Shown: positions 1 through 64,000, numbered from the stretch's first letter. The stretch is DNA of 64,000 nucleotides from Nitrosopumilus sp. (GCA_965249555.1 OZ252243.1:1664001-1728000), one strand, 5' to 3'. Notes: generated by a model not told the origin, from the letters alone. Program-made: numbers and translations.

Positions 1-888
1 ATTTTGTTTGCAATATGTGTTTCAATTTTAGCTGTTGGAAAATACCATATTCTTGATAGTTTGATTAAGATTATAGTTATTGTTTTGGTAGTGTCTACGG
101 TTTCTGCTTTCTTGTTTGCATTGTATAATGGTCCCATAGAGCCAGTAGAAGGATTTGTACCAAAAGAACTTTGGAATACTTCTGGAATATTTTTCTTACT
201 TGCATTAATGGGATGGATGTCTACTGCTGTTGATCTTTCAAGCTGGAATAGTTTATGGACATTAGAGAGAATGAAACAAACTATAAACCAAAACTCATGG
301 AAACTCTTTTTGAATTCAGATTAACATATTTTATGACAGGAATTCTTGCAGTAATGTTTGTAACACTAGGTTTATTTATTTTCTATGGGTCTGGTGAAGA
401 CTTGCCAAACAACAATTCCCTTTTTGCAAACAAAGTAGTAACACTATACACTCAAACAATTGGAGATTGGAGTTATATCATAATTGCAGCATCTGCCTTT
501 ACTGTGATGTTTGGTACAATTATTGCTGTATTGGATGGATATTCTAGGTCATTGAAAAGAACCGTAGAATTGCTTTAGCAAAAAAGAGCAAAAAACAAGC
601 CCAAAATTCAATAAACTTTACGTTATTTTCTTATTTGTAATCGCTATTGGGGCTCTCACAATTGTATTTCAGTTTGAAAATAACCTAAAAGAACTAGTTG
701 ACTTTGCTACTGTTTTGTCGTTTCTAATGGCACCTGTAATTGCCGTTTTTAATTTTAGACTAGTTACAGGTAAACACCTTGCAAAAGACTCTCAACCTTC
801 TATGTTGCTGAAGCTTTTGAGTTTTGCAGGAATTGTATTTTTATCTGGATTTGCAATAGTTTTTGTTATTACTAGATTTCAATTTTGA
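1..888 (+). pseudogene. NRAMP-like divalent metal transporter, frameshifted (5' end outside window)
   Basis: Three consecutive hydrophobic frames (4-324, 255-578, and an unlisted frame from about 575 to TGA 886-888: FSKKEQ...LVDFATVLSFLMAPVIA...) join into one membrane protein with the LMGWM..AVDLS.WNSLW motif; two frameshifts, near 283 and 575. Confidence 0.75.
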
Positions 889-930
889 ATAATTAGAATT
901 GTTTAAATTAAATTCAAGTGTGAAAATGCT

Positions 931-1449
931 GTGAAAATTTCAAAAAATATGCAAAAAGCACTAAACAACCAAATCACTCTAGAAGCAAGCGCATCAAATA
1001 GCTACATGGCAATGGCATCCTGGTGTGAAGTTACAGGGTATGAAGGTGGCGCTAGTTTCTTTTATGCACAGTCAGATGAAGAGAGAACACATATGCTAAA
1101 ATTTATTCATTATTTGAATAATTTGGGTATTTCTGCAGTGATCCCTGCTACAAAATCACCTGCAAGTAATTTCAAATCTCTAGAGTCTATTCTAAAGACT
1201 GCACTAAAAAATGAACAAACTGTCACTACTGCAATTCATAAGATGGTTGAGATCTCACAAAAAGATAAAGATCATTCCACATATGCATTTCTAGAATGGT
1301 TTGTTAATGAACAAGTTCAAGAAGAAACAAAGTTTGAAACTTTGATACAAAAGTTTGAACTGATCGGAAGAGACAAGATCGCTATAAATGAGATCGACAA
1401 GACTCTGGCAGCAAATGCTACAGCTTCTGCAGCTGACACAACTGCCTAG
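931..1449 (+). CDS. ftnA: Ferritin (non-haem)
   Basis: Ferroxidase motifs LNNQITLE, EERTH, EQ, FLEWFVNEQVQEE. Confidence 0.92.
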   Translation: MKISKNMQKALNNQITLEASASNSYMAMASWCEVTGYEGGASFFYAQSDEERTHMLKFIHYLNNLGISAVIPATKSPASNFKSLESILKTALKNEQTVTTAIHKMVEISQKDKDHSTYAFLEWFVNEQVQEETKFETLIQKFELIGRDKIAINEIDKTLAANATASAADTTA

Positions 1450-1498
1450 AAAATCTTTTTTCTAAAATCATTAATACTGGATATTTTTCTCATACCTC

Positions 1499-1831
1499 AT
1501 GACAGTTATTGTAACAAGAAAACCAGGTGGTGTTACACAACTATTCAACACTGAAACTGGCAGAGTTACATACAAATGCAAAGCTGAATCTGCTTACATG
1601 CTAATTGAGGCCTTTGGTGGAATTATAAAATTCAATCATAAAGGAGCAATTGCAACTGTTACAGGTCATATAACTTCGCTTGAATCATGTGATGTAATTA
1701 AGAAAGGACATCCAAATTACAAGGAGGCATTGTCTACAATTATTTCGTCGTACAAAGAATTTTCACAAAATGTTTCTGATTCATATGCAAAAGAAATTCA
1801 AGAATTTGAAAATAAATTATCTGGTCTTTAA
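1499..1831 (+). CDS. Hypothetical protein
   Basis: 110-aa ORF, ATG start, coding-like composition. Confidence 0.7.
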   Translation: MTVIVTRKPGGVTQLFNTETGRVTYKCKAESAYMLIEAFGGIIKFNHKGAIATVTGHITSLESCDVIKKGHPNYKEALSTIISSYKEFSQNVSDSYAKEIQEFENKLSGL

Positions 1832-1834
1832 TTT

Positions 1835-1957
1835 TTAATCAACATACATGTTTCTTGCTTGGTCGTGAACTCTACCAATGTGCAATGCTAATTCTATTAG
1901 ATCTTCACCATAATACTTTCCACAAAACCTGCATTCAAATTTGTATTGATTTGACAG
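1835..1957 (-). CDS. C2H2 zinc-finger microprotein (40 aa, apparent CTG start)
   Basis: Manual translation LSNQYKFECRFCGKYYGEDLIELALHIGRVHDQARNMYVD: CxxC-x13-H-x4-H; TATA-like TTATTAATA about 25 nt upstream. Confidence 0.6.
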   Translation of the reverse strand: MSNQYKFECRFCGKYYGEDLIELALHIGRVHDQARNMYVD

Positions 1958-2001
1958 ATCTGATCGTGATATTTTGTGGTATTAATAACTGCCTGATCTA
2001 T

Positions 2002-2175
2002 TTACCCATAAATCATGCATTGTTCACATTCGCAAACTTCTTGTTGCTTTGCTTTCTTCAAACATTTTTTGTGTTGACCTGCTTGACACTGAACACAAAT
2101 CTCATCAAGATTATCTACACTTGTATATTTTTTAGATTGATCAAATCCAAACCCGCCATCTTTTGGTCCTACCAT
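2002..2175 (-). CDS. Cys-rich microprotein (57 aa)
   Basis: Manual translation MVGPKDGGFGFDQSKKYTSVDNLDEICVQCQAGQHKKCLKKAKQQEVCECEQCMIYG. Confidence 0.7.
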   Translation of the reverse strand: MVGPKDGGFGFDQSKKYTSVDNLDEICVQCQAGQHKKCLKKAKQQEVCECEQCMIYG

Positions 2176-2209
2176 GTTTTATCATAATTGATGTAGTATT
2201 TTTACTTCA

Positions 2210-2509
2210 CTAATTGATTGCAGATTTTATTGTATCTTGCAATTCTTTTTTGTGTGTTTCAATGATTCCTCGTATTTCAAAAGTATCTACGTATCCTCCA
2301 GCTGATGCACGAGTTGCTTTGAGCAGATAATGTAAAGATCCCTCTTCAATTTTTCCAACATAGTATCCATAAAGAAAATCTAATTCATCATCACACTTCC
2401 AGATTTGTTTGATGTGTGGAAATGTTTGTTTAATTTCAGTTGGTATCTCTTGAATTCTCCTTTTGATGTATTGATCAAGTGATTTTCTAATTGAAGAGTC
2501 TTGGAGCAA
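2210..2509 (-). CDS. Hypothetical protein
   Basis: 99-aa ORF; W...DFLYGYYVG motif resembles that of 8189-8488. Confidence 0.75.
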   Translation of the reverse strand: MLQDSSIRKSLDQYIKRRIQEIPTEIKQTFPHIKQIWKCDDELDFLYGYYVGKIEEGSLHYLLKATRASAGGYVDTFEIRGIIETHKKELQDTIKSAIN

Positions 2510-2538
2510 TTCTAATGTTGTTTGGCAACACTTGTTTT

Positions 2539-2688
2539 TTAGTCATTATCTTCCTCGTCTTTTTTTCCATTTTCTGGCTTGTCCCACATATGCATGGTTC
2601 CGCGAATCATAAAAGAACCCACAATTATTGCTACTAATCCACCAACAATAAAGACAAAAAAATTTCCAATATCTTTGATACCTGCCAA
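2539..2688 (-). CDS. Single-TM microprotein (49 aa)
   Basis: Manual translation MAGIKDIGNFFVFIVGGLVAIIVGSFMIRGTMHMWDKPENGKKDEEDND, TTG start. Confidence 0.6.
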   Translation of the reverse strand: MAGIKDIGNFFVFIVGGLVAIIVGSFMIRGTMHMWDKPENGKKDEEDND

Positions 2689-2773
2689 TAGTGTTATTTA
2701 CTGCCAGTCTAATTATAACTGTCTAGGGAAATTTAATTAGATTCAATAGTAAGTTTGAAAATTTTTGTTTATA

Positions 2774-2872
2774 ATGTCTAAACCTAAACAAGTTGTCGCT
2801 TGGATCGCACTTATTACAGGTGGAATTGGATTTTTCTTCTTTTCTCAATGGATGACTGAAGTTATGCGATAA
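2774..2872 (+). CDS. Single-TM microprotein (32 aa)
   Basis: MSKPKQVVAWIALITGGIGFFFFSQWMTEVMR. Confidence 0.5.
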   Translation: MSKPKQVVAWIALITGGIGFFFFSQWMTEVMR

Positions 2873-2917
2873 TCTTGAAAACTAATTACATTGTAGTCAT
2901 TTGTAGTAACAATCAAT

Positions 2918-3358
2918 ATGATTAGTCACGAGATTAAAAAATTTCTAGATATTCAAAAGCTAGGTTATGTGGCAACTGTTGACTCTGATGGTAAACCAAA
3001 CCTTTCTCCAAAAGGAACTATCATTGCTTGGACATCAGAACTTTTGGCATTTGCAGATATTCGCTCACCTGATACTGTAAAAAATTTACAAAATAATCCT
3101 TATGTGGAAATTAATGTAATTGACCCTCTTCTACGAAAAGGCTATCTATTCAAAGGCCAAGCTCGAATTATTAAGGATAATTCCCTATATGAGGAGATTC
3201 TTAGTAATTATAGAAAAAAAGGAATCAAGAGTCCAATTAATTCAATTGTCTTAGTTGATGTCTCTGATGTATCTGAAGTGACTTCTCCATTGTATGATAT
3301 GGGAATTTCAGAACAAGAAATTAAATCAAAATGGAAAAAGTATTTTGAAAGTTTATGA
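2918..3358 (+). CDS. Pyridoxamine 5'-phosphate oxidase-like flavin (FMN/F420)-binding protein
   Basis: YVATVDSDGKPNLSPKG, TVKNLQNNPYVEI, GYLFKG motifs. Confidence 0.88.
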   Translation: MISHEIKKFLDIQKLGYVATVDSDGKPNLSPKGTIIAWTSELLAFADIRSPDTVKNLQNNPYVEINVIDPLLRKGYLFKGQARIIKDNSLYEEILSNYRKKGIKSPINSIVLVDVSDVSEVTSPLYDMGISEQEIKSKWKKYFESL

Positions 3359-3361
3359 TTA

Positions 3362-4156
3362 TTAAAATGATTTTGTTGATGCCTTGAGTTTTTCTAATTC
3401 TTTTTTAGTTTTTTCGTGTTCTTTTCTTTCCTCTTCTACAAGTAATTGAAGTGCTTCGAGTTCTTTTTGTGCCATGTTAAGCTTTGATTTTAATGATCCT
3501 ACTACTACACTTGCTGCTTCAATAACTCCTGCAGAACTTTTTTGATTTGCGTTCGTTCCTTGGATGAATTCTTTTTCTTTTGAAGTTAGAATACTTGTAT
3601 CTTGAAAATGATCCTTCTTATCTAGTTCTTCTTTTGCATTATACAGTCTAATCCTTGCTTCATCTAATTCTTTTCCATATTCTATCTGTTGTTTTTTAAT
3701 ATTCTGGAGTAGTGATTGTTCTTGTGATCTTTGTTCTTTAATTTTATCATACTCTTTTGTCATTTCATCTAATTCTTGTTTTATTTTTGAAAAATTTTCT
3801 TCAGTTTTATTAAATTCACTAACTGCTTTTGAATCTTTAATTTGTTCAGCATTTTTAATTTTTTCTTTAATCTCTCTGTGTTCTCGTTGGACTACATCCA
3901 GTTCCATCTTTTTTTGATTGATCTCTTTTTTAACTACCATTAAATTACTAACAACATAATTGTATTCTTCTTTTACTGTTTTAATTTTATGTGTAATATC
4001 ATCAAGCTCCTCTTGTTTTAGTCTACACTCCTTTTGAATTTTTTCTACTTCAGTTTCTAACTCTTCTTTTAGTATGTGTTCTTCACTTTTATCAGAAATT
4101 GTTTCTTCTACTTTTTTCTTTCCAAATAGTCCCATATCATTACCACTTATTCCCAA
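3362..4156 (-). CDS. Long coiled-coil protein
   Basis: E/K-rich heptad pattern; probable start MGLFGKKK. Confidence 0.75.
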   Translation of the reverse strand: MGISGNDMGLFGKKKVEETISDKSEEHILKEELETEVEKIQKECRLKQEELDDITHKIKTVKEEYNYVVSNLMVVKKEINQKKMELDVVQREHREIKEKIKNAEQIKDSKAVSEFNKTEENFSKIKQELDEMTKEYDKIKEQRSQEQSLLQNIKKQQIEYGKELDEARIRLYNAKEELDKKDHFQDTSILTSKEKEFIQGTNANQKSSAGVIEAASVVVGSLKSKLNMAQKELEALQLLVEEERKEHEKTKKELEKLKASTKSF

Positions 4157-4171
4157 AAGATGAATCTTTCT

Positions 4172-4372
4172 TTACTTTTGTTTAACCCTGTCTCTAAAAA
4201 ATTTGAGATAAAATCCAATACTGCCAATAATTATTCCGCCAAGCAAGGCCATCGTGCCTAATTCTGGCATTTCTGGGTATATGTTTGGTGCAAGAAATAG
4301 TAATAATGCACCTAAAATTATCAGAGCAAATCCGCCATTATTTCTTGATCTGTTATGTTCTCCATGAACCAT
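4172..4372 (-). CDS. Small two-TM membrane protein
   Basis: Two hydrophobic segments, abuts lysS. Confidence 0.7.
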   Translation of the reverse strand: MVHGEHNRSRNNGGFALIILGALLLFLAPNIYPEMPELGTMALLGGIIIGSIGFYLKFFRDRVKQK

Positions 4373-4374
4373 GA

Positions 4375-5964
4375 TTATGCATACTCTGAAAGTGTTTTTG
4401 CTACTTGTTTTCTTCCAATGTCTGAAATGAAAGGTCCTATCTTTGGCCCTCTTGATGTTCCTAATATTATTTGGTATAGTACTTTGAAGAAATCTTTTGG
4501 TTGTACATCATTTGATTTTGCAATCTGATAAATTGTATTTTGAATGTCTTCTGGTTCTTTTTCTGCACTAAGTGTATCTACAAGTATCTTTAATGCATTT
4601 TTTATGGAATTATCTAAATCTATTTGTATTTTTTCTTGTTCATCAAACTCATCTGAAAAGCTTCCTGCAAGATCAATGAGTTTTTCAATTGCTGGCTCAG
4701 GGTTTTTTATTACTCCATAATCTAGCAATTTTTTCATTACTCTTTCCCCTCTGTCTTCTTTGAATATTTTTGTTAATTCAATTAAAAGTCTATAGTTAAC
4801 ATGCATGCTTGATTGTTTTGGAGGCGTAAGGAGATTCACATATTCATAGAGTCCTTTTAATTTTGTTAGTTTAGCTTGGTTGTCTATTTTGATTCTTCCA
4901 AAGTAAGTGTCTTCTAATTCGTTATATTCATTCATCAAAGATGGAATGTCTTCAAATCCAAGTTCTCGTGCACCTGTAATTCTTTTGTATAGTAATAATA
5001 GAATTGATTTTGGACTACCATACTCTAACCATTTTTGTGCAGTTATAACATTGCCCAATGATTTTGAAATCTTTTTTCCTCCTTTGTCTAAGAACATTTC
5101 ATATTTTACATGATGCGGATGTGGAAATCCTAAAATTTCATCTGCTACCCAGTCATTTACCTTTACAGAATCCATTATGTCTTTTCCATATGCTTCAAAT
5201 CTGATGTCAAATGCTGACCATCTTGCTGCAAATTCTACTTTCCATGCTAGTTTTCCAAGATCCTTTGTGATGTCTGCCTCTCCTTCATGACCACACCCAT
5301 TGATCCTTTTTGAGCCAATTTCAACATCATGGCATCTGTACTTTACTTTTTTTTCATCAGCAATGTATTCTGTAGATTCTGCTGTGTATAGACGACTACA
5401 CTCTGCGCAAACTGGAAAATATGGCAGGTATTTTTGATATTTTTCCTGTCCCACAAGATCTGAAATTTTTTTTCCAATCTTTGTACTGTTTTGCAAGATT
5501 GTATGAATTTGGTCTTTTAGTAATCCTTGCTTGTAAGTATCAACAGCTCTTCTAAACTCGTACTTTATCCCTACTTTGTCAAGTCCATCTAAAAGAATAC
5601 TGCTCATATGCATGCCGTATGATTCATGACATCCATAAGGATCAGGAATTAGTGATACTGGTTTTGCTATGTGTTCTTCTAAATTAAATTGCTGCATCCC
5701 TTCTGGAATTTTTCTTAATCCGTCTAGATCATCTGAATAAGCAATTAGTTCTGATTTGTAACCAAAATTTTCTAATGCTAATTTAACCCCATACGCCCTT
5801 ACTGCGTCTCCTAAACTCCCAATATGTGGAATTCCTGATGCACCAAGACCACTTTCAACTTTGAGAACATCTAAATTTCTTCCAAGAGATTTTTCACGTT
5901 CAAGTAATTCATAAGCTAATTTGTCTATCCAAGTTCCTTTTCCAATAACTTCTTGTTCTGACAT
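4375..5964 (-). CDS. lysS: Lysine--tRNA ligase, class I
   Basis: ASGIPHIGS (HIGH), KISKSLGN (KMSKS), KLAWKVEFAARW, C-terminal GPKIG. Confidence 0.96.
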   Translation of the reverse strand: MSEQEVIGKGTWIDKLAYELLEREKSLGRNLDVLKVESGLGASGIPHIGSLGDAVRAYGVKLALENFGYKSELIAYSDDLDGLRKIPEGMQQFNLEEHIAKPVSLIPDPYGCHESYGMHMSSILLDGLDKVGIKYEFRRAVDTYKQGLLKDQIHTILQNSTKIGKKISDLVGQEKYQKYLPYFPVCAECSRLYTAESTEYIADEKKVKYRCHDVEIGSKRINGCGHEGEADITKDLGKLAWKVEFAARWSAFDIRFEAYGKDIMDSVKVNDWVADEILGFPHPHHVKYEMFLDKGGKKISKSLGNVITAQKWLEYGSPKSILLLLYKRITGARELGFEDIPSLMNEYNELEDTYFGRIKIDNQAKLTKLKGLYEYVNLLTPPKQSSMHVNYRLLIELTKIFKEDRGERVMKKLLDYGVIKNPEPAIEKLIDLAGSFSDEFDEQEKIQIDLDNSIKNALKILVDTLSAEKEPEDIQNTIYQIAKSNDVQPKDFFKVLYQIILGTSRGPKIGPFISDIGRKQVAKTLSEYA

Positions 5965-5973
5965 CTCTTTTCA

Positions 5974-7560
5974 CTAATTCAATGTTTTGGACATGTATGG
6001 CCCATATAACGAATACCCTAACTTTTGATAATATTCTCTTGTACCAACTGCACTAATAACTAACATTTTCTTTGCATCAAATTCTTCTTTGGAAATTTTT
6101 TCTGCCTCTTTCATTAAATTTTTTCCTAACCCTGAATGTTGAATCTCATTTTCTTCTTTCTCTCCAAGTTTCAATGATTTTCCATAGACATGAATCTCTC
6201 TTACAATACATGTATCTTGTTTTATCTCATCTCTGTGAGCATTATTGCTTGGTTTTCTTAATCTCAAAAACCCATAGATGGATTCATTCTTGTCTTCATA
6301 AGACAAAAACACCTCTTTTCCATCTGAGGAGTCATAATTTATTCTGTTTAGTTTCACATCTCCACCATCTGATTTTTTGTTAGAAAGTCCTGCTTCTCTA
6401 CATCTGATACATCTACATGAAAGCCCCTGTTTGGCTAAATTCTGATGGACGATTTGTCTTAGATTACCTGATTTTGGTCCTGCAATGATCTCATTTGGAG
6501 AAATTTCTCTTTGTACACGCATGATTCTGACCCATTTTGGAACATTCTTTTTTGCTTCTGTTAATACCCTGATCATGTCTTCATCAGAGTATGGAGTGTA
6601 TTTTCCTTGTTTGTATTCTTCATAGAGTGGTGTGTTTTCAATTACTAGTGATGGATAAATCTTCAACATGTCTGGACGTAACTGTGAATCAGAAAATAGT
6701 TTTTTAAAATCAGCAATGTCTTCTTCTGGTGTCATTGTAGGCAAACCTGGCATCATATGCGCAACAATTTTGTAACCTGCATCTTTTGAAATTTGAAATG
6801 ATTCTGTCACATCATTATAGTTGTGACCTCTGTTAACTATTTCATAAACTCGTTCTTGTAATGATTGTACCCCTATCTCTATTCGTGTGATTCCATAGTT
6901 TAACATTAAATCTATATCTTTTTTCTTACAATAGTCTGGTTTTGTTTCAATTGTAAATCCTACATTTCTTATCTGTGCATGTTCGTTATTTGATTTAGCT
7001 TCTTGCAAATCTTTTGAATCTGTTCCATTTAGCGCATCATAACATGATTTGATAAAATTCTCTTGATAGTCTTTTGGCATAAAGAGAAAAGTACCTCCAA
7101 CAATTACGATCTCCATTTTAGATGTATCATGTCCAAATGCAATTAGCTTGTCAATTTTTGACATGATTTGTAATTTGGGATCATATTGATTTCCAATTGC
7201 GTTAAGTGTAGATGGTTCTTTTCCTGTGTAGCTGTTTGGAGTATTAAATTCAATTCCACCTGGACAATATGTACATCTGCCATGTGGACATGCATATGGT
7301 TTTGGCATGAGTGCAATCACTGCTACTCCTGATGCAGTTTTAACTGGTTTTTTCAACAAAACTTTTCTTAATTTATCAAAATCGGATTCTTTTGCCATTG
7401 ATAAAATCTCATGATTTTTTGGAATTCTATCAAGTGAATATTTGGCACAAATTTTTATGATTTCTTGTTTTACCTGTTTTTTACTAGGATCATTGATTGT
7501 CAGCAAGTTCTGAGTGATTTCACTACATGCTTTAGACAAAATAGAATCTAATTTACTCAT
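5974..7560 (-). CDS. elp3: Elongator Elp3 tRNA U34 carboxymethyltransferase (radical SAM + KAT)
   Basis: CPHGRCTYCP, ETKPD, LKIYP, CRCIRCRE, QHSGLGK, ISAVGTREYY. Confidence 0.95.
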   Translation of the reverse strand: MSKLDSILSKACSEITQNLLTINDPSKKQVKQEIIKICAKYSLDRIPKNHEILSMAKESDFDKLRKVLLKKPVKTASGVAVIALMPKPYACPHGRCTYCPGGIEFNTPNSYTGKEPSTLNAIGNQYDPKLQIMSKIDKLIAFGHDTSKMEIVIVGGTFLFMPKDYQENFIKSCYDALNGTDSKDLQEAKSNNEHAQIRNVGFTIETKPDYCKKKDIDLMLNYGITRIEIGVQSLQERVYEIVNRGHNYNDVTESFQISKDAGYKIVAHMMPGLPTMTPEEDIADFKKLFSDSQLRPDMLKIYPSLVIENTPLYEEYKQGKYTPYSDEDMIRVLTEAKKNVPKWVRIMRVQREISPNEIIAGPKSGNLRQIVHQNLAKQGLSCRCIRCREAGLSNKKSDGGDVKLNRINYDSSDGKEVFLSYEDKNESIYGFLRLRKPSNNAHRDEIKQDTCIVREIHVYGKSLKLGEKEENEIQHSGLGKNLMKEAEKISKEEFDAKKMLVISAVGTREYYQKLGYSLYGPYMSKTLN

Positions 7561-7616
7561 GAATTCTCATACTAATTTGGACATAAATTCGTTAAATAAC
7601 TTGGTTTACCTGAAAT

Positions 7617-8066
7617 CTATCTTCGTCTACTTGTCTTTCTCTTAGCTTTAGTTCCTTTTCTAGCTGATTTTCTCTTTACACTCTTTCTAGCTGATTTTCT
7701 CTTTACACTCTTTCTAGCTGATTTTCTCTTTACACTCTTTCTAGCTGATTTTCTCTTTACACTCTTTCTAGCTGATTTTCTCTTTACACTCTTTCTAGCT
7801 GATTTTCTCTTTACACTCTTTCTAGCTGATTTTCTCTTTACACTCTTTCTAGCTGATTTTCTCTTTACACTCTTTCTAGCTGATTTTCTCTTTACACTCT
7901 TTCTAGCTGATTTTCTCTTTACACTCTTTCTAGCTGATTTTCTCTTAGTTGATTTTTTTGTAACATTCTTTTTGATAATTTTTAATTCGTTTAGTGCTTC
8001 CTGAATTCCTTTAATCTGTGCGATCATGTTTGCTCTGAATGACTCGTTGCTTATTTCTGCTGACAT
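7617..8066 (-). CDS. Highly basic histone H1/protamine-like protein
   Basis: Short coiled N-terminus followed by 10 x KRKSARKSV plus a final KRKSARK. Confidence 0.75.
   Translation of the reverse strand: MSAEISNESFRANMIAQIKGIQEALNELKIIKKNVTKKSTKRKSARKSVKRKSARKSVKRKSARKSVKRKSARKSVKRKSARKSVKRKSARKSVKRKSARKSVKRKSARKSVKRKSARKSVKRKSARKSVKRKSARKGTKAKRKTSRRR
7656..7946. repeat. Perfect 27-bp tandem repeat (CTCTTTCTAGCTGATTTTCTCTTTACA), about 10.8 copies
   Basis: Nine identical full units 7681-7923 plus partial units on both sides. Confidence 0.97.
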
Positions 8067-8188
8067 ATGCTGTCATTTCAATTTTTTTATATCATTTAAG
8101 ACTTTGTGACTTGTAGTTTGAGTAATCCATCTATTATTACTGATAAACTTCTTTTGGCATTCAATTGTTATCTGTGGATGCTGTGATT

Positions 8189-8488
8189 TTATACTTTGTA
8201 GAAAAAGTGTATGTCTGCAAAACTTTTTTTAATCTCATCTTTACGTGATTCAACCATTTTTGTCATTTCCGTTAAATCTTCATTTGCAGGAAGTTTACCA
8301 TATTTTGCAATATAATATCCAAGAGTTATTCCAGTTACTACCCCTGCTTTATGACCATATTTGAAATCTTCTTCAGATCTAAATTTCCAATGTTCCTGAT
8401 CACATTCGTGTGTCTGGATTCCATGAGGGATAAGGCATTCATCAATCAACGAACTTATTTTATCTTTGAATTCTTTTTCTAATACCAT
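8189..8488 (-). CDS. Hypothetical protein
   Basis: 99-aa ORF; W.FRSEEDFKYG motif. Confidence 0.7.
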   Translation of the reverse strand: MVLEKEFKDKISSLIDECLIPHGIQTHECDQEHWKFRSEEDFKYGHKAGVVTGITLGYYIAKYGKLPANEDLTEMTKMVESRKDEIKKSFADIHFFYKV

Positions 8489-8530
8489 GCTTTACACCAA
8501 CTCATCTCAAATAAAAAGCCAAAGATATTG

Positions 8531-9943
8531 TTATACATTTAGCATAATCCTTACCAAATATACTACTGTGCCAATTGCAACTGTTACAACCATGTATGGC
8601 ATTCCTTTTATGATGAAATCTTTGAACATCATACGATAACCGTGCCTTTCCATAACTGCAATGGCTACAAGATTTGCACTTGCACCAATTAAAGTTCCAT
8701 TTCCTCCAAAATCTGCACCTATTGCTAATGCATACCACAAAGGATTGTAATCGAAAGTACCTAATCTTTCTGCTATGACTGGGTCTAGTGAAATGTTTTC
8801 AATAATTGGAATCATTGTGGCAGTATAAGGGATATTGTCCACAAATGCTGAAGCAAATGCGGATGACCATATAATCATGACTGCTGTTGCTTCAAAATTA
8901 CCCCCAGTCGCAATAACTATTTGATGAGCAAAGAGTTCCAGCGCTCCTGTTAATTCAACACCTGATACAATAATGAACAATCCTGCGAAAAACATCAAGG
9001 TAGTCCATTCTACATGAACAAATGCTTTTCCTGGATGAATTTTTGTGATTACCAAAAGAATTGCAGCTCCCGCCAATGCAATAATTGAAACTTCCATATC
9101 TAAAACTCCATGGAACATAAATGCCATAACTACTCCAAAAAGAACTATCACACTTTTTTTGAGTAGTACAGGATCTTTGATTTCTTTTTTTTCATCAATT
9201 TGCATAAGTTTCTCAACATTCTCTGGCTTTTGTTTAAGATCTTTTCTAAACAAGAGTTTGAGAACAACTAAAGATGCTAAAAATGTGATAATAACTTCTG
9301 GAGTCATGTGGTATGCAAAATTCATAAACTCAAGATTTGCAGCAGATGCAATCAAAATGTTGGGAGGATCACCAATTAGAGTAGCTGCACCACCAATGTT
9401 TGATGCAAAAATTTCTGCAAGAATGATAGATATTGGATTTATGTTTAGAACTCTTGCAATAGAAATAGTTACAGGAACCATAAGAAGAACCATAGTAACA
9501 TTATCCAAAAATGCAGAACCTACTGCTGTAATAACTGACAACAATAACAAAAGCTTCCAAACATTTCCCTTGGACAGTTTTGCTGCCTTGATTCCTATGT
9601 ACTGAAAAATTCCTGTCTCTCCAAGAATTCCAACAATTATCATCATTCCCAAAAGTAATCCAATTGTGTTGAAGTCAATGGATCCTATTACAAAGTCAAC
9701 ACTATCATGTGCAGGAATTAGACCCGTGTAAATTAGAACAATAAGAATGATGAGTGCTCCAATCATCGCAAGTGCTGTTCTGTGAATTACTTCTGTAACT
9801 AAAATCACGTAAATTCCAATCAAAACTGACATGGTTAACGCCATTGCAACTGTAAACTCCAACCCAATCATTTCAGGTAATGTAAACATCATAACGACTA
9901 CAACGACAAGCGTGATTCCAATAATTGGCATAATTTTTTGCAA
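8531..9943 (-). CDS. ArsB/NhaD (P-protein-like) ion transporter
   Basis: SAFLDNVT, ASNIGGAATLIGDPPNI, SAFVDNIP, GGNGTLIGASAN. Confidence 0.9.
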   Translation of the reverse strand: MQKIMPIIGITLVVVVVMMFTLPEMIGLEFTVAMALTMSVLIGIYVILVTEVIHRTALAMIGALIILIVLIYTGLIPAHDSVDFVIGSIDFNTIGLLLGMMIIVGILGETGIFQYIGIKAAKLSKGNVWKLLLLLSVITAVGSAFLDNVTMVLLMVPVTISIARVLNINPISIILAEIFASNIGGAATLIGDPPNILIASAANLEFMNFAYHMTPEVIITFLASLVVLKLLFRKDLKQKPENVEKLMQIDEKKEIKDPVLLKKSVIVLFGVVMAFMFHGVLDMEVSIIALAGAAILLVITKIHPGKAFVHVEWTTLMFFAGLFIIVSGVELTGALELFAHQIVIATGGNFEATAVMIIWSSAFASAFVDNIPYTATMIPIIENISLDPVIAERLGTFDYNPLWYALAIGADFGGNGTLIGASANLVAIAVMERHGYRMMFKDFIIKGMPYMVVTVAIGTVVYLVRIMLNV

Positions 9944-9978
9944 TATCTACGACCAATTTTGGTTAAAATTGAGGCTAT

Positions 9979-11001
9979 TTATTCTATTTTTTTAGAGTTT
10001 ACAAAGACACCTTTCTTTTTACTAATATACCCAATTTCATATATAGTCATTCTATGTTTTTTGAAGATTTTTTTTATTTTTTTAACCTCATTCTGTGGTG
10101 AGATCAAACAAAAACCAACACCCATGTTAAACGTCTTGTACATCTCTTCTTGCTTTACTCCTTGCTCTTCAATCAGACCCATAATGGGTGGAATTTTTGG
10201 CAGTGCATCAATTTCATATCCGATATTTTTTAGTCGAAGTAGTTTTGTAAATGACCCCCCAGTGATATGTGCTAACCCATTAACTATGCATTTTTGATTT
10301 GCTTCTAAAACTGGTTTCACATAAATTTCTGTAGGGGTAAGTAATGCATTTCCTAATACCCCAACTCCTTTGATTTTATCTTTTAGAGAATATTTTGTTA
10401 ATAATGCTTTTCTTGCAAGTGAATAACCATTTGAATGGATTCCAGAACTTTTTACACCGATTATGACATCACCTGCTTTTATTTTATTTCCTAACACCAT
10501 TTCTTTTTTTGAAACTAATCCTAATACCATTCCAGCCAAATCAAACGAAAATCCTTTACCTGAAATTAAATCTGGCATAATTGCAGTTTCTCCTCCAACA
10601 ATTGGAACTGCTGCTTTTTTTGCACCTTTGACTAGCCCTTCGACAATTTTTTTAAATAATTTTACGTCATTTTTGTTTGCAGCAATATAATCTACAAATG
10701 ATATTGGCGTTGCGCCAATACATATTATATCATTAACGTTCATTGCAATACAATCAATTCCAATTGTGTCATATTTTTTCATCATATTTGCAATTACAAC
10801 TTTGGTTCCAACACCATCTGTATGGGTAGCCAAAAGTTTACCTCCTGGAATTTCTACAATTCCTGCATAATGACCAAATCCATGAGCAATCTTTGCTTTT
10901 TTCTGAAGCTTGTGAGTTGATGTAATTAGTTTGCCAATTGCTGTTTGGCTTTGTTTAATTTTAGAAATGTCTACACCTGCTTTTTTGTAGGTTAGAACCA
11001 T
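9979..11001 (-). CDS. purM: Phosphoribosylformylglycinamidine cyclo-ligase
   Basis: YKKAGVDI, TDGVGTK, GGETA, SSGIHSNGYSL, AHITGG, TFNMGVG. Confidence 0.97.
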   Translation of the reverse strand: MVLTYKKAGVDISKIKQSQTAIGKLITSTHKLQKKAKIAHGFGHYAGIVEIPGGKLLATHTDGVGTKVVIANMMKKYDTIGIDCIAMNVNDIICIGATPISFVDYIAANKNDVKLFKKIVEGLVKGAKKAAVPIVGGETAIMPDLISGKGFSFDLAGMVLGLVSKKEMVLGNKIKAGDVIIGVKSSGIHSNGYSLARKALLTKYSLKDKIKGVGVLGNALLTPTEIYVKPVLEANQKCIVNGLAHITGGSFTKLLRLKNIGYEIDALPKIPPIMGLIEEQGVKQEEMYKTFNMGVGFCLISPQNEVKKIKKIFKKHRMTIYEIGYISKKKGVFVNSKKIE

Positions 11002-11050
11002 AGTTTGATGCGTATTTGCTGTGAATAAAAGAATTTGCCTATTGTTTCGA

Positions 11051-11776
11051 TCACATGTACATTCCAGAATTCTCTTCTCTATGTTCTACATATTTTTGGG
11101 ATAATTCACTTAATTCTGAACTGATTCTCTCTTTATCTTCTTGAAGCTCTGTAGTGTCTATATCCATTTCATAGAATCGATTTAATGCCTCAATCAGAGT
11201 TGCTGCTGCAGTAGAATCCGGTTCCGTTTTGTTTGCTTTTACTAATAGTGTTACACCTTGTATCTCTCTTACTAGACATTCGTTTAGTATGCCGCCTGGA
11301 ATACCTGTGATAAATCCTTGAGGAATCATACTGATGTCCTTGTCTGCCATTGTTCTTACCAGATCTTCTTCAGCTGCACAGTATGCTTTGTTGTCATGTT
11401 CAATACTTGCAACTCCATCTAGGATAACAATCTCTTTGGATCCTTTTTGTGCTGCCCAATCTAAAATTGATGATACCAGACAGTAAAGTCCTTCCAACTT
11501 CAATGTTATCTCACAAATTATTGCACAGATTGTTCCTTCTTGGTTTGCATAGAATCTAAACGGATGACGTAATCTGCCTCTCATGAAAACTGTTGATGGA
11601 GGGAGATACTTTGATCTCATTACTCCGATCTCCTCCATTTCTAATTTCTCAATAATGTGATTAATTGCAACAGGACCTACGAGACCTGCTCCGACAAAGC
11701 CTGCAAAGATTATTGGATTCTTCAATTCTGTTTTCTTTGTCTCAAAGACTTCAGCTTCAGGAAATTCTTTCTGCAC
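11051..11776 (-). CDS. Proteasome assembly chaperone (PAC2 family)
   Basis: GFVGAGLVG, HPFRFY, C-terminal HbYX-like MYM. Confidence 0.9.
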   Translation of the reverse strand: MQKEFPEAEVFETKKTELKNPIIFAGFVGAGLVGPVAINHIIEKLEMEEIGVMRSKYLPPSTVFMRGRLRHPFRFYANQEGTICAIICEITLKLEGLYCLVSSILDWAAQKGSKEIVILDGVASIEHDNKAYCAAEEDLVRTMADKDISMIPQGFITGIPGGILNECLVREIQGVTLLVKANKTEPDSTAAATLIEALNRFYEMDIDTTELQEDKERISSELSELSQKYVEHREENSGMYM

Positions 11777-11904
11777 GATTTACGTCGATTTGTTCTGTCT
11801 AATTACTATACTAACTAAGAGTTTTGTACGCTTTTGGTGAGATGGTTTTTAGTAATTTTTACACCAAATCAAAAAGTTCTAATCTAAAAAATGATATCTT
11901 GAGC

Positions 11905-12270
11905 TCATTCTTTACTGAAATTTTGTATTGTTGTTTTTATTTTTGAAATCATTTTAAAATAATCTTCATTAGGCTCAAGACTTGCCACAAATAGGTTGCT
12001 ATTGTCTATTGGTATGTTGATTAAAGTTACCTTGTCATATTCTAAAACTGAAGACTTCTCAAAACCAAGTTCATGGGATAAATTTTGAGATTTTTCCCAT
12101 TCCCACATCGAATAATGGATGGACATTTTCAATTCATCAGGGGACAAATATTGCTCTACTCCTTTCTGTTCCAAATTGTTAACTAAAACTCCTTTAGTAT
12201 TTACTACTCCCGCAAACCTTATTTTTGAATCTAATTCAAGAATATCTTTACACAGTTTCTGGTAATCCAT
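11905..12270 (-). CDS. Roadblock/profilin-like thaumarchaeal protein (DUF6659-like)
   Basis: LCKDILELDSKIRFAGVVN.KG pattern. Confidence 0.75.
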   Translation of the reverse strand: MDYQKLCKDILELDSKIRFAGVVNTKGVLVNNLEQKGVEQYLSPDELKMSIHYSMWEWEKSQNLSHELGFEKSSVLEYDKVTLINIPIDNSNLFVASLEPNEDYFKMISKIKTTIQNFSKE

Positions 12271-12354
12271 TGAAATTTGATGGTAAATTGATTATTAAAA
12301 TATTATTGTTCCAAAGTAAATATGATAAAACTACATTATTTTCTTTAATTCTTA

Positions 12355-12643
12355 TTATAATTTGATTTTATATTTTTTCAATTCCAAAAATTATGCCATA
12401 ATAATCTGTATGTGAAATGTTGGTAATTTTTAGATTAAATTTTTGCAAAATTTGTTCTATTAAAGTAAATTCTACTGTATGTTGGTTTGTTTTGATCATC
12501 TGATAACAATTTCTCCCATTCAGGGTGCTCATTCTTTAAAAAATCAAAAACTTCATCATACCATTCACTTTTTTTCACTCAAATTTATTTTCTCATGTCA
12601 AGTGTAATTTTAAATCTTATGGTGAGATTTTCATTTTAGGCAT
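12355..12643 (-). pseudogene. Degraded hypothetical gene
   Basis: Broken frames MPKMKISP*, ...WYDEVFDFLKNEHPEWEKLLSD, and ...FTLIEQILQKFNLKITNISHTDYYGIIFGIEK*. Confidence 0.5.
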
Positions 12644-12673
12644 AGATAAAAATGAGTAATCAGAATTTACGCT

Positions 12674-12889
12674 ATGGCAAATAGACCGGACTCTAACAAA
12701 ACCCTATCGACTAAAACTAAATTACTTCTAATTTTGATAATGTTTATTGTAATTAATTTGATTTTTTATTTTGGATTTGACTCTTCAGACGAATCAGGAA
12801 ATCCATTTGAACTAGGTGAACAAGATCAATTAATGGTTGATAAAACTGTTGAATCGGAAGAAGAAATGAATATTTCACTTCTTCCCTAG
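12674..12889 (+). CDS. Small single-TM protein
   Basis: One TM plus acidic tail. Confidence 0.65.
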   Translation: MANRPDSNKTLSTKTKLLLILIMFIVINLIFYFGFDSSDESGNPFELGEQDQLMVDKTVESEEEMNISLLP

Positions 12890-12920
12890 TGTATTACATA
12901 TTTCATGTATGACATTAAGC

Positions 12921-13847
12921 CTAGTTTTTTCTTATTTTACTAATTGATGCGTCAAGAATTTTCTTTCTACTAATTTCAAGTATCTTGAAAATTACCTCAG
13001 AAATATTATCTGTCTTGTTTCCTAAAATTCTGATGACTATGCCCGATTCATCTGGAAGAATAGATGTGCCCACTGAAACTGTATCTGTCTTTTTGATACT
13101 TTCATTAATTGAACTTTCCAGTTCAATTACAATTTCCTTTCTAGTCAAGATGTACATTGTTCCAACTGTGTTATGCTTTCCTAGTATTCCAAAATTTTTC
13201 AATTTTTGTATTTTTGGTTCAATTTTTGTATTTTCTAAAAATCTTATTTTTTTATCTTGGTTCTTACAGTGTGTTCTTAGGTAACAAATATCATATTCAA
13301 AAGATTCCTCCATAGCAACTCTTCCAGGAGTTAAAATTTCTGAATATACCAAAGTTGCATTATCGTGAATATTCAGATTAACTTTTTGATAATATCTTGA
13401 ATTCTTGTTTGGTATTATTTGATCAGGGATGTATTCAAAATAACAATTCTCATCAACTGTGATGTTTACAATTTGTGATGCAAAATTTGAATCCATACTG
13501 TAGATGCTAGTGGCACCTTGAGTTGTCATATGGGCAACGGCTTTATTTTTTAAGGATACATCAGTTCTGTACCTGTCTCCTTGCAGAATTCCTCCTGATG
13601 GAGAAATAACATAAAGATATGCCATTTCAGGAAGTGAGTTTTCAGGATATAATGCTCGTTGAAATTGTAACGGAACTTGAGAAAATTGTTTTGTAACAAT
13701 TGTCTTACCATTACTATCTTTTTGAAGTTCCAAATCAAGAATGCCTACTTTTCCTGATTTTCCAACTTCCAATTGTTTTATTTTAGAATCATATGTCTGA
13801 ATTTCTTTTGGTATGTCATCTGGTGTGTAATATTCTAGATTATTCAA
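12921..13847 (-). CDS. ureD: Urease accessory protein UreD
   Basis: SPSGGILQGD, TTQGAT, TPGRVAMEESF; position in urease cluster. Confidence 0.95.
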   Translation of the reverse strand: MNNLEYYTPDDIPKEIQTYDSKIKQLEVGKSGKVGILDLELQKDSNGKTIVTKQFSQVPLQFQRALYPENSLPEMAYLYVISPSGGILQGDRYRTDVSLKNKAVAHMTTQGATSIYSMDSNFASQIVNITVDENCYFEYIPDQIIPNKNSRYYQKVNLNIHDNATLVYSEILTPGRVAMEESFEYDICYLRTHCKNQDKKIRFLENTKIEPKIQKLKNFGILGKHNTVGTMYILTRKEIVIELESSINESIKKTDTVSVGTSILPDESGIVIRILGNKTDNISEVIFKILEISRKKILDASISKIRKN

Positions 13848-13850
13848 TAA

Positions 13851-14507
13851 TCACACCTTTTGTGTAAGTTCTGATTTTGGTGCAGAATCCAACAAGACAT
13901 CATGAATAATGTGTTCAGTTATCTTCATTATGCCTTTATCTGTTTTACAATTGATAAATTCAAATGGTTTTTCTTTTCTAATCTTTTCTGCATCTCTTTT
14001 CATGATATCAAGATCTGCACCAACCATAATGGCAAGATCTATCTTGTTAATTACTAAAAGATCACAACTCTCAATTCCTAATCCGCCCTTTCTTGGATAT
14101 TTGTCTCCGCCTGCAACATCAACTATGTAAATAAAATAATCTGCAAGAAGGGGACTGAATGTAGTTGTAATGTTGTCCCCACCACTTTCAATAATTATAA
14201 GGTCAAGATCAGGATGCTCCGATTCTATTTCTTCTATTACTGCAAGATTCATGGAAGGATCTTCTCTGATTGCAGTATGTGGACAACCGCCTGTTGCAAG
14301 ACCAATCACTAAATTTTCTGGAAGTAGTCCTCTTTTTGTAGCTAAATTATCCCTCATTCTGTCAGCGTCTTCTTTTGAAATTACATCATTTGAGATTATA
14401 CTTACACTGTATCCCTTTTCAGCCAACATTGGCACCAAGCGTTCAATTAACATGCTTTTACCAGAACCAACTGGTCCTCCAATACCGATTCTTGCGATGT
14501 GAGTCAT
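13851..14507 (-). CDS. ureG: Urease accessory GTPase UreG
   Basis: GGPVGSGKS, TGGCPHTAIRED, ESGGDN, NKID. Confidence 0.97.
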   Translation of the reverse strand: MTHIARIGIGGPVGSGKSMLIERLVPMLAEKGYSVSIISNDVISKEDADRMRDNLATKRGLLPENLVIGLATGGCPHTAIREDPSMNLAVIEEIESEHPDLDLIIIESGGDNITTTFSPLLADYFIYIVDVAGGDKYPRKGGLGIESCDLLVINKIDLAIMVGADLDIMKRDAEKIRKEKPFEFINCKTDKGIMKITEHIIHDVLLDSAPKSELTQKV

Positions 14508-14524
14508 GATGAAAAATCTAATTT

Positions 14525-15238
14525 TTATGTAATAAACATTTTAGAATCCATTTTTTCATGTGACATTTGAACAATATCTATTTGGGGTGCAAATTGCCAC
14601 ATTTCAGAAAGTGATTCATTCGAATATTCTTTGATAGTTTGACTGATGATTGGTTTTATATTGTGAATTATTTTTTGAGCTTCAAAATGTTGAATTAATC
14701 CTAATCGTAATGCTGCACCTACAACCCCTACAGTAAAACCATACAATAACATCGTCATGCTTTTTTCTTTTTTAATTTTTAATGCATTACAACAAATTGC
14801 AAATGCCACAGGAAATATCCCATGTACATTGTTTTTTGTTATGTTGTTTTTGTATTGATTTAAAATTTCATCATCTTTTACAAATTCTGAAACACACTTT
14901 ACTAACTGAACACCAGATCTTACTGATGAATTGCGTATTTCTTTAATTGATTTAGTAGCAAAAGCAATACTATCTGCTTCAATTACTTTTTCAAAATCAC
15001 ATTCATTTGCACTATCAAATGCATTTGCAAGTGCAACACAATCTGATGGGCCTATCTGTTGAATAATGTTGGTTTTGATAATTTCTATCAAGTCAGTCAT
15101 GCCTTGAATTTTTTTTTCTGTGAAAAGAAATTCTAATCCATTTGAAGTAGCAAAAATGCCTGTAGGGAAAAATGAGTCAGATAATTGCATTACTCCCAAC
15201 TCTTGTTCTATCTCATCAATGTTCATGTACATCTGCAC
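14525..15238 (-). CDS. ureF: Urease accessory protein UreF
   Basis: QLSDSFFPTG, C-terminal HEKMDSKMFIT. Confidence 0.95.
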   Translation of the reverse strand: MQMYMNIDEIEQELGVMQLSDSFFPTGIFATSNGLEFLFTEKKIQGMTDLIEIIKTNIIQQIGPSDCVALANAFDSANECDFEKVIEADSIAFATKSIKEIRNSSVRSGVQLVKCVSEFVKDDEILNQYKNNITKNNVHGIFPVAFAICCNALKIKKEKSMTMLLYGFTVGVVGAALRLGLIQHFEAQKIIHNIKPIISQTIKEYSNESLSEMWQFAPQIDIVQMSHEKMDSKMFIT

Positions 15239-15701
15239 CTAATTGAGGGGAAAATATTTGCTCTTCTACTGTCATGTCAATATGGCTGATAATGCTTTGA
15301 AACAATTTTGCGAATATTTCCTTTTCTGAGTCTGCTTGAATTGGAAATGAAATCTCATCTCCTTGAATGGATATGGGTCTGTGTCTGTTTCCAATTATAT
15401 GTCCTAAAAGTACCATCACATCTGTCATCTTTTCATTTTTTAGTTTAACTGTAATTATTTTTTCTGGTAATTGTTCTACAACAATTTTTGTATCTCCATT
15501 TTTGATGATATCTCCATTGTGAAGTTTTACACCTGGGTCTAAATTCAAACCTACATCTGTTCCACGATCTGTCTTTCTTCTCAAAATTCTTTTTTCTAAT
15601 TCTATTCGTGAAATCTTGAGTCTTTCAAAACTTTCATTTCTTAAATCATCAAATTCTTTATCATGAAAAATATTACCTATGGGAGAATTAACTTCTATCA
15701 C
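15216..15701 (-). CDS. ureE: Urease accessory protein UreE
   Basis: [22 protein letters not shown]. Confidence 0.93.
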
Positions 15702-15720
15702 AAGTAACTTTGTTTTTTGC

Positions 15721-15735
15721 CAAAGTTATACTTTG
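15721..15735. promoter_or_regulatory. Palindrome CAAAGT-TAT-ACTTTG in the divergent ureE/ureA promoter
   Basis: 6-bp perfect inverted arms in a 91-bp intergenic region. Confidence 0.45.
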
Positions 15736-15792
15736 TTCGACTCTTTTACCATTTTAATGATTAAATACTATAATTCACTATCCAATTCATTG

Positions 15793-16092
15793 ATGCTTAC
15801 TCCTAGAGAATTAGAAAAACTAAATGTTTTTGTTACATCAGAACTTGCTCGTAGAAGAAAAAATCGTGGACTAAAACTTAATCATCCTGAGGCTGTATCT
15901 ATTCTTGCTGATCATATTTTAGAAGGTGCTAGAGATGGAAGAAATGTTCCAGAACTTATGAGCTCCGGAAAAAATGTTTTATCAAAAGATGATGTGTTAC
16001 CTGGAGTTGCAGAACTGATTGCTTCTATTCAAGTGGAGGCAACATTTGAAGATGGAACTAAACTGGTAACAGTTCATGACCCTATTGTGTGA
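15793..16092 (+). CDS. ureA: Urease subunit gamma
   Basis: [10 protein letters not shown]...[10 protein letters not shown]...[16 protein letters not shown]; start corrected from the ORF track. Confidence 0.97.
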
Positions 16093-16097
16093 TAATT

Positions 16098-16466
16098 ATG
16101 ATTCCTGGCGAATACTTCCCATCTAATGAATCCATAATTGCTAATGTGGGAAAATCAACTACAACTGTTAGTGTTAGAAATACTGGGGATAGACCAATAC
16201 AGGTAGGATCACATACCCACTTTTTTGAAGTAAACAAGGCTCTTGAATTTCAGAGGAAACAGTCTTACGGATATCATCTCAATATTCCTGCTGGAACATC
16301 AGTGAGATTTGAACCAGGAGACACAAAAGAAATTGAACTAACAGAATTTGGTGGAAAAAAAATTGTTTATGGATTTAGTGGTCTGGTAAATGGAAGTCTA
16401 GATGAAAAGCAAGAAGAGGCATTCAAAAAAGTTACTGAAAAAGGATTCAAAGGGATGACACAATGA
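16098..16466 (+). CDS. ureB: Urease subunit beta
   Basis: [29 protein letters not shown]. Confidence 0.97.
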
Positions 16467-18175
16467 CTTTGAACATTCCAAGAAAAACATACGTTGATTT
16501 GTTTGGTCCGACTGTGGGTGACCGAATCCGTCTTGCAGATACTGATTTGATTATTGAAATTGAAAAAGACTTGATCAAATATGGTGATGAGGCTGTATTT
16601 GGTGGAGGAAAGAGCATACGAGATGGGCAGGGGCAAGCAAGTGGAGTGTCTAGAGCAGAGTCACTTGATCTTGTAATTACTAACGCAATTGTAATGGATC
16701 CAATTTTAGGAATTATCAAAGCAGACATTGGAATAAAAGATGGAAAAATTGTCGGGATAGGAAATGCTGGTAATCCTGATATCATGGATGATATTGATAT
16801 GGTAATTTCTTCAAACACTGAGATAATTGCAGGTGAGCATACAATTTGTACTCCTGGAACAATTGATTCACATGTTCATTTTATTTCTCCTCAACAAGCA
16901 ATACATGCAATTTGTAATGGTACCACTACAATGATTGGTGGCGGAACTGGCCCTGCTGATGGAACAAATGCAACAACATGCACTCCTGGTAAATGGAATA
17001 TTCATAAAATGATTGAATCCGTTGATGAATTACCACTGAACTTTGGATTTCTTGCTAAAGGAAATGATTCCCGTGAAACTGCATTACTTGAACAAATTGA
17101 AGCAGGAGCTTGTGGGCTAAAACTACATGAAGACTGGGGTTCAACTCCTGCTACGATTGATTCTGCTTTGAGGGTTGCAGACAAAACTGATACTCAAGTT
17201 GCAATCCATACAGATACTCTCAATGAATGTGGATTTGTTGATGACACAATTGAAGCAATTGCTGGAAGAACAATTCACACTTATCATACTGAAGGAGCAG
17301 GTGGTGGACATGCTCCAGATATTATGAAAATTGCAGGTGAAGAAAATATACTTCCTTCGTCTACAAATCCTACAAGACCATTTACAGTAAATACATTAGC
17401 AGAACATCTTGACATGATGATGGTTTGCCATCATCTAAATTCATCAGTTCCTGAAGATGTGTCCTTTGCAATGTCTAGAATTCGTGGTGAGACTATTGCT
17501 GCAGAGGACGTATTACATGATATTGGAGTTTTGAGTATGATGTCTTCTGATAGTCAAGCTATGGGACGAGTTGGAGAAGTTACAACCAGAAATTGGCAGA
17601 CTGCTGATAAAATGAAAAAGATGGCTGGCACATTACCTGAAGACAATGCTCAAAATGATAATTTCAGAGTAAAAAGATATCTTGCTAAAATTACAATAAA
17701 TCCTGCCATAACTCATGGGGTTTCAGATTATGTGGGATCATTGCAGCCTGGGCGATTAGCTGATATTGTAATTTGGTCCCCTGCATTTTTTGGAGTCAAA
17801 CCAAAAATGATCATTAAAGGCGGTTTTATTGCATATTCCCTTATGGGTGATCCAAATGCATCAATTCCTACTACTGAACCTGTCATGTATCGCCCTATGT
17901 TTGGAGCCCTTGGCCAAACAAAATATTCCACTTCTGTAACATTCACATCTCAACTGGCACTAGACAAGGGTATTGAATCTGAAATCAATTCAAAAAAGAA
18001 ATTGGTTCCTGTGAAAAATTGTCGTTCTATTGGAAAGAAAGACATGTTGTATAATGATCTTACTCCAAACATTGAGGTAAATCCTGAAACATATGAAGTA
18101 AAAGTTGATGGGAAAATTGCAACTACAGATCCAGCAGACAAAGTTTCTATGTCGAGACTATACAATTTATTTTAA
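16463..18175 (+). CDS. ureC: Urease subunit alpha
   Basis: All Ni ligands intact: DSHVH, GLKLHED, IHTD, HTYHTEG, flap [13 protein letters not shown]. Confidence 0.98.
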
Positions 18176-18194
18176 AAGTTTTTAAACTATATGT

Positions 18195-18953
18195 TTAGTT
18201 TATTGAAAATAATTTATTATCTAATCCAATTGTAATTACAATATTGAGACCAATTATGAAAGTTATACTAGCTATTGTGTATCTTAGATATTTAGTAACA
18301 TAATTAATTTTTGATAATAAAATAAATGGTAATCCCATAATGCCACTAGCAACAGTCATACCAATTATACTGCCTATGCCAAATAAAATTAGAAAATAAA
18401 TCATCATATCAAAACCATTCATTGTAGATGCAAATAATGCAACAAGACTACCACTACCTGCAATACCGTGAACACAACCAATTAGATATGCTTTGTGACC
18501 ATGTTTGTGATTTTCATTGTGTTCATGAGAATGTGTGTGAGAAATTCCGTTTGAATGTGTGTGAGGATGAACATGTTTTTGTTTAAAGATACTTTTGTTT
18601 GTAAATGTAAAAATTGCTAAAGTAATCAACATTAAACCAACAAGCACTTCTGCACTAATAAAAAAATCATTAGGTATGTTTAATGATAAACCTGCAATCA
18701 ATAACCCAATTAGAATAATGCTGGATGTATGTCCCATTCCCCAAAGTGCTCCTCTTAAAGAAGAGATAATGGTAAGATTTTGCAAGTCTCGTTTTTTTGT
18801 ACTCTTTGAATTATCGTTATTTCTTAATAGTTGAGTGGAAACTGCACTAAGATGATCAGGCTCAAAAGCATGTAATACTCCAATCATCAGACCTGCAATT
18901 ATAATTAAAAAAGGATTGTTGGCTTGTAACATTCCCATTATTGTGTCAATCAA
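18195..18953 (-). CDS. High-affinity nickel transporter (UreH/NiCoT-like)
   Basis: HAFEPDH, WGMGHT, His-rich loop, HGIAGSG. Confidence 0.9.
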   Translation of the reverse strand: MIDTIMGMLQANNPFLIIIAGLMIGVLHAFEPDHLSAVSTQLLRNNDNSKSTKKRDLQNLTIISSLRGALWGMGHTSSIILIGLLIAGLSLNIPNDFFISAEVLVGLMLITLAIFTFTNKSIFKQKHVHPHTHSNGISHTHSHEHNENHKHGHKAYLIGCVHGIAGSGSLVALFASTMNGFDMMIYFLILFGIGSIIGMTVASGIMGLPFILLSKINYVTKYLRYTIASITFIIGLNIVITIGLDNKLFSIN

Positions 18954-19365
18954 TTATTCCACTACTCCTATATGCTGTTTGTTTCTGTCCATCAAGAGAA
19001 TATTGAACAATTTGAATGGGTGTTGTAATGAACATTTGTTCTTTATCCATATCTTTGGTTGTAATTGTAAAAGTTAGTTTTCTCAAGCTTTCAGGAACTC
19101 CAATCATTACTTGATGTGGTAAGAGCATATCTGGTATTTGTTTTTGTATTTCGTTGATTGTTTTACGTTCATTTAAAGAAGTTATGATATAAGCTACAAA
19201 CAACCCAAGCGTCTCGTTTATGTTTAATCGCATATTGTTTGATAGGTGATTTTTGATTAATTGTGTAGATTCGAAGAAAATTGTTTCATCAGATTTTTCA
19301 TAATAAAATATCTTGGTAAATGGCTTGATATCAGAATCTCCCTGTACCAATACTTCAATTTTCAT
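18946..19365 (-). CDS. Divergent urease gamma-subunit-like protein
   Basis: MRLNINE...LLPHQVMIGVPE aligns with UreA LKLNHPE...[12 protein letters not shown]. Confidence 0.75.
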   Translation of the reverse strand: MKIEVLVQGDSDIKPFTKIFYYEKSDETIFFESTQLIKNHLSNNMRLNINETLGLFVAYIITSLNERKTINEIQKQIPDMLLPHQVMIGVPESLRKLTFTITTKDMDKEQMFITTPIQIVQYSLDGQKQTAYRSSGIID

Positions 19366-20480
19366 TAATCTCTCTTTGGAATTTTAGATGTTGGATTACC
19401 AAAACTGTATGTGTTTCCAGTACCCATGTATGCCTTTGGTCTTACAGGATCTCCTCCCTCCAAACCTCTCTTTGTTAATGATAATCCTGCCAATAGTTCA
19501 ATAACTAATCTTTGTCCTAATCCAGATGTGATTCCTCCATTGTAAGAACTTGAATCACTGACATCATATGCTGGAGCAATTTCTACCAAATCCATTGCAA
19601 ATCTATCAGGATCAAATGATTTTGATAATAGACGAATCATTCTAATTCCTTCTCTTGATGTAAGTCCATTTGGTTCTGGTTCTCCCGTACCTGGTGCATA
19701 AGCAGGATCAAACGAATCAATATCCCAGCTAAGATAGACAGCATCTGTTCCATCATTTGCTCTGTCAGCTATTTCTTTTGCAATAACATCAATTCCTAAT
19801 TCTTCAACATCAAGCATTGTAAACCATTGGAAATCTTGGTCTGACATCCATTTGTACAAATCACGTCCTGGCCAATATCCTCTTGGGCCAACAAGCGAGT
19901 AGTTCTTTCCTTTAAGACAACCCATCTCCATTATTCTTCTAATGTGAGCTCCATGATCATACTTGAAACCAGTTAGTCCTTGTGGTGCACAATCAGCGTG
20001 CGTATCAAAATGAATCATGCCTATGTTTTTGTATTTTTTCTGAAATGCTCTAACGTTTGCATAAGTAATTGAGTGATCCCCTCCAAGCATTACAGGAATA
20101 CCATCTGCCTCTAACACTTCCTTAACTTTTAGAGTCATTCTCTTGTGTGATTCTATAACATCTCCTGGTGAAACTATAACGTCACCATAATCTACTGTTC
20201 GAAAAGTTCCAAATGGATCTGCACCCGTTTCAATATTGAATCGTTCAAAAGGAGGTGATGGAATTGTAGATGCAGCTCTAATTGCTCTTGGTCCATATCT
20301 TGCTCCGGGACGAATAGTGGTACCAAAGTCAAATGGTTCCCCAATAATTGCAACATCTGGTTTTACTTCAACTAATTCTTTGTGTGTCTTTACCCAGGGA
20401 AGATGTAAAAATGTATTAATTCCTACAAATGGTGCAACATCTGCACCTTGAAAATCATCACCATAAAATTCCATGCCCAT
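19365..20480 (-). CDS. Ureohydrolase (agmatinase/guanidinobutyrase-like), substrate unknown
   Basis: RPGARYGP, GGDHS, DTHAD, DIDSFDP, GTGEPE, VEIAP; GPRGYWP motif. Confidence 0.92.
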   Translation of the reverse strand: MGMEFYGDDFQGADVAPFVGINTFLHLPWVKTHKELVEVKPDVAIIGEPFDFGTTIRPGARYGPRAIRAASTIPSPPFERFNIETGADPFGTFRTVDYGDVIVSPGDVIESHKRMTLKVKEVLEADGIPVMLGGDHSITYANVRAFQKKYKNIGMIHFDTHADCAPQGLTGFKYDHGAHIRRIMEMGCLKGKNYSLVGPRGYWPGRDLYKWMSDQDFQWFTMLDVEELGIDVIAKEIADRANDGTDAVYLSWDIDSFDPAYAPGTGEPEPNGLTSREGIRMIRLLSKSFDPDRFAMDLVEIAPAYDVSDSSSYNGGITSGLGQRLVIELLAGLSLTKRGLEGGDPVRPKAYMGTGNTYSFGNPTSKIPKRD

Positions 20481-20519
20481 TTTAAATCAAATTCTATTCA
20501 AGACTTTGATAATTAAAGA

Positions 20520-20536
20520 TTTCAAGTAAAGTACGT
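20520..20536 (-). promoter_or_regulatory. Shared upstream motif ACGTACTTTACTTGAAA
   Basis: 39 nt upstream of the ureohydrolase ATG; 16/17 identical to 23194-23210. Confidence 0.75.
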
Positions 20537-20638
20537 ATCCTGTATTTTAATTATTAATAATCCTCATATTGCAAAAAAATTAAATTATGTGTAATGTACG
20601 ATTTAAATATAAAAATAGTATCCCTGTGAAATATCAAT

Positions 20639-21877
20639 ATGATATTACAAAATTCAAAAAATGCATGGTATTTTTTGAATCAAGGTTTGGAAGCGGTTTA
20701 TTACAGTCAATTTAAAAAAGCTGTTTTAAAATTTAACAAGGCTATTTCTCTAGAACCTGAAAATACTGTGGCACAACTTCATAAAGGTAGAACATTATAT
20801 AAAATGGAAAATTTTCAAAATGCTGTAATTTGTTTTGACAATATCTTGTCTATAGATCCAAAAAGTTTAGATGCTTTATACAACAAAGGTCTTGCACTTG
20901 AAAAGGTAGAAAAATATGAAGAAGCGATATCTTCTTTCAAAAAATCTCTTGAAATTGATTCACAATATTCTGATTCATTAACATCCATGGGGTTGTGTTT
21001 TAGTAAATTAGACCGTAATGAAGAAGCTCTAAAAATAATTGATCAAGTTTTGTTGAAAAATGCAAAAAACTCTGCTGCTCTTTACGCTAAAAGTTTGATT
21101 CTGGGAAGATTAGAAAAAAGTTCAGAGTCAATACTATTCTTACAGCAAGCTATTGATGAAGATTCTAGACAATCTGATATTCTATATGAGAAAGGGCAAG
21201 AACTTACAAAGCAAGGAAAGCATACTGTAGCAATAAAATTCTACACCAAGGCTTTAGAGATAGATAGTAAAAACACTAAGGCATTAGTGGCCAAGGGCTG
21301 GACGCTTGATTTTGCAGGATTTTCCAACAAAGATATTTTTGTATTTTATGATGAGGCTCTAAAAATTGATCCAAGATGCACTGAGGCTCAATTCAATAAA
21401 GGAATAGTTTTGGATAGAACCCGTCTGTACAAAAAGGCTATAGAATGTTTTGATAAAATTTTAGAATATGACACTGATAATGTTCGGGCACTTTACAGTA
21501 AAGGTACATCTTTATCTCAATTGAAAAAGTTTGGCCAAGCAAGATTCTATTTTGAATGTGCATTAGAGCTTGAACCAGAAAATGTTGTTGCTTTGGGTAG
21601 TATGGTATGGTTTCTAGAACATTCAAAAAAATATGATGAGGCGCTTGAATACTGTGAAAAAGCATTAAAAATCAATCCAAATTACGTATATGCAATAAGC
21701 TATAAGGGAAAATTACTTTTATTATTAAAAAAATATGAAGAATCTCTAAAATGTTACAACAAAGCAATAGAACTTGATCCAAATAATCAAACTGCGCTTT
21801 TTCACCGATTTAAAGTACAAGATAAATTAAACAAAATGAAACAAGAGTCATTTTTAAAAAGACTTACAAAATTATGA
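20639..21877 (+). CDS. Tetratricopeptide repeat protein
   Basis: About 11 tandem 34-aa TPR units. Confidence 0.92.
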   Translation: MILQNSKNAWYFLNQGLEAVYYSQFKKAVLKFNKAISLEPENTVAQLHKGRTLYKMENFQNAVICFDNILSIDPKSLDALYNKGLALEKVEKYEEAISSFKKSLEIDSQYSDSLTSMGLCFSKLDRNEEALKIIDQVLLKNAKNSAALYAKSLILGRLEKSSESILFLQQAIDEDSRQSDILYEKGQELTKQGKHTVAIKFYTKALEIDSKNTKALVAKGWTLDFAGFSNKDIFVFYDEALKIDPRCTEAQFNKGIVLDRTRLYKKAIECFDKILEYDTDNVRALYSKGTSLSQLKKFGQARFYFECALELEPENVVALGSMVWFLEHSKKYDEALEYCEKALKINPNYVYAISYKGKLLLLLKKYEESLKCYNKAIELDPNNQTALFHRFKVQDKLNKMKQESFLKRLTKL

Positions 21878-21944
21878 TACTTTTAAGAAAAAATAAAAAT
21901 TAAATTTCGAATATTTTTATATTTGTTCTTTGTACTGATTAGTA

Positions 21945-22196
21945 ATGCAGAATGTTAGCACACAAGAAGATGTCAATAGAGAATCAAAAAGAATAATCAA
22001 TGCATTATATGGGGATGTAAGCGACTTTAGGGTCAATGAAACATTTCAAATTCCTGAAAAAGGACCTAGAGAAGCTTGGGATGTTCAAGTTAATTTTATG
22101 CTGAATGCTTTGAAATATACTGTGGACCTTGAAATCCAAGAGAAAGAAGGTCATGTAACTAGTGCACGATTAATTGATACAATGACCCCCCTCTAA
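21945..22196 (+). CDS. Hypothetical protein
   Basis: 83-aa ORF, coding-like composition. Confidence 0.75.
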   Translation: MQNVSTQEDVNRESKRIINALYGDVSDFRVNETFQIPEKGPREAWDVQVNFMLNALKYTVDLEIQEKEGHVTSARLIDTMTPL

Positions 22197-22238
22197 TTTT
22201 TTCAATATTTTATAAATTCAAATTATTATAAATGAACT

Positions 22239-22748
22239 TTACAGTGTTAAGATTTCTTTTGCAGCTTTAATCTTTACAAGTAATTCGTTAATGTAGCTAT
22301 CTGCAAATCTTTCAAAACTAGTAATTCCTTGGTTCTTTTTCTGTTTTTTGTACTCTTCTTGAAGCCAATTAAAATCTGATTCCTTTAGACTAATGGAATT
22401 ATTTTGAGCATCGTTTTTTGATTCAAGCATGTTAACGATAAAATAACTTACAAATTTTGTAAAGCATTTTACGCCATATTTTTTTTCATATTCATCCCCA
22501 AATTTTTTATGATTTTTTACTAACCAATCTTTTACATCCGATCTAATTGTTATCGTGTTATATCTACCCGACAAATCTAATTTTATTTTATGAGATTCTA
22601 CTGAATAATGCCCTCTCTTAATTTCATTCATTATGATGATTAAGGTACTAGGTAGAAACATTCCGGGATAGCTTTTGTCGGTTGCTTCTTGCAATCTAGT
22701 TGTAATAACTGGTTTCATGCCAAATGTCGAATATCCTTTGCCTGGCAT
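22239..22748 (-). CDS. Putative tandem ribbon-helix-helix DNA-binding protein
   Basis: Repeated beta-helix-helix-like units (YSTFGM / YNTITI / NSISL followed by GV/I.xF..F). Confidence 0.55.
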   Translation of the reverse strand: MPGKGYSTFGMKPVITTRLQEATDKSYPGMFLPSTLIIIMNEIKRGHYSVESHKIKLDLSGRYNTITIRSDVKDWLVKNHKKFGDEYEKKYGVKCFTKFVSYFIVNMLESKNDAQNNSISLKESDFNWLQEEYKKQKKNQGITSFERFADSYINELLVKIKAAKEILTL

Positions 22749-22796
22749 ATGAAATGGATCTAACTGGTGTTTATATTATTTTATGAATTTGGAAAG

Positions 22797-22967
22797 TTAA
22801 GTTTGCTTTTTTTTCAATTCTTTAATTAATCGAATTAATACCCAAAATGTTCCCATTACTACAATCCCTATGCCGAGACCACTAGAAAAAGCATTATCTG
22901 AACCAGATTGATTTAAACCCAGTCCTAAGATAATTAGAATAACTGCAAAAGCATATTGTTTATCCAC
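22797..22967 (-). CDS. Two-TM microprotein (56 aa)
   Basis: Manual translation MDKQYAFAVILIILGLGLNQSGSDNAFSSGLGIGIVVMGTFWVLIRLIKELKKKQT. Confidence 0.55.
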   Translation of the reverse strand: MDKQYAFAVILIILGLGLNQSGSDNAFSSGLGIGIVVMGTFWVLIRLIKELKKKQT

Positions 22968-23193
22968 GTTCTGCCTAAGAGGATTAATTTAATAACATTT
23001 TGAATTTTAAATTTGAGCAAAATTTTAGTAATGAAAATTTAATTATATCTTTTTGTAATCTAACAATAAGAGATTCATAATTTCATTATTTTACAAAATC
23101 ATTTAATTTATCCATTAAATTTCTGTTAAAACTACAAAATATGATGAATTATTTTGTTAAATGTACTATACGAATCATTTATTCCTCAAAAAA

Positions 23194-23210
23194 ACGTACT
23201 ATACTTGAAA
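23194..23210 (+). promoter_or_regulatory. Shared upstream motif ACGTACTATACTTGAAA
   Basis: 39 nt upstream of the symporter ATG; second GTACTATAC core at 23163-23171. Confidence 0.75.
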
Positions 23211-23249
23211 AATTCAATACTGATATAGTTTGATAAGTTCAATGAGATT

Positions 23250-24854
23250 ATGGTGGAGATGGATGGGTTTGGTATTGCCGTTGCCGCTTTTATTGTCATT
23301 ACACTTCTTGTTGGTGTATTCGCCGGTAAGCTAGTAAAAAATAGTGGTAAGCGACTGATCGTTGCAGGAAAAAGTCTACCTTTGTTTATGGTTGGAACTA
23401 TGCTTGCAGCACAAGCAGTTGATGGAAATTCATCGTTAGGAAATGTTGCACTTGTTTTTGAATTTGGATTTTGGGCAGGAGCAGTTATTCCGATTGGTTT
23501 AGGATTGTGTCTGTTTGTAACAGCTGCATTCTATGCTAAACCCCTAAACAAAATGTCAATGATTACATTACCTGATTTCTATTTCAGAAGATTTGGAAAT
23601 GGAGCAGAAGGTCTTTCCGGAATTCTTATGATAATTAGTTTTCTAATTCTTGTTGCAGGCAATTTAGCTGCTAGTGGATTTATTTTGGAAGTTGTGTTTG
23701 GTATAAATTATTTCTACGGTATTGCAATTTCAGCTATAGTTGTGGTAATCTATACTGTTGCTGGCGGATTATTTGCATCAGCCTATACAAATCTGTTCCA
23801 AGTTTATCTTGCAATTGGTGCATTTTGGGCTGGATTCCTTTTCTTTTATGGGGGATTTGCAGATACTCCTTGGGATGTCATTTACAACAACGCACCACCA
23901 GAGTTCATGGACCTGTCTGGATTGTACGACATGGCGAATGGAGCGCTGATTAATTGGGGTGCTATTCTTGCACTAGGACTGGGAGATATAGTTGCGCTTG
24001 ACTTTATGGAGCGAGTGTTTTCAGCTAAGAACCCCAAAACAGCACAAAGAGGTGCTTTAATGGGCGGTGCACTAACTATGTTTACAGTAATTCCAACTAG
24101 CATGTTGGGAATTGTAGCATTTTTCTATCTCCCAGCAGATACAATACCAGATTTAGCATTACCTTTACTATCCACAGAAATCTTACCATTTGCAATTGGT
24201 GCAGCAATACTGATGGGAGTAGTTGGGGCATCAATGTCTACTGCAAGTGGAGGACTATTGGCAATATCTAGTGTAATTTCCAGAAACATGATGCAGAGAA
24301 TTATCAGAAGACGATGGCAACAAAAACCAAATTGGAGCGATAGTCAATTACTCAAAGTTACTCGTCTTGTAATTATCCCAATGATGGTAATTGGAACTGC
24401 AATTGGTTATTTCGTACCAGCTCCTGGAATTTATCTCATCTTAGCATTTGACATAGTTTTTGCCGGAGCATTTGCTCCTCTTACATTAGGTTTGTTCTGG
24501 AAAAAGTCAAACATGCCAGCAGCCGTTGTAGCTCTTGTTGTTGGTTCACTAATACGATTCATCTTCTTCTTTACAATGCCAGAAGAATGGGCAGGATTAG
24601 ATACAATGATACCCCCAATCATTGCATTTGCTCTGTTCTTTGTAGTTGCACAAGCAACCCAAGGAAAGTATCCAGGAAAAGCAAGACACGATGTACGAGA
24701 CTATGTGCCACCTGAAGAAGATGTAATTGCAGGAGAAGATTTGTTACACTTCAAAAATGATACTTCGGCTACAAGTGCAGGTGGACCAAGCTCTGATACA
24801 CCAGGACCTGACACACCTGAACCCGATGATGCTACAAGTAAGGAAGTAACGTAG
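23250..24854 (+). CDS. Sodium:solute symporter (SSS/SLC5 family)
   Basis: VAGKSLP, ITLPDFYFRRFG, YTVAGGL, ERVFSAK, ASMSTAS; about 13 TMs. Confidence 0.92.
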   Translation: MVEMDGFGIAVAAFIVITLLVGVFAGKLVKNSGKRLIVAGKSLPLFMVGTMLAAQAVDGNSSLGNVALVFEFGFWAGAVIPIGLGLCLFVTAAFYAKPLNKMSMITLPDFYFRRFGNGAEGLSGILMIISFLILVAGNLAASGFILEVVFGINYFYGIAISAIVVVIYTVAGGLFASAYTNLFQVYLAIGAFWAGFLFFYGGFADTPWDVIYNNAPPEFMDLSGLYDMANGALINWGAILALGLGDIVALDFMERVFSAKNPKTAQRGALMGGALTMFTVIPTSMLGIVAFFYLPADTIPDLALPLLSTEILPFAIGAAILMGVVGASMSTASGGLLAISSVISRNMMQRIIRRRWQQKPNWSDSQLLKVTRLVIIPMMVIGTAIGYFVPAPGIYLILAFDIVFAGAFAPLTLGLFWKKSNMPAAVVALVVGSLIRFIFFFTMPEEWAGLDTMIPPIIAFALFFVVAQATQGKYPGKARHDVRDYVPPEEDVIAGEDLLHFKNDTSATSAGGPSSDTPGPDTPEPDDATSKEVT

Positions 24855-24992
24855 CAAAATCAAATAATGCAGAAGTCTCTGCTCATTTGATTTTATGTTC
24901 TTTATTTTTGATAAATTAAATTCATCAGTAAGCATATTTTAATATCTCTAAAAGTGGTTATAGTGCAGGTTTAACCAATTAATCCAAGTTTA

Positions 24993-25118
24993 ATGGTACC
25001 TCACGTGAGTTTGGATGGCGGCACTCCTGCCGAAGCCTGCGGCATTCAAGTCGAAGGAAAAAATCAATGGTTACCCCTTATTCAGAACGCAAAACTAGTT
25101 GATTTAACACGTGTTTAA
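24993..25118 (+). mobile_element. Remnant C-terminus of a DDE transposase
   Basis: PHVSLDGGTPAEACGIQVEGKNQWLPLIQNA matches the PH.SL.G.TPAE tail of DDE integrase/transposases; locally GC-richer. Confidence 0.7.
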
Positions 25119-25167
25119 AGCAAAACTACAAGCATTTAAGAATCTGAAATATATTAATATATTATAA

Positions 25168-25284
25168 TTGGAAGAAGAAGAGGAAGAAGAAATGACTGAT
25201 GAAAGTAGAGAAATAATAAAAGCACTTGTAAAGAAAACTTTGACTCGACACAGAATTATATTTGAACGATTAGACGAACTTTGA
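25168..25284 (+). CDS. Putative short antitoxin of the Doc module (38 aa)
   Basis: MEEEEEEEMTDESREIIKALVKKTLTRHRIIFERLDEL; stop overlaps the Doc start. Confidence 0.55.
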   Translation: MEEEEEEEMTDESREIIKALVKKTLTRHRIIFERLDEL

Positions 25285-25544
25285 TGATTGATTTTAATAC
25301 AGATGTTATTAAGGCAATTCATACTGAATTAGAAAAATCTTTTCCAAGAATGGAAAAGGGAATTATTCCTGAGAAAGAACCATTACTTCAATCTATTATT
25401 GAAAAACCAGATAGAATACTTTTTGGTGTTGAAAGCCCATATCAAGATTTGATAAGTAAAGCAGCTGTTATGATGGAGGCAATAACTCGATGGCATGTTT
25501 TTGTCGATGGAAACAAAAGAACATCATTTTTGACACACATCTAG
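25281..25544 (+). pseudogene. Fic/Doc family toxin, C-terminally truncated
   Basis: HVFVDGNKRT Doc motif followed 7 codons later by a stop. Confidence 0.75.
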
Positions 25545-25655
25545 GCTGGGATGATATTAATGGAGCAGTTTTGTGCCTAAAAATTGCTAATTTTTATAAT
25601 TATTATAATGAATATAATTTTTATAATGGGATTGTAACGTTATTGTAACGTTACA

Positions 25656-25778
25656 ATGATACCAAAAGAAAAACTACAATGGACTGAAAAAGATAGCAAG
25701 GATGCTAAGACATTTGTAGACGGTGTCAAAGATGGTTCTATCAAAACTACAAATTTCCTCAATTTAAAAAGGGCATAA
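25656..25778 (+). CDS. Antitoxin-like microprotein or remnant (40 aa)
   Basis: MIPKEKLQWTEKDSKDAKTFVDGVKDGSIKTTNFLNLKRA; perfect 16-bp palindrome overlaps the start. Confidence 0.4.
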   Translation: MIPKEKLQWTEKDSKDAKTFVDGVKDGSIKTTNFLNLKRA

Positions 25779-25779
25779 T

Positions 25780-26003
25780 CTTTACACATTACAACTATGC
25801 CGTGGGTTGCTGTATCTCCAATATCATTCATTAGTACTGTAAGAGATCTTCCTATTGATGAACCTACATAACGTGCGATTAGATTGTTGTTTTCGCTCTC
25901 TGCAATTACATAAACTCCTCTCGTTTCAACCCATTTTGGGGACAAATTGTCCGTTTCCGATTGGATTATAATCAAATGGGCCGTTCCAAGTTAGTTTTTG
26001 CAT
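25780..26003 (-). pseudogene. GIY-YIG nuclease-like remnant
   Basis: MQKLTWNGPFDY...FVP, frameshift, then TRGVYVIAE...RYVGSS. Confidence 0.5.
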
Positions 26004-26162
26004 ATATTGATAATTTCTTTACAAATAATAAATATTGAAAAGCTTAACAAAAGCTTCTGAAAAGCCAATCTCTGTTATTTCCATGCGTAAAAACATGATA
26101 TATTCATAAGAAAAGATTGGAAATTCTTTACTAGTCATATTCACTTGTGTCTATAACCATTG

Positions 26163-26295
26163 TTTAATGTACTAAACATTGATTGTAGAATTACTTTAAT
26201 GGACTAAACTTTGATTTTACGTTGTTTTAATGGATTAAACCTTGATTGTAGAACTGCTTTAACCCATTAAACCTTGATTCTAGAATTGTTTTAAT
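26163..26295 (+). repeat. Four degenerate 31-32-bp tandem repeats upstream of the chaperonin gene
   Basis: Unit approx. TTTAATGGAYTAAACCTTGATTGTAGAAYTGY starting at 26163, 26195, 26226, 26258, with a fifth partial at 26290. Confidence 0.85.
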
Positions 26296-26314
26296 ATCTA
26301 AAAGGAGGCTAAAA

Positions 26315-28009
26315 GTGATGAAATATCCAGGTTTGCTTGATCAAGATATTTCACGTATTGGATTACGAGAATCACAAATGTATAATTTAATCTCAGGCAA
26401 ACTTGTTACAGAAATAGTTAAAACATCTCTTGGTCCGCGCGGTATGGAAAAAATATACATTGACATACTTGGAGAAGATTCAATTACAAGTCACGGTGGC
26501 GCATTTTTGAGAAAAGTTGATGTTGATCATCCTGCAGCTAAGTCAGTTATTGAAGCTATAAACACAGTTGATACTCATGTTGGAGATGGTACTACATCTA
26601 CAGCTATTTTGATTGGTAGTTTACTCAAACATGCTGAAGAATTATTAAAAATTGGAATTCCTGTTGCTACAATTACTCGTGGTTATAATCAAAGTCTAGA
26701 CTGTGCTTTAGAAACATTGGATGAAATCAAGATAAAATCAAACCGAAGAGATAGAAAAATAATGCGACAATTACTAACTACCTGTTTAGAGGGAAAAGCA
26801 ATTTTTGATTTACAAGAAGAAAATACAATGATTGTAGATATTATCATTGAGGCTGTATGTGATATTGCCAACTTGGAAAGAGGACAGATAGATATCGATG
26901 ACATAAAAATTGAAGAAAAGATAGGAAATGCTACAGAAATACAATTGATCAAAGGTACAGTGATTGATAAAACGATAGATAGTTCAGCAATGCCTAGAAC
27001 TATCCACGATGCCAAGATTTTGTTAATTAATGAATCATTAGAACCCATGAGAACAAGAACCGAAGCAGAGATAGAAATAAACTCGCCCAAACAAATGAGT
27101 CAATTCCTTGACCAAGAAAACACAGACTTGCTTACACTTGTAAAAAATATTGTAGATTCAGGAGCTAATGTCGTAATATCTAGGAAAGGAGTTAATGAGT
27201 TTGTTCAAGAAGCTCTCGCAAAACATGGTATTATTTCAATGAGACGAGTAAAGTACAATGATTTATGGTGGCTAGAAAAGGCAACTGGTGCTAAGATCTG
27301 TAAAAATATTGAGAAAATATCTAATGGTGAATTAGGTTTTGCAAAAAGAGTGTATGAGAAGACTGTAGGTGGAGATAAAATGGTTTTTGTGGAAGGTGGA
27401 AACAATCCAAAATCTGTAACTTTGTTATTGAGAGCAAACTCTAAACGATTTCTAGATGAATTTCACAGAAATGCTTTGAATGCATTTTATGTATTAAGAA
27501 ATTTCATTGAACATCCGTTTATTGTATATGGTGCTGGCTCTGTTGAAGGAATAGTATCTCAAAAAATTAGAAAGCAAGCTATAACTGTTGAAGGTAAGGA
27601 ACAAATTGCAATACAAAAATTTGCAGATGCTGTAGACGAAATACCATTAACATTAGCACAGAATGTGGGAATGGATGTATTAGATACATTAACACAATTT
27701 CGAGCAAAATTTTCAACATTGAATGGTAAGATAAAATGGTATGGAATAAATTCTAACACTAGAAAGATATCTGATGTATCGTCATCTGACATTATAGAAA
27801 CAGTAGTTGTTAAACAACAAGTTTTCAAAACTGCAGTTGAAGTTGCCAACATGATACTGAATGTTGATGATGTGTTCATGAAGAATTTGATTGACAATAC
27901 CCATTGTCATATTGATGGAGTAGTTCACGCTCATCATGATGGTGGAAAGTCTCACAATCACTTTGAGCAAGAAGGATTAGAACAAAGACAAATGCATCAT
28001 TACTACTGA
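26315..28009 (+). CDS. Divergent group II chaperonin (thermosome) subunit with His-rich tail
   Basis: TSLGPRGM, HPAAK, VGDGTTS; C-terminus HCHIDGVVHAHHDGGKSHNH...HHYY; SD-like GGAGG upstream. Confidence 0.92.
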   Translation: MMKYPGLLDQDISRIGLRESQMYNLISGKLVTEIVKTSLGPRGMEKIYIDILGEDSITSHGGAFLRKVDVDHPAAKSVIEAINTVDTHVGDGTTSTAILIGSLLKHAEELLKIGIPVATITRGYNQSLDCALETLDEIKIKSNRRDRKIMRQLLTTCLEGKAIFDLQEENTMIVDIIIEAVCDIANLERGQIDIDDIKIEEKIGNATEIQLIKGTVIDKTIDSSAMPRTIHDAKILLINESLEPMRTRTEAEIEINSPKQMSQFLDQENTDLLTLVKNIVDSGANVVISRKGVNEFVQEALAKHGIISMRRVKYNDLWWLEKATGAKICKNIEKISNGELGFAKRVYEKTVGGDKMVFVEGGNNPKSVTLLLRANSKRFLDEFHRNALNAFYVLRNFIEHPFIVYGAGSVEGIVSQKIRKQAITVEGKEQIAIQKFADAVDEIPLTLAQNVGMDVLDTLTQFRAKFSTLNGKIKWYGINSNTRKISDVSSSDIIETVVVKQQVFKTAVEVANMILNVDDVFMKNLIDNTHCHIDGVVHAHHDGGKSHNHFEQEGLEQRQMHHYY

Positions 28010-28061
28010 GTCATTAACAATAAAAAAATATAATTTCGAAAATTATCTTTATGTTCTTTTA

Positions 28062-28406
28062 CTACTCTTTGTTGATAAAGAGATTCAACATAGTTCGTCC
28101 CTTGTCTGTGATTGTATAGATTACATTTGGTCCTACTGGTTCTTTTTCTATAAAGTTGTAATTCACACACAGATGTAGATAATTCAAAAATGATTTCTTC
28201 ATTCTGATCTTTGACTTTGAATACAAATTTGAGAATGTCATGGGATTTCCTCTAAGTTGATACAACAGCTTCAACAGTGATAGAGTACTGTAATCTCGTG
28301 TTCTTGCTTTTACTGCATCAAGTATTTGCACGTCTCTTTCTATGATGAAATCTTCGAATTGGTCGGCTACTTCTAGTGGCACATATGTTAGTCTTGTTCG
28401 CATCAT
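28062..28406 (-). CDS. Winged helix-turn-helix transcriptional regulator
   Basis: MTFSNLYSKS...FLNYLHLC...YTITDKG wing motif. Confidence 0.85.
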   Translation of the reverse strand: MMRTRLTYVPLEVADQFEDFIIERDVQILDAVKARTRDYSTLSLLKLLYQLRGNPMTFSNLYSKSKIRMKKSFLNYLHLCVNYNFIEKEPVGPNVIYTITDKGRTMLNLFINKE

Positions 28407-28409
28407 ACT

Positions 28410-28428
28410 GTATGGTACGGTACATTAC
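28410..28428. promoter_or_regulatory. Three overlapping GTA-N3-TAC palindromes
   Basis: GTATGGTAC 28410, GTACGGTAC 28415, GTACATTAC 28420, directly upstream of the wHTH start. Confidence 0.6.
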
Positions 28429-28581
28429 TTTATTAGTCTTTAACTTTAGCTTTGTTGATCTACCTAGCTGGTTTTTTTACACCTAGATCTCGATAGATGA
28501 ATCCAGGTTTATTGCAATTGTTAGAATTGTGAAATTATAATGAATAATCTCCTTTAAACAACGAAAATCTGAACGTTCTTT

Positions 28582-29517
28582 GTGGAAGTAGCAGTAAGTG
28601 CAATCCTAACTGTAGTTGGATTAGTAATGTTATGTTTTGGTGGAAATTGGTTAGTCAACGGTGGTGTAAACATTGCAAAAAAATTCCGAATAAGTAATCT
28701 TGTAATAGGAATGACTATTGTGGCATATGGTACTTCAACTCCAGAACTTGCTGCTAGTGTTGCTGCAGCAGGAGAACATAGTGCAATTATTCTAGGAAAT
28801 GTTATTGGAAGTAATATTGCAAACATTGGAATGGTGATTGGCATATCTGCAATGCTTATTCCTCTTGCAGTAAGAAAATCTATTTTACGAAAAGAAATTC
28901 CAATCATGTTGGGTGTTTCTCTTTTGCTTATTTTGCTTTCAGTTGATGGTGAACTTTCTACATATGATGGAATAATATTACTTGGTGGATTAGGTGTGTT
29001 TACATTTTATACATTCAAAGATGCAATGAAACATAGAGAGGAAAACAAAGAGACAAATGAAAAAGGAAAAAGCAACATATATCTAAAATCTATCGGATTA
29101 ATTGGAATAGGTGTTGCACTTTTGTATGTTGGTGCATTTCTTACAGTTGATAATGCTGTAATTTTAGCACAAGAGTTTGGATTATCAGAAAAAATTATTG
29201 GGTTGACTGTAATTGCAATTGGAACTTCTCTTCCAGAATTAATAACATCAATAATTGCAATTAGAAAGGGTCATGCAGATATTGGCATTGGTACCATTAT
29301 TGGAAGTAACATCTACAACATTTTGATGATAATGGGGATCGGTGCTGCGCTTGGAGGTATAATGATTGGTGCTGATGTTTATGTTGATTATGCAATAATG
29401 ATTATCTTTAGCGTTTCATTACTGATTGCTCTAAAAACTGGAATTATCAATAAAGCTATGGGTGTTTGTTTGACTATTGGCTATGTTGCATTTCTTGTAG
29501 TCACGTTTTTCAAGTAA
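28582..29517 (+). CDS. Ca2+/Na+ antiporter (CaCA, YrbG-like)
   Basis: Two alpha repeats GTSTPE...GSNIAN and GTSLPE...GSNIYN. Confidence 0.93.
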   Translation: MEVAVSAILTVVGLVMLCFGGNWLVNGGVNIAKKFRISNLVIGMTIVAYGTSTPELAASVAAAGEHSAIILGNVIGSNIANIGMVIGISAMLIPLAVRKSILRKEIPIMLGVSLLLILLSVDGELSTYDGIILLGGLGVFTFYTFKDAMKHREENKETNEKGKSNIYLKSIGLIGIGVALLYVGAFLTVDNAVILAQEFGLSEKIIGLTVIAIGTSLPELITSIIAIRKGHADIGIGTIIGSNIYNILMIMGIGAALGGIMIGADVYVDYAIMIIFSVSLLIALKTGIINKAMGVCLTIGYVAFLVVTFFK

Positions 29518-29537
29518 TTTGTGCCTGAATTTGGCAT

Positions 29538-30896
29538 TTAGATAGAATTCACCATAATGTTTTCAACCTTAATTGATGGTACAATGGATGGAAGTGATGC
29601 CCATTGAATTACATTTTTTTGATTGTTTCCAATTTCTGAAATATTTTTTATCATAGTTGGAAGATTATGAATTATTCTTACTGATCTTCCAGATCCCTTT
29701 ATTTTACCATTTTCAATAATTCTTATACCACTTCTTGCTGTACATGAAAAATCACCTTTAATTGGATTTACTGCATATGTATACCATAATCTTCCAACTA
29801 ACAATCCATGTTTTGTATTTTTGATCATATCTTCTTGAGAAATATTTCCTGGATTTATTTTGAGATTATGTGGTGCTGAAATTGGTATTGGTTCAGAACT
29901 TCTTCCCATAGGCGAACCTGCTCTTGACGCATTACCTGAAGATAGTTTTCCTTCTTTGTAACTATCAAATAGATTTGAAAAAGTATTCTTGAAAATTCCT
30001 CTCTCTATTAAACTTCTTTTTTGAGTTTTTACTCCTTCGTCATCTATAGATTTTGTTCCAATTCCTTCTGGCATGTGTGGATCATCAATCAAACTCAATT
30101 GTTCAGTTGCTATTTTTTCTTCAAAATTATTTGAAAAACAACTTTTCTTTTCTGAAAATGTTTTAAAGTTAAAATTTGCTGCAACAACAAATGCCAATAG
30201 TTCTCCTACTGAATATGGTTCAAAAATTATAGAATATTTGTCTGAATCAATTTTTTGTGGGTTTATTGATTCAATACACATAACTTTTGCGTCATTTCCA
30301 ACTTGTTCTGCGGAAAAATTTGTTAATGTTCTGCAACTTGCGTGTCCTATTCCTGATACTGGTATGACTCCAGATTCTGATTCTGCATTAATAATTCCTG
30401 AAATGTATGTTGCCTTATCATTTAGATACAATTCATTGGAATTTGCCAACTCAAAGTTCTCTGAAACTATGTTTAGTGATCCTGTAATCGTATTTACTGT
30501 ATCATTATTTGCTGAATTTATCATATTTTGTGCGATATCCATTACATCTGTGCCGGAAATCTTCTCTATTTTTTCATCAAATGTTCCCTCTAGTTGTTTG
30601 TATGTTGTATCTGGTGCTAGTCCATTCCAAAAATCTCTTGATTTAAGCTTCCTTGATGTCTCAAATGCACTATCAATTACCTTTTCTATCTCTTCTTGGT
30701 TTGTTGTTTGAATTGATACGATTTTTTTGTCATGAATTAATCTTATACCATAATTTTCATCAAAGTTTTGCTTAATTTCTGCAATTTCTGAATCAGTGAT
30801 TCTTACTGTGATAATCTTTTTTTTTACAACAACTATCTCGCATTCATTAATTCCAATGTTCTTTGAATGATTCAATGCCTTATCTAAGGCAGACAA
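29538..30896 (-). CDS. TldD/PmbA family protein (TldE-like)
   Basis: DDEGV, LIERG, SSGNA, NPIKGDFS. Confidence 0.9.
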   Translation of the reverse strand: MSALDKALNHSKNIGINECEIVVVKKKIITVRITDSEIAEIKQNFDENYGIRLIHDKKIVSIQTTNQEEIEKVIDSAFETSRKLKSRDFWNGLAPDTTYKQLEGTFDEKIEKISGTDVMDIAQNMINSANNDTVNTITGSLNIVSENFELANSNELYLNDKATYISGIINAESESGVIPVSGIGHASCRTLTNFSAEQVGNDAKVMCIESINPQKIDSDKYSIIFEPYSVGELLAFVVAANFNFKTFSEKKSCFSNNFEEKIATEQLSLIDDPHMPEGIGTKSIDDEGVKTQKRSLIERGIFKNTFSNLFDSYKEGKLSSGNASRAGSPMGRSSEPIPISAPHNLKINPGNISQEDMIKNTKHGLLVGRLWYTYAVNPIKGDFSCTARSGIRIIENGKIKGSGRSVRIIHNLPTMIKNISEIGNNQKNVIQWASLPSIVPSIKVENIMVNSI

Positions 30897-32147
30897 TCAT
30901 TTTCTCCTTGGATTTTTATAATTAAATTTGTTGATTTTAATTAATTCTGCATATGATCCAAATTTAGAAATGTCTGTAATTTTGTCAAGCTTATCTTCAA
31001 CTTCATTTTCAAACTTTCTTAGAATATTGTAGGTGGTATCTCTTTCTGCTGGAATTCTTCCAATTTCTTTTACTAGTCTCCTTATTTCTTTAGGTCTTAA
31101 TAACTGACCATGTTCTGAACCTGCAGATGTTGATATGCTTTCATTGATCAGTGTACCGCCAAAATCATTTGCTCCCCACATAAGTAATAGTTGAGACATT
31201 TTTTGACCTTCTTTTACCCATGACATCTGAAGATTATTAATAGAATTGTTCAACATAATTCTTGCAATTGCGTGTGTGAGTAGAACATCATTTCCACCTG
31301 CACCATCCTTAATTCCATCATGTAATTGATGTTTGTACATTGGTGCTTCCTCTGGAATGAAATTTAATGGAACAAATTCTGTAAATCCTTTTGTCTCCTT
31401 TTGAATTTCTCTTAATTTTGCAATATGTTTTACCCTATCTTCAAGTGTCTCTAGATGTCCAAACATCATAGTTGATGTTGTGTTGATTCCCATTTTGTGA
31501 GCAGTCTTGATAACTTTCTCCCAATCTTTTACACTGATTCTACCTGGAGATATCTTATCTCTGAGATCTTGATCAAGAATTTCAGCAGATGTTCCTGGCA
31601 GTGTGTTTACTCCAGCTTCTTTCATCCTCTTTAGAAATTCTTCAATTGATATCTCTGATCTTGTTGCTCCGTATAGAATCTCTTCGGGAGAAAATCCATG
31701 AATGTGAATATCTGGTATTTCTTTTTTGATTTCTCTGCATATGTTTTCATACAAGTCCCCTTCCATATCTGGTGGTAATCCTGCTTGAATGCAAACTTCA
31801 GTTGCACCTAGATTATGTGCCTCTTTTGCCCTTCGTACAATCTCTTCAGTTGGTAGGAAATATCCTTCATCCTCTCGAAAATCTCTACTAAATGCACAAA
31901 AACCACATTTCTTGATACAGACGTTTGTAAAATTGATATTTCTATTAACTACATATGATACAACATCACCAACTCTTCTTCTTCTAATTTCATCTGCAAC
32001 AAGTCCCACTAGATGAAAGTCTATCCCAGTTGTTTTGTATAATATCAAAGCATCTTTTTCAGAAATTTCCTTATCTGATAATGCATCATTTAGAATTGTA
32101 GATACTAGCGGATCTGCATTTTTGAAAAGTGACTCTATGTTTGTCAT
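30897..32147 (-). CDS. cofH: FO synthase subunit CofH
   Basis: NRNINFTNVCIKKCGFCAF, PGTSAEIL, GANDFGGT; adjacent to cofG. Confidence 0.93.
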   Translation of the reverse strand: MTNIESLFKNADPLVSTILNDALSDKEISEKDALILYKTTGIDFHLVGLVADEIRRRRVGDVVSYVVNRNINFTNVCIKKCGFCAFSRDFREDEGYFLPTEEIVRRAKEAHNLGATEVCIQAGLPPDMEGDLYENICREIKKEIPDIHIHGFSPEEILYGATRSEISIEEFLKRMKEAGVNTLPGTSAEILDQDLRDKISPGRISVKDWEKVIKTAHKMGINTTSTMMFGHLETLEDRVKHIAKLREIQKETKGFTEFVPLNFIPEEAPMYKHQLHDGIKDGAGGNDVLLTHAIARIMLNNSINNLQMSWVKEGQKMSQLLLMWGANDFGGTLINESISTSAGSEHGQLLRPKEIRRLVKEIGRIPAERDTTYNILRKFENEVEDKLDKITDISKFGSYAELIKINKFNYKNPRRK

Positions 32148-33313
32148 CTCCAGTACTCCTCTTTTACCAATCCTTCCCCATTTTCAATAACTAACATCTT
32201 ATCTCTTAACTCTTTACTAACAAAAGAAAAGAATTCTGGATATATTGGAAATCTACACTCTAATTCAAATCCTGCATTCTTTGAATTCTCATCTACTTTG
32301 TCAATTTCTGGCCAAGAAAATTCTGGATTGACAAAATCTGGAGTCAATGGCGATATTCCTCCCCAGTCATTTATCCCAACTGATAAGAAACTTTGATATG
32401 ATTTTGGAGATAGATTTGGGGGAATCTGTATGTTCATCTCTGGCATGATAATTCTTGATAATGCAACAATTGTTTTGAAATAGTTTTCATCAGCTGATGG
32501 CACATTTTTCATCATTGTATCTGGTTTTGGTTGAAAATTTTGTAAAATCACTTCTTGAATGTTTCCATATTTTTGATGTAACTGTTTTATCGCTAAAATT
32601 GAATCAATAATCTCCTCTATGGTCTCTCCAATTCCTACTAGAAGCCCTGTTGTCATTGGAATTCCTAGTTTTCCAGAATTCTCTAAGATTTCTAATCTTG
32701 CTTTTGGTCTTTTGCTTGCAGCCAAATAATGTGGCATTCCTTTTTCTGTTAATCTTTCACTGATATTTTCAAGCATTATTCCCATTGACACATTTGTTTT
32801 CTTCAACTCTTTCATCTCCTCAAAATTTAGGTTACCTGCATTTGTATGTGGGAATAAACCTAATTCTAATGCTAGTTCTGATGAATGAATGAGATATTCA
32901 GCAGTTGATTTGAATCCATTTTCCCTAAGCCATTCTCGTGCTTCTTCATATTTTTGTTCTGGTCTCTCACCTGTAACAAAAAGCGCTTCAACACATCCGT
33001 ATTTTTTTGCAAGTTGTAATAATTCTAATATTTGCTGTTTTGACATCAAAGATAATTTTTCTTCTCCTGGCTCGGCTTTGTATGTGCAATAAGAACAAGT
33101 ATCTTTGCAGAGATTAACTATGTTGAAAAATGCTTTTTTTGAAAATGTAACTGAATCTTTTTTGAATTTTTTTCTTAAATTTTGTGCAGTTGAATAAAGT
33201 TCACTGGGATCTTTTACTGCGTTTTGGTAAATCTCGATAACATTTTGGCGCGAAATTACTTTGTTCTCTAAAACATTGTTTAAGCTCTCAGAGTTTAACA
33301 CAAGCTTGTTCAA
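32144..33313 (-). CDS. cofG: FO synthase subunit CofG
   Basis: CKDTCSYC, PHTNAG, QIPPNL, DWGGISP. Confidence 0.93.
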   Translation of the reverse strand: MNKLVLNSESLNNVLENKVISRQNVIEIYQNAVKDPSELYSTAQNLRKKFKKDSVTFSKKAFFNIVNLCKDTCSYCTYKAEPGEEKLSLMSKQQILELLQLAKKYGCVEALFVTGERPEQKYEEAREWLRENGFKSTAEYLIHSSELALELGLFPHTNAGNLNFEEMKELKKTNVSMGIMLENISERLTEKGMPHYLAASKRPKARLEILENSGKLGIPMTTGLLVGIGETIEEIIDSILAIKQLHQKYGNIQEVILQNFQPKPDTMMKNVPSADENYFKTIVALSRIIMPEMNIQIPPNLSPKSYQSFLSVGINDWGGISPLTPDFVNPEFSWPEIDKVDENSKNAGFELECRFPIYPEFFSFVSKELRDKMLVIENGEGLVKEEYWR

Positions 33314-33355
33314 TAGAAAGAATTCTTGACTTGAAGTATTTATGCTTGTATTGTA

Positions 33356-34498
33356 CTAATTTCCATTTGGTCTCTCTTGTAGAACAATTGTTACATTTGT
33401 TGTTCTATTATCTCTTAGAATCTCTAAAACCATTTCATCTCCAACAGTTTTTGCCCTTTGAAGATATATCAAAATATCATCAATCTTTCTAACTTCAACT
33501 CCATCTACTGATAAAATAATATCTCCTCCAATTGGATAATTGACTCCTTGAACTTCAATGATTTCTTCCGATCCAATTAATCCTGCTTTAGAAGCTGGGC
33601 TATTTTCTACAACTGTTACTACCAAAAATCCTACTGCATCCTTTAGGTCCAAAACTTTTGCCAGATCAGGATCAATGTCACGTCCTGAAATTCCAATCCA
33701 TGGATGTTTGTATTCTCCTGTCTCAGTAAGAGTTGGTACAATTTTGGCTATAGTTTGTGATGGTATTGCAAATCCAACTCCTGTAAATTCACCTGTTGTT
33801 GATTGAATTGCAGTATTTATGCCAACTATCTCTCCTCTCATGTTAAGTAGTGGCCCCCCTGAATTCCCAGGATTGATGGCAGCATCCGTTTGAATTACAT
33901 CTGGAATAGAATATCCAGAACCTGATGGAAGTAATCTTCCTAATTGACTTACTATCCCTGAAGTCATAGAACCTGATAATCCAAATGGATTTCCTATTGC
34001 AGCTATTGGTTCTCCTACTTTTAGATTTGATGAATCACCAAGTGCTAACGGATGCAAAAGTGTCAAGTCTACATTGACTTTGATTACCGCAAGATCCGTA
34101 AACTCATCGACTCCAATAATTTCTGCATTGTATGATCTACCATCAAGAAATGTAACTACAACCTTTTTTGCATCAGCAACAACATGTGCATTTGTAATTA
34201 CATGTCCTTTTTTATCGAAAACAAAACCTGAACCTAATCCCCCTTCGCCATCATCTACTTCGCCTCTTTGCACATTAACTCTCACTACTCCTGATTCTGA
34301 TTTTTCAAAAATTTCAATTAATGATAAACTCTCTGAATAAATTGAGATTGTTTCTCCTACTGTACTTGGAGCATGGCCGTTACTTACTACAATCTCTGAT
34401 TTTATTGATTCTGGTGGTGAAACAAATAGTACCGCAAATGCAACAATGACAATTAATGCTCCTATAGTCCCACCTACAAACACACTTGATTTGTCCAT
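33356..34498 (-). CDS. HtrA/DegP-like serine protease with PDZ domain
   Basis: TNAHV, DLAV, QTDAAINPGNSGGPL. Confidence 0.95.
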   Translation of the reverse strand: MDKSSVFVGGTIGALIVIVAFAVLFVSPPESIKSEIVVSNGHAPSTVGETISIYSESLSLIEIFEKSESGVVRVNVQRGEVDDGEGGLGSGFVFDKKGHVITNAHVVADAKKVVVTFLDGRSYNAEIIGVDEFTDLAVIKVNVDLTLLHPLALGDSSNLKVGEPIAAIGNPFGLSGSMTSGIVSQLGRLLPSGSGYSIPDVIQTDAAINPGNSGGPLLNMRGEIVGINTAIQSTTGEFTGVGFAIPSQTIAKIVPTLTETGEYKHPWIGISGRDIDPDLAKVLDLKDAVGFLVVTVVENSPASKAGLIGSEEIIEVQGVNYPIGGDIILSVDGVEVRKIDDILIYLQRAKTVGDEMVLEILRDNRTTNVTIVLQERPNGN

Positions 34499-34536
34499 GA
34501 GATTTTTTATTATCTATTTTCTATCTAAAAGGCTTG

Positions 34537-35745
34537 CTATACGCTGATTGAACTTTGAGTATGATCTTTCATCGAGTAGATTCTTTCTTTCCATGTAACT
34601 GATGAGGCACTCTTTGCCTGAATTAATCCACTTAAAAATCCCAAAACTACTACTAAACCTCCAAGTGGTGCAAAAAATGCATGAATCCATCTTAACTTTA
34701 GTCCAACTTTTGTCTCAATTATTGCACCTATGTAGATTAGAGTTGAAGCAATTGCTGCAGAAATACAAAGTATTTTTGCAGATATGGTCTCTATTGATAA
34801 TACCGCAGATGTGGCAAATACTGGAAATGGAATAAACAACAAAAATAATACTGCAAAGAAAATACCGATTGCAATTTTTCCACTTTGTAGGTATAATGGA
34901 ACCATTAATCTTTTCAATGCATTCCACAAAGTAATTCTGTCTCTAGCCCAAACAGCATCAATTAGATGCTCTCCTCGCACCATCTTCATTTTATATCCTA
35001 ATTCTTTTACTTTTTTTCCTAGTGCACCATCTTCAATAATTTCTTGTTTTACTCCTTCATGCATACCAACTTCTTCGTAAGTCTTTTTTTTCAAGATGAA
35101 AAAACTTCCAAAGAAGTAACCTGTTTTTTTTGCAGGGTTGTTTACATTTAATGCTGAAAATCTAGTATGCAAAAATGTAGAAATCATTGGAAGTGTAATC
35201 TTTGTCCAAAAATCAAATGTTATCATTTTCGGAATTGCAGATAATGCATCTAAATCAAACGAAATTAAATGAGCCACTGCAAGTGATAGTACATTTTTAG
35301 AATGACTTGTATCTGCATCAGTAAATAACAAAAGTTCTCCTGTGGCTTTTCTATATCCTTCCATACATGCCCAGTTTTTACCCATCCATCCTTCTGGTTT
35401 AGGTCTTGCAGACACTGAAATTATTTTAGTATGTTTTTCTGCATACTCTGAAATTATTTTACCTGTAGCATCATTTGATGAATCATCAATAACTATGATT
35501 TCATAATTTTTGTAATCTTGTTTAATTAACGAGTCTAAACATTCACCAATAAATTTTTCTTCATTTCTTGCTGGAAGAATTATTGAAACCATGGGTGATA
35601 CTTTGCATGTATTTTCAAATTTGTCAAGATATGGTGTAAATCTAAATGAATCTGTCATTGACTTGATAAGAAATATCCAAGCTCCGCAAACTCCTATTAG
35701 AATTGCAGTTAGTGAATAGTTGAAAACATCTATAATTAATTCCAT
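34537..35745 (-). CDS. Membrane glycosyltransferase family 2
   Basis: PARNEE, DDSSND, GWMGK, FTDAD, ED motifs. Confidence 0.92.
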   Translation of the reverse strand: MELIIDVFNYSLTAILIGVCGAWIFLIKSMTDSFRFTPYLDKFENTCKVSPMVSIILPARNEEKFIGECLDSLIKQDYKNYEIIVIDDSSNDATGKIISEYAEKHTKIISVSARPKPEGWMGKNWACMEGYRKATGELLLFTDADTSHSKNVLSLAVAHLISFDLDALSAIPKMITFDFWTKITLPMISTFLHTRFSALNVNNPAKKTGYFFGSFFILKKKTYEEVGMHEGVKQEIIEDGALGKKVKELGYKMKMVRGEHLIDAVWARDRITLWNALKRLMVPLYLQSGKIAIGIFFAVLFLLFIPFPVFATSAVLSIETISAKILCISAAIASTLIYIGAIIETKVGLKLRWIHAFFAPLGGLVVVLGFLSGLIQAKSASSVTWKERIYSMKDHTQSSISV

Positions 35746-35749
35746 AAAT

Positions 35750-36166
35750 CTATCGCTCGACTTCTTCTTTGATGCTTTGCATTGCTTGCTCAGTGCCGCT
35801 TTTGATGTGTTTTTTAATCATGCCTGTAAACATCCCCATCATCCCAGTTAGCTTTATGTCCCAAACTGTGTTTAGTATGGTCTTTTCATCTTTTGGAATA
35901 AGAGATATGATCTTCTCCCCCTTTAGGATGCCTTTTGTGAATTTTGCCTCTATCTTCTCTTTAGGTTGAAGCTTTACTTCTTGTAGGCATTTTTGATCTC
36001 TGAATGCTATTGTGATTTCTCTATTCACTACGTTTCCATCTTTAGACAAGTTTTTGATTTCTTTTGTCCCCTTCCAAAATTTTGGTTCATTATCAATGTC
36101 TGAGACGACATTCCAAACTTTGTCAACTGTGGCATTGATTTCTATCTCAACCTCAATTGTTGCCAT
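35750..36166 (-). CDS. SRPBCC/START-domain (polyketide cyclase-like) protein
   Basis: MATIEVEIEINA.VDKVW.VVSD..NEPKFW. Confidence 0.88.
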   Translation of the reverse strand: MATIEVEIEINATVDKVWNVVSDIDNEPKFWKGTKEIKNLSKDGNVVNREITIAFRDQKCLQEVKLQPKEKIEAKFTKGILKGEKIISLIPKDEKTILNTVWDIKLTGMMGMFTGMIKKHIKSGTEQAMQSIKEEVER

Positions 36167-36288
36167 ATTCACCACACATTCGTTCCACATTAAATATATT
36201 ATTTAGAACATAACGGTAACCTAAATGCCTGGAGTGGAAATGATCTTAATGAATAATCTAAATTAATGTACATTATTCCTCATATTGT

Positions 36289-36834
36289 ATGAGTGAACAA
36301 ACTGAAATTGAACAAGCATTAGAAATTGCCAGAAAAACACGAAATGAAATTCTTTTTGGAAAAAATACTCTAGAAAAGAATTTTCATGGATTTTATACTG
36401 TTGCACAAATTTTAGGTCGAATTGATGATATGAATTGGGCAAAATCTGAGCTTGAAGGTTATTTACACAGTCATCCTGAATATCAAACTAGAATACAACG
36501 TTTCTTTTGGTATCAAAATGTTCAAATTCTTGATGTATCTGATGAAAGACTTGCTTTTGCAACATGTGGATTAAGTATTGCAGAGTTCGAGCAAATATTA
36601 GATCAAAAACAGAAATTTGGTAATAATTATTCTGTTACAAAAATTGAATTTGAATCTCTCAAAAAATACTCAAAGAAATATCCTTTCGCATTACAAAAAT
36701 ATTTTTTAGATCCAAATGCTTTTTTTGCTATTGGAACAAATTGGATACCAGTGATAATGTTCTTGAACATATTTCCAGTAGCATTTGTGACGATATTTAA
36801 TGATAAAATGATTGAGAAATTAATTAAGAAATGA
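36289..36834 (+). CDS. AbiTii-like domain protein, probably truncated
   Basis: N-terminal VAQILG...WAKSELEGY pattern; ORF ends exactly at the internal inverted repeat. Confidence 0.55.
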   Translation: MSEQTEIEQALEIARKTRNEILFGKNTLEKNFHGFYTVAQILGRIDDMNWAKSELEGYLHSHPEYQTRIQRFFWYQNVQILDVSDERLAFATCGLSIAEFEQILDQKQKFGNNYSVTKIEFESLKKYSKKYPFALQKYFLDPNAFFAIGTNWIPVIMFLNIFPVAFVTIFNDKMIEKLIKK

Positions 36835-36996
36835 TTCCCACTCCACGCATTTAGGTTCTTCAAAACAGATTCAAATCATAACTTTAGTTATATCGCGTTT
36901 TTCTCTCGTAAGAAGAGACTTTAATATATAAAAAATAGATTTTTCATAATTATTTTCAAATATCCATATGTTCATGAATTATTCAGTTAATGCAAT

Positions 36997-37326
36997 ATGA
37001 AAAAGAAAAAAGTAATTGATGTAACGGGTTCTGATGACTTTAACCCATTATTCGAATCATTACTTGAAGAACATCATTTCAAGATAGAACTGGGGACGGC
37101 AATTAAGATATTATTTGAGGATCGTGGAAGAGGAGAGAAAATAGAACACGATAAATGGCCAAAGTATTATGTTGATACATACAAAATCAAGAATTTGTGG
37201 AGATATGAGTTGTTGGATGGAAAAAGATTGGTGTATACTATTTTAGGTTCAAATGATGGGTTCATCATCTCAATAATAGAAGCATTCTGGAATCATGATG
37301 AATATGATAAAAGATTTGGTTACTGA
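36997..37326 (+). CDS. RelE/ParE-superfamily toxin-like protein
   Basis: NLWRYEL.DG.RLVYTI...HDEYDKRFGY. Confidence 0.7.
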   Translation: MKKKKVIDVTGSDDFNPLFESLLEEHHFKIELGTAIKILFEDRGRGEKIEHDKWPKYYVDTYKIKNLWRYELLDGKRLVYTILGSNDGFIISIIEAFWNHDEYDKRFGY

Positions 37327-37646
37327 ATAAGGGATTTGCCTTGTTTTAGTTTGTCATGTTTTGGATCATCAGAGAACGTCCAAACAATTGTTCCGTCATC
37401 ATCAAACATGATCTTGTTCGAGTCTTCTAAATACTCTAAAATCACTTTGAATGAAGGATATTGAATTTGTCTTGGAAGTTTTCTCCATAATTTGTTTTTA
37501 GTAGGATATTCTTTCATTTCTGAAAGAGTTTGTTCTACCATTTGTATAGTTCCAAGAGTTGGATTTGCTTTCTTTGAGTTTTTAGAAACATCAGAAATAT
37601 GCTTTTTTGTTTCTACACTGTTTCGTAGCATGAGTGTGTCTTTCAT
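37320..37646 (-). CDS. Winged-helix protein (possible antitoxin/regulator)
   Basis: PTLGTIQMVE...LWRKLPRQIQY...ILEYLEDSNKI...GTIVW. Confidence 0.65.
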   Translation of the reverse strand: MKDTLMLRNSVETKKHISDVSKNSKKANPTLGTIQMVEQTLSEMKEYPTKNKLWRKLPRQIQYPSFKVILEYLEDSNKIMFDDDGTIVWTFSDDPKHDKLKQGKSLIQ

Positions 37647-37682
37647 ACTTTATTATATGTGCATGCTGATATATATACATAT

Positions 37683-37710
37683 ATGTATCATACATATATG
37701 TATCATACAC
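37683..37710. promoter_or_regulatory. Tandem palindromic operator ATGTAT-C-ATACAT x2
   Basis: Copies at 37683 and 37698 between divergent genes. Confidence 0.6.
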
Positions 37711-37721
37711 AAATGAACTAT

Positions 37722-38159
37722 ATGGTTGAAATCAAATATTCACCAATAAAGAAAATAGTGATACATGAGGCAATCAAATATGAACTCCGAGAGTTCATAA
37801 ACTTCAAGGTTTAGCCAAGAGGCTCGAATCAATCTGTAATCCCGTTTAGATGGGATGATGGAATTGTGTTTTCATTTTCTTCTGTAATGCCGACAGAGCA
37901 ACTAGTCAATGAGCGTGTTCAGGATGGTGTGGTTCATTGGAATATTATCGAGTTTGCTGAAATGCCAAAATTTCAAAGCAATTTGATGAATCAAGACAAT
38001 GGCGCAGCATGGCCCATAATGGATGGTGCAACAAATACAGCAGTTTTAGATGCCATAAGATGGTTAAAAAATCAACCACAGTGGTTCCAAAATCAAGTAT
38101 TGCTCAAGCCTAATAGGGTTTCACCTATTTCTTTTAAAATATTGTCTAAGTTATTATAG
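37722..38159 (+). pseudogene. Archaeal hypothetical protein with one in-frame TAG
   Basis: MVEIKYSPIKKIVIHE...KV*(37812-37814)PRGS...FRWDDGIVF continues in frame with ORF 37866-38159. Confidence 0.7.
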
Positions 38160-38249
38160 ATTTTATTTTAGTTTTATTTCCACTCCAGGCATTAAGGTAT
38201 CCTTTATGTTTCGCCTCAAATATATTAGATCACTGTTTGGTTTCAAATA

Positions 38250-38328
38250 GACTGTGGTGGGCAACATGCCTAAAATCCGGAACAGTAACTCCAGTTCCAA
38301 TGGCTTTTGCCACTCTTCCATCACAGTC
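38250..38328. ncRNA. Candidate structured RNA (four-way junction)
   Basis: Closing stem GACTGTGGTGGG/TCCATCACAGTC encloses hairpins GGCA/TGCC, GGAAC/GTTCC and TGGC/GCCA; GC-richer than flanks. Confidence 0.45.
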
Positions 38329-38347
38329 ATTTAAAATTTGAAAGAAA

Positions 38348-38563
38348 ATGAAACCCTCAAAATATATGCCAAAAATTGGAACATTTGATGGTGCTGGATT
38401 TTGGAAAAATGCATATGCCCATCAACGAGGAAAATTACTAAAAAAAGTCAATGTTCCAGATGACCAAATTGTTGTACTAGTTAACAAAAAGTACATGGAG
38501 CTTCCAGCTGCCCTAAGATATGAAATTGAAACTAGTGGACTAGATAAAAATGAATTACAATAA
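38348..38563 (+). CDS. Hypothetical protein
   Basis: 71-aa ORF, coding-like composition. Confidence 0.75.
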   Translation: MKPSKYMPKIGTFDGAGFWKNAYAHQRGKLLKKVNVPDDQIVVLVNKKYMELPAALRYEIETSGLDKNELQ

Positions 38564-38591
38564 TCGAAATTCATTTTAACAGGGCAAATTA

Positions 38592-38930
38592 GTGACTGTT
38601 ATGGCAACTATATCGTATGATGATTTTACAAAATTAGATATTCGAGTTGCAAAAATTATTGAAGCTGAACCCATCGAAGGAAAATCTAGAATCATCAAAG
38701 GAAGGATTGATTTGGGAAATGATGATCAACGAGATGTGATTATTGGTGGTGCACAATACTATCAACCTGAAGATCTTATGGGAAAAACTGTCATTGTAAT
38801 TGCAAATCTGGAACCAAAAAAGATGGCTGGAGTTGAATCAAATGCAATGTTGTTAGCAGCTGACGTTGATGATAAACCATTTTGGTTAACAGTAAATGAA
38901 GATGTCCCTTTAGGAAGTCCTATTAAATAA
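38592..38930 (+). CDS. tRNA-binding OB-fold protein (Trbp111/CsaA-like)
   Basis: DFTKLDIRVAKI, NLEPKKMAGVESNAMLL. Confidence 0.92.
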   Translation: MTVMATISYDDFTKLDIRVAKIIEAEPIEGKSRIIKGRIDLGNDDQRDVIIGGAQYYQPEDLMGKTVIVIANLEPKKMAGVESNAMLLAADVDDKPFWLTVNEDVPLGSPIK

Positions 38931-38970
38931 TTTGATTAATTTAAGTTTGAATTATATTTTTCTGATATGA

Positions 38971-39540
38971 TTATTCGTAAATCATTAATTCTTTTTCTTC
39001 TAATAATGCGTGCAAATTGTTTACGGATCTATACACATCTTCCTCTTTTTTAGCTCCTGTACAGACAAGTTTTCCTGATGAAAATAACAAAATGACTGTC
39101 TTTGGGTCTAACATTCTATGAATAAGTCCTGGAAACTGTTCTGGCTCATACATACTTCGTGGTAATGTCCTTGCTGCTTGCTCCAAATGAATTCTTCCCC
39201 CTAGATTAATTGATGCTACCATATTTTGAATTGTTACTGTGGCATCTTTTTTTACTTTAATTCCACCTTTCCGAAGTTTTTGCACCACTGTCTTTACTGC
39301 CTTTCTTGCCATATCTTCAGATTTTGAACCAGTACATACCATTTTACCTGAAGTAAAAATCAATGTTGCAGTTTTTGGGGTTTTTAATCTAAAAACTAGA
39401 CCTGGAAATTGATCAGGGTGATATTCTACATCTGGAAATGTTCTAGTAATTTCATTCAAATCCATCTTTTGGCTAACATCTGCTGAAGCAACAACGTTTT
39501 CCACGCTTACAATGGGTTTTGTTTGAGGCATATTCAGCAT
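38971..39540 (-). CDS. tbp: TATA-box-binding protein
   Basis: Two repeats: NVVAS...YHPDQFPGL...IFTSGKMVCTG and YEPEQFPGL...FSSGKLVCTG. Confidence 0.97.
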   Translation of the reverse strand: MLNMPQTKPIVSVENVVASADVSQKMDLNEITRTFPDVEYHPDQFPGLVFRLKTPKTATLIFTSGKMVCTGSKSEDMARKAVKTVVQKLRKGGIKVKKDATVTIQNMVASINLGGRIHLEQAARTLPRSMYEPEQFPGLIHRMLDPKTVILLFSSGKLVCTGAKKEEDVYRSVNNLHALLEEKELMIYE

Positions 39541-39676
39541 TTTGTATTTGAACTATAATAAAAGCACTCGCCATTCTTTCTATTCTTGTGGTGTTTTTTG
39601 GAATTTTTGGTATACTTTTTGGTTTTTAAAGACTAGGACGAATGCTTTAATTTAGATCTGATAAACGCAATGTCTA

Positions 39677-40798
39677 GTGAATTTTACAAATTTTGATTTT
39701 GATCAACTGTTTGCAATGGGTGATGACACAAACCCCATAATGATGGTAATCTGGATAATCCCAATAATCCTTTTTGTATTTTATGGACAACGAATTCAAC
39801 TGTATATCACTTCAAGTGAAATAAAAAAAGCAATCAAAAAACTTGATAGTTTTAAAGATGAATCAAGGAACGAACTAATTGATTACATTAAAAAAAATTC
39901 AACTCCCAAAGATGACACAATAAAAAAAATTGACCGATTTTTAGATTATTTTACAATTATGCCCGTTGACATGGATCCTAATGGCATAATTGATAAAGTA
40001 AGACATACTGTTAGATCCAGAGAAGATTACACTAGAGAACATGTGAAATTGCTTTCTCCAGAACTCAATGATTTGGAATTAACTAAAGTACAAACTTTAC
40101 TTGAAATTGCTTCTTCATTACAAATGATTTACAAAATTGTTAATCACATGTATTTGACTGCAAAAAAACAAAACAATTACCCTCTAATTTTACCTCTTCA
40201 GATGCTTCTTCCTTTTATAATGGAGCAAGCAGAGGCGATGAAAGAAGCAATTCCTGCATTTAAAGCAGGACAACCTGTTGGAGATGGAATTGGTCCAATA
40301 GTTGTAGGAAAAATGATGTTGGATAGTCATAAAGAAACTGTTGCATTTCAAACTGTTCTTGCAAAAACTGAATTTGAGAACAGAAAATTATTTCTTTTAA
40401 AAGCAGAAGGACCAAGTTCTACTGTTGGAAGACCTGCTGATGCGTTAGAAACAATTGTTTCTAGTAACAAACTTGATGCAATAATTATGATTGATGCTGC
40501 ATTAAAAATGGAAGGTGAAGACTCTGCCTCTATTGCACAAGGTTTTGGTGCAGCCATTGGTGGAATTGGTTTTGATAGATTCCAAATTGAGGCAATTGCT
40601 ACTAGTAATAACATTCCTGTCTTCTCTATAGTGGTTAAACAATCAGTCAAAGAGGCAATTACTTTGATGACAAAAGAAATTGCTGATCAAGCTGATAATG
40701 TACGTTTACAAGTTTATGAAATGATTCAAGAAAACACCAAAGAAGGTCAATCTGTATTGATAATTGGTGTGGGTAATACTGCTGGAGTGCCACAATGA
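39677..40798 (+). CDS. DUF1512 family protein
   Basis: PVGDGIGP, KAEGP, IDAALKMEGE, IGVGNT. Confidence 0.85.
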   Translation: MNFTNFDFDQLFAMGDDTNPIMMVIWIIPIILFVFYGQRIQLYITSSEIKKAIKKLDSFKDESRNELIDYIKKNSTPKDDTIKKIDRFLDYFTIMPVDMDPNGIIDKVRHTVRSREDYTREHVKLLSPELNDLELTKVQTLLEIASSLQMIYKIVNHMYLTAKKQNNYPLILPLQMLLPFIMEQAEAMKEAIPAFKAGQPVGDGIGPIVVGKMMLDSHKETVAFQTVLAKTEFENRKLFLLKAEGPSSTVGRPADALETIVSSNKLDAIIMIDAALKMEGEDSASIAQGFGAAIGGIGFDRFQIEAIATSNNIPVFSIVVKQSVKEAITLMTKEIADQADNVRLQVYEMIQENTKEGQSVLIIGVGNTAGVPQ

Positions 40799-40974
40799 TG
40801 TTCTCTAAGAAAAAAATTACTATTGCATATGCTGTTGAAAAATGTCAAAAATGTGGAACGCTAAGAAAAAGAAAATTTACTGAAGGCGACGTTTTGTTTA
40901 CTGAATCATCAAAATGTACTTCATGTGATGGAATTACAAGTATTGAAAAAATATTTGGCGAAACTATTGAGTAA
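40795..40974 (+). CDS. Zn-ribbon microprotein (59 aa)
   Basis: CQKCG...RKF.EGD...CTSCDG; ATGA overlap with the DUF1512 stop. Confidence 0.75.
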   Translation: MMFSKKKITIAYAVEKCQKCGTLRKRKFTEGDVLFTESSKCTSCDGITSIEKIFGETIE

Positions 40975-40991
40975 TGATTTTTTGATTTGTA

Positions 40992-41438
40992 CTAGACAAC
41001 CTTTGTAAATGAAAGAGATGTTTGCTCAAAACCTATTTTATGGTAAAATTCATGTGAGTTTGTTCTTTGATTACCTGATTCAAGTCTAATCCTGTGACAT
41101 TTTTTCTTTGTTGCAATTTCTACACAATGTTTGATGATTTTTTTTCCAATACCTTTACTCTGATAATTTTTTGCGATTACTAATTCTGAAATATACATTT
41201 CAGGAGTTTTTCTATTCAATCTTGCTAGAAACATGATACTAACTACGCCAATTACATTTCCATCTAGTTTGGCAACTAGAATCTGTTTGTCAGTGTCATT
41301 CATGTATTTTTTTACTTTATTTTCAAATTGTTCTGCTTCTGAATTATTTTGAGGTCTTGGTCTTTCAAGTTCATACAAAAGGCTCAATACCACTGGAATA
41401 TCATTTTTTGATGCTTTTTTTATAATGATATTTTTCAT
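40992..41438 (-). CDS. GNAT acetyltransferase
   Basis: YQSKGIGKK, HEFYHKIGF. Confidence 0.9.
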   Translation of the reverse strand: MKNIIIKKASKNDIPVVLSLLYELERPRPQNNSEAEQFENKVKKYMNDTDKQILVAKLDGNVIGVVSIMFLARLNRKTPEMYISELVIAKNYQSKGIGKKIIKHCVEIATKKKCHRIRLESGNQRTNSHEFYHKIGFEQTSLSFTKVV

Positions 41439-41539
41439 ATTTTTTATGTAATGTGATGTTGTTTAAACAAATCTTCAATTATTAATTCATAATTCTATGC
41501 AAGATTACAAAACCAAAATATTTACAAAAAATAAATATT

Positions 41540-41656
41540 TTATCGAAAGTCTTCATCTGACATTTTTGGCAATGTTATCGTAAAAATAGTAGGTGGGGAC
41601 GTTACAGAAACTGTACCGCCATGTAATTCTATAACTGACTTGACACTTGCAAGGGC
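41540..41656 (-). pseudogene. Histidine kinase HATPase C-terminal remnant
   Basis: LASVKSVIELHGGTVSVTSPPTIFTITLPK. Confidence 0.7.
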
Positions 41657-41678
41657 TCTGGTCACTTCTGACCATTAA

Positions 41679-42593
41679 CTATGCTAGATCACCAGAACTG
41701 ACCAGAGCCGTTGTTACTGTCACTCCATTTTCATTTGGAATGAATGTGTGCTCAGCTTGAGCCACTCTTTGCTCATTTACTTCAATAAGAATAGGATAAG
41801 CTTGAACTGCTTTTTTCTTTATTAAAATTCCTAGCAATTCTCTTGCTTTCTTTTCCTCCCATTCTTTTGTTATCCATCTTAATGCAAATGGTAGCATGTT
41901 AAAATTCTCCCAGATAAAATCAAGTAATCTGTCCGCCTCAGAATCTTTTATCTTCTTTCGTGAATTTATAGCAAAAATATTTTTTATTTGTCCGTTTCTA
42001 ACAAATCCTCCACCTTGTTCTGTTGTTACAAATGGTTCACATGCATACGCGGAATTTTCTGACAGTGCAAATCCTCCAATTGACCAAATGTTTGGAATAG
42101 ATTTTCCAGCATGTATTGTGTATTGTCCTAATGAGTGCCCACTAAGATTTGCAATTGGTTTGAATCCTCTTTGTTTTATTGTGGCTTCAATTGATCTACC
42201 CATATCACTTACTTTCACTCCTGACTTTATCATAGACATTGCATTTCCTAATGCATCTTCAGCTGTTTGAACCAAGCCGTCAAATTGAGCATCATAACAA
42301 ACAGTTACTGCAGTGTCTGCAATGTAGCCATTAATTTGTGCACCCAAATCAATTTTTATTAAATCAGTATCTTTGATTGTAATTGGATCATTTGGTTCTG
42401 CAGTATAATGAGCTGCAACTTCGTTAATGCTCGTATTTACTGGAAATGCACATTTTGCTCCTCTTTTTTTAATTTCTCCTTCAACTTCTTCACAAATTTC
42501 ATAAACTGTTTTCCCAATCCAATTTTTTACTCTAACCATCTCTCTTACTTCTGAAGCAATTTTTCCTGCTTTGATGTAATCATCGATTTGCAT
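41679..42593 (-). CDS. map: Methionine aminopeptidase type II
   Basis: AAHYT, KIDLG..INGYIADTA, NLSGH, CEPF, AQAEHT. Confidence 0.96.
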   Translation of the reverse strand: MQIDDYIKAGKIASEVREMVRVKNWIGKTVYEICEEVEGEIKKRGAKCAFPVNTSINEVAAHYTAEPNDPITIKDTDLIKIDLGAQINGYIADTAVTVCYDAQFDGLVQTAEDALGNAMSMIKSGVKVSDMGRSIEATIKQRGFKPIANLSGHSLGQYTIHAGKSIPNIWSIGGFALSENSAYACEPFVTTEQGGGFVRNGQIKNIFAINSRKKIKDSEADRLLDFIWENFNMLPFALRWITKEWEEKKARELLGILIKKKAVQAYPILIEVNEQRVAQAEHTFIPNENGVTVTTALVSSGDLA

Positions 42594-42673
42594 ATTCTTG
42601 ATCTTTGGGGTGCCTTTAAAATGATTATCTGAAGATTTGACTTCTTACCATATGGCTAAATCTCTTGCATGTT

Positions 42674-42961
42674 CTATTTTTCGTTCAACATTTTGGGTAA
42701 AATTACCGAAAATACTGATGGGGAACTATTGTAAACTATTTTTCCACCATGCTGCTCTACAATCATTTTACAAATGGATAATCCCAAACCACTTCCATGT
42801 GATTTAGTTGAAAACATAGGCTCAAACGCCTTTGATTCAACTCCTGCTTTGATCCCAATACCTGAATCTTCAAATCCTATCTCTATGTACTCTTTATTCT
42901 CACTTACTCTGATCTTAATGTATCCGTCATTGTTAATTGTCTCAAGTGCATTTGTTAGCAA
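42674..42961 (-). pseudogene. Orphan HATPase_c fragment of a sensor kinase
   Basis: N, G1 (DSGIGI), F, G2 (GSGLGL) boxes; no H-box or sensor upstream. Confidence 0.78.
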
Positions 42962-43097
42962 GTTTGTAAAAACAGCTACTCAAATTGGCAAATCATTTGT
43001 GCTAAATGAAAATTATACCTAATTTTTATAATGAGTAAAAAGATCTGAATGCTTTTGCATCTGTGAAGCTTAAATTGGACAACTTTTAGGATTCACT

Positions 43098-43174
43098 GGG
43101 ATCGTGGTCTAGCTTGGTATGATTCTGCGTTTGGGACGCAGAGGTCGCGAATTCAAATTTCGCCGATCCCACCA
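43098..43174 (+). tRNA. tRNA-Pro (TGG), CCA encoded
   Basis: Acceptor GGGATCG/CGATCCC, anticodon arm CTGCG-TTTGGGA-CGCAG, T-loop TTCAAAT. Confidence 0.95.
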
Positions 43175-43372
43175 CTAATCATCATCTTATTATCAAATTA
43201 TCATTCAGTATTATTGCCGAGCAATGAAGAAGAGTTAGAGTAATGACTTTGAAAGCAATTTTCCAGATGACTATAATTATTCTTCATGGATATGATAAAT
43301 AATGGGTGGACGAGAAAATCACTACAAAAAGATCATGAATACTGATTACTCAATAGATCGGGATCAATCAAA

Positions 43373-43747
43373 TTGAATAGGGTAAAAAATTCAAGAGTAA
43401 AAAATAAAGATCAATTAAATATCTATAATTTATCAAATAAATTAATAACTAGAATGACAATGCTAGGATTATTAATCCTAGCTCTCAGTATAAGCACAAT
43501 ACCTGCATTTGCAGAGACAGAAAATTTATCACCATACAAACAATTCAATTCTGGAATACCAATTGATGAAATACAATGTAGAGATTCAAAAATTCTTCTA
43601 GAATCACCTAGTGGAAAACCATCTTGTGTGAATGACACATCAGTGGAAAAACTAAATCAAAGAGGATTTGTTGAAATTACAACAAATTATGAAACATCTG
43701 TTTTAAATTCAAATGTTATAGAATCTAAAACAATTACAGTACCATAA
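43373..43747 (+). CDS. Secreted protein, probably truncated (thaumarchaeal Cys-pair domain)
   Basis: Signal peptide plus SPYKQF..GI...IQC...SPSGKPSCV...LNQRG. Confidence 0.65.
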   Translation: MNRVKNSRVKNKDQLNIYNLSNKLITRMTMLGLLILALSISTIPAFAETENLSPYKQFNSGIPIDEIQCRDSKILLESPSGKPSCVNDTSVEKLNQRGFVEITTNYETSVLNSNVIESKTITVP

Positions 43748-43768
43748 TGCTAGTAGAGAAATATTACA

Positions 43769-43879
43769 ATGAAAAAGATTGAATCTGAATGTTTTTGTGG
43801 CTATGATAAAAAACATCATAATGTAAATGGGTTTTGCAATAAATGTACCTGTACTAAATTTACAACTACATTATATTAA
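43769..43879 (+). CDS. Cys/His-rich microprotein (36 aa)
   Basis: MKKIESECFCGYDKKHHNVNGFCNKCTCTKFTTTLY. Confidence 0.45.
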   Translation: MKKIESECFCGYDKKHHNVNGFCNKCTCTKFTTTLY

Positions 43880-44357
43880 AAATGTGAATTAAACTATTGA
43901 AGCCTCAACAAGTTTTTATTTTAGGTTAATTCAATTATTTTATGGATTGTAATAGTTGTCTTAGCTTAGAAAAGATGATAATTCTTTATGGTAAAAATCA
44001 GTGTTTTATAGATTTGAAGAATAGCCATAAAAAATTAGCACATAAATAAATCGATACATAAGAGATAAATCAAAAAATATTTTGTAGTCAATCAGATCTC
44101 ATTATATTATTGAATGTCAAAATGTACTTGTACTAAATATTATAATTCATTAAGATAATCGGGATATTTTTTTTAAGCATACTTGAATCTATCTTTTTTT
44201 CGATTTTTATGTAATGTATAATTTTTATCCCAATATATTGAACAGCATTTGAGATGCGGACAAGCTGTGGGGTTATAGAATTTGGATACACAGATTTTAG
44301 GTATAGTTTGTATTAGGAATACAAGATTTTTATACCGATTTTTTTTAATTAAATAAA

Positions 44358-45458
44358 TTGAATTATTTTGGGTTTTTTATTATTGGGTTTTTAGTTTCAA
44401 TTATTGCAATACCAGGAGCTTATGCAGATACACAATGCAAAGAATATTACCTACCAAATCAATATCAATACGAAATAATTACACCACTAGATCATTCAAT
44501 TACAAATGGAAAATTTTTACAGCTTTGTGCTGAACCAAATTATTTATGGTATAAAATTTATCTTGATACTCTAGAGGCTGGAAGCCTTACAATAACAGTT
44601 CCAAAAGACCAACTTGATTTAAAACAATTTGATTATGAGTCCTGTTATCCTAATGACTTGAAAACAAATATTGACTATGATAGGACTATAACGGTAACCC
44701 AAATTGCACAAACTGATACTTCACGCACTTTAAAATTTACTTGGATTGACCCTATAACTTTTATTGAATATTTTGGAACTCATGCTATTCTTGATGGTGT
44801 TGATTATTCTGAACCTAATTGGTGTATCGGTTTAGTTGATAGTTTTCTTGAGAATGGAGAAAATGATAGAATAATTAAAAACGACAATAATTGGAAAATG
44901 GTTAATTCTTCGGATGTTGATATTGAAAAAAGAAATTATGTACCTGACTCATATTGTCCTAGTCAGATTAATCTCAATTATACTATTTCACAAGGTAGTG
45001 TCGACAAGATTTGCAGAGATGTTGATAATAATATGTTTACTTTTTTTACTAGTGATATTATTAATATTAGTAAATTAACTGTTGATATTTCTTATGATTA
45101 TTATTCTAATTTTCATGATTATAGTCCTATTGAGATGCTTGTTTATTATCCAATTATTGTGTCTAATGGACAAGAAATTCCTCATTTAGTTACAATAAAG
45201 AATAAAGAAAATTTCCAAACTTTTCAAATCATATTATTACCCAACACTAAAACAGTTGAGTTTGTTTATCCATTTTTACTAGGTTCTAATGATTCTATAA
45301 AATATATTTCTAAAACAGTTGATCTTGATTTAGAAAAAAAACTATGCAAATCTGATTTTGTATCTTTAATGAAATTTGATAAAAGTAAATCTGTTTGTGT
45401 GAAACCCTCATCTGTTGAACCATTAATTCAACGTGGTTATGGTTTTATTGATACCTGA
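44358..45458 (+). CDS. Secreted/surface protein with two beta-rich repeats
   Basis: Signal peptide, internal duplication (HSITNG/YTISQG), C-terminal C...CVKPSSVEPLIQRG. Confidence 0.75.
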   Translation: MNYFGFFIIGFLVSIIAIPGAYADTQCKEYYLPNQYQYEIITPLDHSITNGKFLQLCAEPNYLWYKIYLDTLEAGSLTITVPKDQLDLKQFDYESCYPNDLKTNIDYDRTITVTQIAQTDTSRTLKFTWIDPITFIEYFGTHAILDGVDYSEPNWCIGLVDSFLENGENDRIIKNDNNWKMVNSSDVDIEKRNYVPDSYCPSQINLNYTISQGSVDKICRDVDNNMFTFFTSDIINISKLTVDISYDYYSNFHDYSPIEMLVYYPIIVSNGQEIPHLVTIKNKENFQTFQIILLPNTKTVEFVYPFLLGSNDSIKYISKTVDLDLEKKLCKSDFVSLMKFDKSKSVCVKPSSVEPLIQRGYGFIDT

Positions 45459-45656
45459 TATTTTAATGCTGAAATTAGAATGATATTATAAAAGATCACT
45501 TTTACACATATTTTGATAAAAACTAGGTTTGATTTTGATATTTAGATGATTATTTTGTGATCTCTATTCTACAGATCATTTTTATAGAAAAATATATTCA
45601 TTCTATAGGTATATGCACAGACAAAATTAACAATCATATTATTCTTTTCATTATTA

Positions 45657-46148
45657 ATGTTAATACCAAGTATTGTAAATACATCTCAACAAGCTGATGC
45701 TACAATAGATGAGAATCTTTACAAATTTGATACAGGATTTTATGAAAAAATTGAACAGTTACAATTAGATTTAGAAAATGAAAAGAAGCAATCAGATACA
45801 AGAGAACAACAAATAATCCCAACACATTCTGTAATTATTGTAACTAATGATGGTTTTGAAACTCAACTAAATGAATTGTTACAAAATGTTAATTCTATAA
45901 TTGTTTTTACTGATACTGAATTAGATTGTGTAATTGCAGAAATTCCAATTGATCAAATTATACCTCTTGTGTTAAATGAAAGTGTTGTAAAAATTGGTGA
46001 TGGTGAAGAACAGCTTGAACTTCAAGGTCTTACAATGACACAAGCTAAAACGGTAATTGGAGCTAGTAATATTCCTTCATCTGCTTATTCTTATACGGGA
46101 CAAGGCATTACAGTTGGTATTATTGATACTGGCGTAGATATAAGGTAG
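45657..46148 (+). pseudogene. Subtilase (S8) truncated just after the catalytic Asp
   Basis: Propeptide then YTGQGITVGIIDTGVD followed by a stop; no His/Ser motifs downstream. Confidence 0.8.
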
Positions 46149-46404
46149 GTCTCTGTGTATCATATTTTTGGCTATCAATTAATTCCTCAATTTTTCCAAT
46201 GTCAAACTCCATTACAGTAATAACACAAATTCAATAAATTAAACTTTTTTTATATTACCAGTTCTTAGATATATTGTTGAATAGAGAAACGTTAAAGCCA
46301 ATTATAAGCAAAAATGCTTTTAAAGTAACGACTTTGAAATGAAGACAACTAATTGGCTCTGAGCTCCGGCATGTTTTTATTAATTCTAGGATGTCATAAT
46401 TTTA

Positions 46405-46650
46405 TTGAAATTTGAAAGACGAGATATTCTTTTGATTGTGGGGCTCTTGCTTTTTATGATTGGTCTGATACCTTTCATGGGTCTTGCTTATGCCGTGATT
46501 ATTGTAGTAATCATGTATTTTATGATCAAAGTGTATGTGGGAAAGCGAAAACAATCCATTGAAAGAGACGTAGGCGAAGGAATCTGTATGGAATGTGGTT
46601 CTAAAATAATCAATAAGAAATGCCCTACTTGTGATGATTCTCAGGAATAA
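46405..46650 (+). CDS. Small membrane protein with C-terminal Zn ribbon
   Basis: 2 TMs plus CMECG...CPTC. Confidence 0.8.
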   Translation: MKFERRDILLIVGLLLFMIGLIPFMGLAYAVIIVVIMYFMIKVYVGKRKQSIERDVGEGICMECGSKIINKKCPTCDDSQE

Positions 46651-47085
46651 TTCCTACATGATTCCTCAGCATGCCTAAGTTAATACAAAATGTACCATCT
46701 TTCACTGTTTGGTCGTTTTAAGCATACAAATCATAAATTGTATTATTCCTTAGAATGAGGCGTTTGAATTCAAAAATTATCCCTATTGTTATTGTGCCGA
46801 TAGTTATCGGGTTGGTAATATTTTCAATATCTGGTAATTTTAATTCAAAACTCTCTAGTTCAAATCACATGCAATTACTAACTATCAAATGAAGATTTGT
46901 GTTCAAAACTCTTTTTTATTCAAGGATAATTCATACGAATCCTCTAAATAATAAAAAACAGTTCTTTTACGCATGAAAAACCAACAAAGAGTTGTATTTC
47001 TGAGGTCAACTTTAACCACAAGCTCAACTTTTCCTCAATTTCATTCTAAAATGAGTCCTTTAGTCATCCAAATTAGGAAACAGCA

Positions 47086-50000
47086 ATGAATCGGAATCTG
47101 TCGATAGTATTTTCTATATTCCTACTTGTAGGAATCATAGTTCCAGCATATGCTCAGACTAGCCCTGATAATGTTGTAATTAATGAAGTGGACATTAATC
47201 CTCCTGGTGATGATTCATCATCTATATCTGAATGGGTAGAACTTTACAATCCAACTGATTCTGATATTGACTTGAGTGGTTGGGAAATTGCATCTACCAC
47301 TGTTCTCAAAAAAACAATGACTATTTCTTCTGGTATAATACTTGAACCAGGACAATTTTTAACATATTCATATCAAACTGTTTGGTTTACTGATTCAAGT
47401 GAATCCGTTGAACTTAGAGATGAAAACGGAATTGTTATTGATAAGACTCCTGTACTTACTGATATTCAAAATGACTTTACGTCATGGCAGAGAATTTATG
47501 ATGGTTATGATTTGGATAGTTCTAATGATTGGAAATTTGTTACCTCTACGGCTGGTTCATCAAATGGAAAACTAATTGCAACACAAGACTCGGAAGAAAT
47601 TATTGTAACCATCTCATCAGAAAAACCTTCTTATCTATTCGGTGAAGTTGCAGTACTTGAAGGACATATTCCTGAACAAGTTTTCATTGCTCCTTCATTT
47701 ATTCTCCCCGAACCAATCATAGTAACTATTTCAGGTCCTAACTTTGACAAAATTCTAACTCTATATCCTGATCTAAATCTAAATTATGACGCTACTCTTA
47801 GTTTACAACAAGTTCTTGGAATCAATGAAGGAGTTTATGATGTAACTGTAGATTATGCTGGAGCAACAGCAAATACAAGTTTTTCAGTTGGATTTGAATT
47901 AATTGAACTAGAAGAAAAAGTAGATGGCTCACTTAGTATTCTTACTGATAGTTCTCAATATCTTCCAGGACAAACTGTTTCGATTTCCGGTTTTGCTGAT
48001 GAAATAATTCCTTTTGAGGGAATGAAATTTACTGTTACAGATTCTCAAGATGTGGTGATTTCTACTGGAAATCTATTTCCAACTAACGGTGAATTTGCAA
48101 CTAGTGTATTTTTAACAACTATATCCCCAGACTATGGAACTTATGAGATTAATGCTGAATATTCAGGCAAGTCTGTTTCTACTACTTTTGAGGTTGTAGA
48201 GGACATTAAAGAAGATGTACCAATCTCACTTTGGACTGATAAAATAGCTTATGGTTTAGGCGATACTGTAACAGTTACTGGAAGAGTAAACACTCATTGG
48301 ATAAATGCACTTGATTTGGATATACAACAGACCACCAATCTTGCTTTAGGTGTAGGTGATCAGTCTGGTGGTGGTTCTTCTTTCAAAATTCAGGATATCG
48401 TAAGACTTGATGGTGATAGTAAATTTGAATATTCATTTACTATTCCAATTAGTGATTCACGATTGGGTGATTATTGGATACAAGTTGCCAAAGATGTTGG
48501 CTCTGCCTCTACCATAATTCACGTAGTTTCAAATCCTAGTGAATTTGTTGTTTCTGATGACCCTCTAACAATTAGTTCTGATAAAAAAATCTATGAACTT
48601 GGTGATGATATGATCGTTAGTGGATTTATCAAAGACCCATTTAGTAATTCAAGTTATAAAACTGGAACGACTGTAGATATTTCTGTTTCACATGAAGATG
48701 GAACTCCTCTAGAGATAATTGGTTTGCCAGGAGGCAAAAAATTATCGACTAACGGTATAGTTGTTGCTTATGCCTTTACAGCAATTCCTGAAACTTCTGG
48801 AGGCTATTCACTCAAAATTGATATTGATCAACTTATCTTCACTGCAGGAAATTATATTTTAAAATCTCAATATTTAGATGAGACTGCAACACAAACATTC
48901 ACAATCATTGATTCTCTTGATTTGACAGATGGAGCGATTATTTCAATTGACCAAGAAGTTTATGGTCTGAGTAATACTGTCTATTTGACTGGTATATTAC
49001 CTCCTACTAGTGATACAAGTGTTGAAATCTCATTAACTAAACCAGATGGAACCATAATCAATTCTGGTGCAACTGTTGACAATCAACGTTTTTCCTGGTC
49101 TTGGGTTACTCCAATTGCTGAAAAATATCAAAATATCAAAACTGACGATGGACGGGATGTGCTAAAATCTAATTTTGGAGTCTACAAAATTAGGGTTGCT
49201 ACTTCCACTTATAGTACTGATCTCTTCTTCAAAGTCTCTGCTGATCCGGAAAATGACTCTTTATCTTCAACACCTCTCTTTGTGTCCACTGACAAATCAC
49301 TGTACAAGGCAGGTGACACATTAAAAGTAATTGGAAATGTCATCAAACTTGAACAAGGAGATGAAGGATTAATAGTTCCAGAAAGAGTACAGATCAAAGT
49401 GTCTGATGGATCTTTCCCATTCAAACTAATTCATGAATCTTTTGTTTATCCAGATCAAGGTGGTGAATTCTCAAGTAACTTTGAATTACCTATTACCATT
49501 TTTAGTGAAGGACAATATACTGTAAAAGCACTTTACGTCAATACTAATGTTGTAGTGGAATTTAGCGTAGCTAATGATTTTGTTTTCGGTACTGATGTAC
49601 CGTTATCTCTTTTAGTAACTACTGACAAATCAGAATATTATCTTGGTGATACCGTAATAATTAATGGAAAGCCAAGTAAGTTGATCTATCTTGAAAAATT
49701 TGATGTAAGTGTTATTCAAAAAGTAGATTCTGGGATCACATGTGGCTCATTTATTTGTGGCGCCAACACTGGACCTGTTGTTTCTATTAGTCCAAGTCCT
49801 TCTGGTTCATTTACTTATGAATTCCCAATTCCTGATTCCATGTCATCTATTGGATCATACGAAGTAACAGTTGATGCTAACTTTGATGCAATAACTATCC
49901 CATTTGTTGTAATTGAAAAACCTGAAACACCAAAATATGATACTGTAATTGAAAAAGAAAACCGAATCTCTGAAAAAATGATTTCTATTTTTACTGAGGA

Positions 50001-50373
50001 AAAAACTACTGATGATGTAACTCTTGCACCTAGGGTTATTTCTGGTTCTTTGATTACTCCATCAAGAGATGATGAATCCAATGTTAATCTGAAAGTATCT
50101 ACTGTAACTGGTATCTGCATTATTGGTCCCGGTGATGATTGTTTGGTAAATGAATCTACCAGAAAACAAGGCCAAATCTATGATATTGTTGAAGTTGATG
50201 GAATTAGTCTTAATGTGAGATATAGTGGTCCTGATGTGCGCCTAGAAAAATTCAGCATTTTACCTGAATCATCTATTGAATTTTTGCCTGATGTAAATTG
50301 GAACGTTGAAGTCATTAAAGATGACCAAGTTTCACGATTCTATTACAAAGTCATATACAAGACTTTAGAGTAA
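47086..50373 (+). CDS. Large secreted protein: lamin-tail domain plus MG2-like Ig repeats
   Basis: VVINEV...EWVELYNPT; about seven TDKxxYxxGDTV.I.G repeats. Confidence 0.88.
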   Translation: MNRNLSIVFSIFLLVGIIVPAYAQTSPDNVVINEVDINPPGDDSSSISEWVELYNPTDSDIDLSGWEIASTTVLKKTMTISSGIILEPGQFLTYSYQTVWFTDSSESVELRDENGIVIDKTPVLTDIQNDFTSWQRIYDGYDLDSSNDWKFVTSTAGSSNGKLIATQDSEEIIVTISSEKPSYLFGEVAVLEGHIPEQVFIAPSFILPEPIIVTISGPNFDKILTLYPDLNLNYDATLSLQQVLGINEGVYDVTVDYAGATANTSFSVGFELIELEEKVDGSLSILTDSSQYLPGQTVSISGFADEIIPFEGMKFTVTDSQDVVISTGNLFPTNGEFATSVFLTTISPDYGTYEINAEYSGKSVSTTFEVVEDIKEDVPISLWTDKIAYGLGDTVTVTGRVNTHWINALDLDIQQTTNLALGVGDQSGGGSSFKIQDIVRLDGDSKFEYSFTIPISDSRLGDYWIQVAKDVGSASTIIHVVSNPSEFVVSDDPLTISSDKKIYELGDDMIVSGFIKDPFSNSSYKTGTTVDISVSHEDGTPLEIIGLPGGKKLSTNGIVVAYAFTAIPETSGGYSLKIDIDQLIFTAGNYILKSQYLDETATQTFTIIDSLDLTDGAIISIDQEVYGLSNTVYLTGILPPTSDTSVEISLTKPDGTIINSGATVDNQRFSWSWVTPIAEKYQNIKTDDGRDVLKSNFGVYKIRVATSTYSTDLFFKVSADPENDSLSSTPLFVSTDKSLYKAGDTLKVIGNVIKLEQGDEGLIVPERVQIKVSDGSFPFKLIHESFVYPDQGGEFSSNFELPITIFSEGQYTVKALYVNTNVVVEFSVANDFVFGTDVPLSLLVTTDKSEYYLGDTVIINGKPSKLIYLEKFDVSVIQKVDSGITCGSFICGANTGPVVSISPSPSGSFTYEFPIPDSMSSIGSYEVTVDANFDAITIPFVVIEKPETPKYDTVIEKENRISEKMISIFTEEKTTDDVTLAPRVISGSLITPSRDDESNVNLKVSTVTGICIIGPGDDCLVNESTRKQGQIYDIVEVDGISLNVRYSGPDVRLEKFSILPESSIEFLPDVNWNVEVIKDDQVSRFYYKVIYKTLE

Positions 50374-50398
50374 ATTCAAAATACTGTTCATTTCATAA

Positions 50399-50899
50399 TT
50401 GAGTGAAGTGAAGTTACAAGTTTTGATGTTTTATCAAGATGATCCAAAAAAATGCACAGCTGCCAAGATGGTAAAATTTGGTCTTGCTCAAAACATCAAA
50501 AAGATTGGCAATAAAGGATTAGTTTTAGATCCTTTTTCTGAAAAGACTTTACTACCTAAAGATAAATCTTCGATTAATTCTATTATTGGAATTGATTGCT
50601 CTTGGAATTTAACAGACCAGGTATTTTCTAAAAAATTTAATGGTATTAAACGAAAACTTCCGCCACTACTTGCAGGAAATCCTGTAAATTATACAAAACT
50701 AAACAAACTAACTACTGCTGAAGCATTGTCTGCATCATTATTCATTTTAGGTTTTAAAGAACAAGGTTTAGAATTACTTGATAAATTCAAATGGGGACAT
50801 ACTTTCTATGAACTCAATCAAAACCTTCTAGATGAATACTCGAAACTTGAAAATGAAGACCAAATAGAACAAATTCTCAAAGATTTTGGATTGTTATAG
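50399..50899 (+). CDS. tsr3: 16S rRNA aminocarboxypropyltransferase Tsr3 (DUF367)
   Basis: DDPKKCT, DCSW, LP.LLAGNPVNY, FKWGHTF. Confidence 0.93.
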   Translation: MSEVKLQVLMFYQDDPKKCTAAKMVKFGLAQNIKKIGNKGLVLDPFSEKTLLPKDKSSINSIIGIDCSWNLTDQVFSKKFNGIKRKLPPLLAGNPVNYTKLNKLTTAEALSASLFILGFKEQGLELLDKFKWGHTFYELNQNLLDEYSKLENEDQIEQILKDFGLL

Positions 50900-53354
50900 A
50901 TCGTTTCTTTTTAAAATAAATCACCATTCCGATAATAACTAGTATTGGTACTATCCAAATTCCATACTCTGATTGCTCTTCTGTAAATTCTATGTTGCCA
51001 TCTACTAGACTGGTTGGCAATTTTCCTTTATCTTCCGTTACGATAAAACTTGATTCATAAAAGTCAGGTTTTAGAACAGAATTTGAAATTGCAAATATTT
51101 TGATATTGTTTGCTCCTATCCCTAAATTCTTTGTGTCCTCTGAAGGTATGCTGATGGTAATGCCATTTTCTTTTGTGCTAAGTGTCTCTGATGATATCAT
51201 ATTTCCTTCACTATTTGTCAAAAAGTATAGAATAGAATCTGAATAGTTTGTCTCTACTCTAATTTCTAATTTTTCTCCTTGTTGAATGATGTTTTTCATT
51301 TCTATGTTTGTTATTGCTGGCAATTCTGCTTTTTCAAATTCTTTCCATTTTCCAATCTTAAATGGATATGAATCATCATTAAATGCACTAACTGTTATTG
51401 TTCTTGCTTCTGGTGCATATGATTTTAAATAAAATGGACCATTGCTAATCACTGCATGATTGTTAGCATCAATCCACCTTATTGAGGAATCATATCTATT
51501 TTGAAAATATTCAGAATTTTGATAACTATCCTTTAACGATGCAGGAACAAACTTAGAGTCCTTGAATTCTTGCAAATAATCTTTGATAAGATGCGCATCT
51601 TTTGGAATAATTAATGATAACCAGTTTACATTTTTACTTGTAGCTCCAGATCTTGAAAATGATACTTTTCCATCCATAACTGCTTTCTCCATGGCAACTG
51701 TGATCTCCCATGGCATTGAATTCCATAGTACTGCCCAATCTGCAATTTCACCTTCATCAAAATGCCAATAATCCACATAGACTTCTATTGTATCGCCATC
51801 AATTTGTTTCACCCCGATAATTGTTTTAATAATCTGAGAAGCTCTTGGTGTAAATTCTGTGTCAAAAGTTCTATCATTCTCATCTGTTTGAGTTCCCCAT
51901 TCTATTGTGAAATACAGTGAGTGTAAAATGTCATTAATATCCATCATTTGTCCATTATGCCAATTACTCAATTCAAAATCAAATGTTACCTTACTTGTTG
52001 CAAGTGTATCTGGGGCAACATTCTCCCATCTTTGTGATTCTGGATTCCATATTTTTGCTTCTTGAGGAACACTTAGTTTTTCATTTGGCCCTGCAGTTTC
52101 AACTTGCCATTCTGCCCTGACAGGAAATGTTTCTCCTGTAAATGGATGCTTGAATGTTGCAGGATCTGAAATTATTCCCCAAATGTGTGTGCTATAACTA
52201 TCGGATAACCCCATAACTGGATTCCATGCACCTTGATAGATTTGCTTTACACCAATTACAAACTCATTACTATCACTTTTAGAATTAATTGGGGTGAATC
52301 TACTTGGAACTCCTGCACCAAAGTCATTGATTATTCCTTCTACTTTTTCATTTGCAACATATTGATCAATTTTACTTGCCAAAAAAATTCTGACAGATTC
52401 ATTTACTCCTTCAACCACTGCTTCTTGAATCAACTCTGCTCTGTTTTTTGATGATTCAAAACCTCCACTGTATATTTTCTGAGTCAGTTCATCTAATCTG
52501 TCATTTTTGTAATTCCAGTACGATGGATCGTTGAATCCTGGCATGCTTGAAAACCAAGGAGAATACATCTGTCCTAATCCTACTGAATCATATCTTACAA
52601 ATGCAGAACGTGCCCATCCCTCAGTGTATAAACTCCACTTCAAATCAGAAGGATTTGAGCCATATACAACAACAAATGCTTTGTTCAGATCTCCAAAATC
52701 TTTTTTGATGGTAAATCCCATTTTTTGTAATTCAACTGCTAAAATTTCACCTATTGATTTTCTGACTGGATCATCGCTTCTGATAAAAATCGTAATTACT
52801 ATTGGTTTTGAATCAAATTGCCATTTTCCATCAATTTTAATCGCCTCTCTTTCTTTTAGTACCTGAGTGATAATTTCTTCTGCGAGAGTAGGATTGTATT
52901 TGAAATTAAATGCCTCTAGTTGTTCAATAACTGTAAGATATTCTGGTTCTGATGGGCTATAGTATGAAATGATAGGGGAACCAAACCCTCCCATCAATTC
53001 ATTTACAATTAACTTTCTATCTATCAAATAATTTAGAGCAAATCTGACCTCTTTACTTGAAAATGGATTGAATTCTTTAGACTCTGCAGGATTGACAAGA
53101 ATACTGTATGATCCTCCTGTGGAATCAAAAACTTGTAATCCTTCTCTTGCCTGATAATTTTCTAGTCTATCTGGTGAAATTCTATAATAATAAACATCTA
53201 GATTTCCATTTCGTACTTCTTCCAAGGCTGTATTTTCATCTAGATATTGAATGAATTTTACTGAGTCAAAAAATGTACTTTTTTCTGCAAATGATTCATC
53301 ATACATTATAGTTGCAATTGAAAGAGCTAGTATGACAACTAGCATTTTTTTCAT
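50877..53354 (-). CDS. ABC-type solute-binding protein, family 5
   Basis: NPF...VRFALNYLIDR, WHNG, NGPFYL; signal peptide and C-terminal TM. Confidence 0.88.
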   Translation of the reverse strand: MKKMLVVILALSIATIMYDESFAEKSTFFDSVKFIQYLDENTALEEVRNGNLDVYYYRISPDRLENYQAREGLQVFDSTGGSYSILVNPAESKEFNPFSSKEVRFALNYLIDRKLIVNELMGGFGSPIISYYSPSEPEYLTVIEQLEAFNFKYNPTLAEEIITQVLKEREAIKIDGKWQFDSKPIVITIFIRSDDPVRKSIGEILAVELQKMGFTIKKDFGDLNKAFVVVYGSNPSDLKWSLYTEGWARSAFVRYDSVGLGQMYSPWFSSMPGFNDPSYWNYKNDRLDELTQKIYSGGFESSKNRAELIQEAVVEGVNESVRIFLASKIDQYVANEKVEGIINDFGAGVPSRFTPINSKSDSNEFVIGVKQIYQGAWNPVMGLSDSYSTHIWGIISDPATFKHPFTGETFPVRAEWQVETAGPNEKLSVPQEAKIWNPESQRWENVAPDTLATSKVTFDFELSNWHNGQMMDINDILHSLYFTIEWGTQTDENDRTFDTEFTPRASQIIKTIIGVKQIDGDTIEVYVDYWHFDEGEIADWAVLWNSMPWEITVAMEKAVMDGKVSFSRSGATSKNVNWLSLIIPKDAHLIKDYLQEFKDSKFVPASLKDSYQNSEYFQNRYDSSIRWIDANNHAVISNGPFYLKSYAPEARTITVSAFNDDSYPFKIGKWKEFEKAELPAITNIEMKNIIQQGEKLEIRVETNYSDSILYFLTNSEGNMISSETLSTKENGITISIPSEDTKNLGIGANNIKIFAISNSVLKPDFYESSFIVTEDKGKLPTSLVDGNIEFTEEQSEYGIWIVPILVIIGMVIYFKKKRSITIQNL

Positions 53355-53453
53355 AATCCTAATTCAAAACGCTTGTAATAAAATCTATGTTATAATGCCC
53401 TGAGACTATTATCTCCTAAAGCCTATATCCCTCATATGAATTAGAATATCCAG

Positions 53454-54089
53454 TTGAAAATTCACCCAAAAATGATTGTTGGATTACAAGGAATTATTGT
53501 GGGTGGAATCTCAGTTGAGGACTTTTCTGCTGTCACAAAATTGAATATCATTGACTCAAAAACAATTTTAGATGAATTCATAAAAAATAATATTGGGACA
53601 AAACAAGATAACTCGTACTATTTTGAAGATGGTGACAAATTAAAAATTGCTGTCATATTGCTTGAGAAGGGCTTTCCTATTGATGAAGTTTCAGTTGCAT
53701 TAGATTGGAAAGATTTTGAAGGATTGACTGCAACAATTTTGGCATCAAAAGATTTTGCAGTAATCAAGAATATGATACTGACTAAACCTAGAATGGAAAT
53801 TGACGTTATCGGCATTCGATTAGGTATTGCAATTTTAATTGATTGTAAACATTGGAAGCGTTACAGTATTTCATCATTAACCACTGTTGTAAAAAAACAG
53901 ATTGAAAGAACAAAACATTATGTTACAAAAACACCTGGGGCAATATCTGTGCCTGTAATTGTTACATTATATCAAGATAAAGTTGATTTCATTGATAGTG
54001 TGCCAATAGTGCCGATTTTCCAATTCTCTTCATTTATTGATGAATTTTATGGAAACATTGATCAGATGAAAACTATAGAAACAAACTAG
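53454..54089 (+). CDS. PD-(D/E)xK restriction endonuclease-like protein
   Basis: WKDFE, EIDVIG, IDCKHW. Confidence 0.8.
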   Translation: MKIHPKMIVGLQGIIVGGISVEDFSAVTKLNIIDSKTILDEFIKNNIGTKQDNSYYFEDGDKLKIAVILLEKGFPIDEVSVALDWKDFEGLTATILASKDFAVIKNMILTKPRMEIDVIGIRLGIAILIDCKHWKRYSISSLTTVVKKQIERTKHYVTKTPGAISVPVIVTLYQDKVDFIDSVPIVPIFQFSSFIDEFYGNIDQMKTIETN

Positions 54090-55812
54090 TTATGAAAAGA
54101 CACACTCCACCAATCATGAATCCTTTTGATATTTTCAAAGAGTTGTCAAGTGCTTTAGAAAAGTCTTCAAATATTCCCTGTCCCATAATTTTCACATCTG
54201 TTTGATTTTCTAAAATCTCATATTTTGCAGTTGTTGTTTTTGTTTCAGCGGTTTCAGCAATATCCAAAAACCATTTAGATAATTTTTCAGCTCCTGTAAT
54301 CAAACCTAATTGATAGTACCCATTCCTGTTTCTAGCTTTAACTGGGGCATAATGGGTATCTGATGTACAAATCTCAAGTAATTGAAAGTCTCTTTTTGCA
54401 AAACTGTCTATGATTTTCTCTCTCACTCCATTTTCCATATTGTTAGCATCTGCCCATCCAAGAAAATATTTTTTATCATTGATTTTGAGACAAACAATCC
54501 CTATTCCTCCCATCCCCAAGTCTTCTGTCCATACATCCATCTCATCAGAATTTGCATAACCAAATTCAATTGGAAAACTATCTTTTGTTATTAGAGTGTC
54601 TAAACATGATTTTGCAGCTTTTAGCATATCTTCTCCATCTTCTTTTGTAATTTCTTTTCCCATAGCATTGTGGCAATCTACTATGATTGTTCTAACATAA
54701 CTCCGATTTTTAGCATATTGTTCAATTTCTGTTTTCATGTAACTTGGAATGTCTTCCATTCCATGTGGAGATAAAGACAAAAACAATAATGGACTTTTTC
54801 CAAATAATAATCCTGTTACACTTGCTTTGTTTATTTGAACTGTTACTGGTTCTGTGCATTGCAATCCCTCTTCTCTGACTTCGCTATTTTCTAAATTTTT
54901 TAGATATTTCTCCACTTCATTTTTTGAAGGTAGATTTAGCGCATGATCTGATATGCTGTGCAATACCATGGCTGATGAATTATAATTTTTGTAAATTAGA
55001 TAAGGTATGTTACTTCCTCCTACTGGATGATATGGTCCTGGATGAATTTCTGGTAAAATCATTCTAAATTCTGTATTTCCATTAGATGATAGCAGCCGAA
55101 TTTGAGATGTAGATACTTTGGTTTCACTTGAGCGTTGCTCCATTAACTCTTCTGCGTCAGTAAAGTCATTTTTTTGTGACGCTAAATATGCTTGAATTGT
55201 TTTATGTGTGCTTTTCATTCCTGGTCTTCCTGCCTTATCTGTAATTAGAGACCAAGCACTAGCAATGATCAAAAATGTTATTCCATATCCTAGTGACATT
55301 GGATTTGTAAGCATTGAAATCCACATGTCTTGTGGAATTAATACTAGAAACATTGCAAGTGGTTGTATCATACAAATTGCCCAAATCTTTCTGATGCTAA
55401 CTCCTAGTGTTGTTGTAAACACACCAATTCTTATACTTGCAAACAAAAACATTCCAAATGTTATAAAAAACAATGATGTTTCTTTTGATAAGACAACACT
55501 TGCTAATAGCCCCATTAACAAAGTTGCAATCCATAACAAGTTTGCAAAAAGTGACACGTGAAGCGATTTGGAATATTCTTTCTTTTTTGTAAATCTGGTA
55601 TCAAGTAATTGTGTGATTGCTAAAACTCCTACAACCAGAGGAATTCTAAACAAAAACTCTTCTGAATCAAAATATGCCAAATATGTTATAACTGTAATTA
55701 CTGTTGCAACAACTAATGATCCCACTAAGGAAAAATAATGTGATGATGGATTGATTAGAGTAAGGGAAAATCTATTATGTATATTTGAAACATCATCTGG
55801 AGCTTTTTGCAT
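54073..55812 (-). CDS. DUF2070 membrane protein
   Basis: IHPGP..PVGGSN, DCHN, DANNM, TSDTH; start taken at MQKAP. Confidence 0.85.
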   Translation of the reverse strand: MQKAPDDVSNIHNRFSLTLINPSSHYFSLVGSLVVATVITVITYLAYFDSEEFLFRIPLVVGVLAITQLLDTRFTKKKEYSKSLHVSLFANLLWIATLLMGLLASVVLSKETSLFFITFGMFLFASIRIGVFTTTLGVSIRKIWAICMIQPLAMFLVLIPQDMWISMLTNPMSLGYGITFLIIASAWSLITDKAGRPGMKSTHKTIQAYLASQKNDFTDAEELMEQRSSETKVSTSQIRLLSSNGNTEFRMILPEIHPGPYHPVGGSNIPYLIYKNYNSSAMVLHSISDHALNLPSKNEVEKYLKNLENSEVREEGLQCTEPVTVQINKASVTGLLFGKSPLLFLSLSPHGMEDIPSYMKTEIEQYAKNRSYVRTIIVDCHNAMGKEITKEDGEDMLKAAKSCLDTLITKDSFPIEFGYANSDEMDVWTEDLGMGGIGIVCLKINDKKYFLGWADANNMENGVREKIIDSFAKRDFQLLEICTSDTHYAPVKARNRNGYYQLGLITGAEKLSKWFLDIAETAETKTTTAKYEILENQTDVKIMGQGIFEDFSKALDNSLKISKGFMIGGVCLFITSLFL

Positions 55813-55819
55813 TATCTTT

Positions 55820-55987
55820 TCACGGAGATAGAAAGATATCAATTAACCATGAAACTATAATTAAACTGATGGGAACTGTCACTACGATTTTTGGATCTAT
55901 TTTCCATCCCTTGGTCTCATCTTCAAAGAATCTCATGAGGCCGCCACTTGATGCTGGAAGTGGTGCTGATTTCTTTTTACTACTCAT
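55820..55987 (-). CDS. secG: Preprotein translocase subunit Sec61beta (55 aa)
   Basis: Manual translation MSSKKKSAPLPASSGGLMRFFEDETKGWKIDPKIVV... Confidence 0.9.
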   Translation of the reverse strand: MSSKKKSAPLPASSGGLMRFFEDETKGWKIDPKIVVTVPISLIIVSWLIDIFLSP

Positions 55988-56031
55988 TATAATTCGAAAA
56001 CACGGATTTTAACATAAAAACCTTATTGTCC

Positions 56032-57473
56032 GTATGAATCAAGCACTTAGATGTATTTTGCCATCTCAGAAAACATGTTCAATTCCCTTATTCTCCATGT
56101 CTCAAAGCATGTGAGAAAGACTGAGATCATCCTCATGCCCTGATCACTCTTCATCTGCCCGCGAACATTCCTCTGCATCACGCACTTTCGAATGGAATTC
56201 TCTGCATCATTGTTAGTTGACGGGACATCACCATCCATGACAAACGTAAACATGCTGTTCCTTGCAGTCTTTAGCTTCTTGCCAAACTGAACCATCTCCA
56301 TATCACCTTTCAAATATCGTGCAATGATACGGTCTAGCTGTTTTAGTAAATCATCCCTGTACGTTTCCCGCCGTTTTGTATGACGATTACCTACACTCCA
56401 AACCCTGGCATGACCTAGCATATCTGAGAGTTTCTCGTATAGAATCCTGGCCTTTTTGTCCTTTGATTTTATTGCCAGATATTTGGCATCGCGCTGCAGG
56501 TGTGCGGTGCATCTCTGCTTTGTGTTATCACAAAATACTGTCCTGTACGGAGCATATCCGTCAGACACTAGAGTTCCTTTGAATTTCTTCCAGTACTTTT
56601 TTAGAACATTGGCACCTCTGCTGTACTCCAAGGCATACTGTGCACTAGTCTTGCTTCTTGCAACCCACATCCATCCAGTATTTCCATCAATTGAAAATCC
56701 TGTCTCATCGATTCCGAGAATCTTTTCAGTCACGATTTCGCTGTGGATTGTATTGTAAAATGACTCTAACATCACACTACCGTTGCGAAGAATGGATTGT
56801 ACGGTTGTATTGCTGATTTCTAATCCATATCTTTCATAGAGTGTGGTTCTGATGGTATCGTATGGCATTCTCTTTGAGAACAGTGAGACGACCTCACGTG
56901 TCACTGAACCATCAAAACATCCATGTGGTGGAAGGTTTCCCGTGGTTTGAAAATTATCAGAACAGTCCATGCAGATGTATTGATTCAAAACATGCTCAGT
57001 TATACCGTAGGGTGTTGGTGGAGGAATCTCAACCATTATCCTTTTGCAGGTTTTGGTTTGATGAATATTTTCACTACCGCATTTGGGACATGCATCTGAT
57101 CTGTGGTGTTTGGTGCTAGTTGGTCTGAATTTCTGTGTCTTGCCAACGTGTCCTGCTATTCCACCACGTCTTGATTTGCCTGGCTGTCTGTGTTGTCTTT
57201 TTTGCTTTCTCCATTCAAGGGAATTCTTTGATGGCGGAGAGTGCGCATTCTCATAATATGACAGCTTTTTTTGCAGTTCCTTGTTTGATTCTATGAGATT
57301 CTCTATGATTAATTTTAGTTGTTTTATCACTTCGTCTTGTTGTTTTGTCTTTTTTTGTAGCTGTATGATGATTTTCTCATGACCACAACCTGACATGTTT
57401 TGTATGATGATTTAGTTGATCTTAGATCTTTTTGTGTAATAGTGTTGATTTGTGCGTGAAGGTTGATACATAC
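56032..57473 (-). mobile_element. IS66-family insertion sequence (single-ORF, ISBst12-like), 1442 bp
   Basis: TIRs GTATGAATCAAGC / GTATGTATCAACC; 8-bp TSD TATTGTCC at 56024-56031 and 57474-57481. Confidence 0.93.
56047..57396 (-). CDS. IS66 transposase
   Basis: HSPPS, CPKCG, DETG, SDGY..Y, QRC.AHL.R, TNNDAE..IR. Confidence 0.95.
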   Translation of the reverse strand: MSGCGHEKIIIQLQKKTKQQDEVIKQLKLIIENLIESNKELQKKLSYYENAHSPPSKNSLEWRKQKRQHRQPGKSRRGGIAGHVGKTQKFRPTSTKHHRSDACPKCGSENIHQTKTCKRIMVEIPPPTPYGITEHVLNQYICMDCSDNFQTTGNLPPHGCFDGSVTREVVSLFSKRMPYDTIRTTLYERYGLEISNTTVQSILRNGSVMLESFYNTIHSEIVTEKILGIDETGFSIDGNTGWMWVARSKTSAQYALEYSRGANVLKKYWKKFKGTLVSDGYAPYRTVFCDNTKQRCTAHLQRDAKYLAIKSKDKKARILYEKLSDMLGHARVWSVGNRHTKRRETYRDDLLKQLDRIIARYLKGDMEMVQFGKKLKTARNSMFTFVMDGDVPSTNNDAENSIRKCVMQRNVRGQMKSDQGMRMISVFLTCFETWRIRELNMFSEMAKYI

Positions 57474-57805
57474 TATTGTCCCTTCTCCAATTTTTTCATA
57501 GTTTCCAACAAAGAGTTGATCGATTTTAGAATCTCTTGCTGTTTTTCATGATTGTTTTCTTGTTCAAGTTCTTTTGATAATATTCCCATCTTCTTTTCCA
57601 GAGTTTCTGCTAAGAATGATTTTGGTTTTTGTTGGGTATTTTCATTTGGGATGTCTTTTTTTTCAGGTTCGCGTCCACAACTAACACATAATGCGTGCCC
57701 GTCTTTCATCACTCTCACCCCTGAGCAATATGGACAATGTTCACTAAGCAATGTTCCTCCTTTTAGCAATATTTCAGCAGCTTTTTTTGTAAGTTTATCT
57801 GACAC
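57473..57805 (-). CDS. Autoantigen p27/UPF0148 Zn-ribbon protein
   Basis: LLKGGTLLSEHCPYC...CVSC. Confidence 0.88.
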   Translation of the reverse strand: MSDKLTKKAAEILLKGGTLLSEHCPYCSGVRVMKDGHALCVSCGREPEKKDIPNENTQQKPKSFLAETLEKKMGILSKELEQENNHEKQQEILKSINSLLETMKKLEKGQ

Positions 57806-57909
57806 CTTTTTTCTTTGGTTTCCTATCTAAAAAATACCATCATCTTTGATTCTTGATTGGTATTCAAACAAGGCTTAATAGTGCGTATAAGTGAATTCAT
57901 TTCGAACGA

Positions 57910-58218
57910 ATGGCAGTAATTTGTAATACTTGTGGTTTACCAGATGACTTGTGTGCTTGTGGTGAACTTGCCAAAGATAGTACAAAAATTATAATTCGAT
58001 TAGAAACTAGACGATTTAGAAAAAAGGGTACCATGATAGAAGGCTTAGATCCTAAACTAAACAACTTAGAAACTGTTGCCAGAGATCTTAAAAATAAATA
58101 TGCTTGTGGCGGAACAGCAAAAGAAGGGTACATCTTCTTACAAGGTGATCATAGAGACACCATTAAAGATACTCTGATTGGGCTAGGGTTTTCTGAAGAT
58201 AGTATAGAACTGCATTAG
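57910..58218 (+). CDS. Translation initiation factor aIF1 (SUI1)
   Basis: CNTCGLP..LCAC, LK.KYACGGT, LQGDHR. Confidence 0.95.
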   Translation: MAVICNTCGLPDDLCACGELAKDSTKIIIRLETRRFRKKGTMIEGLDPKLNNLETVARDLKNKYACGGTAKEGYIFLQGDHRDTIKDTLIGLGFSEDSIELH

Positions 58219-58224
58219 AACAAA

Positions 58225-59214
58225 TTGCAAAATTCAAACAAAATTCTTCAAGCTCTTGGAATTCCTTTTACTGCATTGTTGTCTGTAATTTTTGGCTTAC
58301 TTCTTGTTTCATTTCCAATAGGACTTTTTGTTGTCTTTGAAAGCGAAATTGGTGGTGACATCAATTATGAATACCCTTTCACTCATTTAGATATTTTTTA
58401 TGGAACAGAAATGTATCAAGCCCAAATTGATGTCAGTATTGGCGATGCGTTTGTAATATTGTGGACTTTTTATGTTATAATTTTTGTAATTGCAATATTA
58501 GGTCCAAAGCATGGATTTTTAAAATCACTTTCATCGATAATATCTTTTGGAAAATATGATACTCAACTAAATTATCTATTTGGTGTAACCACGTGGTTTT
58601 CAATTTTGATTTTAGTTTCTGTATTGATTAATTTTGTTCAAGAAGGATTTGGTATTGTAACTATTCCTCCTCCTGTTGATAATAACCTCGTACAGTTTTT
58701 TTATGTTAGCTTTGCTCCATTGGTAGAAGAATTTGGATTCCGTCTAATCTTAATTGGAATCCCCTTATTTGCTCTTTATTCTCAAAAATCTTCCATAAAG
58801 TATTTTATCAAATGTTTATGGAACCCTGGTACTTTATGCATTAGTGATTCTAAAAAAGCAATTTTATTGATTATATTTGTTGGGCTTGTTTTTGGATTTG
58901 CACATATTGCATTAGGTGAATCTTGGAGCGAGGGTAAATTTGCTCAAGCAACAGCAAGTGGGATTATTTTAGGATGGGTTTATCTTAGATATGGTTTTGT
59001 AGCTTCACTTTTGATTCATTGGGCTACCAATTATTTTGTATTTTCATATGCAAATTTTATCTCTCATCTAAATTCTATTTCTATTGCAGATGCATTTTCT
59101 CATTCATTAATGTCATCATTGGAGATATTGTTCTTGCTTGCAGGTGTTTTATCGATTTCTATGTTAATTGTAAGTAAATTTTATTCTAGAAAAGTATCTG
59201 ATTTAGAGATTTAA
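58225..59214 (+). CDS. CPBP (Abi/CAAX) intramembrane metalloprotease
   Basis: EEFGFR, FGFAH, IHWATN. Confidence 0.9.
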   Translation: MQNSNKILQALGIPFTALLSVIFGLLLVSFPIGLFVVFESEIGGDINYEYPFTHLDIFYGTEMYQAQIDVSIGDAFVILWTFYVIIFVIAILGPKHGFLKSLSSIISFGKYDTQLNYLFGVTTWFSILILVSVLINFVQEGFGIVTIPPPVDNNLVQFFYVSFAPLVEEFGFRLILIGIPLFALYSQKSSIKYFIKCLWNPGTLCISDSKKAILLIIFVGLVFGFAHIALGESWSEGKFAQATASGIILGWVYLRYGFVASLLIHWATNYFVFSYANFISHLNSISIADAFSHSLMSSLEILFLLAGVLSISMLIVSKFYSRKVSDLEI

Positions 59215-60111
59215 TGCTACTTTCAAGCCTTTGTATCTATTTCTAATTGTGACTTCAGTTACTCCTGCTGCATCAGCTACATCTCGTTGTGTCTTATTTT
59301 CACCATTCGTTACACATGCCACATATAGTGCAGCAGCTGCTAATCCCATTGGGTCTTTTCCTGCAGAAATTTTAAGTTCTTCAGCAGTCTGTAAAATTTT
59401 TGTTGCTCGTCTTTTTGTTTTTTCAGATAATCCTGCTTTACTTGCAATTCTTGAAATACATTTAACTGGATCAACCACTGGCATTCTCAAATTTAATTCT
59501 CTTAGCAGTAAGCGGTAACATCTAGCAATGTCTTTTCGTTTAATGTTACTTGCTTGCCCAATATCTTTTAGTGTTCTAGGAGTTTCTGTGTCTCTACATG
59601 CTGCATATAATGCAGATGCAATTAATGCTGAAATGGAACGTCCTCTGACAAGTCCTTTTTCAAGTGCTTTCCTGTAAATGTATGCTGCTTTTTCAATAAC
59701 TGCATCTCCAACTGCAAGTTTGTCTTTTAGTCTATCTAATTCACTAAATGCTTGTCTAAAGTTTCTATCCACTGGTTCATGAACTTGACTTCTACTATCC
59801 CAAGTTCTGAGTCTTTCAATGGTACTTTTCATAGAAGCTGTAAGTGGTTTTCCAGTTGCATCTCTATTTTGAGGATTGATGACAGTTGCTAATCCCATAT
59901 CATGCATGGCAAGTGAAGTTGGAACTCCTGCTCTACTTTTATTTTCACCTTCATTTGAAAATGATCTCCATTCTGGTCCTGATTCTTCTACTTTATCGGT
60001 AATTACAAATCCACATTTTCCACAAAAATTCTCTCCAGTGCTGGCATCTGTAACTAGCGTACCTTTTCCACATCTAGGACATCGATCTTTTGAGTTTGCT
60101 GTGTTGACCAT
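59203..60111 (-). CDS. tfb: Transcription initiation factor IIB
   Basis: CPRC...CGKCG ribbon, GPEWRSF, RGRS, VTEVTIRNRYK. Confidence 0.97.
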   Translation of the reverse strand: MVNTANSKDRCPRCGKGTLVTDASTGENFCGKCGFVITDKVEESGPEWRSFSNEGENKSRAGVPTSLAMHDMGLATVINPQNRDATGKPLTASMKSTIERLRTWDSRSQVHEPVDRNFRQAFSELDRLKDKLAVGDAVIEKAAYIYRKALEKGLVRGRSISALIASALYAACRDTETPRTLKDIGQASNIKRKDIARCYRLLLRELNLRMPVVDPVKCISRIASKAGLSEKTKRRATKILQTAEELKISAGKDPMGLAAAALYVACVTNGENKTQRDVADAAGVTEVTIRNRYKGLKVALNL

Positions 60112-60251
60112 TTTTATATTACCAAAACTTTTTCTGATACTATTTAACAATTTCTAAATTATCACTTATAAGTCTTTGATTAACGGATTCTATCTTATCA
60201 GAGGTTGATTCTTCTCGATGTGAAATATCTGTTGGTTTTTTTGAATAGAAC

Positions 60252-60762
60252 TTATGAAACAGTAGTAGCACTTGCAACAACTCCATTGGGAGTAGAGACA
60301 ACAACTTTCAAATCAGTACCAATTTCTAAACTATTAGCAATCTCTGTTGTAATTGTAGCTGTTTCATCATTGTTTAGAATTTCAGGATCAAATACATCAC
60401 CGGTCCAAGAGGATATGCACCATTCATCAGCTGCAGAAGGACATGTGGCATCATATGTTTGAGTTACAGTGTAGGTGGTACTGTCACTATCATACGTGAT
60501 TATGACATCAAATTTATCAAATTACCATAATTTTTCCAAGTTTGTATTTGTAATATCAAAATCAAATGTAGTAACCACTCCAGGGGATTGGAAACTTGTT
60601 AGACTAATGGTTGTTTTTAGTAATTTACTTTCTAAATCAGACTTTTGAGAAGAAACTTTAGTAATAGATGCCCGTAGTATCCGTAAAACCCGCAAATGCG
60701 AACATCACATAAGTTATGCCAAATAGTATAATCGCACCACTAATGGCATTACTCAATCCCAT
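60252..60762 (-). pseudogene. Archaellum accessory FlaF/ArlF-like pseudogene
   Basis: MGLSNAISGAIIL..., frameshift near 60670, NTNLEKLW*FDKFDVII, DPEILN.DE, VVSTPNGV. Confidence 0.75.
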
Positions 60763-60945
60763 AGAAAATCACCTTTAGATACCGAGAAAACATAATCGTC
60801 AGATACATCCTTTGATTTAACACTTGAACTATATTATGAGTTTCATATATTAATATTTTAATGTGATGATATTGAACAAAGAATATGTTTAATATTTTTT
60901 AACCAATAGATATTGACAAAATAATTCATTCTTCTATATCTTTTA

Positions 60946-61581
60946 TTAAGATTCTATAATTTTTACAATTTTTTCTGCGATCTGAGGCTTTTCATTTTGT
61001 TCCAACAGAAATTTCAAATCTTCATTATTATCAACATCCCACATGATTCTTTTTACAAAAACCATTGCAACATTTCGTGTGTGTTCTTTAGCAGTATTCA
61101 TGTGAATCTTGTAGCTATCCTCATCATAGTGAGTTTCCATTAAATCTACAGGCATTCTTACTAGTGCGTTAGTTCCATCAAATCTTCTTGATGGAACAAC
61201 TATTGCAAAATTTGGTGGCATTTTATAATTTAACATAAAGTCAATATCCTGAGTTTTGATGTATGGTATGTCTTGTGGAAATACAATTGAGGCATCAAAA
61301 CCATTCTCTAGAAGATATTCATCTGCAAGTGCAACTGCCCCATTAACACTTTCTTCTTTTTCATCAATTATGGTAATTGTATTGAATTTTTTTCCAATTT
61401 CAATTGCTTTTTCTTCTTTTGTTACCATGATTGTTTTTTCAATTTGTGGGGATATTGATATTGTATGAAGAATCTCTTCTAGCATTACTTTACATAATTC
61501 TTCTATTTGATGTGGAGATAAATCTAACCGAGTTTTTGCTTTAGAGAAAGTCTTTACAGGAATTATTGCAGCTATTTTCAA
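60946..61581 (-). CDS. cofC: 2-phospho-L-lactate/PEP guanylyltransferase
   Basis: IIPVK.F.KAKTRL, DIP, GTNAL, DVD...DL. Confidence 0.93.
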   Translation of the reverse strand: MKIAAIIPVKTFSKAKTRLDLSPHQIEELCKVMLEEILHTISISPQIEKTIMVTKEEKAIEIGKKFNTITIIDEKEESVNGAVALADEYLLENGFDASIVFPQDIPYIKTQDIDFMLNYKMPPNFAIVVPSRRFDGTNALVRMPVDLMETHYDEDSYKIHMNTAKEHTRNVAMVFVKRIMWDVDNNEDLKFLLEQNEKPQIAEKIVKIIES

Positions 61582-61582
61582 A

Positions 61583-62503
61583 TTATACGTGTACTTGCTT
61601 TAAGATGAAATTTGCTAATGCGTCTTCAGCTATTTTATTTTTCATAGTAATTTTTGTTTCAAAGACTTTCATATCTAAACTCTGAATTTTCTTTATGAGT
61701 AGTTTGTCTTTTGTATCTACAATAATATTTGAACAAACATCTGAATACATTTTTGCTAATCCATATGCATTTGATTCAATTCCTGCAGCCTGCATGTATT
61801 TTGCTGCAGGTCCACTAATTGCATTATCTCCAATTAATGGACTAACCGCTACTACTTTTTTCTTTATCTTTGACAACTCTTTTCTAATTCCTTTGATCTG
61901 AAGCATTGGCCCAATTGATGTCAATGGATTACCCGGAGCTAAAATTACCATGTCTGCATCATGTATTGCATTTACTGCTTCTGGATTTGGGCGAGCTTTC
62001 TCTGCTCCAATATACTGAATCCCTTCAATAGGATCTTTTCCTCTATGCTTGACCCAATATTCTTGCAAATGTAATTCTCCTTTGTTTGTGGTTATTCTTG
62101 TTTCAATACTGTTATCTGTAACTGGTATGATATTTGCAGCAACTGCAAATTTTTCACACATCCATTTTGTAATGTCGCTTAGATTTTTTCCATTTTTTAG
62201 CATGTTTGTTCTAATCAAATTTGTTGCAGCATCTCTATCTCCTATTCGAAACCACGTTTCTTCTCCAAAAACTTCCATTTGACGCAAAAAGTTGAATGTG
62301 TCTTTTTTAATTCCCCAACCTCTTTCTTGATCAAGTAAATCTGCTAAACCATAAACAATAGTATCTATGTCTGGGCAAATGTAAAGCCCATAAAGCCAAT
62401 AATTGTCTCCAACATTACTAATTACATTGACTTTTGGTTCATGAGACACTAAACCTCTTACTAGCTTAACTGAACCTGTCCCTCCTGCTAAAATTGTAAT
62501 CAT
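61583..62503 (-). CDS. cofD: 2-phospho-L-lactate transferase
   Basis: LAGGTGS, ICPDIDT, IGDRD, HLQEYWV, NP.TSIGP, SGPA. Confidence 0.95.
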   Translation of the reverse strand: MITILAGGTGSVKLVRGLVSHEPKVNVISNVGDNYWLYGLYICPDIDTIVYGLADLLDQERGWGIKKDTFNFLRQMEVFGEETWFRIGDRDAATNLIRTNMLKNGKNLSDITKWMCEKFAVAANIIPVTDNSIETRITTNKGELHLQEYWVKHRGKDPIEGIQYIGAEKARPNPEAVNAIHDADMVILAPGNPLTSIGPMLQIKGIRKELSKIKKKVVAVSPLIGDNAISGPAAKYMQAAGIESNAYGLAKMYSDVCSNIIVDTKDKLLIKKIQSLDMKVFETKITMKNKIAEDALANFILKQVHV

Positions 62504-62578
62504 ACCATTTTCTCCTAAAACTGCAAAATCTACTTACATCACTCAATATTACTTTTTCAAAAAATACCGATCAATAAT

Positions 62579-63985
62579 GTGGATAAGTTTATTACTTTAA
62601 TATCCATGATTTTTTTCGTGTCTAGGGCTATAATTTTAACAGTTTTACTTGCTGGTCTTATCATTGTAGGTACATCTACTCCTGTATGGGCTGCCCAATT
62701 AGAATCTCGAATTAATCCAAACGAAGTCTCATCTCCATTTAAAATGAATTATCAAAAAACTATCATCATTGGATATCCAAACGGCGGAAATCTATTTGAT
62801 GAATTACGTGGAAAACAATGGACTGTATCTGGAACTGCTGATTTATCAAATCCTGGAGTTAAGGATCTTTTAGCCAAACTTAATTCAAAAATTGTTTCTG
62901 ATGGGAGCCAAGCAAGAATCTCTGACTTGAATGTCTCTTATGATTTTCATCTTAAAGAAATAAATACCAGTACATCTTTTGATTACAAAGTTATCCTCAA
63001 AGGTACATTAACTAATTATGTAATTACAAAAGATACTCAGAGAACCCTAATTGATTTGGGTTGGAGGGGATTATCTGTTGATGGTGAAATTTTAATTGAC
63101 GACATTGATATCAATATCCCATTAAATCTTCTCAAATCCGAAGAACCAGAAGCTTATACTTTCTTTGTTGGAACTGAAGCAGAAGATATTTTTACCACAC
63201 CTCTCATTAATGCAGACTTTATTTTAGAGCAACCAATGACTAATTGGCACTTTTTGTTTGATCCAACTGGAATTACATCTGATGCCGCAACATTTGGAAT
63301 CGATGAAAGCATTGCAGGATATGTCATTTCCAGTTGGACTATGGGTGAAAGCAGTATTAGAGAAGGAATACAAAGTGAAATAGTCGTTGAAGCAGAAATA
63401 ATGTCTGACCAAAAATATGTTGTTAAAAGTGTACAATCAGCTGATCAAGGTAACTTGTCTGCAGTTGGTTTTGGTGCATTAGATACATTAGAAGGACTTG
63501 AAATTGCAGGTATAACTCCAACTCCACCAGAAGGATATGCAACAACTTCAACTGGTGGATTTCCAGTAATGATAGTTTATGGTATGGCTGCAATGGCTGC
63601 TCTTGGAGGAATTGGATTTTTTATTTACAGCAATAGATCACTCAAAAAAGAAGCACAAGGTCAACAAGGAATAGCTCCTGATCACTTAGTGGGTTATGAA
63701 ACCAGCGCATCATCTGGTGGTTATCAAACCAATAGAGGTGAAGCACAATTAAAAGACGATACTAGTTATCAAAAAACTCGAAGTGTTTATGAAGACACTC
63801 AACAACAGAGTCCTCCTCCGCAAGCAGCAACTCCTAGTATGTTAGATCAAGCCTGTGGATGCGAAGCCGATAGCGGCGATCCTGATTATGCATGTGATTG
63901 TGCAATGCAAGGTCATTGTATTTGTAGTGCTGATTGCAAATGTTTAACTGACGTTTGTAAAGAAGCAGTTGGACAATTGTCATAA
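62579..63985 (+). CDS. Membrane-anchored protein with metallothionein-like Cys-rich C-terminus
   Basis: Signal peptide, large ectodomain, TM, tail CGC...CDC...CIC..CKC...C. Confidence 0.8.
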   Translation: MDKFITLISMIFFVSRAIILTVLLAGLIIVGTSTPVWAAQLESRINPNEVSSPFKMNYQKTIIIGYPNGGNLFDELRGKQWTVSGTADLSNPGVKDLLAKLNSKIVSDGSQARISDLNVSYDFHLKEINTSTSFDYKVILKGTLTNYVITKDTQRTLIDLGWRGLSVDGEILIDDIDINIPLNLLKSEEPEAYTFFVGTEAEDIFTTPLINADFILEQPMTNWHFLFDPTGITSDAATFGIDESIAGYVISSWTMGESSIREGIQSEIVVEAEIMSDQKYVVKSVQSADQGNLSAVGFGALDTLEGLEIAGITPTPPEGYATTSTGGFPVMIVYGMAAMAALGGIGFFIYSNRSLKKEAQGQQGIAPDHLVGYETSASSGGYQTNRGEAQLKDDTSYQKTRSVYEDTQQQSPPPQAATPSMLDQACGCEADSGDPDYACDCAMQGHCICSADCKCLTDVCKEAVGQLS

Positions 63986-64000
63986 GATATCTAATTACAA

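What the first reader, a model, noticed from the sequence alone, without database searches (positions are those of the whole stretch)
12921..24854. Candidate pathway from a guanidino compound via urea to ammonia, built into an AOA urease island
Seen: a ureohydrolase heads a tightly coupled operon (ureohydrolase, UreA-like, Ni transporter) next to complete ureABC/DEFG, and an SSS symporter lies 2.8 kb away. No DUR3- or UT-type urea transporter is recognisable in the window. Known: ureohydrolases release urea from guanidino compounds, and urease converts urea to NH3, the energy substrate of AOA. Inference: the island imports an organic N compound (agmatine, guanidinobutyrate, creatine-like or similar) and makes urea internally, which would widen AOA energy substrates beyond ammonia, urea and cyanate.
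Basis: partly seen in the sequence, partly recalled or inferred. Interest (0 to 1): 0.9.

Follow-up and report, generated by a model that had tools for sequence, protein, structure and literature searches.

The report
Ureohydrolase-symporter pair tied to urease
Next to its urease genes, an ammonia-oxidizing archaeon carries a very conserved enzyme-plus-transporter pair that probably imports a guanidine-type nitrogen compound and turns it into urea and then ammonia, which would give these abundant nitrifiers another food source.

Summary

UH is not the housekeeping agmatinase. The genome has a separate SpeB-type gene. UH scores best against guanidinobutyrase and guanidinases and falls below the curated agmatinase cut-offs.

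New here:
- In 151 Nitrosopumilaceae genomes, UH (66) and this SSS (64) co-occur in 63. Both are almost confined to urease-positive genomes (64/66, 63/64).
- The SSS stays 2-8 kb from UH even where urease lies 0.1-1 Mb away. True DUR3-type genes sit beside ureC instead.
- The same pattern holds in Halobacteria: UH in 9 of 121 genomes, the SSS in the same 9, all 9 urease-positive, while 25 urease-positive genomes lack both.

The UH clade has its own active-site signature: Glu where guanidinases have Trp and other members have Thr, plus two insertions.

Best reading (about 0.55): the SSS imports a small, probably cationic guanidino compound, UH releases urea, and urease yields ammonia. The substrate is unknown and nothing is shown biochemically.

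Main rival (about 0.25): the SSS is a urea carrier, as published annotations assume.

New variant of a known kind; interest is high.

The parts
19365..20480 (-). UH: arginase-family ureohydrolase, 371 aa, 'E-type' clade (PGTG-E-PEP)
   Evidence: PF00491 E 1.4e-79. It falls below the curated agmatinase cut-offs. Best PDB matches are GbuA, guanidinases and GpuA. Orthologs at 77-95% identity occur in 66 of 151 family genomes. Metal ligands are invariant in A3.
18946..19365 (-). UreA-like protein, 139 aa: urease gamma fold with an N-terminal beta-hairpin extension
   Evidence: PF00547 E 3e-6. It aligns over the full length of true UreA (A2). The AF2 model has pLDDT 88.8. The top 18 listed Foldseek PDB hits are all ureases (the bacterial chains are gamma subunits). 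It lies directly downstream of UH in 23 of 29 Nitrosopumilaceae loci.
18195..18953 (-). NicO/NiCoT-like metal (Ni/Co) transporter, 252 aa
   Evidence: It has an H-x4-D-H motif and a His-rich loop, weak NCBIfam RcnA/DmeF hits and no Pfam hit. Atlas feature hits point to NicO/HoxN clusters at 0.96-0.99. It is found in 54 of 66 UH+ genomes against 5 of 19 urease-only and 13 of 66 with neither.
23250..24854 (+). SSS-family symporter, 534 aa, CHT1/SLC5A7-like, not DUR3-type
   Evidence: PF00474 E 1e-28. Best PDB matches are choline transporters at E 1e-23. It shares 29% identity over 223 aa with the genome's DUR3-type gene. It co-occurs with UH in 63 genomes and lies 2-8 kb from it. It is linked to UH in 42 of 48 haloarchaeal loci.
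20639..21877 (+). TPR-repeat protein, transcribed divergently from UH
   Evidence: TPR families. It is conserved next to UH in 23 of 29 Nitrosopumilaceae loci. Role unknown.
21945..22196 (+). orf83, a small conserved protein of the module
   Evidence: No family hit. It is found beside UH in 28 of 32 other AOA loci and 7 of 29 Nitrosopumilaceae loci with short flanks.
22239..22748 (-). orf169, a conserved Nitrososphaerota-only protein next to the SSS
   Evidence: No family hit. The atlas returns only archaeal hypothetical clusters, plus a weak NikA-like lead at 0.87. It lies next to the SSS in 16 of 32 other AOA loci.
15793..18175 (+). ureA, ureB, ureC (urease structural genes)
   Evidence: PF00547, PF00699, PF00449/PF01979.
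12921..15701 (-). ureD, ureG, ureF, ureE (urease Ni-insertion accessory genes)
   Evidence: PF01774, PF02492, PF01730, PF02814/PF05194.

Best explanation
UH and the CHT1-like SSS symporter form one conserved uptake-and-hydrolysis module. The SSS imports a small guanidino compound. The compound is most likely cationic or neutral, such as guanidine, an alkylguanidine or agmatine, rather than a guanidino acid. UH, a binuclear-metal ureohydrolase that may be Ni-loaded, cleaves it to urea plus an amine or ammonia. The cell's urease turns the urea into NH3, which feeds ammonia oxidation and assimilation.

Shown: gene identities, operon structure, co-occurrence and linkage.
Inferred: the direction of transport, the substrate class, the metal, and the role of the UreA-like protein.
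For: 1. UH is a second paralog, not SpeB.
- The genome has a separate 291-aa SpeB-type gene.
- UH is below the curated agmatinase cut-offs: 156.6 bits against 174.3, and 205.5 against 302.
- It scores higher against GbuA (4.7e-50) and the guanidinases 7esr and 9fek (7.7e-49, 1.5e-47) than against E. coli SpeB (2.3e-34).
- Its best structural match is the N. inopinata guanidinase.

2. Co-occurrence in 151 Nitrosopumilaceae genomes (counted).
- UH is in 66, ureC in 83 and the SSS in 64.
- UH with ureC: 64 of 66. The two exceptions are 76% and 85% complete.
- UH with SSS: 63. UH alone: 3. SSS alone: 1.
- Within the 83 ureC+ genomes: both 62, UH only 2, SSS only 1, neither 18.
- UH is polymorphic within 15 of the 18 genera that have it (hand count from the genus column). 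The SSS occurs in the same 18 genera. The pair has therefore been gained or lost together many times.

3. Linkage.
- The SSS lies 2-8 kb from UH even where ureC is 0.1-1 Mb away: G110, G030, G014, G006, G080, G065, G135, G094.
- DUR3-type genes (43 of 151, all ureC+) lie directly beside ureC, for example in G142, G014, G110, G080.

4. Replicate in another phylum.
- In 121 Halobacteria genomes UH is in 9, the SSS in the same 9, and urease alpha in 34 including all 9.
- 25 urease-positive genomes lack both.
- The SSS lies within 0.5-3.3 kb of UH in 42 of 48 haloarchaeal loci.
- In 4 of 5 haloarchaeal genomes an UrtA-like binding protein, not this SSS, sits beside ureC.

5. Hints at substrate class.
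- Glu replaces the Thr of GbuA, GpuA and PAH and the Trp of guanidinases after PGTG.
- A 4-residue acidic insertion sits at the loop that carries GbuA Arg72, the proposed carboxylate cap.
- The nearest solved relatives of the SSS carry the cation choline.

6. Conservation and expression.
- UH is the most conserved gene of the set. In G110, for example, UH is 92% identical, UreC 85%, the SSS 72% and the transporter 41%.
- Metatranscriptome contigs of relatives cover UH almost end to end and parts of the SSS. This is weak evidence.
- PMC11131427 reports expression in soil (passage).
Against: - There is no enzymology, transport or growth data for any member.
- Of 83 ureC+ genomes, 36 have this SSS but no DUR3-type gene, none of the 151 has a UT-type gene, and only 4 have neither. 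So 79 of 83 have DUR3 or the SSS, which is what a urea carrier would show.
- Published annotation treats the SSS as a urea transporter.
- UH and the SSS are physically linked, so some of their co-occurrence is co-inheritance. Related genomes are not independent, so the Fisher values overstate.
- UH lacks the guanidinase Trp.
- No gene for disposing of an organic remainder is conserved nearby.
- The transporter family also occurs in 13 of 66 genomes with neither urease nor UH, and 12 of 66 UH+ genomes lack it. The nickel link is therefore only contextual.
Confidence: 0.55

Rival explanations
1. The SSS is a urea:Na+ symporter, as current AOA annotations assume. UH is an internal agmatinase-like enzyme that makes urea from an endogenous compound. 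The two belong to one urea regulon, and no external guanidino compound is imported.
For: - 79 of 83 ureC+ genomes have either a DUR3-type gene or this SSS. In 36 the SSS is the only candidate of a known family, and no UT-type gene was found in any of the 151.
- PMC11131427 (passages) calls it a low-affinity SSS urea transporter clustered with 'SpeB'.
- Databases name UH 'agmatinase'.
- Urea and guanidinium have similar shapes, so a urea carrier in this position is plausible (inference).
Against: - The SSS follows UH, not urease. 18 of the 83 ureC+ Nitrosopumilaceae genomes lack both UH and the SSS; 16 of these 18 carry DUR3. In Halobacteria, 25 of 34 urease-positive genomes lack both, while 9 of 9 UH+ genomes have the SSS.
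- A urea-producing enzyme has no evident need for one particular urea importer.
- DUR3 in AOA and UrtA-like proteins in haloarchaea are the genes found beside ureC.
- The SSS is remote from DUR3 and closest to cation carriers.
- PMC10753782 (passages) notes that AOA without known urea transporters still hydrolyse urea. A missing DUR3 therefore does not force this SSS to be the urea carrier.
Confidence: 0.25
2. UH is restricted to urease-positive genomes because it borrows the urease nickel-insertion machinery (UreDEFG), with the UreA-like protein as the docking adaptor. The restriction is not mainly because its product needs urease.
For: - The UreA-like protein has the urease gamma fold and is translationally coupled to UH.
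- A NicO-like transporter follows it and is enriched in UH+ genomes (54 of 66 against 5 of 19).
- The characterised guanidinase and metformin hydrolase are Ni enzymes (passages; PDB titles).
- One metagenomic UH relative (P0014) ends in a His-rich tail.
Against: - Haloarchaeal loci have no UreA-like or NicO-like neighbour (0 of 48), yet all UH+ genomes there also have urease.
- Metal ligands do not distinguish Ni from Mn enzymes.
- This reading is compatible with the best explanation rather than exclusive of it.
Confidence: 0.08
3. UH is a biosynthetic polyamine enzyme, such as an agmatinase or aminopropylagmatinase isozyme, with no link to nitrogen or energy supply. More speB copies simply mean more polyamine synthesis.
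For: PMC10753782 (passages) notes 2-3 speB copies in most AOA and reads them as polyamine synthesis. UH belongs to the same superfamily.
Against: - Only 2 of 68 ureC-negative genomes have UH. A biosynthetic isozyme should not depend on urease.
- It is tightly linked to a transporter in two phyla.
- It fails the agmatinase equivalog cut-offs.
- Its active-site signature is distinct.
Confidence: 0.05

Closest known systems
Guanidinase GdmH plus urease: Synechocystis Sll1077 (PDB 7esr/7oi1) and Nitrospira inopinata (PDB 9fek). See Palatinszky et al. 2024, PMC11410670.
   Same: - Arginase fold. 9fek is the best Foldseek match (E 7.7e-27, TM 0.77) and phmmer gives E 1e-47 to 1e-49.
- It shares the G-T-T loop (Thr97 position), the catalytic His and Glu, and P-E-P after the specificity position.
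- The logic is the same: a guanidino compound gives urea, and urease gives NH3 for a nitrifier.
- There is a nickel context: a NicO-like gene lies in the operon.
   Different: - Glu stands where Trp305/Trp313 gives guanidine specificity.
- Identity is about 31-32%.
- There are two clade-specific insertions.
- The partner transporter is an SSS, not an APC permease or ABC system.
- No riboswitch was found in the window.
- That paper found no guanidine-degradation genes in AOA (passage).
Pseudomonas aeruginosa guanidinobutyrase GbuA (3nio) and guanidinopropionase GpuA (3nip)
   Same: - GbuA is the highest phmmer score of all solved structures (4.7e-50).
- These are catabolic ureohydrolases that release urea from an imported guanidino compound.
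- From memory, not from any call: the gpu locus also includes a dedicated transporter gene.
   Different: - Thr is replaced by Glu after PGTG.
- GbuA Arg72, proposed to cap the substrate carboxylate (PMC9772407, passage), aligns with Ser next to a 4-residue insertion.
- Identity is about 31-35%.
- In the tree, UH and its archaeal relatives form their own clade, with a Thr-type metagenomic clade as sister. No characterised reference sequence could be put in that tree.
Agmatinase SpeB (TIGR01230 / NF002564)
   Same: Same superfamily and metal ligands. Databases call UH 'agmatinase'. Agmatine remains a possible substrate.
   Different: - UH is below both curated cut-offs.
- It shares 29-36% identity with the SpeB-type genes of the same family of genomes.
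- The genome has its own SpeB-type gene.
- UH is confined to urease-positive genomes, whereas SpeB-type hits occur regardless of urease.
DUR3-type urea transporters of AOA, and the choline transporter CHT1/SLC5A7
   Same: The SSS family fold (PF00474). CHT1 is the best solved relative (E 1.3e-23). In AOA papers this gene has been counted among urea transporters.
   Different: - Only 29% identity over 223 aa to the genome's DUR3-type gene.
- It is linked to UH, whereas DUR3-type genes are linked to ureC.
- No transport data exist. The distance to CHT1 is too great to infer the substrate.

Membership tests
Arginase/ureohydrolase superfamily (PF00491) | Significant match to the family profile | tested here: met
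   E 1.4e-79, 267.9 bits against a cut-off of 22.
Arginase/ureohydrolase superfamily (PF00491) | Binuclear-metal ligands (one His, D-x-H-x-D, D-x-D) | tested here: met
   H136, D159, H161, D163, D253 and D255 are invariant in the 42-row alignment A3. The motifs GGDHS, DTHAD and DID are visible.
Agmatinase SpeB (NCBIfam TIGR01230, NF002564) | Score at or above the curated equivalog/subfamily cut-off | tested here: not met
   156.6 bits against 174.3, and 205.5 against 302.
Guanidinase GdmH | Thr at the Synechocystis Thr97 position | tested here: met
   The G-T-T loop aligns with G-T-T of 7esr and 9fek. The residue role is taken from PMC11410670. GpuA also has it, so it is not exclusive.
Guanidinase GdmH | Trp at the Synechocystis Trp305 / N. 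inopinata Trp313 position | tested here: not met
   UH has Glu (PGTG-E-PEP) where both guanidinases have Trp. The Glu is nearly invariant across the AOA and haloarchaeal clade (E267 in A3).
Guanidinase GdmH | Ni-dependent activity on free guanidine | not testable with these tools
   Needs an enzyme assay. There is only context: a NicO-like gene in the operon.
Guanidinobutyrase GbuA | Arg72 from the neighbouring subunit capping the substrate carboxylate | tested here: not met
   It aligns with Ser beside a 4-residue insertion. The residue role is taken from PMC9772407.
SSS family (PF00474) | Significant match to the family profile | tested here: met
   E 1e-28, 100.8 bits against 22.8.
DUR3-type urea transporter | Close similarity to DUR3-type proteins and position beside urease genes | tested here: not met
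   29% identity over 223 aa to the genome's DUR3-type protein. In other genomes the SSS lies beside UH and DUR3 lies beside ureC.
DUR3-type urea transporter | Urea transport | not testable with these tools
   Needs an uptake assay.
NicO / NiCoT nickel-cobalt transporters (PF03824) | Family profile match and the H-x4-D-H signature | tested here: inconclusive
   The motif and a His-rich loop are present. There is no Pfam hit even at E 5. The NCBIfam RcnA hit is E 0.004. Atlas feature hits to NicO clusters score 0.96. That H-x4-D-H marks NiCoT is recalled, not taken from a call.
Urease gamma subunit (PF00547) | Profile match and fold | tested here: met
   27.9 bits against a cut-off of 23.9. The AF2 model has pLDDT 88.8. 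The top 18 listed PDB matches are ureases, the bacterial chains being gamma subunits, with TM 0.75-0.78 on those chains.
Urease gamma subunit (functional UreA) | Equivalog-level score, and being part of the ureABC operon | tested here: not met
   26.1 bits against 123 for NF009712. It shares 17-20% identity with true UreA. A true ureA stands in the ureABC operon.

The most novel reading that the evidence does not exclude
The Glu-type ureohydrolase is a second, independently evolved guanidinase (or small-alkylguanidine hydrolase) of archaea. It is loaded with nickel through the urease maturation proteins, with the UreA-like protein as adaptor. It is fed by the first SSS-type guanidinium:Na+ importer. 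Guanidine-type compounds would then be direct energy and nitrogen substrates for a large share of marine and soil ammonia-oxidizing archaea, contrary to the current statement that AOA lack guanidine-degradation genes.
Probability: 0.15. Interest if true: 0.9.

Novelty: new variant of a known kind. Interest (0 to 1): 0.75.

Why it matters
AOA are among the most abundant microbes in oceans and soils. Their accepted energy substrates are ammonia, urea and, for a few, cyanate. Growth of comammox Nitrospira on guanidine was a notable extension, and the same study found no guanidine-degradation genes in AOA (PMC11410670, passage).

This analysis defines a two-gene core: a Glu-type ureohydrolase and a CHT1-like SSS. 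It is present in about 40% of the sampled Nitrosopumilaceae, and also in Nitrososphaeraceae, Nitrosocosmicus and Nitrosomirales-type MAGs. It is confined to urease-positive genomes and conserved as a pair as far away as Halobacteria.

That turns a vague idea into a directly testable prediction, with clear positive strains (UH+/SSS+) and negative strains (urease+ but UH-/SSS-) within single genera. It also warns that 'speB copy number' and 'SSS urea transporter' annotations in AOA surveys conflate different genes.

Tried and rejected
- Complex prediction of UH with the UreA-like protein gave no verdict (score 0.00, controls not run). It counts neither for nor against binding.
- The Foldseek ranking of the UH model does not separate guanidinase, GpuA, PAH, metformin hydrolase and GbuA (E 8e-27 to 6e-25). 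It cannot assign a substrate.
- Pfam at E up to 5 gave nothing usable for the transporter, orf83 or orf169. The atlas gave only Nitrososphaerota hypothetical clusters for orf169, plus a weak NikA-like lead.
- The sigma-70 promoter and terminator scan is not suited to archaea and found fewer sites than the shuffles did.
- Earlier notes of this scan held nothing for this place or sequence.
- The homolog search with the SSS returned only generic names such as 'sodium:solute symporter family protein' and 'Na+/proline symporter'.
- RNA runs held only 5-13% of the sampled words. Laid contigs come from relatives and show presence in RNA libraries, not operon structure or expression level.
- A tree with characterised reference enzymes (SpeB, GbuA, GpuA, GdmH, arginase) could not be built, because no tool gave those sequences as stored proteins. 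The tree contains only session sequences and was read without support values. The first attempt with treekit got no answer from the script machine.
- The idea that the NicO-like transporter is exclusive to UH or urease was rejected, because 13 of 66 genomes with neither have a homolog.

Full report
WHAT IS THERE

The window lies in a complete 2.23-Mb genome (G000:C1:1664001-1728000) that carries archaeal amoA. Its closest protein relatives are labelled Nitrosopumilus.

ORF listing and Pfam/NCBIfam scans give this map:
- ureD, ureG, ureF, ureE on the minus strand, 12921-15701.
- ureA, ureB, ureC on the plus strand, 15793-18175.
- Then, convergent on ureC, a three-gene minus-strand operon:
  - an arginase-family ureohydrolase, here called UH (19365-20480, PF00491 E 1.4e-79);
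  - a 139-aa UreA-like protein (18946-19365, PF00547 E 3e-6);
  - a 252-aa membrane protein with an H-x4-D-H motif and a His-rich loop (18195-18953).
- Upstream and divergent: a TPR protein (20639-21877), two small proteins without any family (orf83 at 21945-22196, orf169 at 22239-22748) and an SSS symporter (23250-24854, PF00474 E 1e-28).

The gene junctions overlap by 1 nt and 8 nt.

The rest of the window is housekeeping plus an IS66 transposase. It has one tRNA and no riboswitch.

UH IS NOT THE HOUSEKEEPING AGMATINASE

The genome has two PF00491 genes. The second is 291 aa and SpeB-like (L002:1426-2301).

UH misses the curated agmatinase cut-offs. Against solved structures it scores best with:
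- P. aeruginosa guanidinobutyrase (4.7e-50);
- the Synechocystis and N. inopinata guanidinases (7.7e-49, 1.5e-47);
- guanidinopropionase and proclavaminate amidinohydrolase.

E. coli SpeB reaches only 2.3e-34.

An AF2 model (pLDDT 81) matches the N. inopinata guanidinase best. The ranking among these enzymes is too flat to assign a substrate.

All six metal ligands are invariant in a 42-row alignment.

A DISTINCT CLADE WITH ITS OWN ACTIVE-SITE SIGNATURE

The nearest relatives outside AOA are haloarchaeal 'agmatinase family proteins' of the same length, at 49-53% identity.

AOA and haloarchaeal sequences share three features:
- Glu after the conserved P-G-T-G. GbuA, GpuA and PAH have Thr there, and both guanidinases have the Trp that gives guanidine specificity (PMC11410670, passages).
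- A 4-residue insertion in the loop that carries GbuA Arg72. That Arg is the residue proposed to cap the substrate carboxylate (PMC9772407, passages).
- An 8-10-residue insertion near the C-terminus.

The Thr of the guanidinase G-T-T loop is kept.

In a FastTree tree of session sequences, rooted on the genome's own SpeB-type paralog, this Glu-type clade is monophyletic. It splits into a haloarchaeal branch and an AOA branch. The AOA branching order (Nitrosomirales-like, then Nitrososphaeraceae, then Nitrosopumilaceae) looks vertical. A Thr-type metagenomic clade is sister (support values were not read, and no characterised references were available).

CO-OCCURRENCE IN 151 NITROSOPUMILACEAE GENOMES

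The same sample was searched with each protein. The counts were made from lists copied out of these calls.

| Gene | Genomes of 151 |
|---|---|
| UH orthologs (77-95% identity) | 66 |
| ureC | 83 |
| Window-type SSS (51-89% identity) | 64 |
| DUR3-type | 43 |
| UT-type (PF03253) | 0 |
| NicO-like transporter | 72 |

- UH with ureC: 64 of 66. The exceptions are G097 (76% complete) and G106 (85% complete).
- UH with SSS: 63. UH only: G018, G106, G133. SSS only: G119 (60% complete).
- Within the 83 ureC+ genomes: both 62, UH only 2, SSS only 1, neither 18.

UH is present in 18 of 27 genera and polymorphic within 15 of them (hand count from the genus column). The SSS is present in the same 18 genera. 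So the pair has been gained or lost together many times. The Fisher values still overstate, because related genomes are not independent.

G092 and G093 are flagged as unpublished. They are in these counts (G092 has UH, ureC, SSS and the transporter; G093 has none of them). Leaving them out lowers each count by at most one and changes no conclusion.

LINKAGE

The SSS sits 2-8 kb from UH even where ureC is far away. For example:

| Genome | UH | SSS | ureC |
|---|---|---|---|
| G110 | 1.421 Mb | 1.426 Mb | 1.213 Mb |
| G030 | 2.015 Mb | 2.010 Mb | 1.156 Mb |

The same holds for G014, G006, G080, G065, G135 and G094. G083 is looser, at 25 kb.

DUR3-type genes are all in ureC+ genomes (43 of 43). 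They usually lie directly beside ureC, as in G142, G014, G110 and G080. In G000 itself the two DUR3-type genes lie about 106 kb from ureC.

Within 1.5 kb of UH in 29 other Nitrosopumilaceae loci, the UreA-like gene, the transporter and the TPR gene were each found in 23.

In 32 loci of Nitrososphaeraceae, Nitrosocosmicus and Nitrosomirales-type MAGs, UH is 72-82% identical.
- The SSS was found in 23 loci. The 9 without it all have under 3.6 kb of upstream sequence.
- The UreA-like query matched in 24 loci (in L101 the match is the true ureA), orf83 in 28 and orf169 in 16.

AN INDEPENDENT REPLICATE IN HALOBACTERIA

Of 48 haloarchaeal loci, 42 have the SSS (34-40% identical) within 0.5-3.3 kb of UH. 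In the two loci annotated (L049, L084), an AbrB/MazE-PhoU regulator lies between them. Six loci have the urease operon adjacent.

In a sample of 121 Halobacteria genomes (which includes the seed genome G151, chosen because it has UH):
- UH is in 9 and the SSS in exactly the same 9.
- Urease alpha is in 34, including all 9.
- 25 urease-positive genomes have neither.

In one of the nine (G200), UH and the SSS are 87 kb apart, yet both are present.

In 4 of 5 haloarchaeal genomes checked, the best UrtA-like binding protein lies within 6 kb of ureC. These hits are below the curated cut-off, so they are only 'UrtA-like'.

So in two phyla the gene next to urease is a recognised type of urea transporter, and the window-type SSS goes with UH.

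HOW IT MOST LIKELY WORKS

The simplest account of these patterns has three steps:
1. The SSS brings in the compound that UH hydrolyses.
2. UH releases urea.
3. Urease is needed to release the nitrogen from that urea. This would explain why the pair is kept only where urease is present.

Three hints point to a small cationic or neutral guanidino compound rather than a guanidino acid. All three are inferences:
- the extra Glu beside the metal site;
- the acidic insertion replacing the Arg72 cap;
- the nearest solved relatives of the SSS being choline carriers (E 1e-23).

The absence of any conserved gene for disposing of an organic remainder fits guanidine itself. That is an argument from absence.

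THE NICKEL QUESTION

The operon's transporter looks NicO/NiCoT-like. It is enriched in UH+ genomes: 54 of 66, against 5 of 19 urease-only and 13 of 66 with neither.

Guanidinase and metformin hydrolase are Ni enzymes. A Ni-loaded UH is therefore plausible but unproven.

Weighing against this, the transporter family also occurs without UH or urease, 12 UH+ genomes lack it, and haloarchaeal loci have none nearby.

THE UreA-LIKE PROTEIN

It has the urease gamma fold with an added N-terminal beta-hairpin. Its role is unknown. A role as an adaptor between UH and the urease maturation proteins, or urease itself, is speculation.

THE MAIN RIVAL

In AOA papers this SSS is treated as a urea transporter. 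[quoted passage not shown]

The data give this reading real support. Of 83 ureC+ genomes, 27 have DUR3 and the SSS, 16 have DUR3 only, 36 have the SSS only, and 4 have neither.

Against it:
- The strict pairing with UH rather than with urease, in both phyla.
- PMC10753782 (passages) notes that some AOA hydrolyse urea without any known transporter.

A carrier that takes both urea and guanidinium, which have similar shapes, would reconcile both patterns.

WHAT IS AND IS NOT IN PRINT

Full-text searches used these term sets: AOA + urease + agmatinase; guanidinase + AOA; Nitrosopumilus or Nitrososphaera + guanidin; ureohydrolase + Thaumarchaeota; ureohydrolase + nitrifi + archaea + urea; agmatinase + Nitrosopumil.

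None found a paper that separates this enzyme from SpeB, shows its restriction to urease-positive genomes, or proposes an imported guanidino substrate for AOA.

- PMC11410670 states that guanidine-degradation genes were found in none of the AOA.
- PMC12625717 found none in floodplain nitrifier MAGs by blastp.
- PMC10753782 reads the extra speB copies as polyamine synthesis.

Supplements of these papers were not read. Subscription journals are outside the library.

VERDICT

The comparative evidence for a UH-SSS-urease functional unit is strong. The substrate, the metal and the direction of flux remain inferred.

Noticed in passing
outside the window: G000:C1:1786639-1788471 and 1789444-1791444 (L004:1369-3678, L005:1252-3255): Two DUR3-type SSS genes sit in tandem about 106 kb from the urease genes. 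They are 55% identical to each other, and the first carries a long C-terminal extension. In most other genomes of the family, DUR3-type genes lie directly beside ureC. These are probably the 'two dur3 copies' described for marine AOA in PMC10753782.
   Followed up: partly
window 21945-22196 (+) and 22239-22748 (-): orf83 and orf169 have no family. They travel with the UH/SSS module across Nitrosopumilaceae and Nitrososphaeraceae (orf83 in 28 of 32 and orf169 in 16 of 32 distant AOA loci). orf169 has only a weak NikA-like (ribbon-helix-helix) lead. They are candidate regulators of the module.
   Followed up: partly
P0014 (metagenomic relative of UH, 74% identical, 421 aa): This relative carries a C-terminal His-rich tail that the window's UH lacks. 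Such tails occur on nickel-handling proteins, so this is a hint about the metal.
   Followed up: no
window 16623-16906 (-): An Rfam match to 5_ureB_sRNA (RF02514, 43.6 bits against a gathering score of 40) lies antisense inside ureC. The family was described in Helicobacter (recalled). The match may only reflect conserved urease coding sequence.
   Followed up: no
window 15679-16092 (+): The longest ureA ORF starts 38 codons before the Pfam match and overlaps the divergent ureE start. The true start is probably the ATG at 15793.
   Followed up: partly
window 56047-57396 (-): An IS66-family transposase gene (PF03050, E 5.5e-42), about 31 kb from the urease island.
   Followed up: no
G124:C1:128497-130449; G041:C1:980107-981669; G068:C2:129823-130569 and G116:C12:79582-80328: In-frame stops occur in a DUR3-type gene (G124; its window-type SSS match shows none), in the SSS of G041, and in the NicO-like gene of G068 and G116. 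These may be decaying copies or sequencing errors.
   Followed up: no
window 19365-20480 compared with 16463-18175: UH is more conserved across genera than UreC in the same genomes (for example G110, 92% against 85%; G135, 90% against 75%). That is unusually strong constraint for an accessory gene.
   Followed up: partly
L049:6773-7831, L084:6687-7745: In these two haloarchaeal loci, a 352-aa AbrB/MazE-PhoU-domain protein lies between the SSS and UH. It is a likely dedicated regulator. AOA loci have no counterpart.
   Followed up: partly
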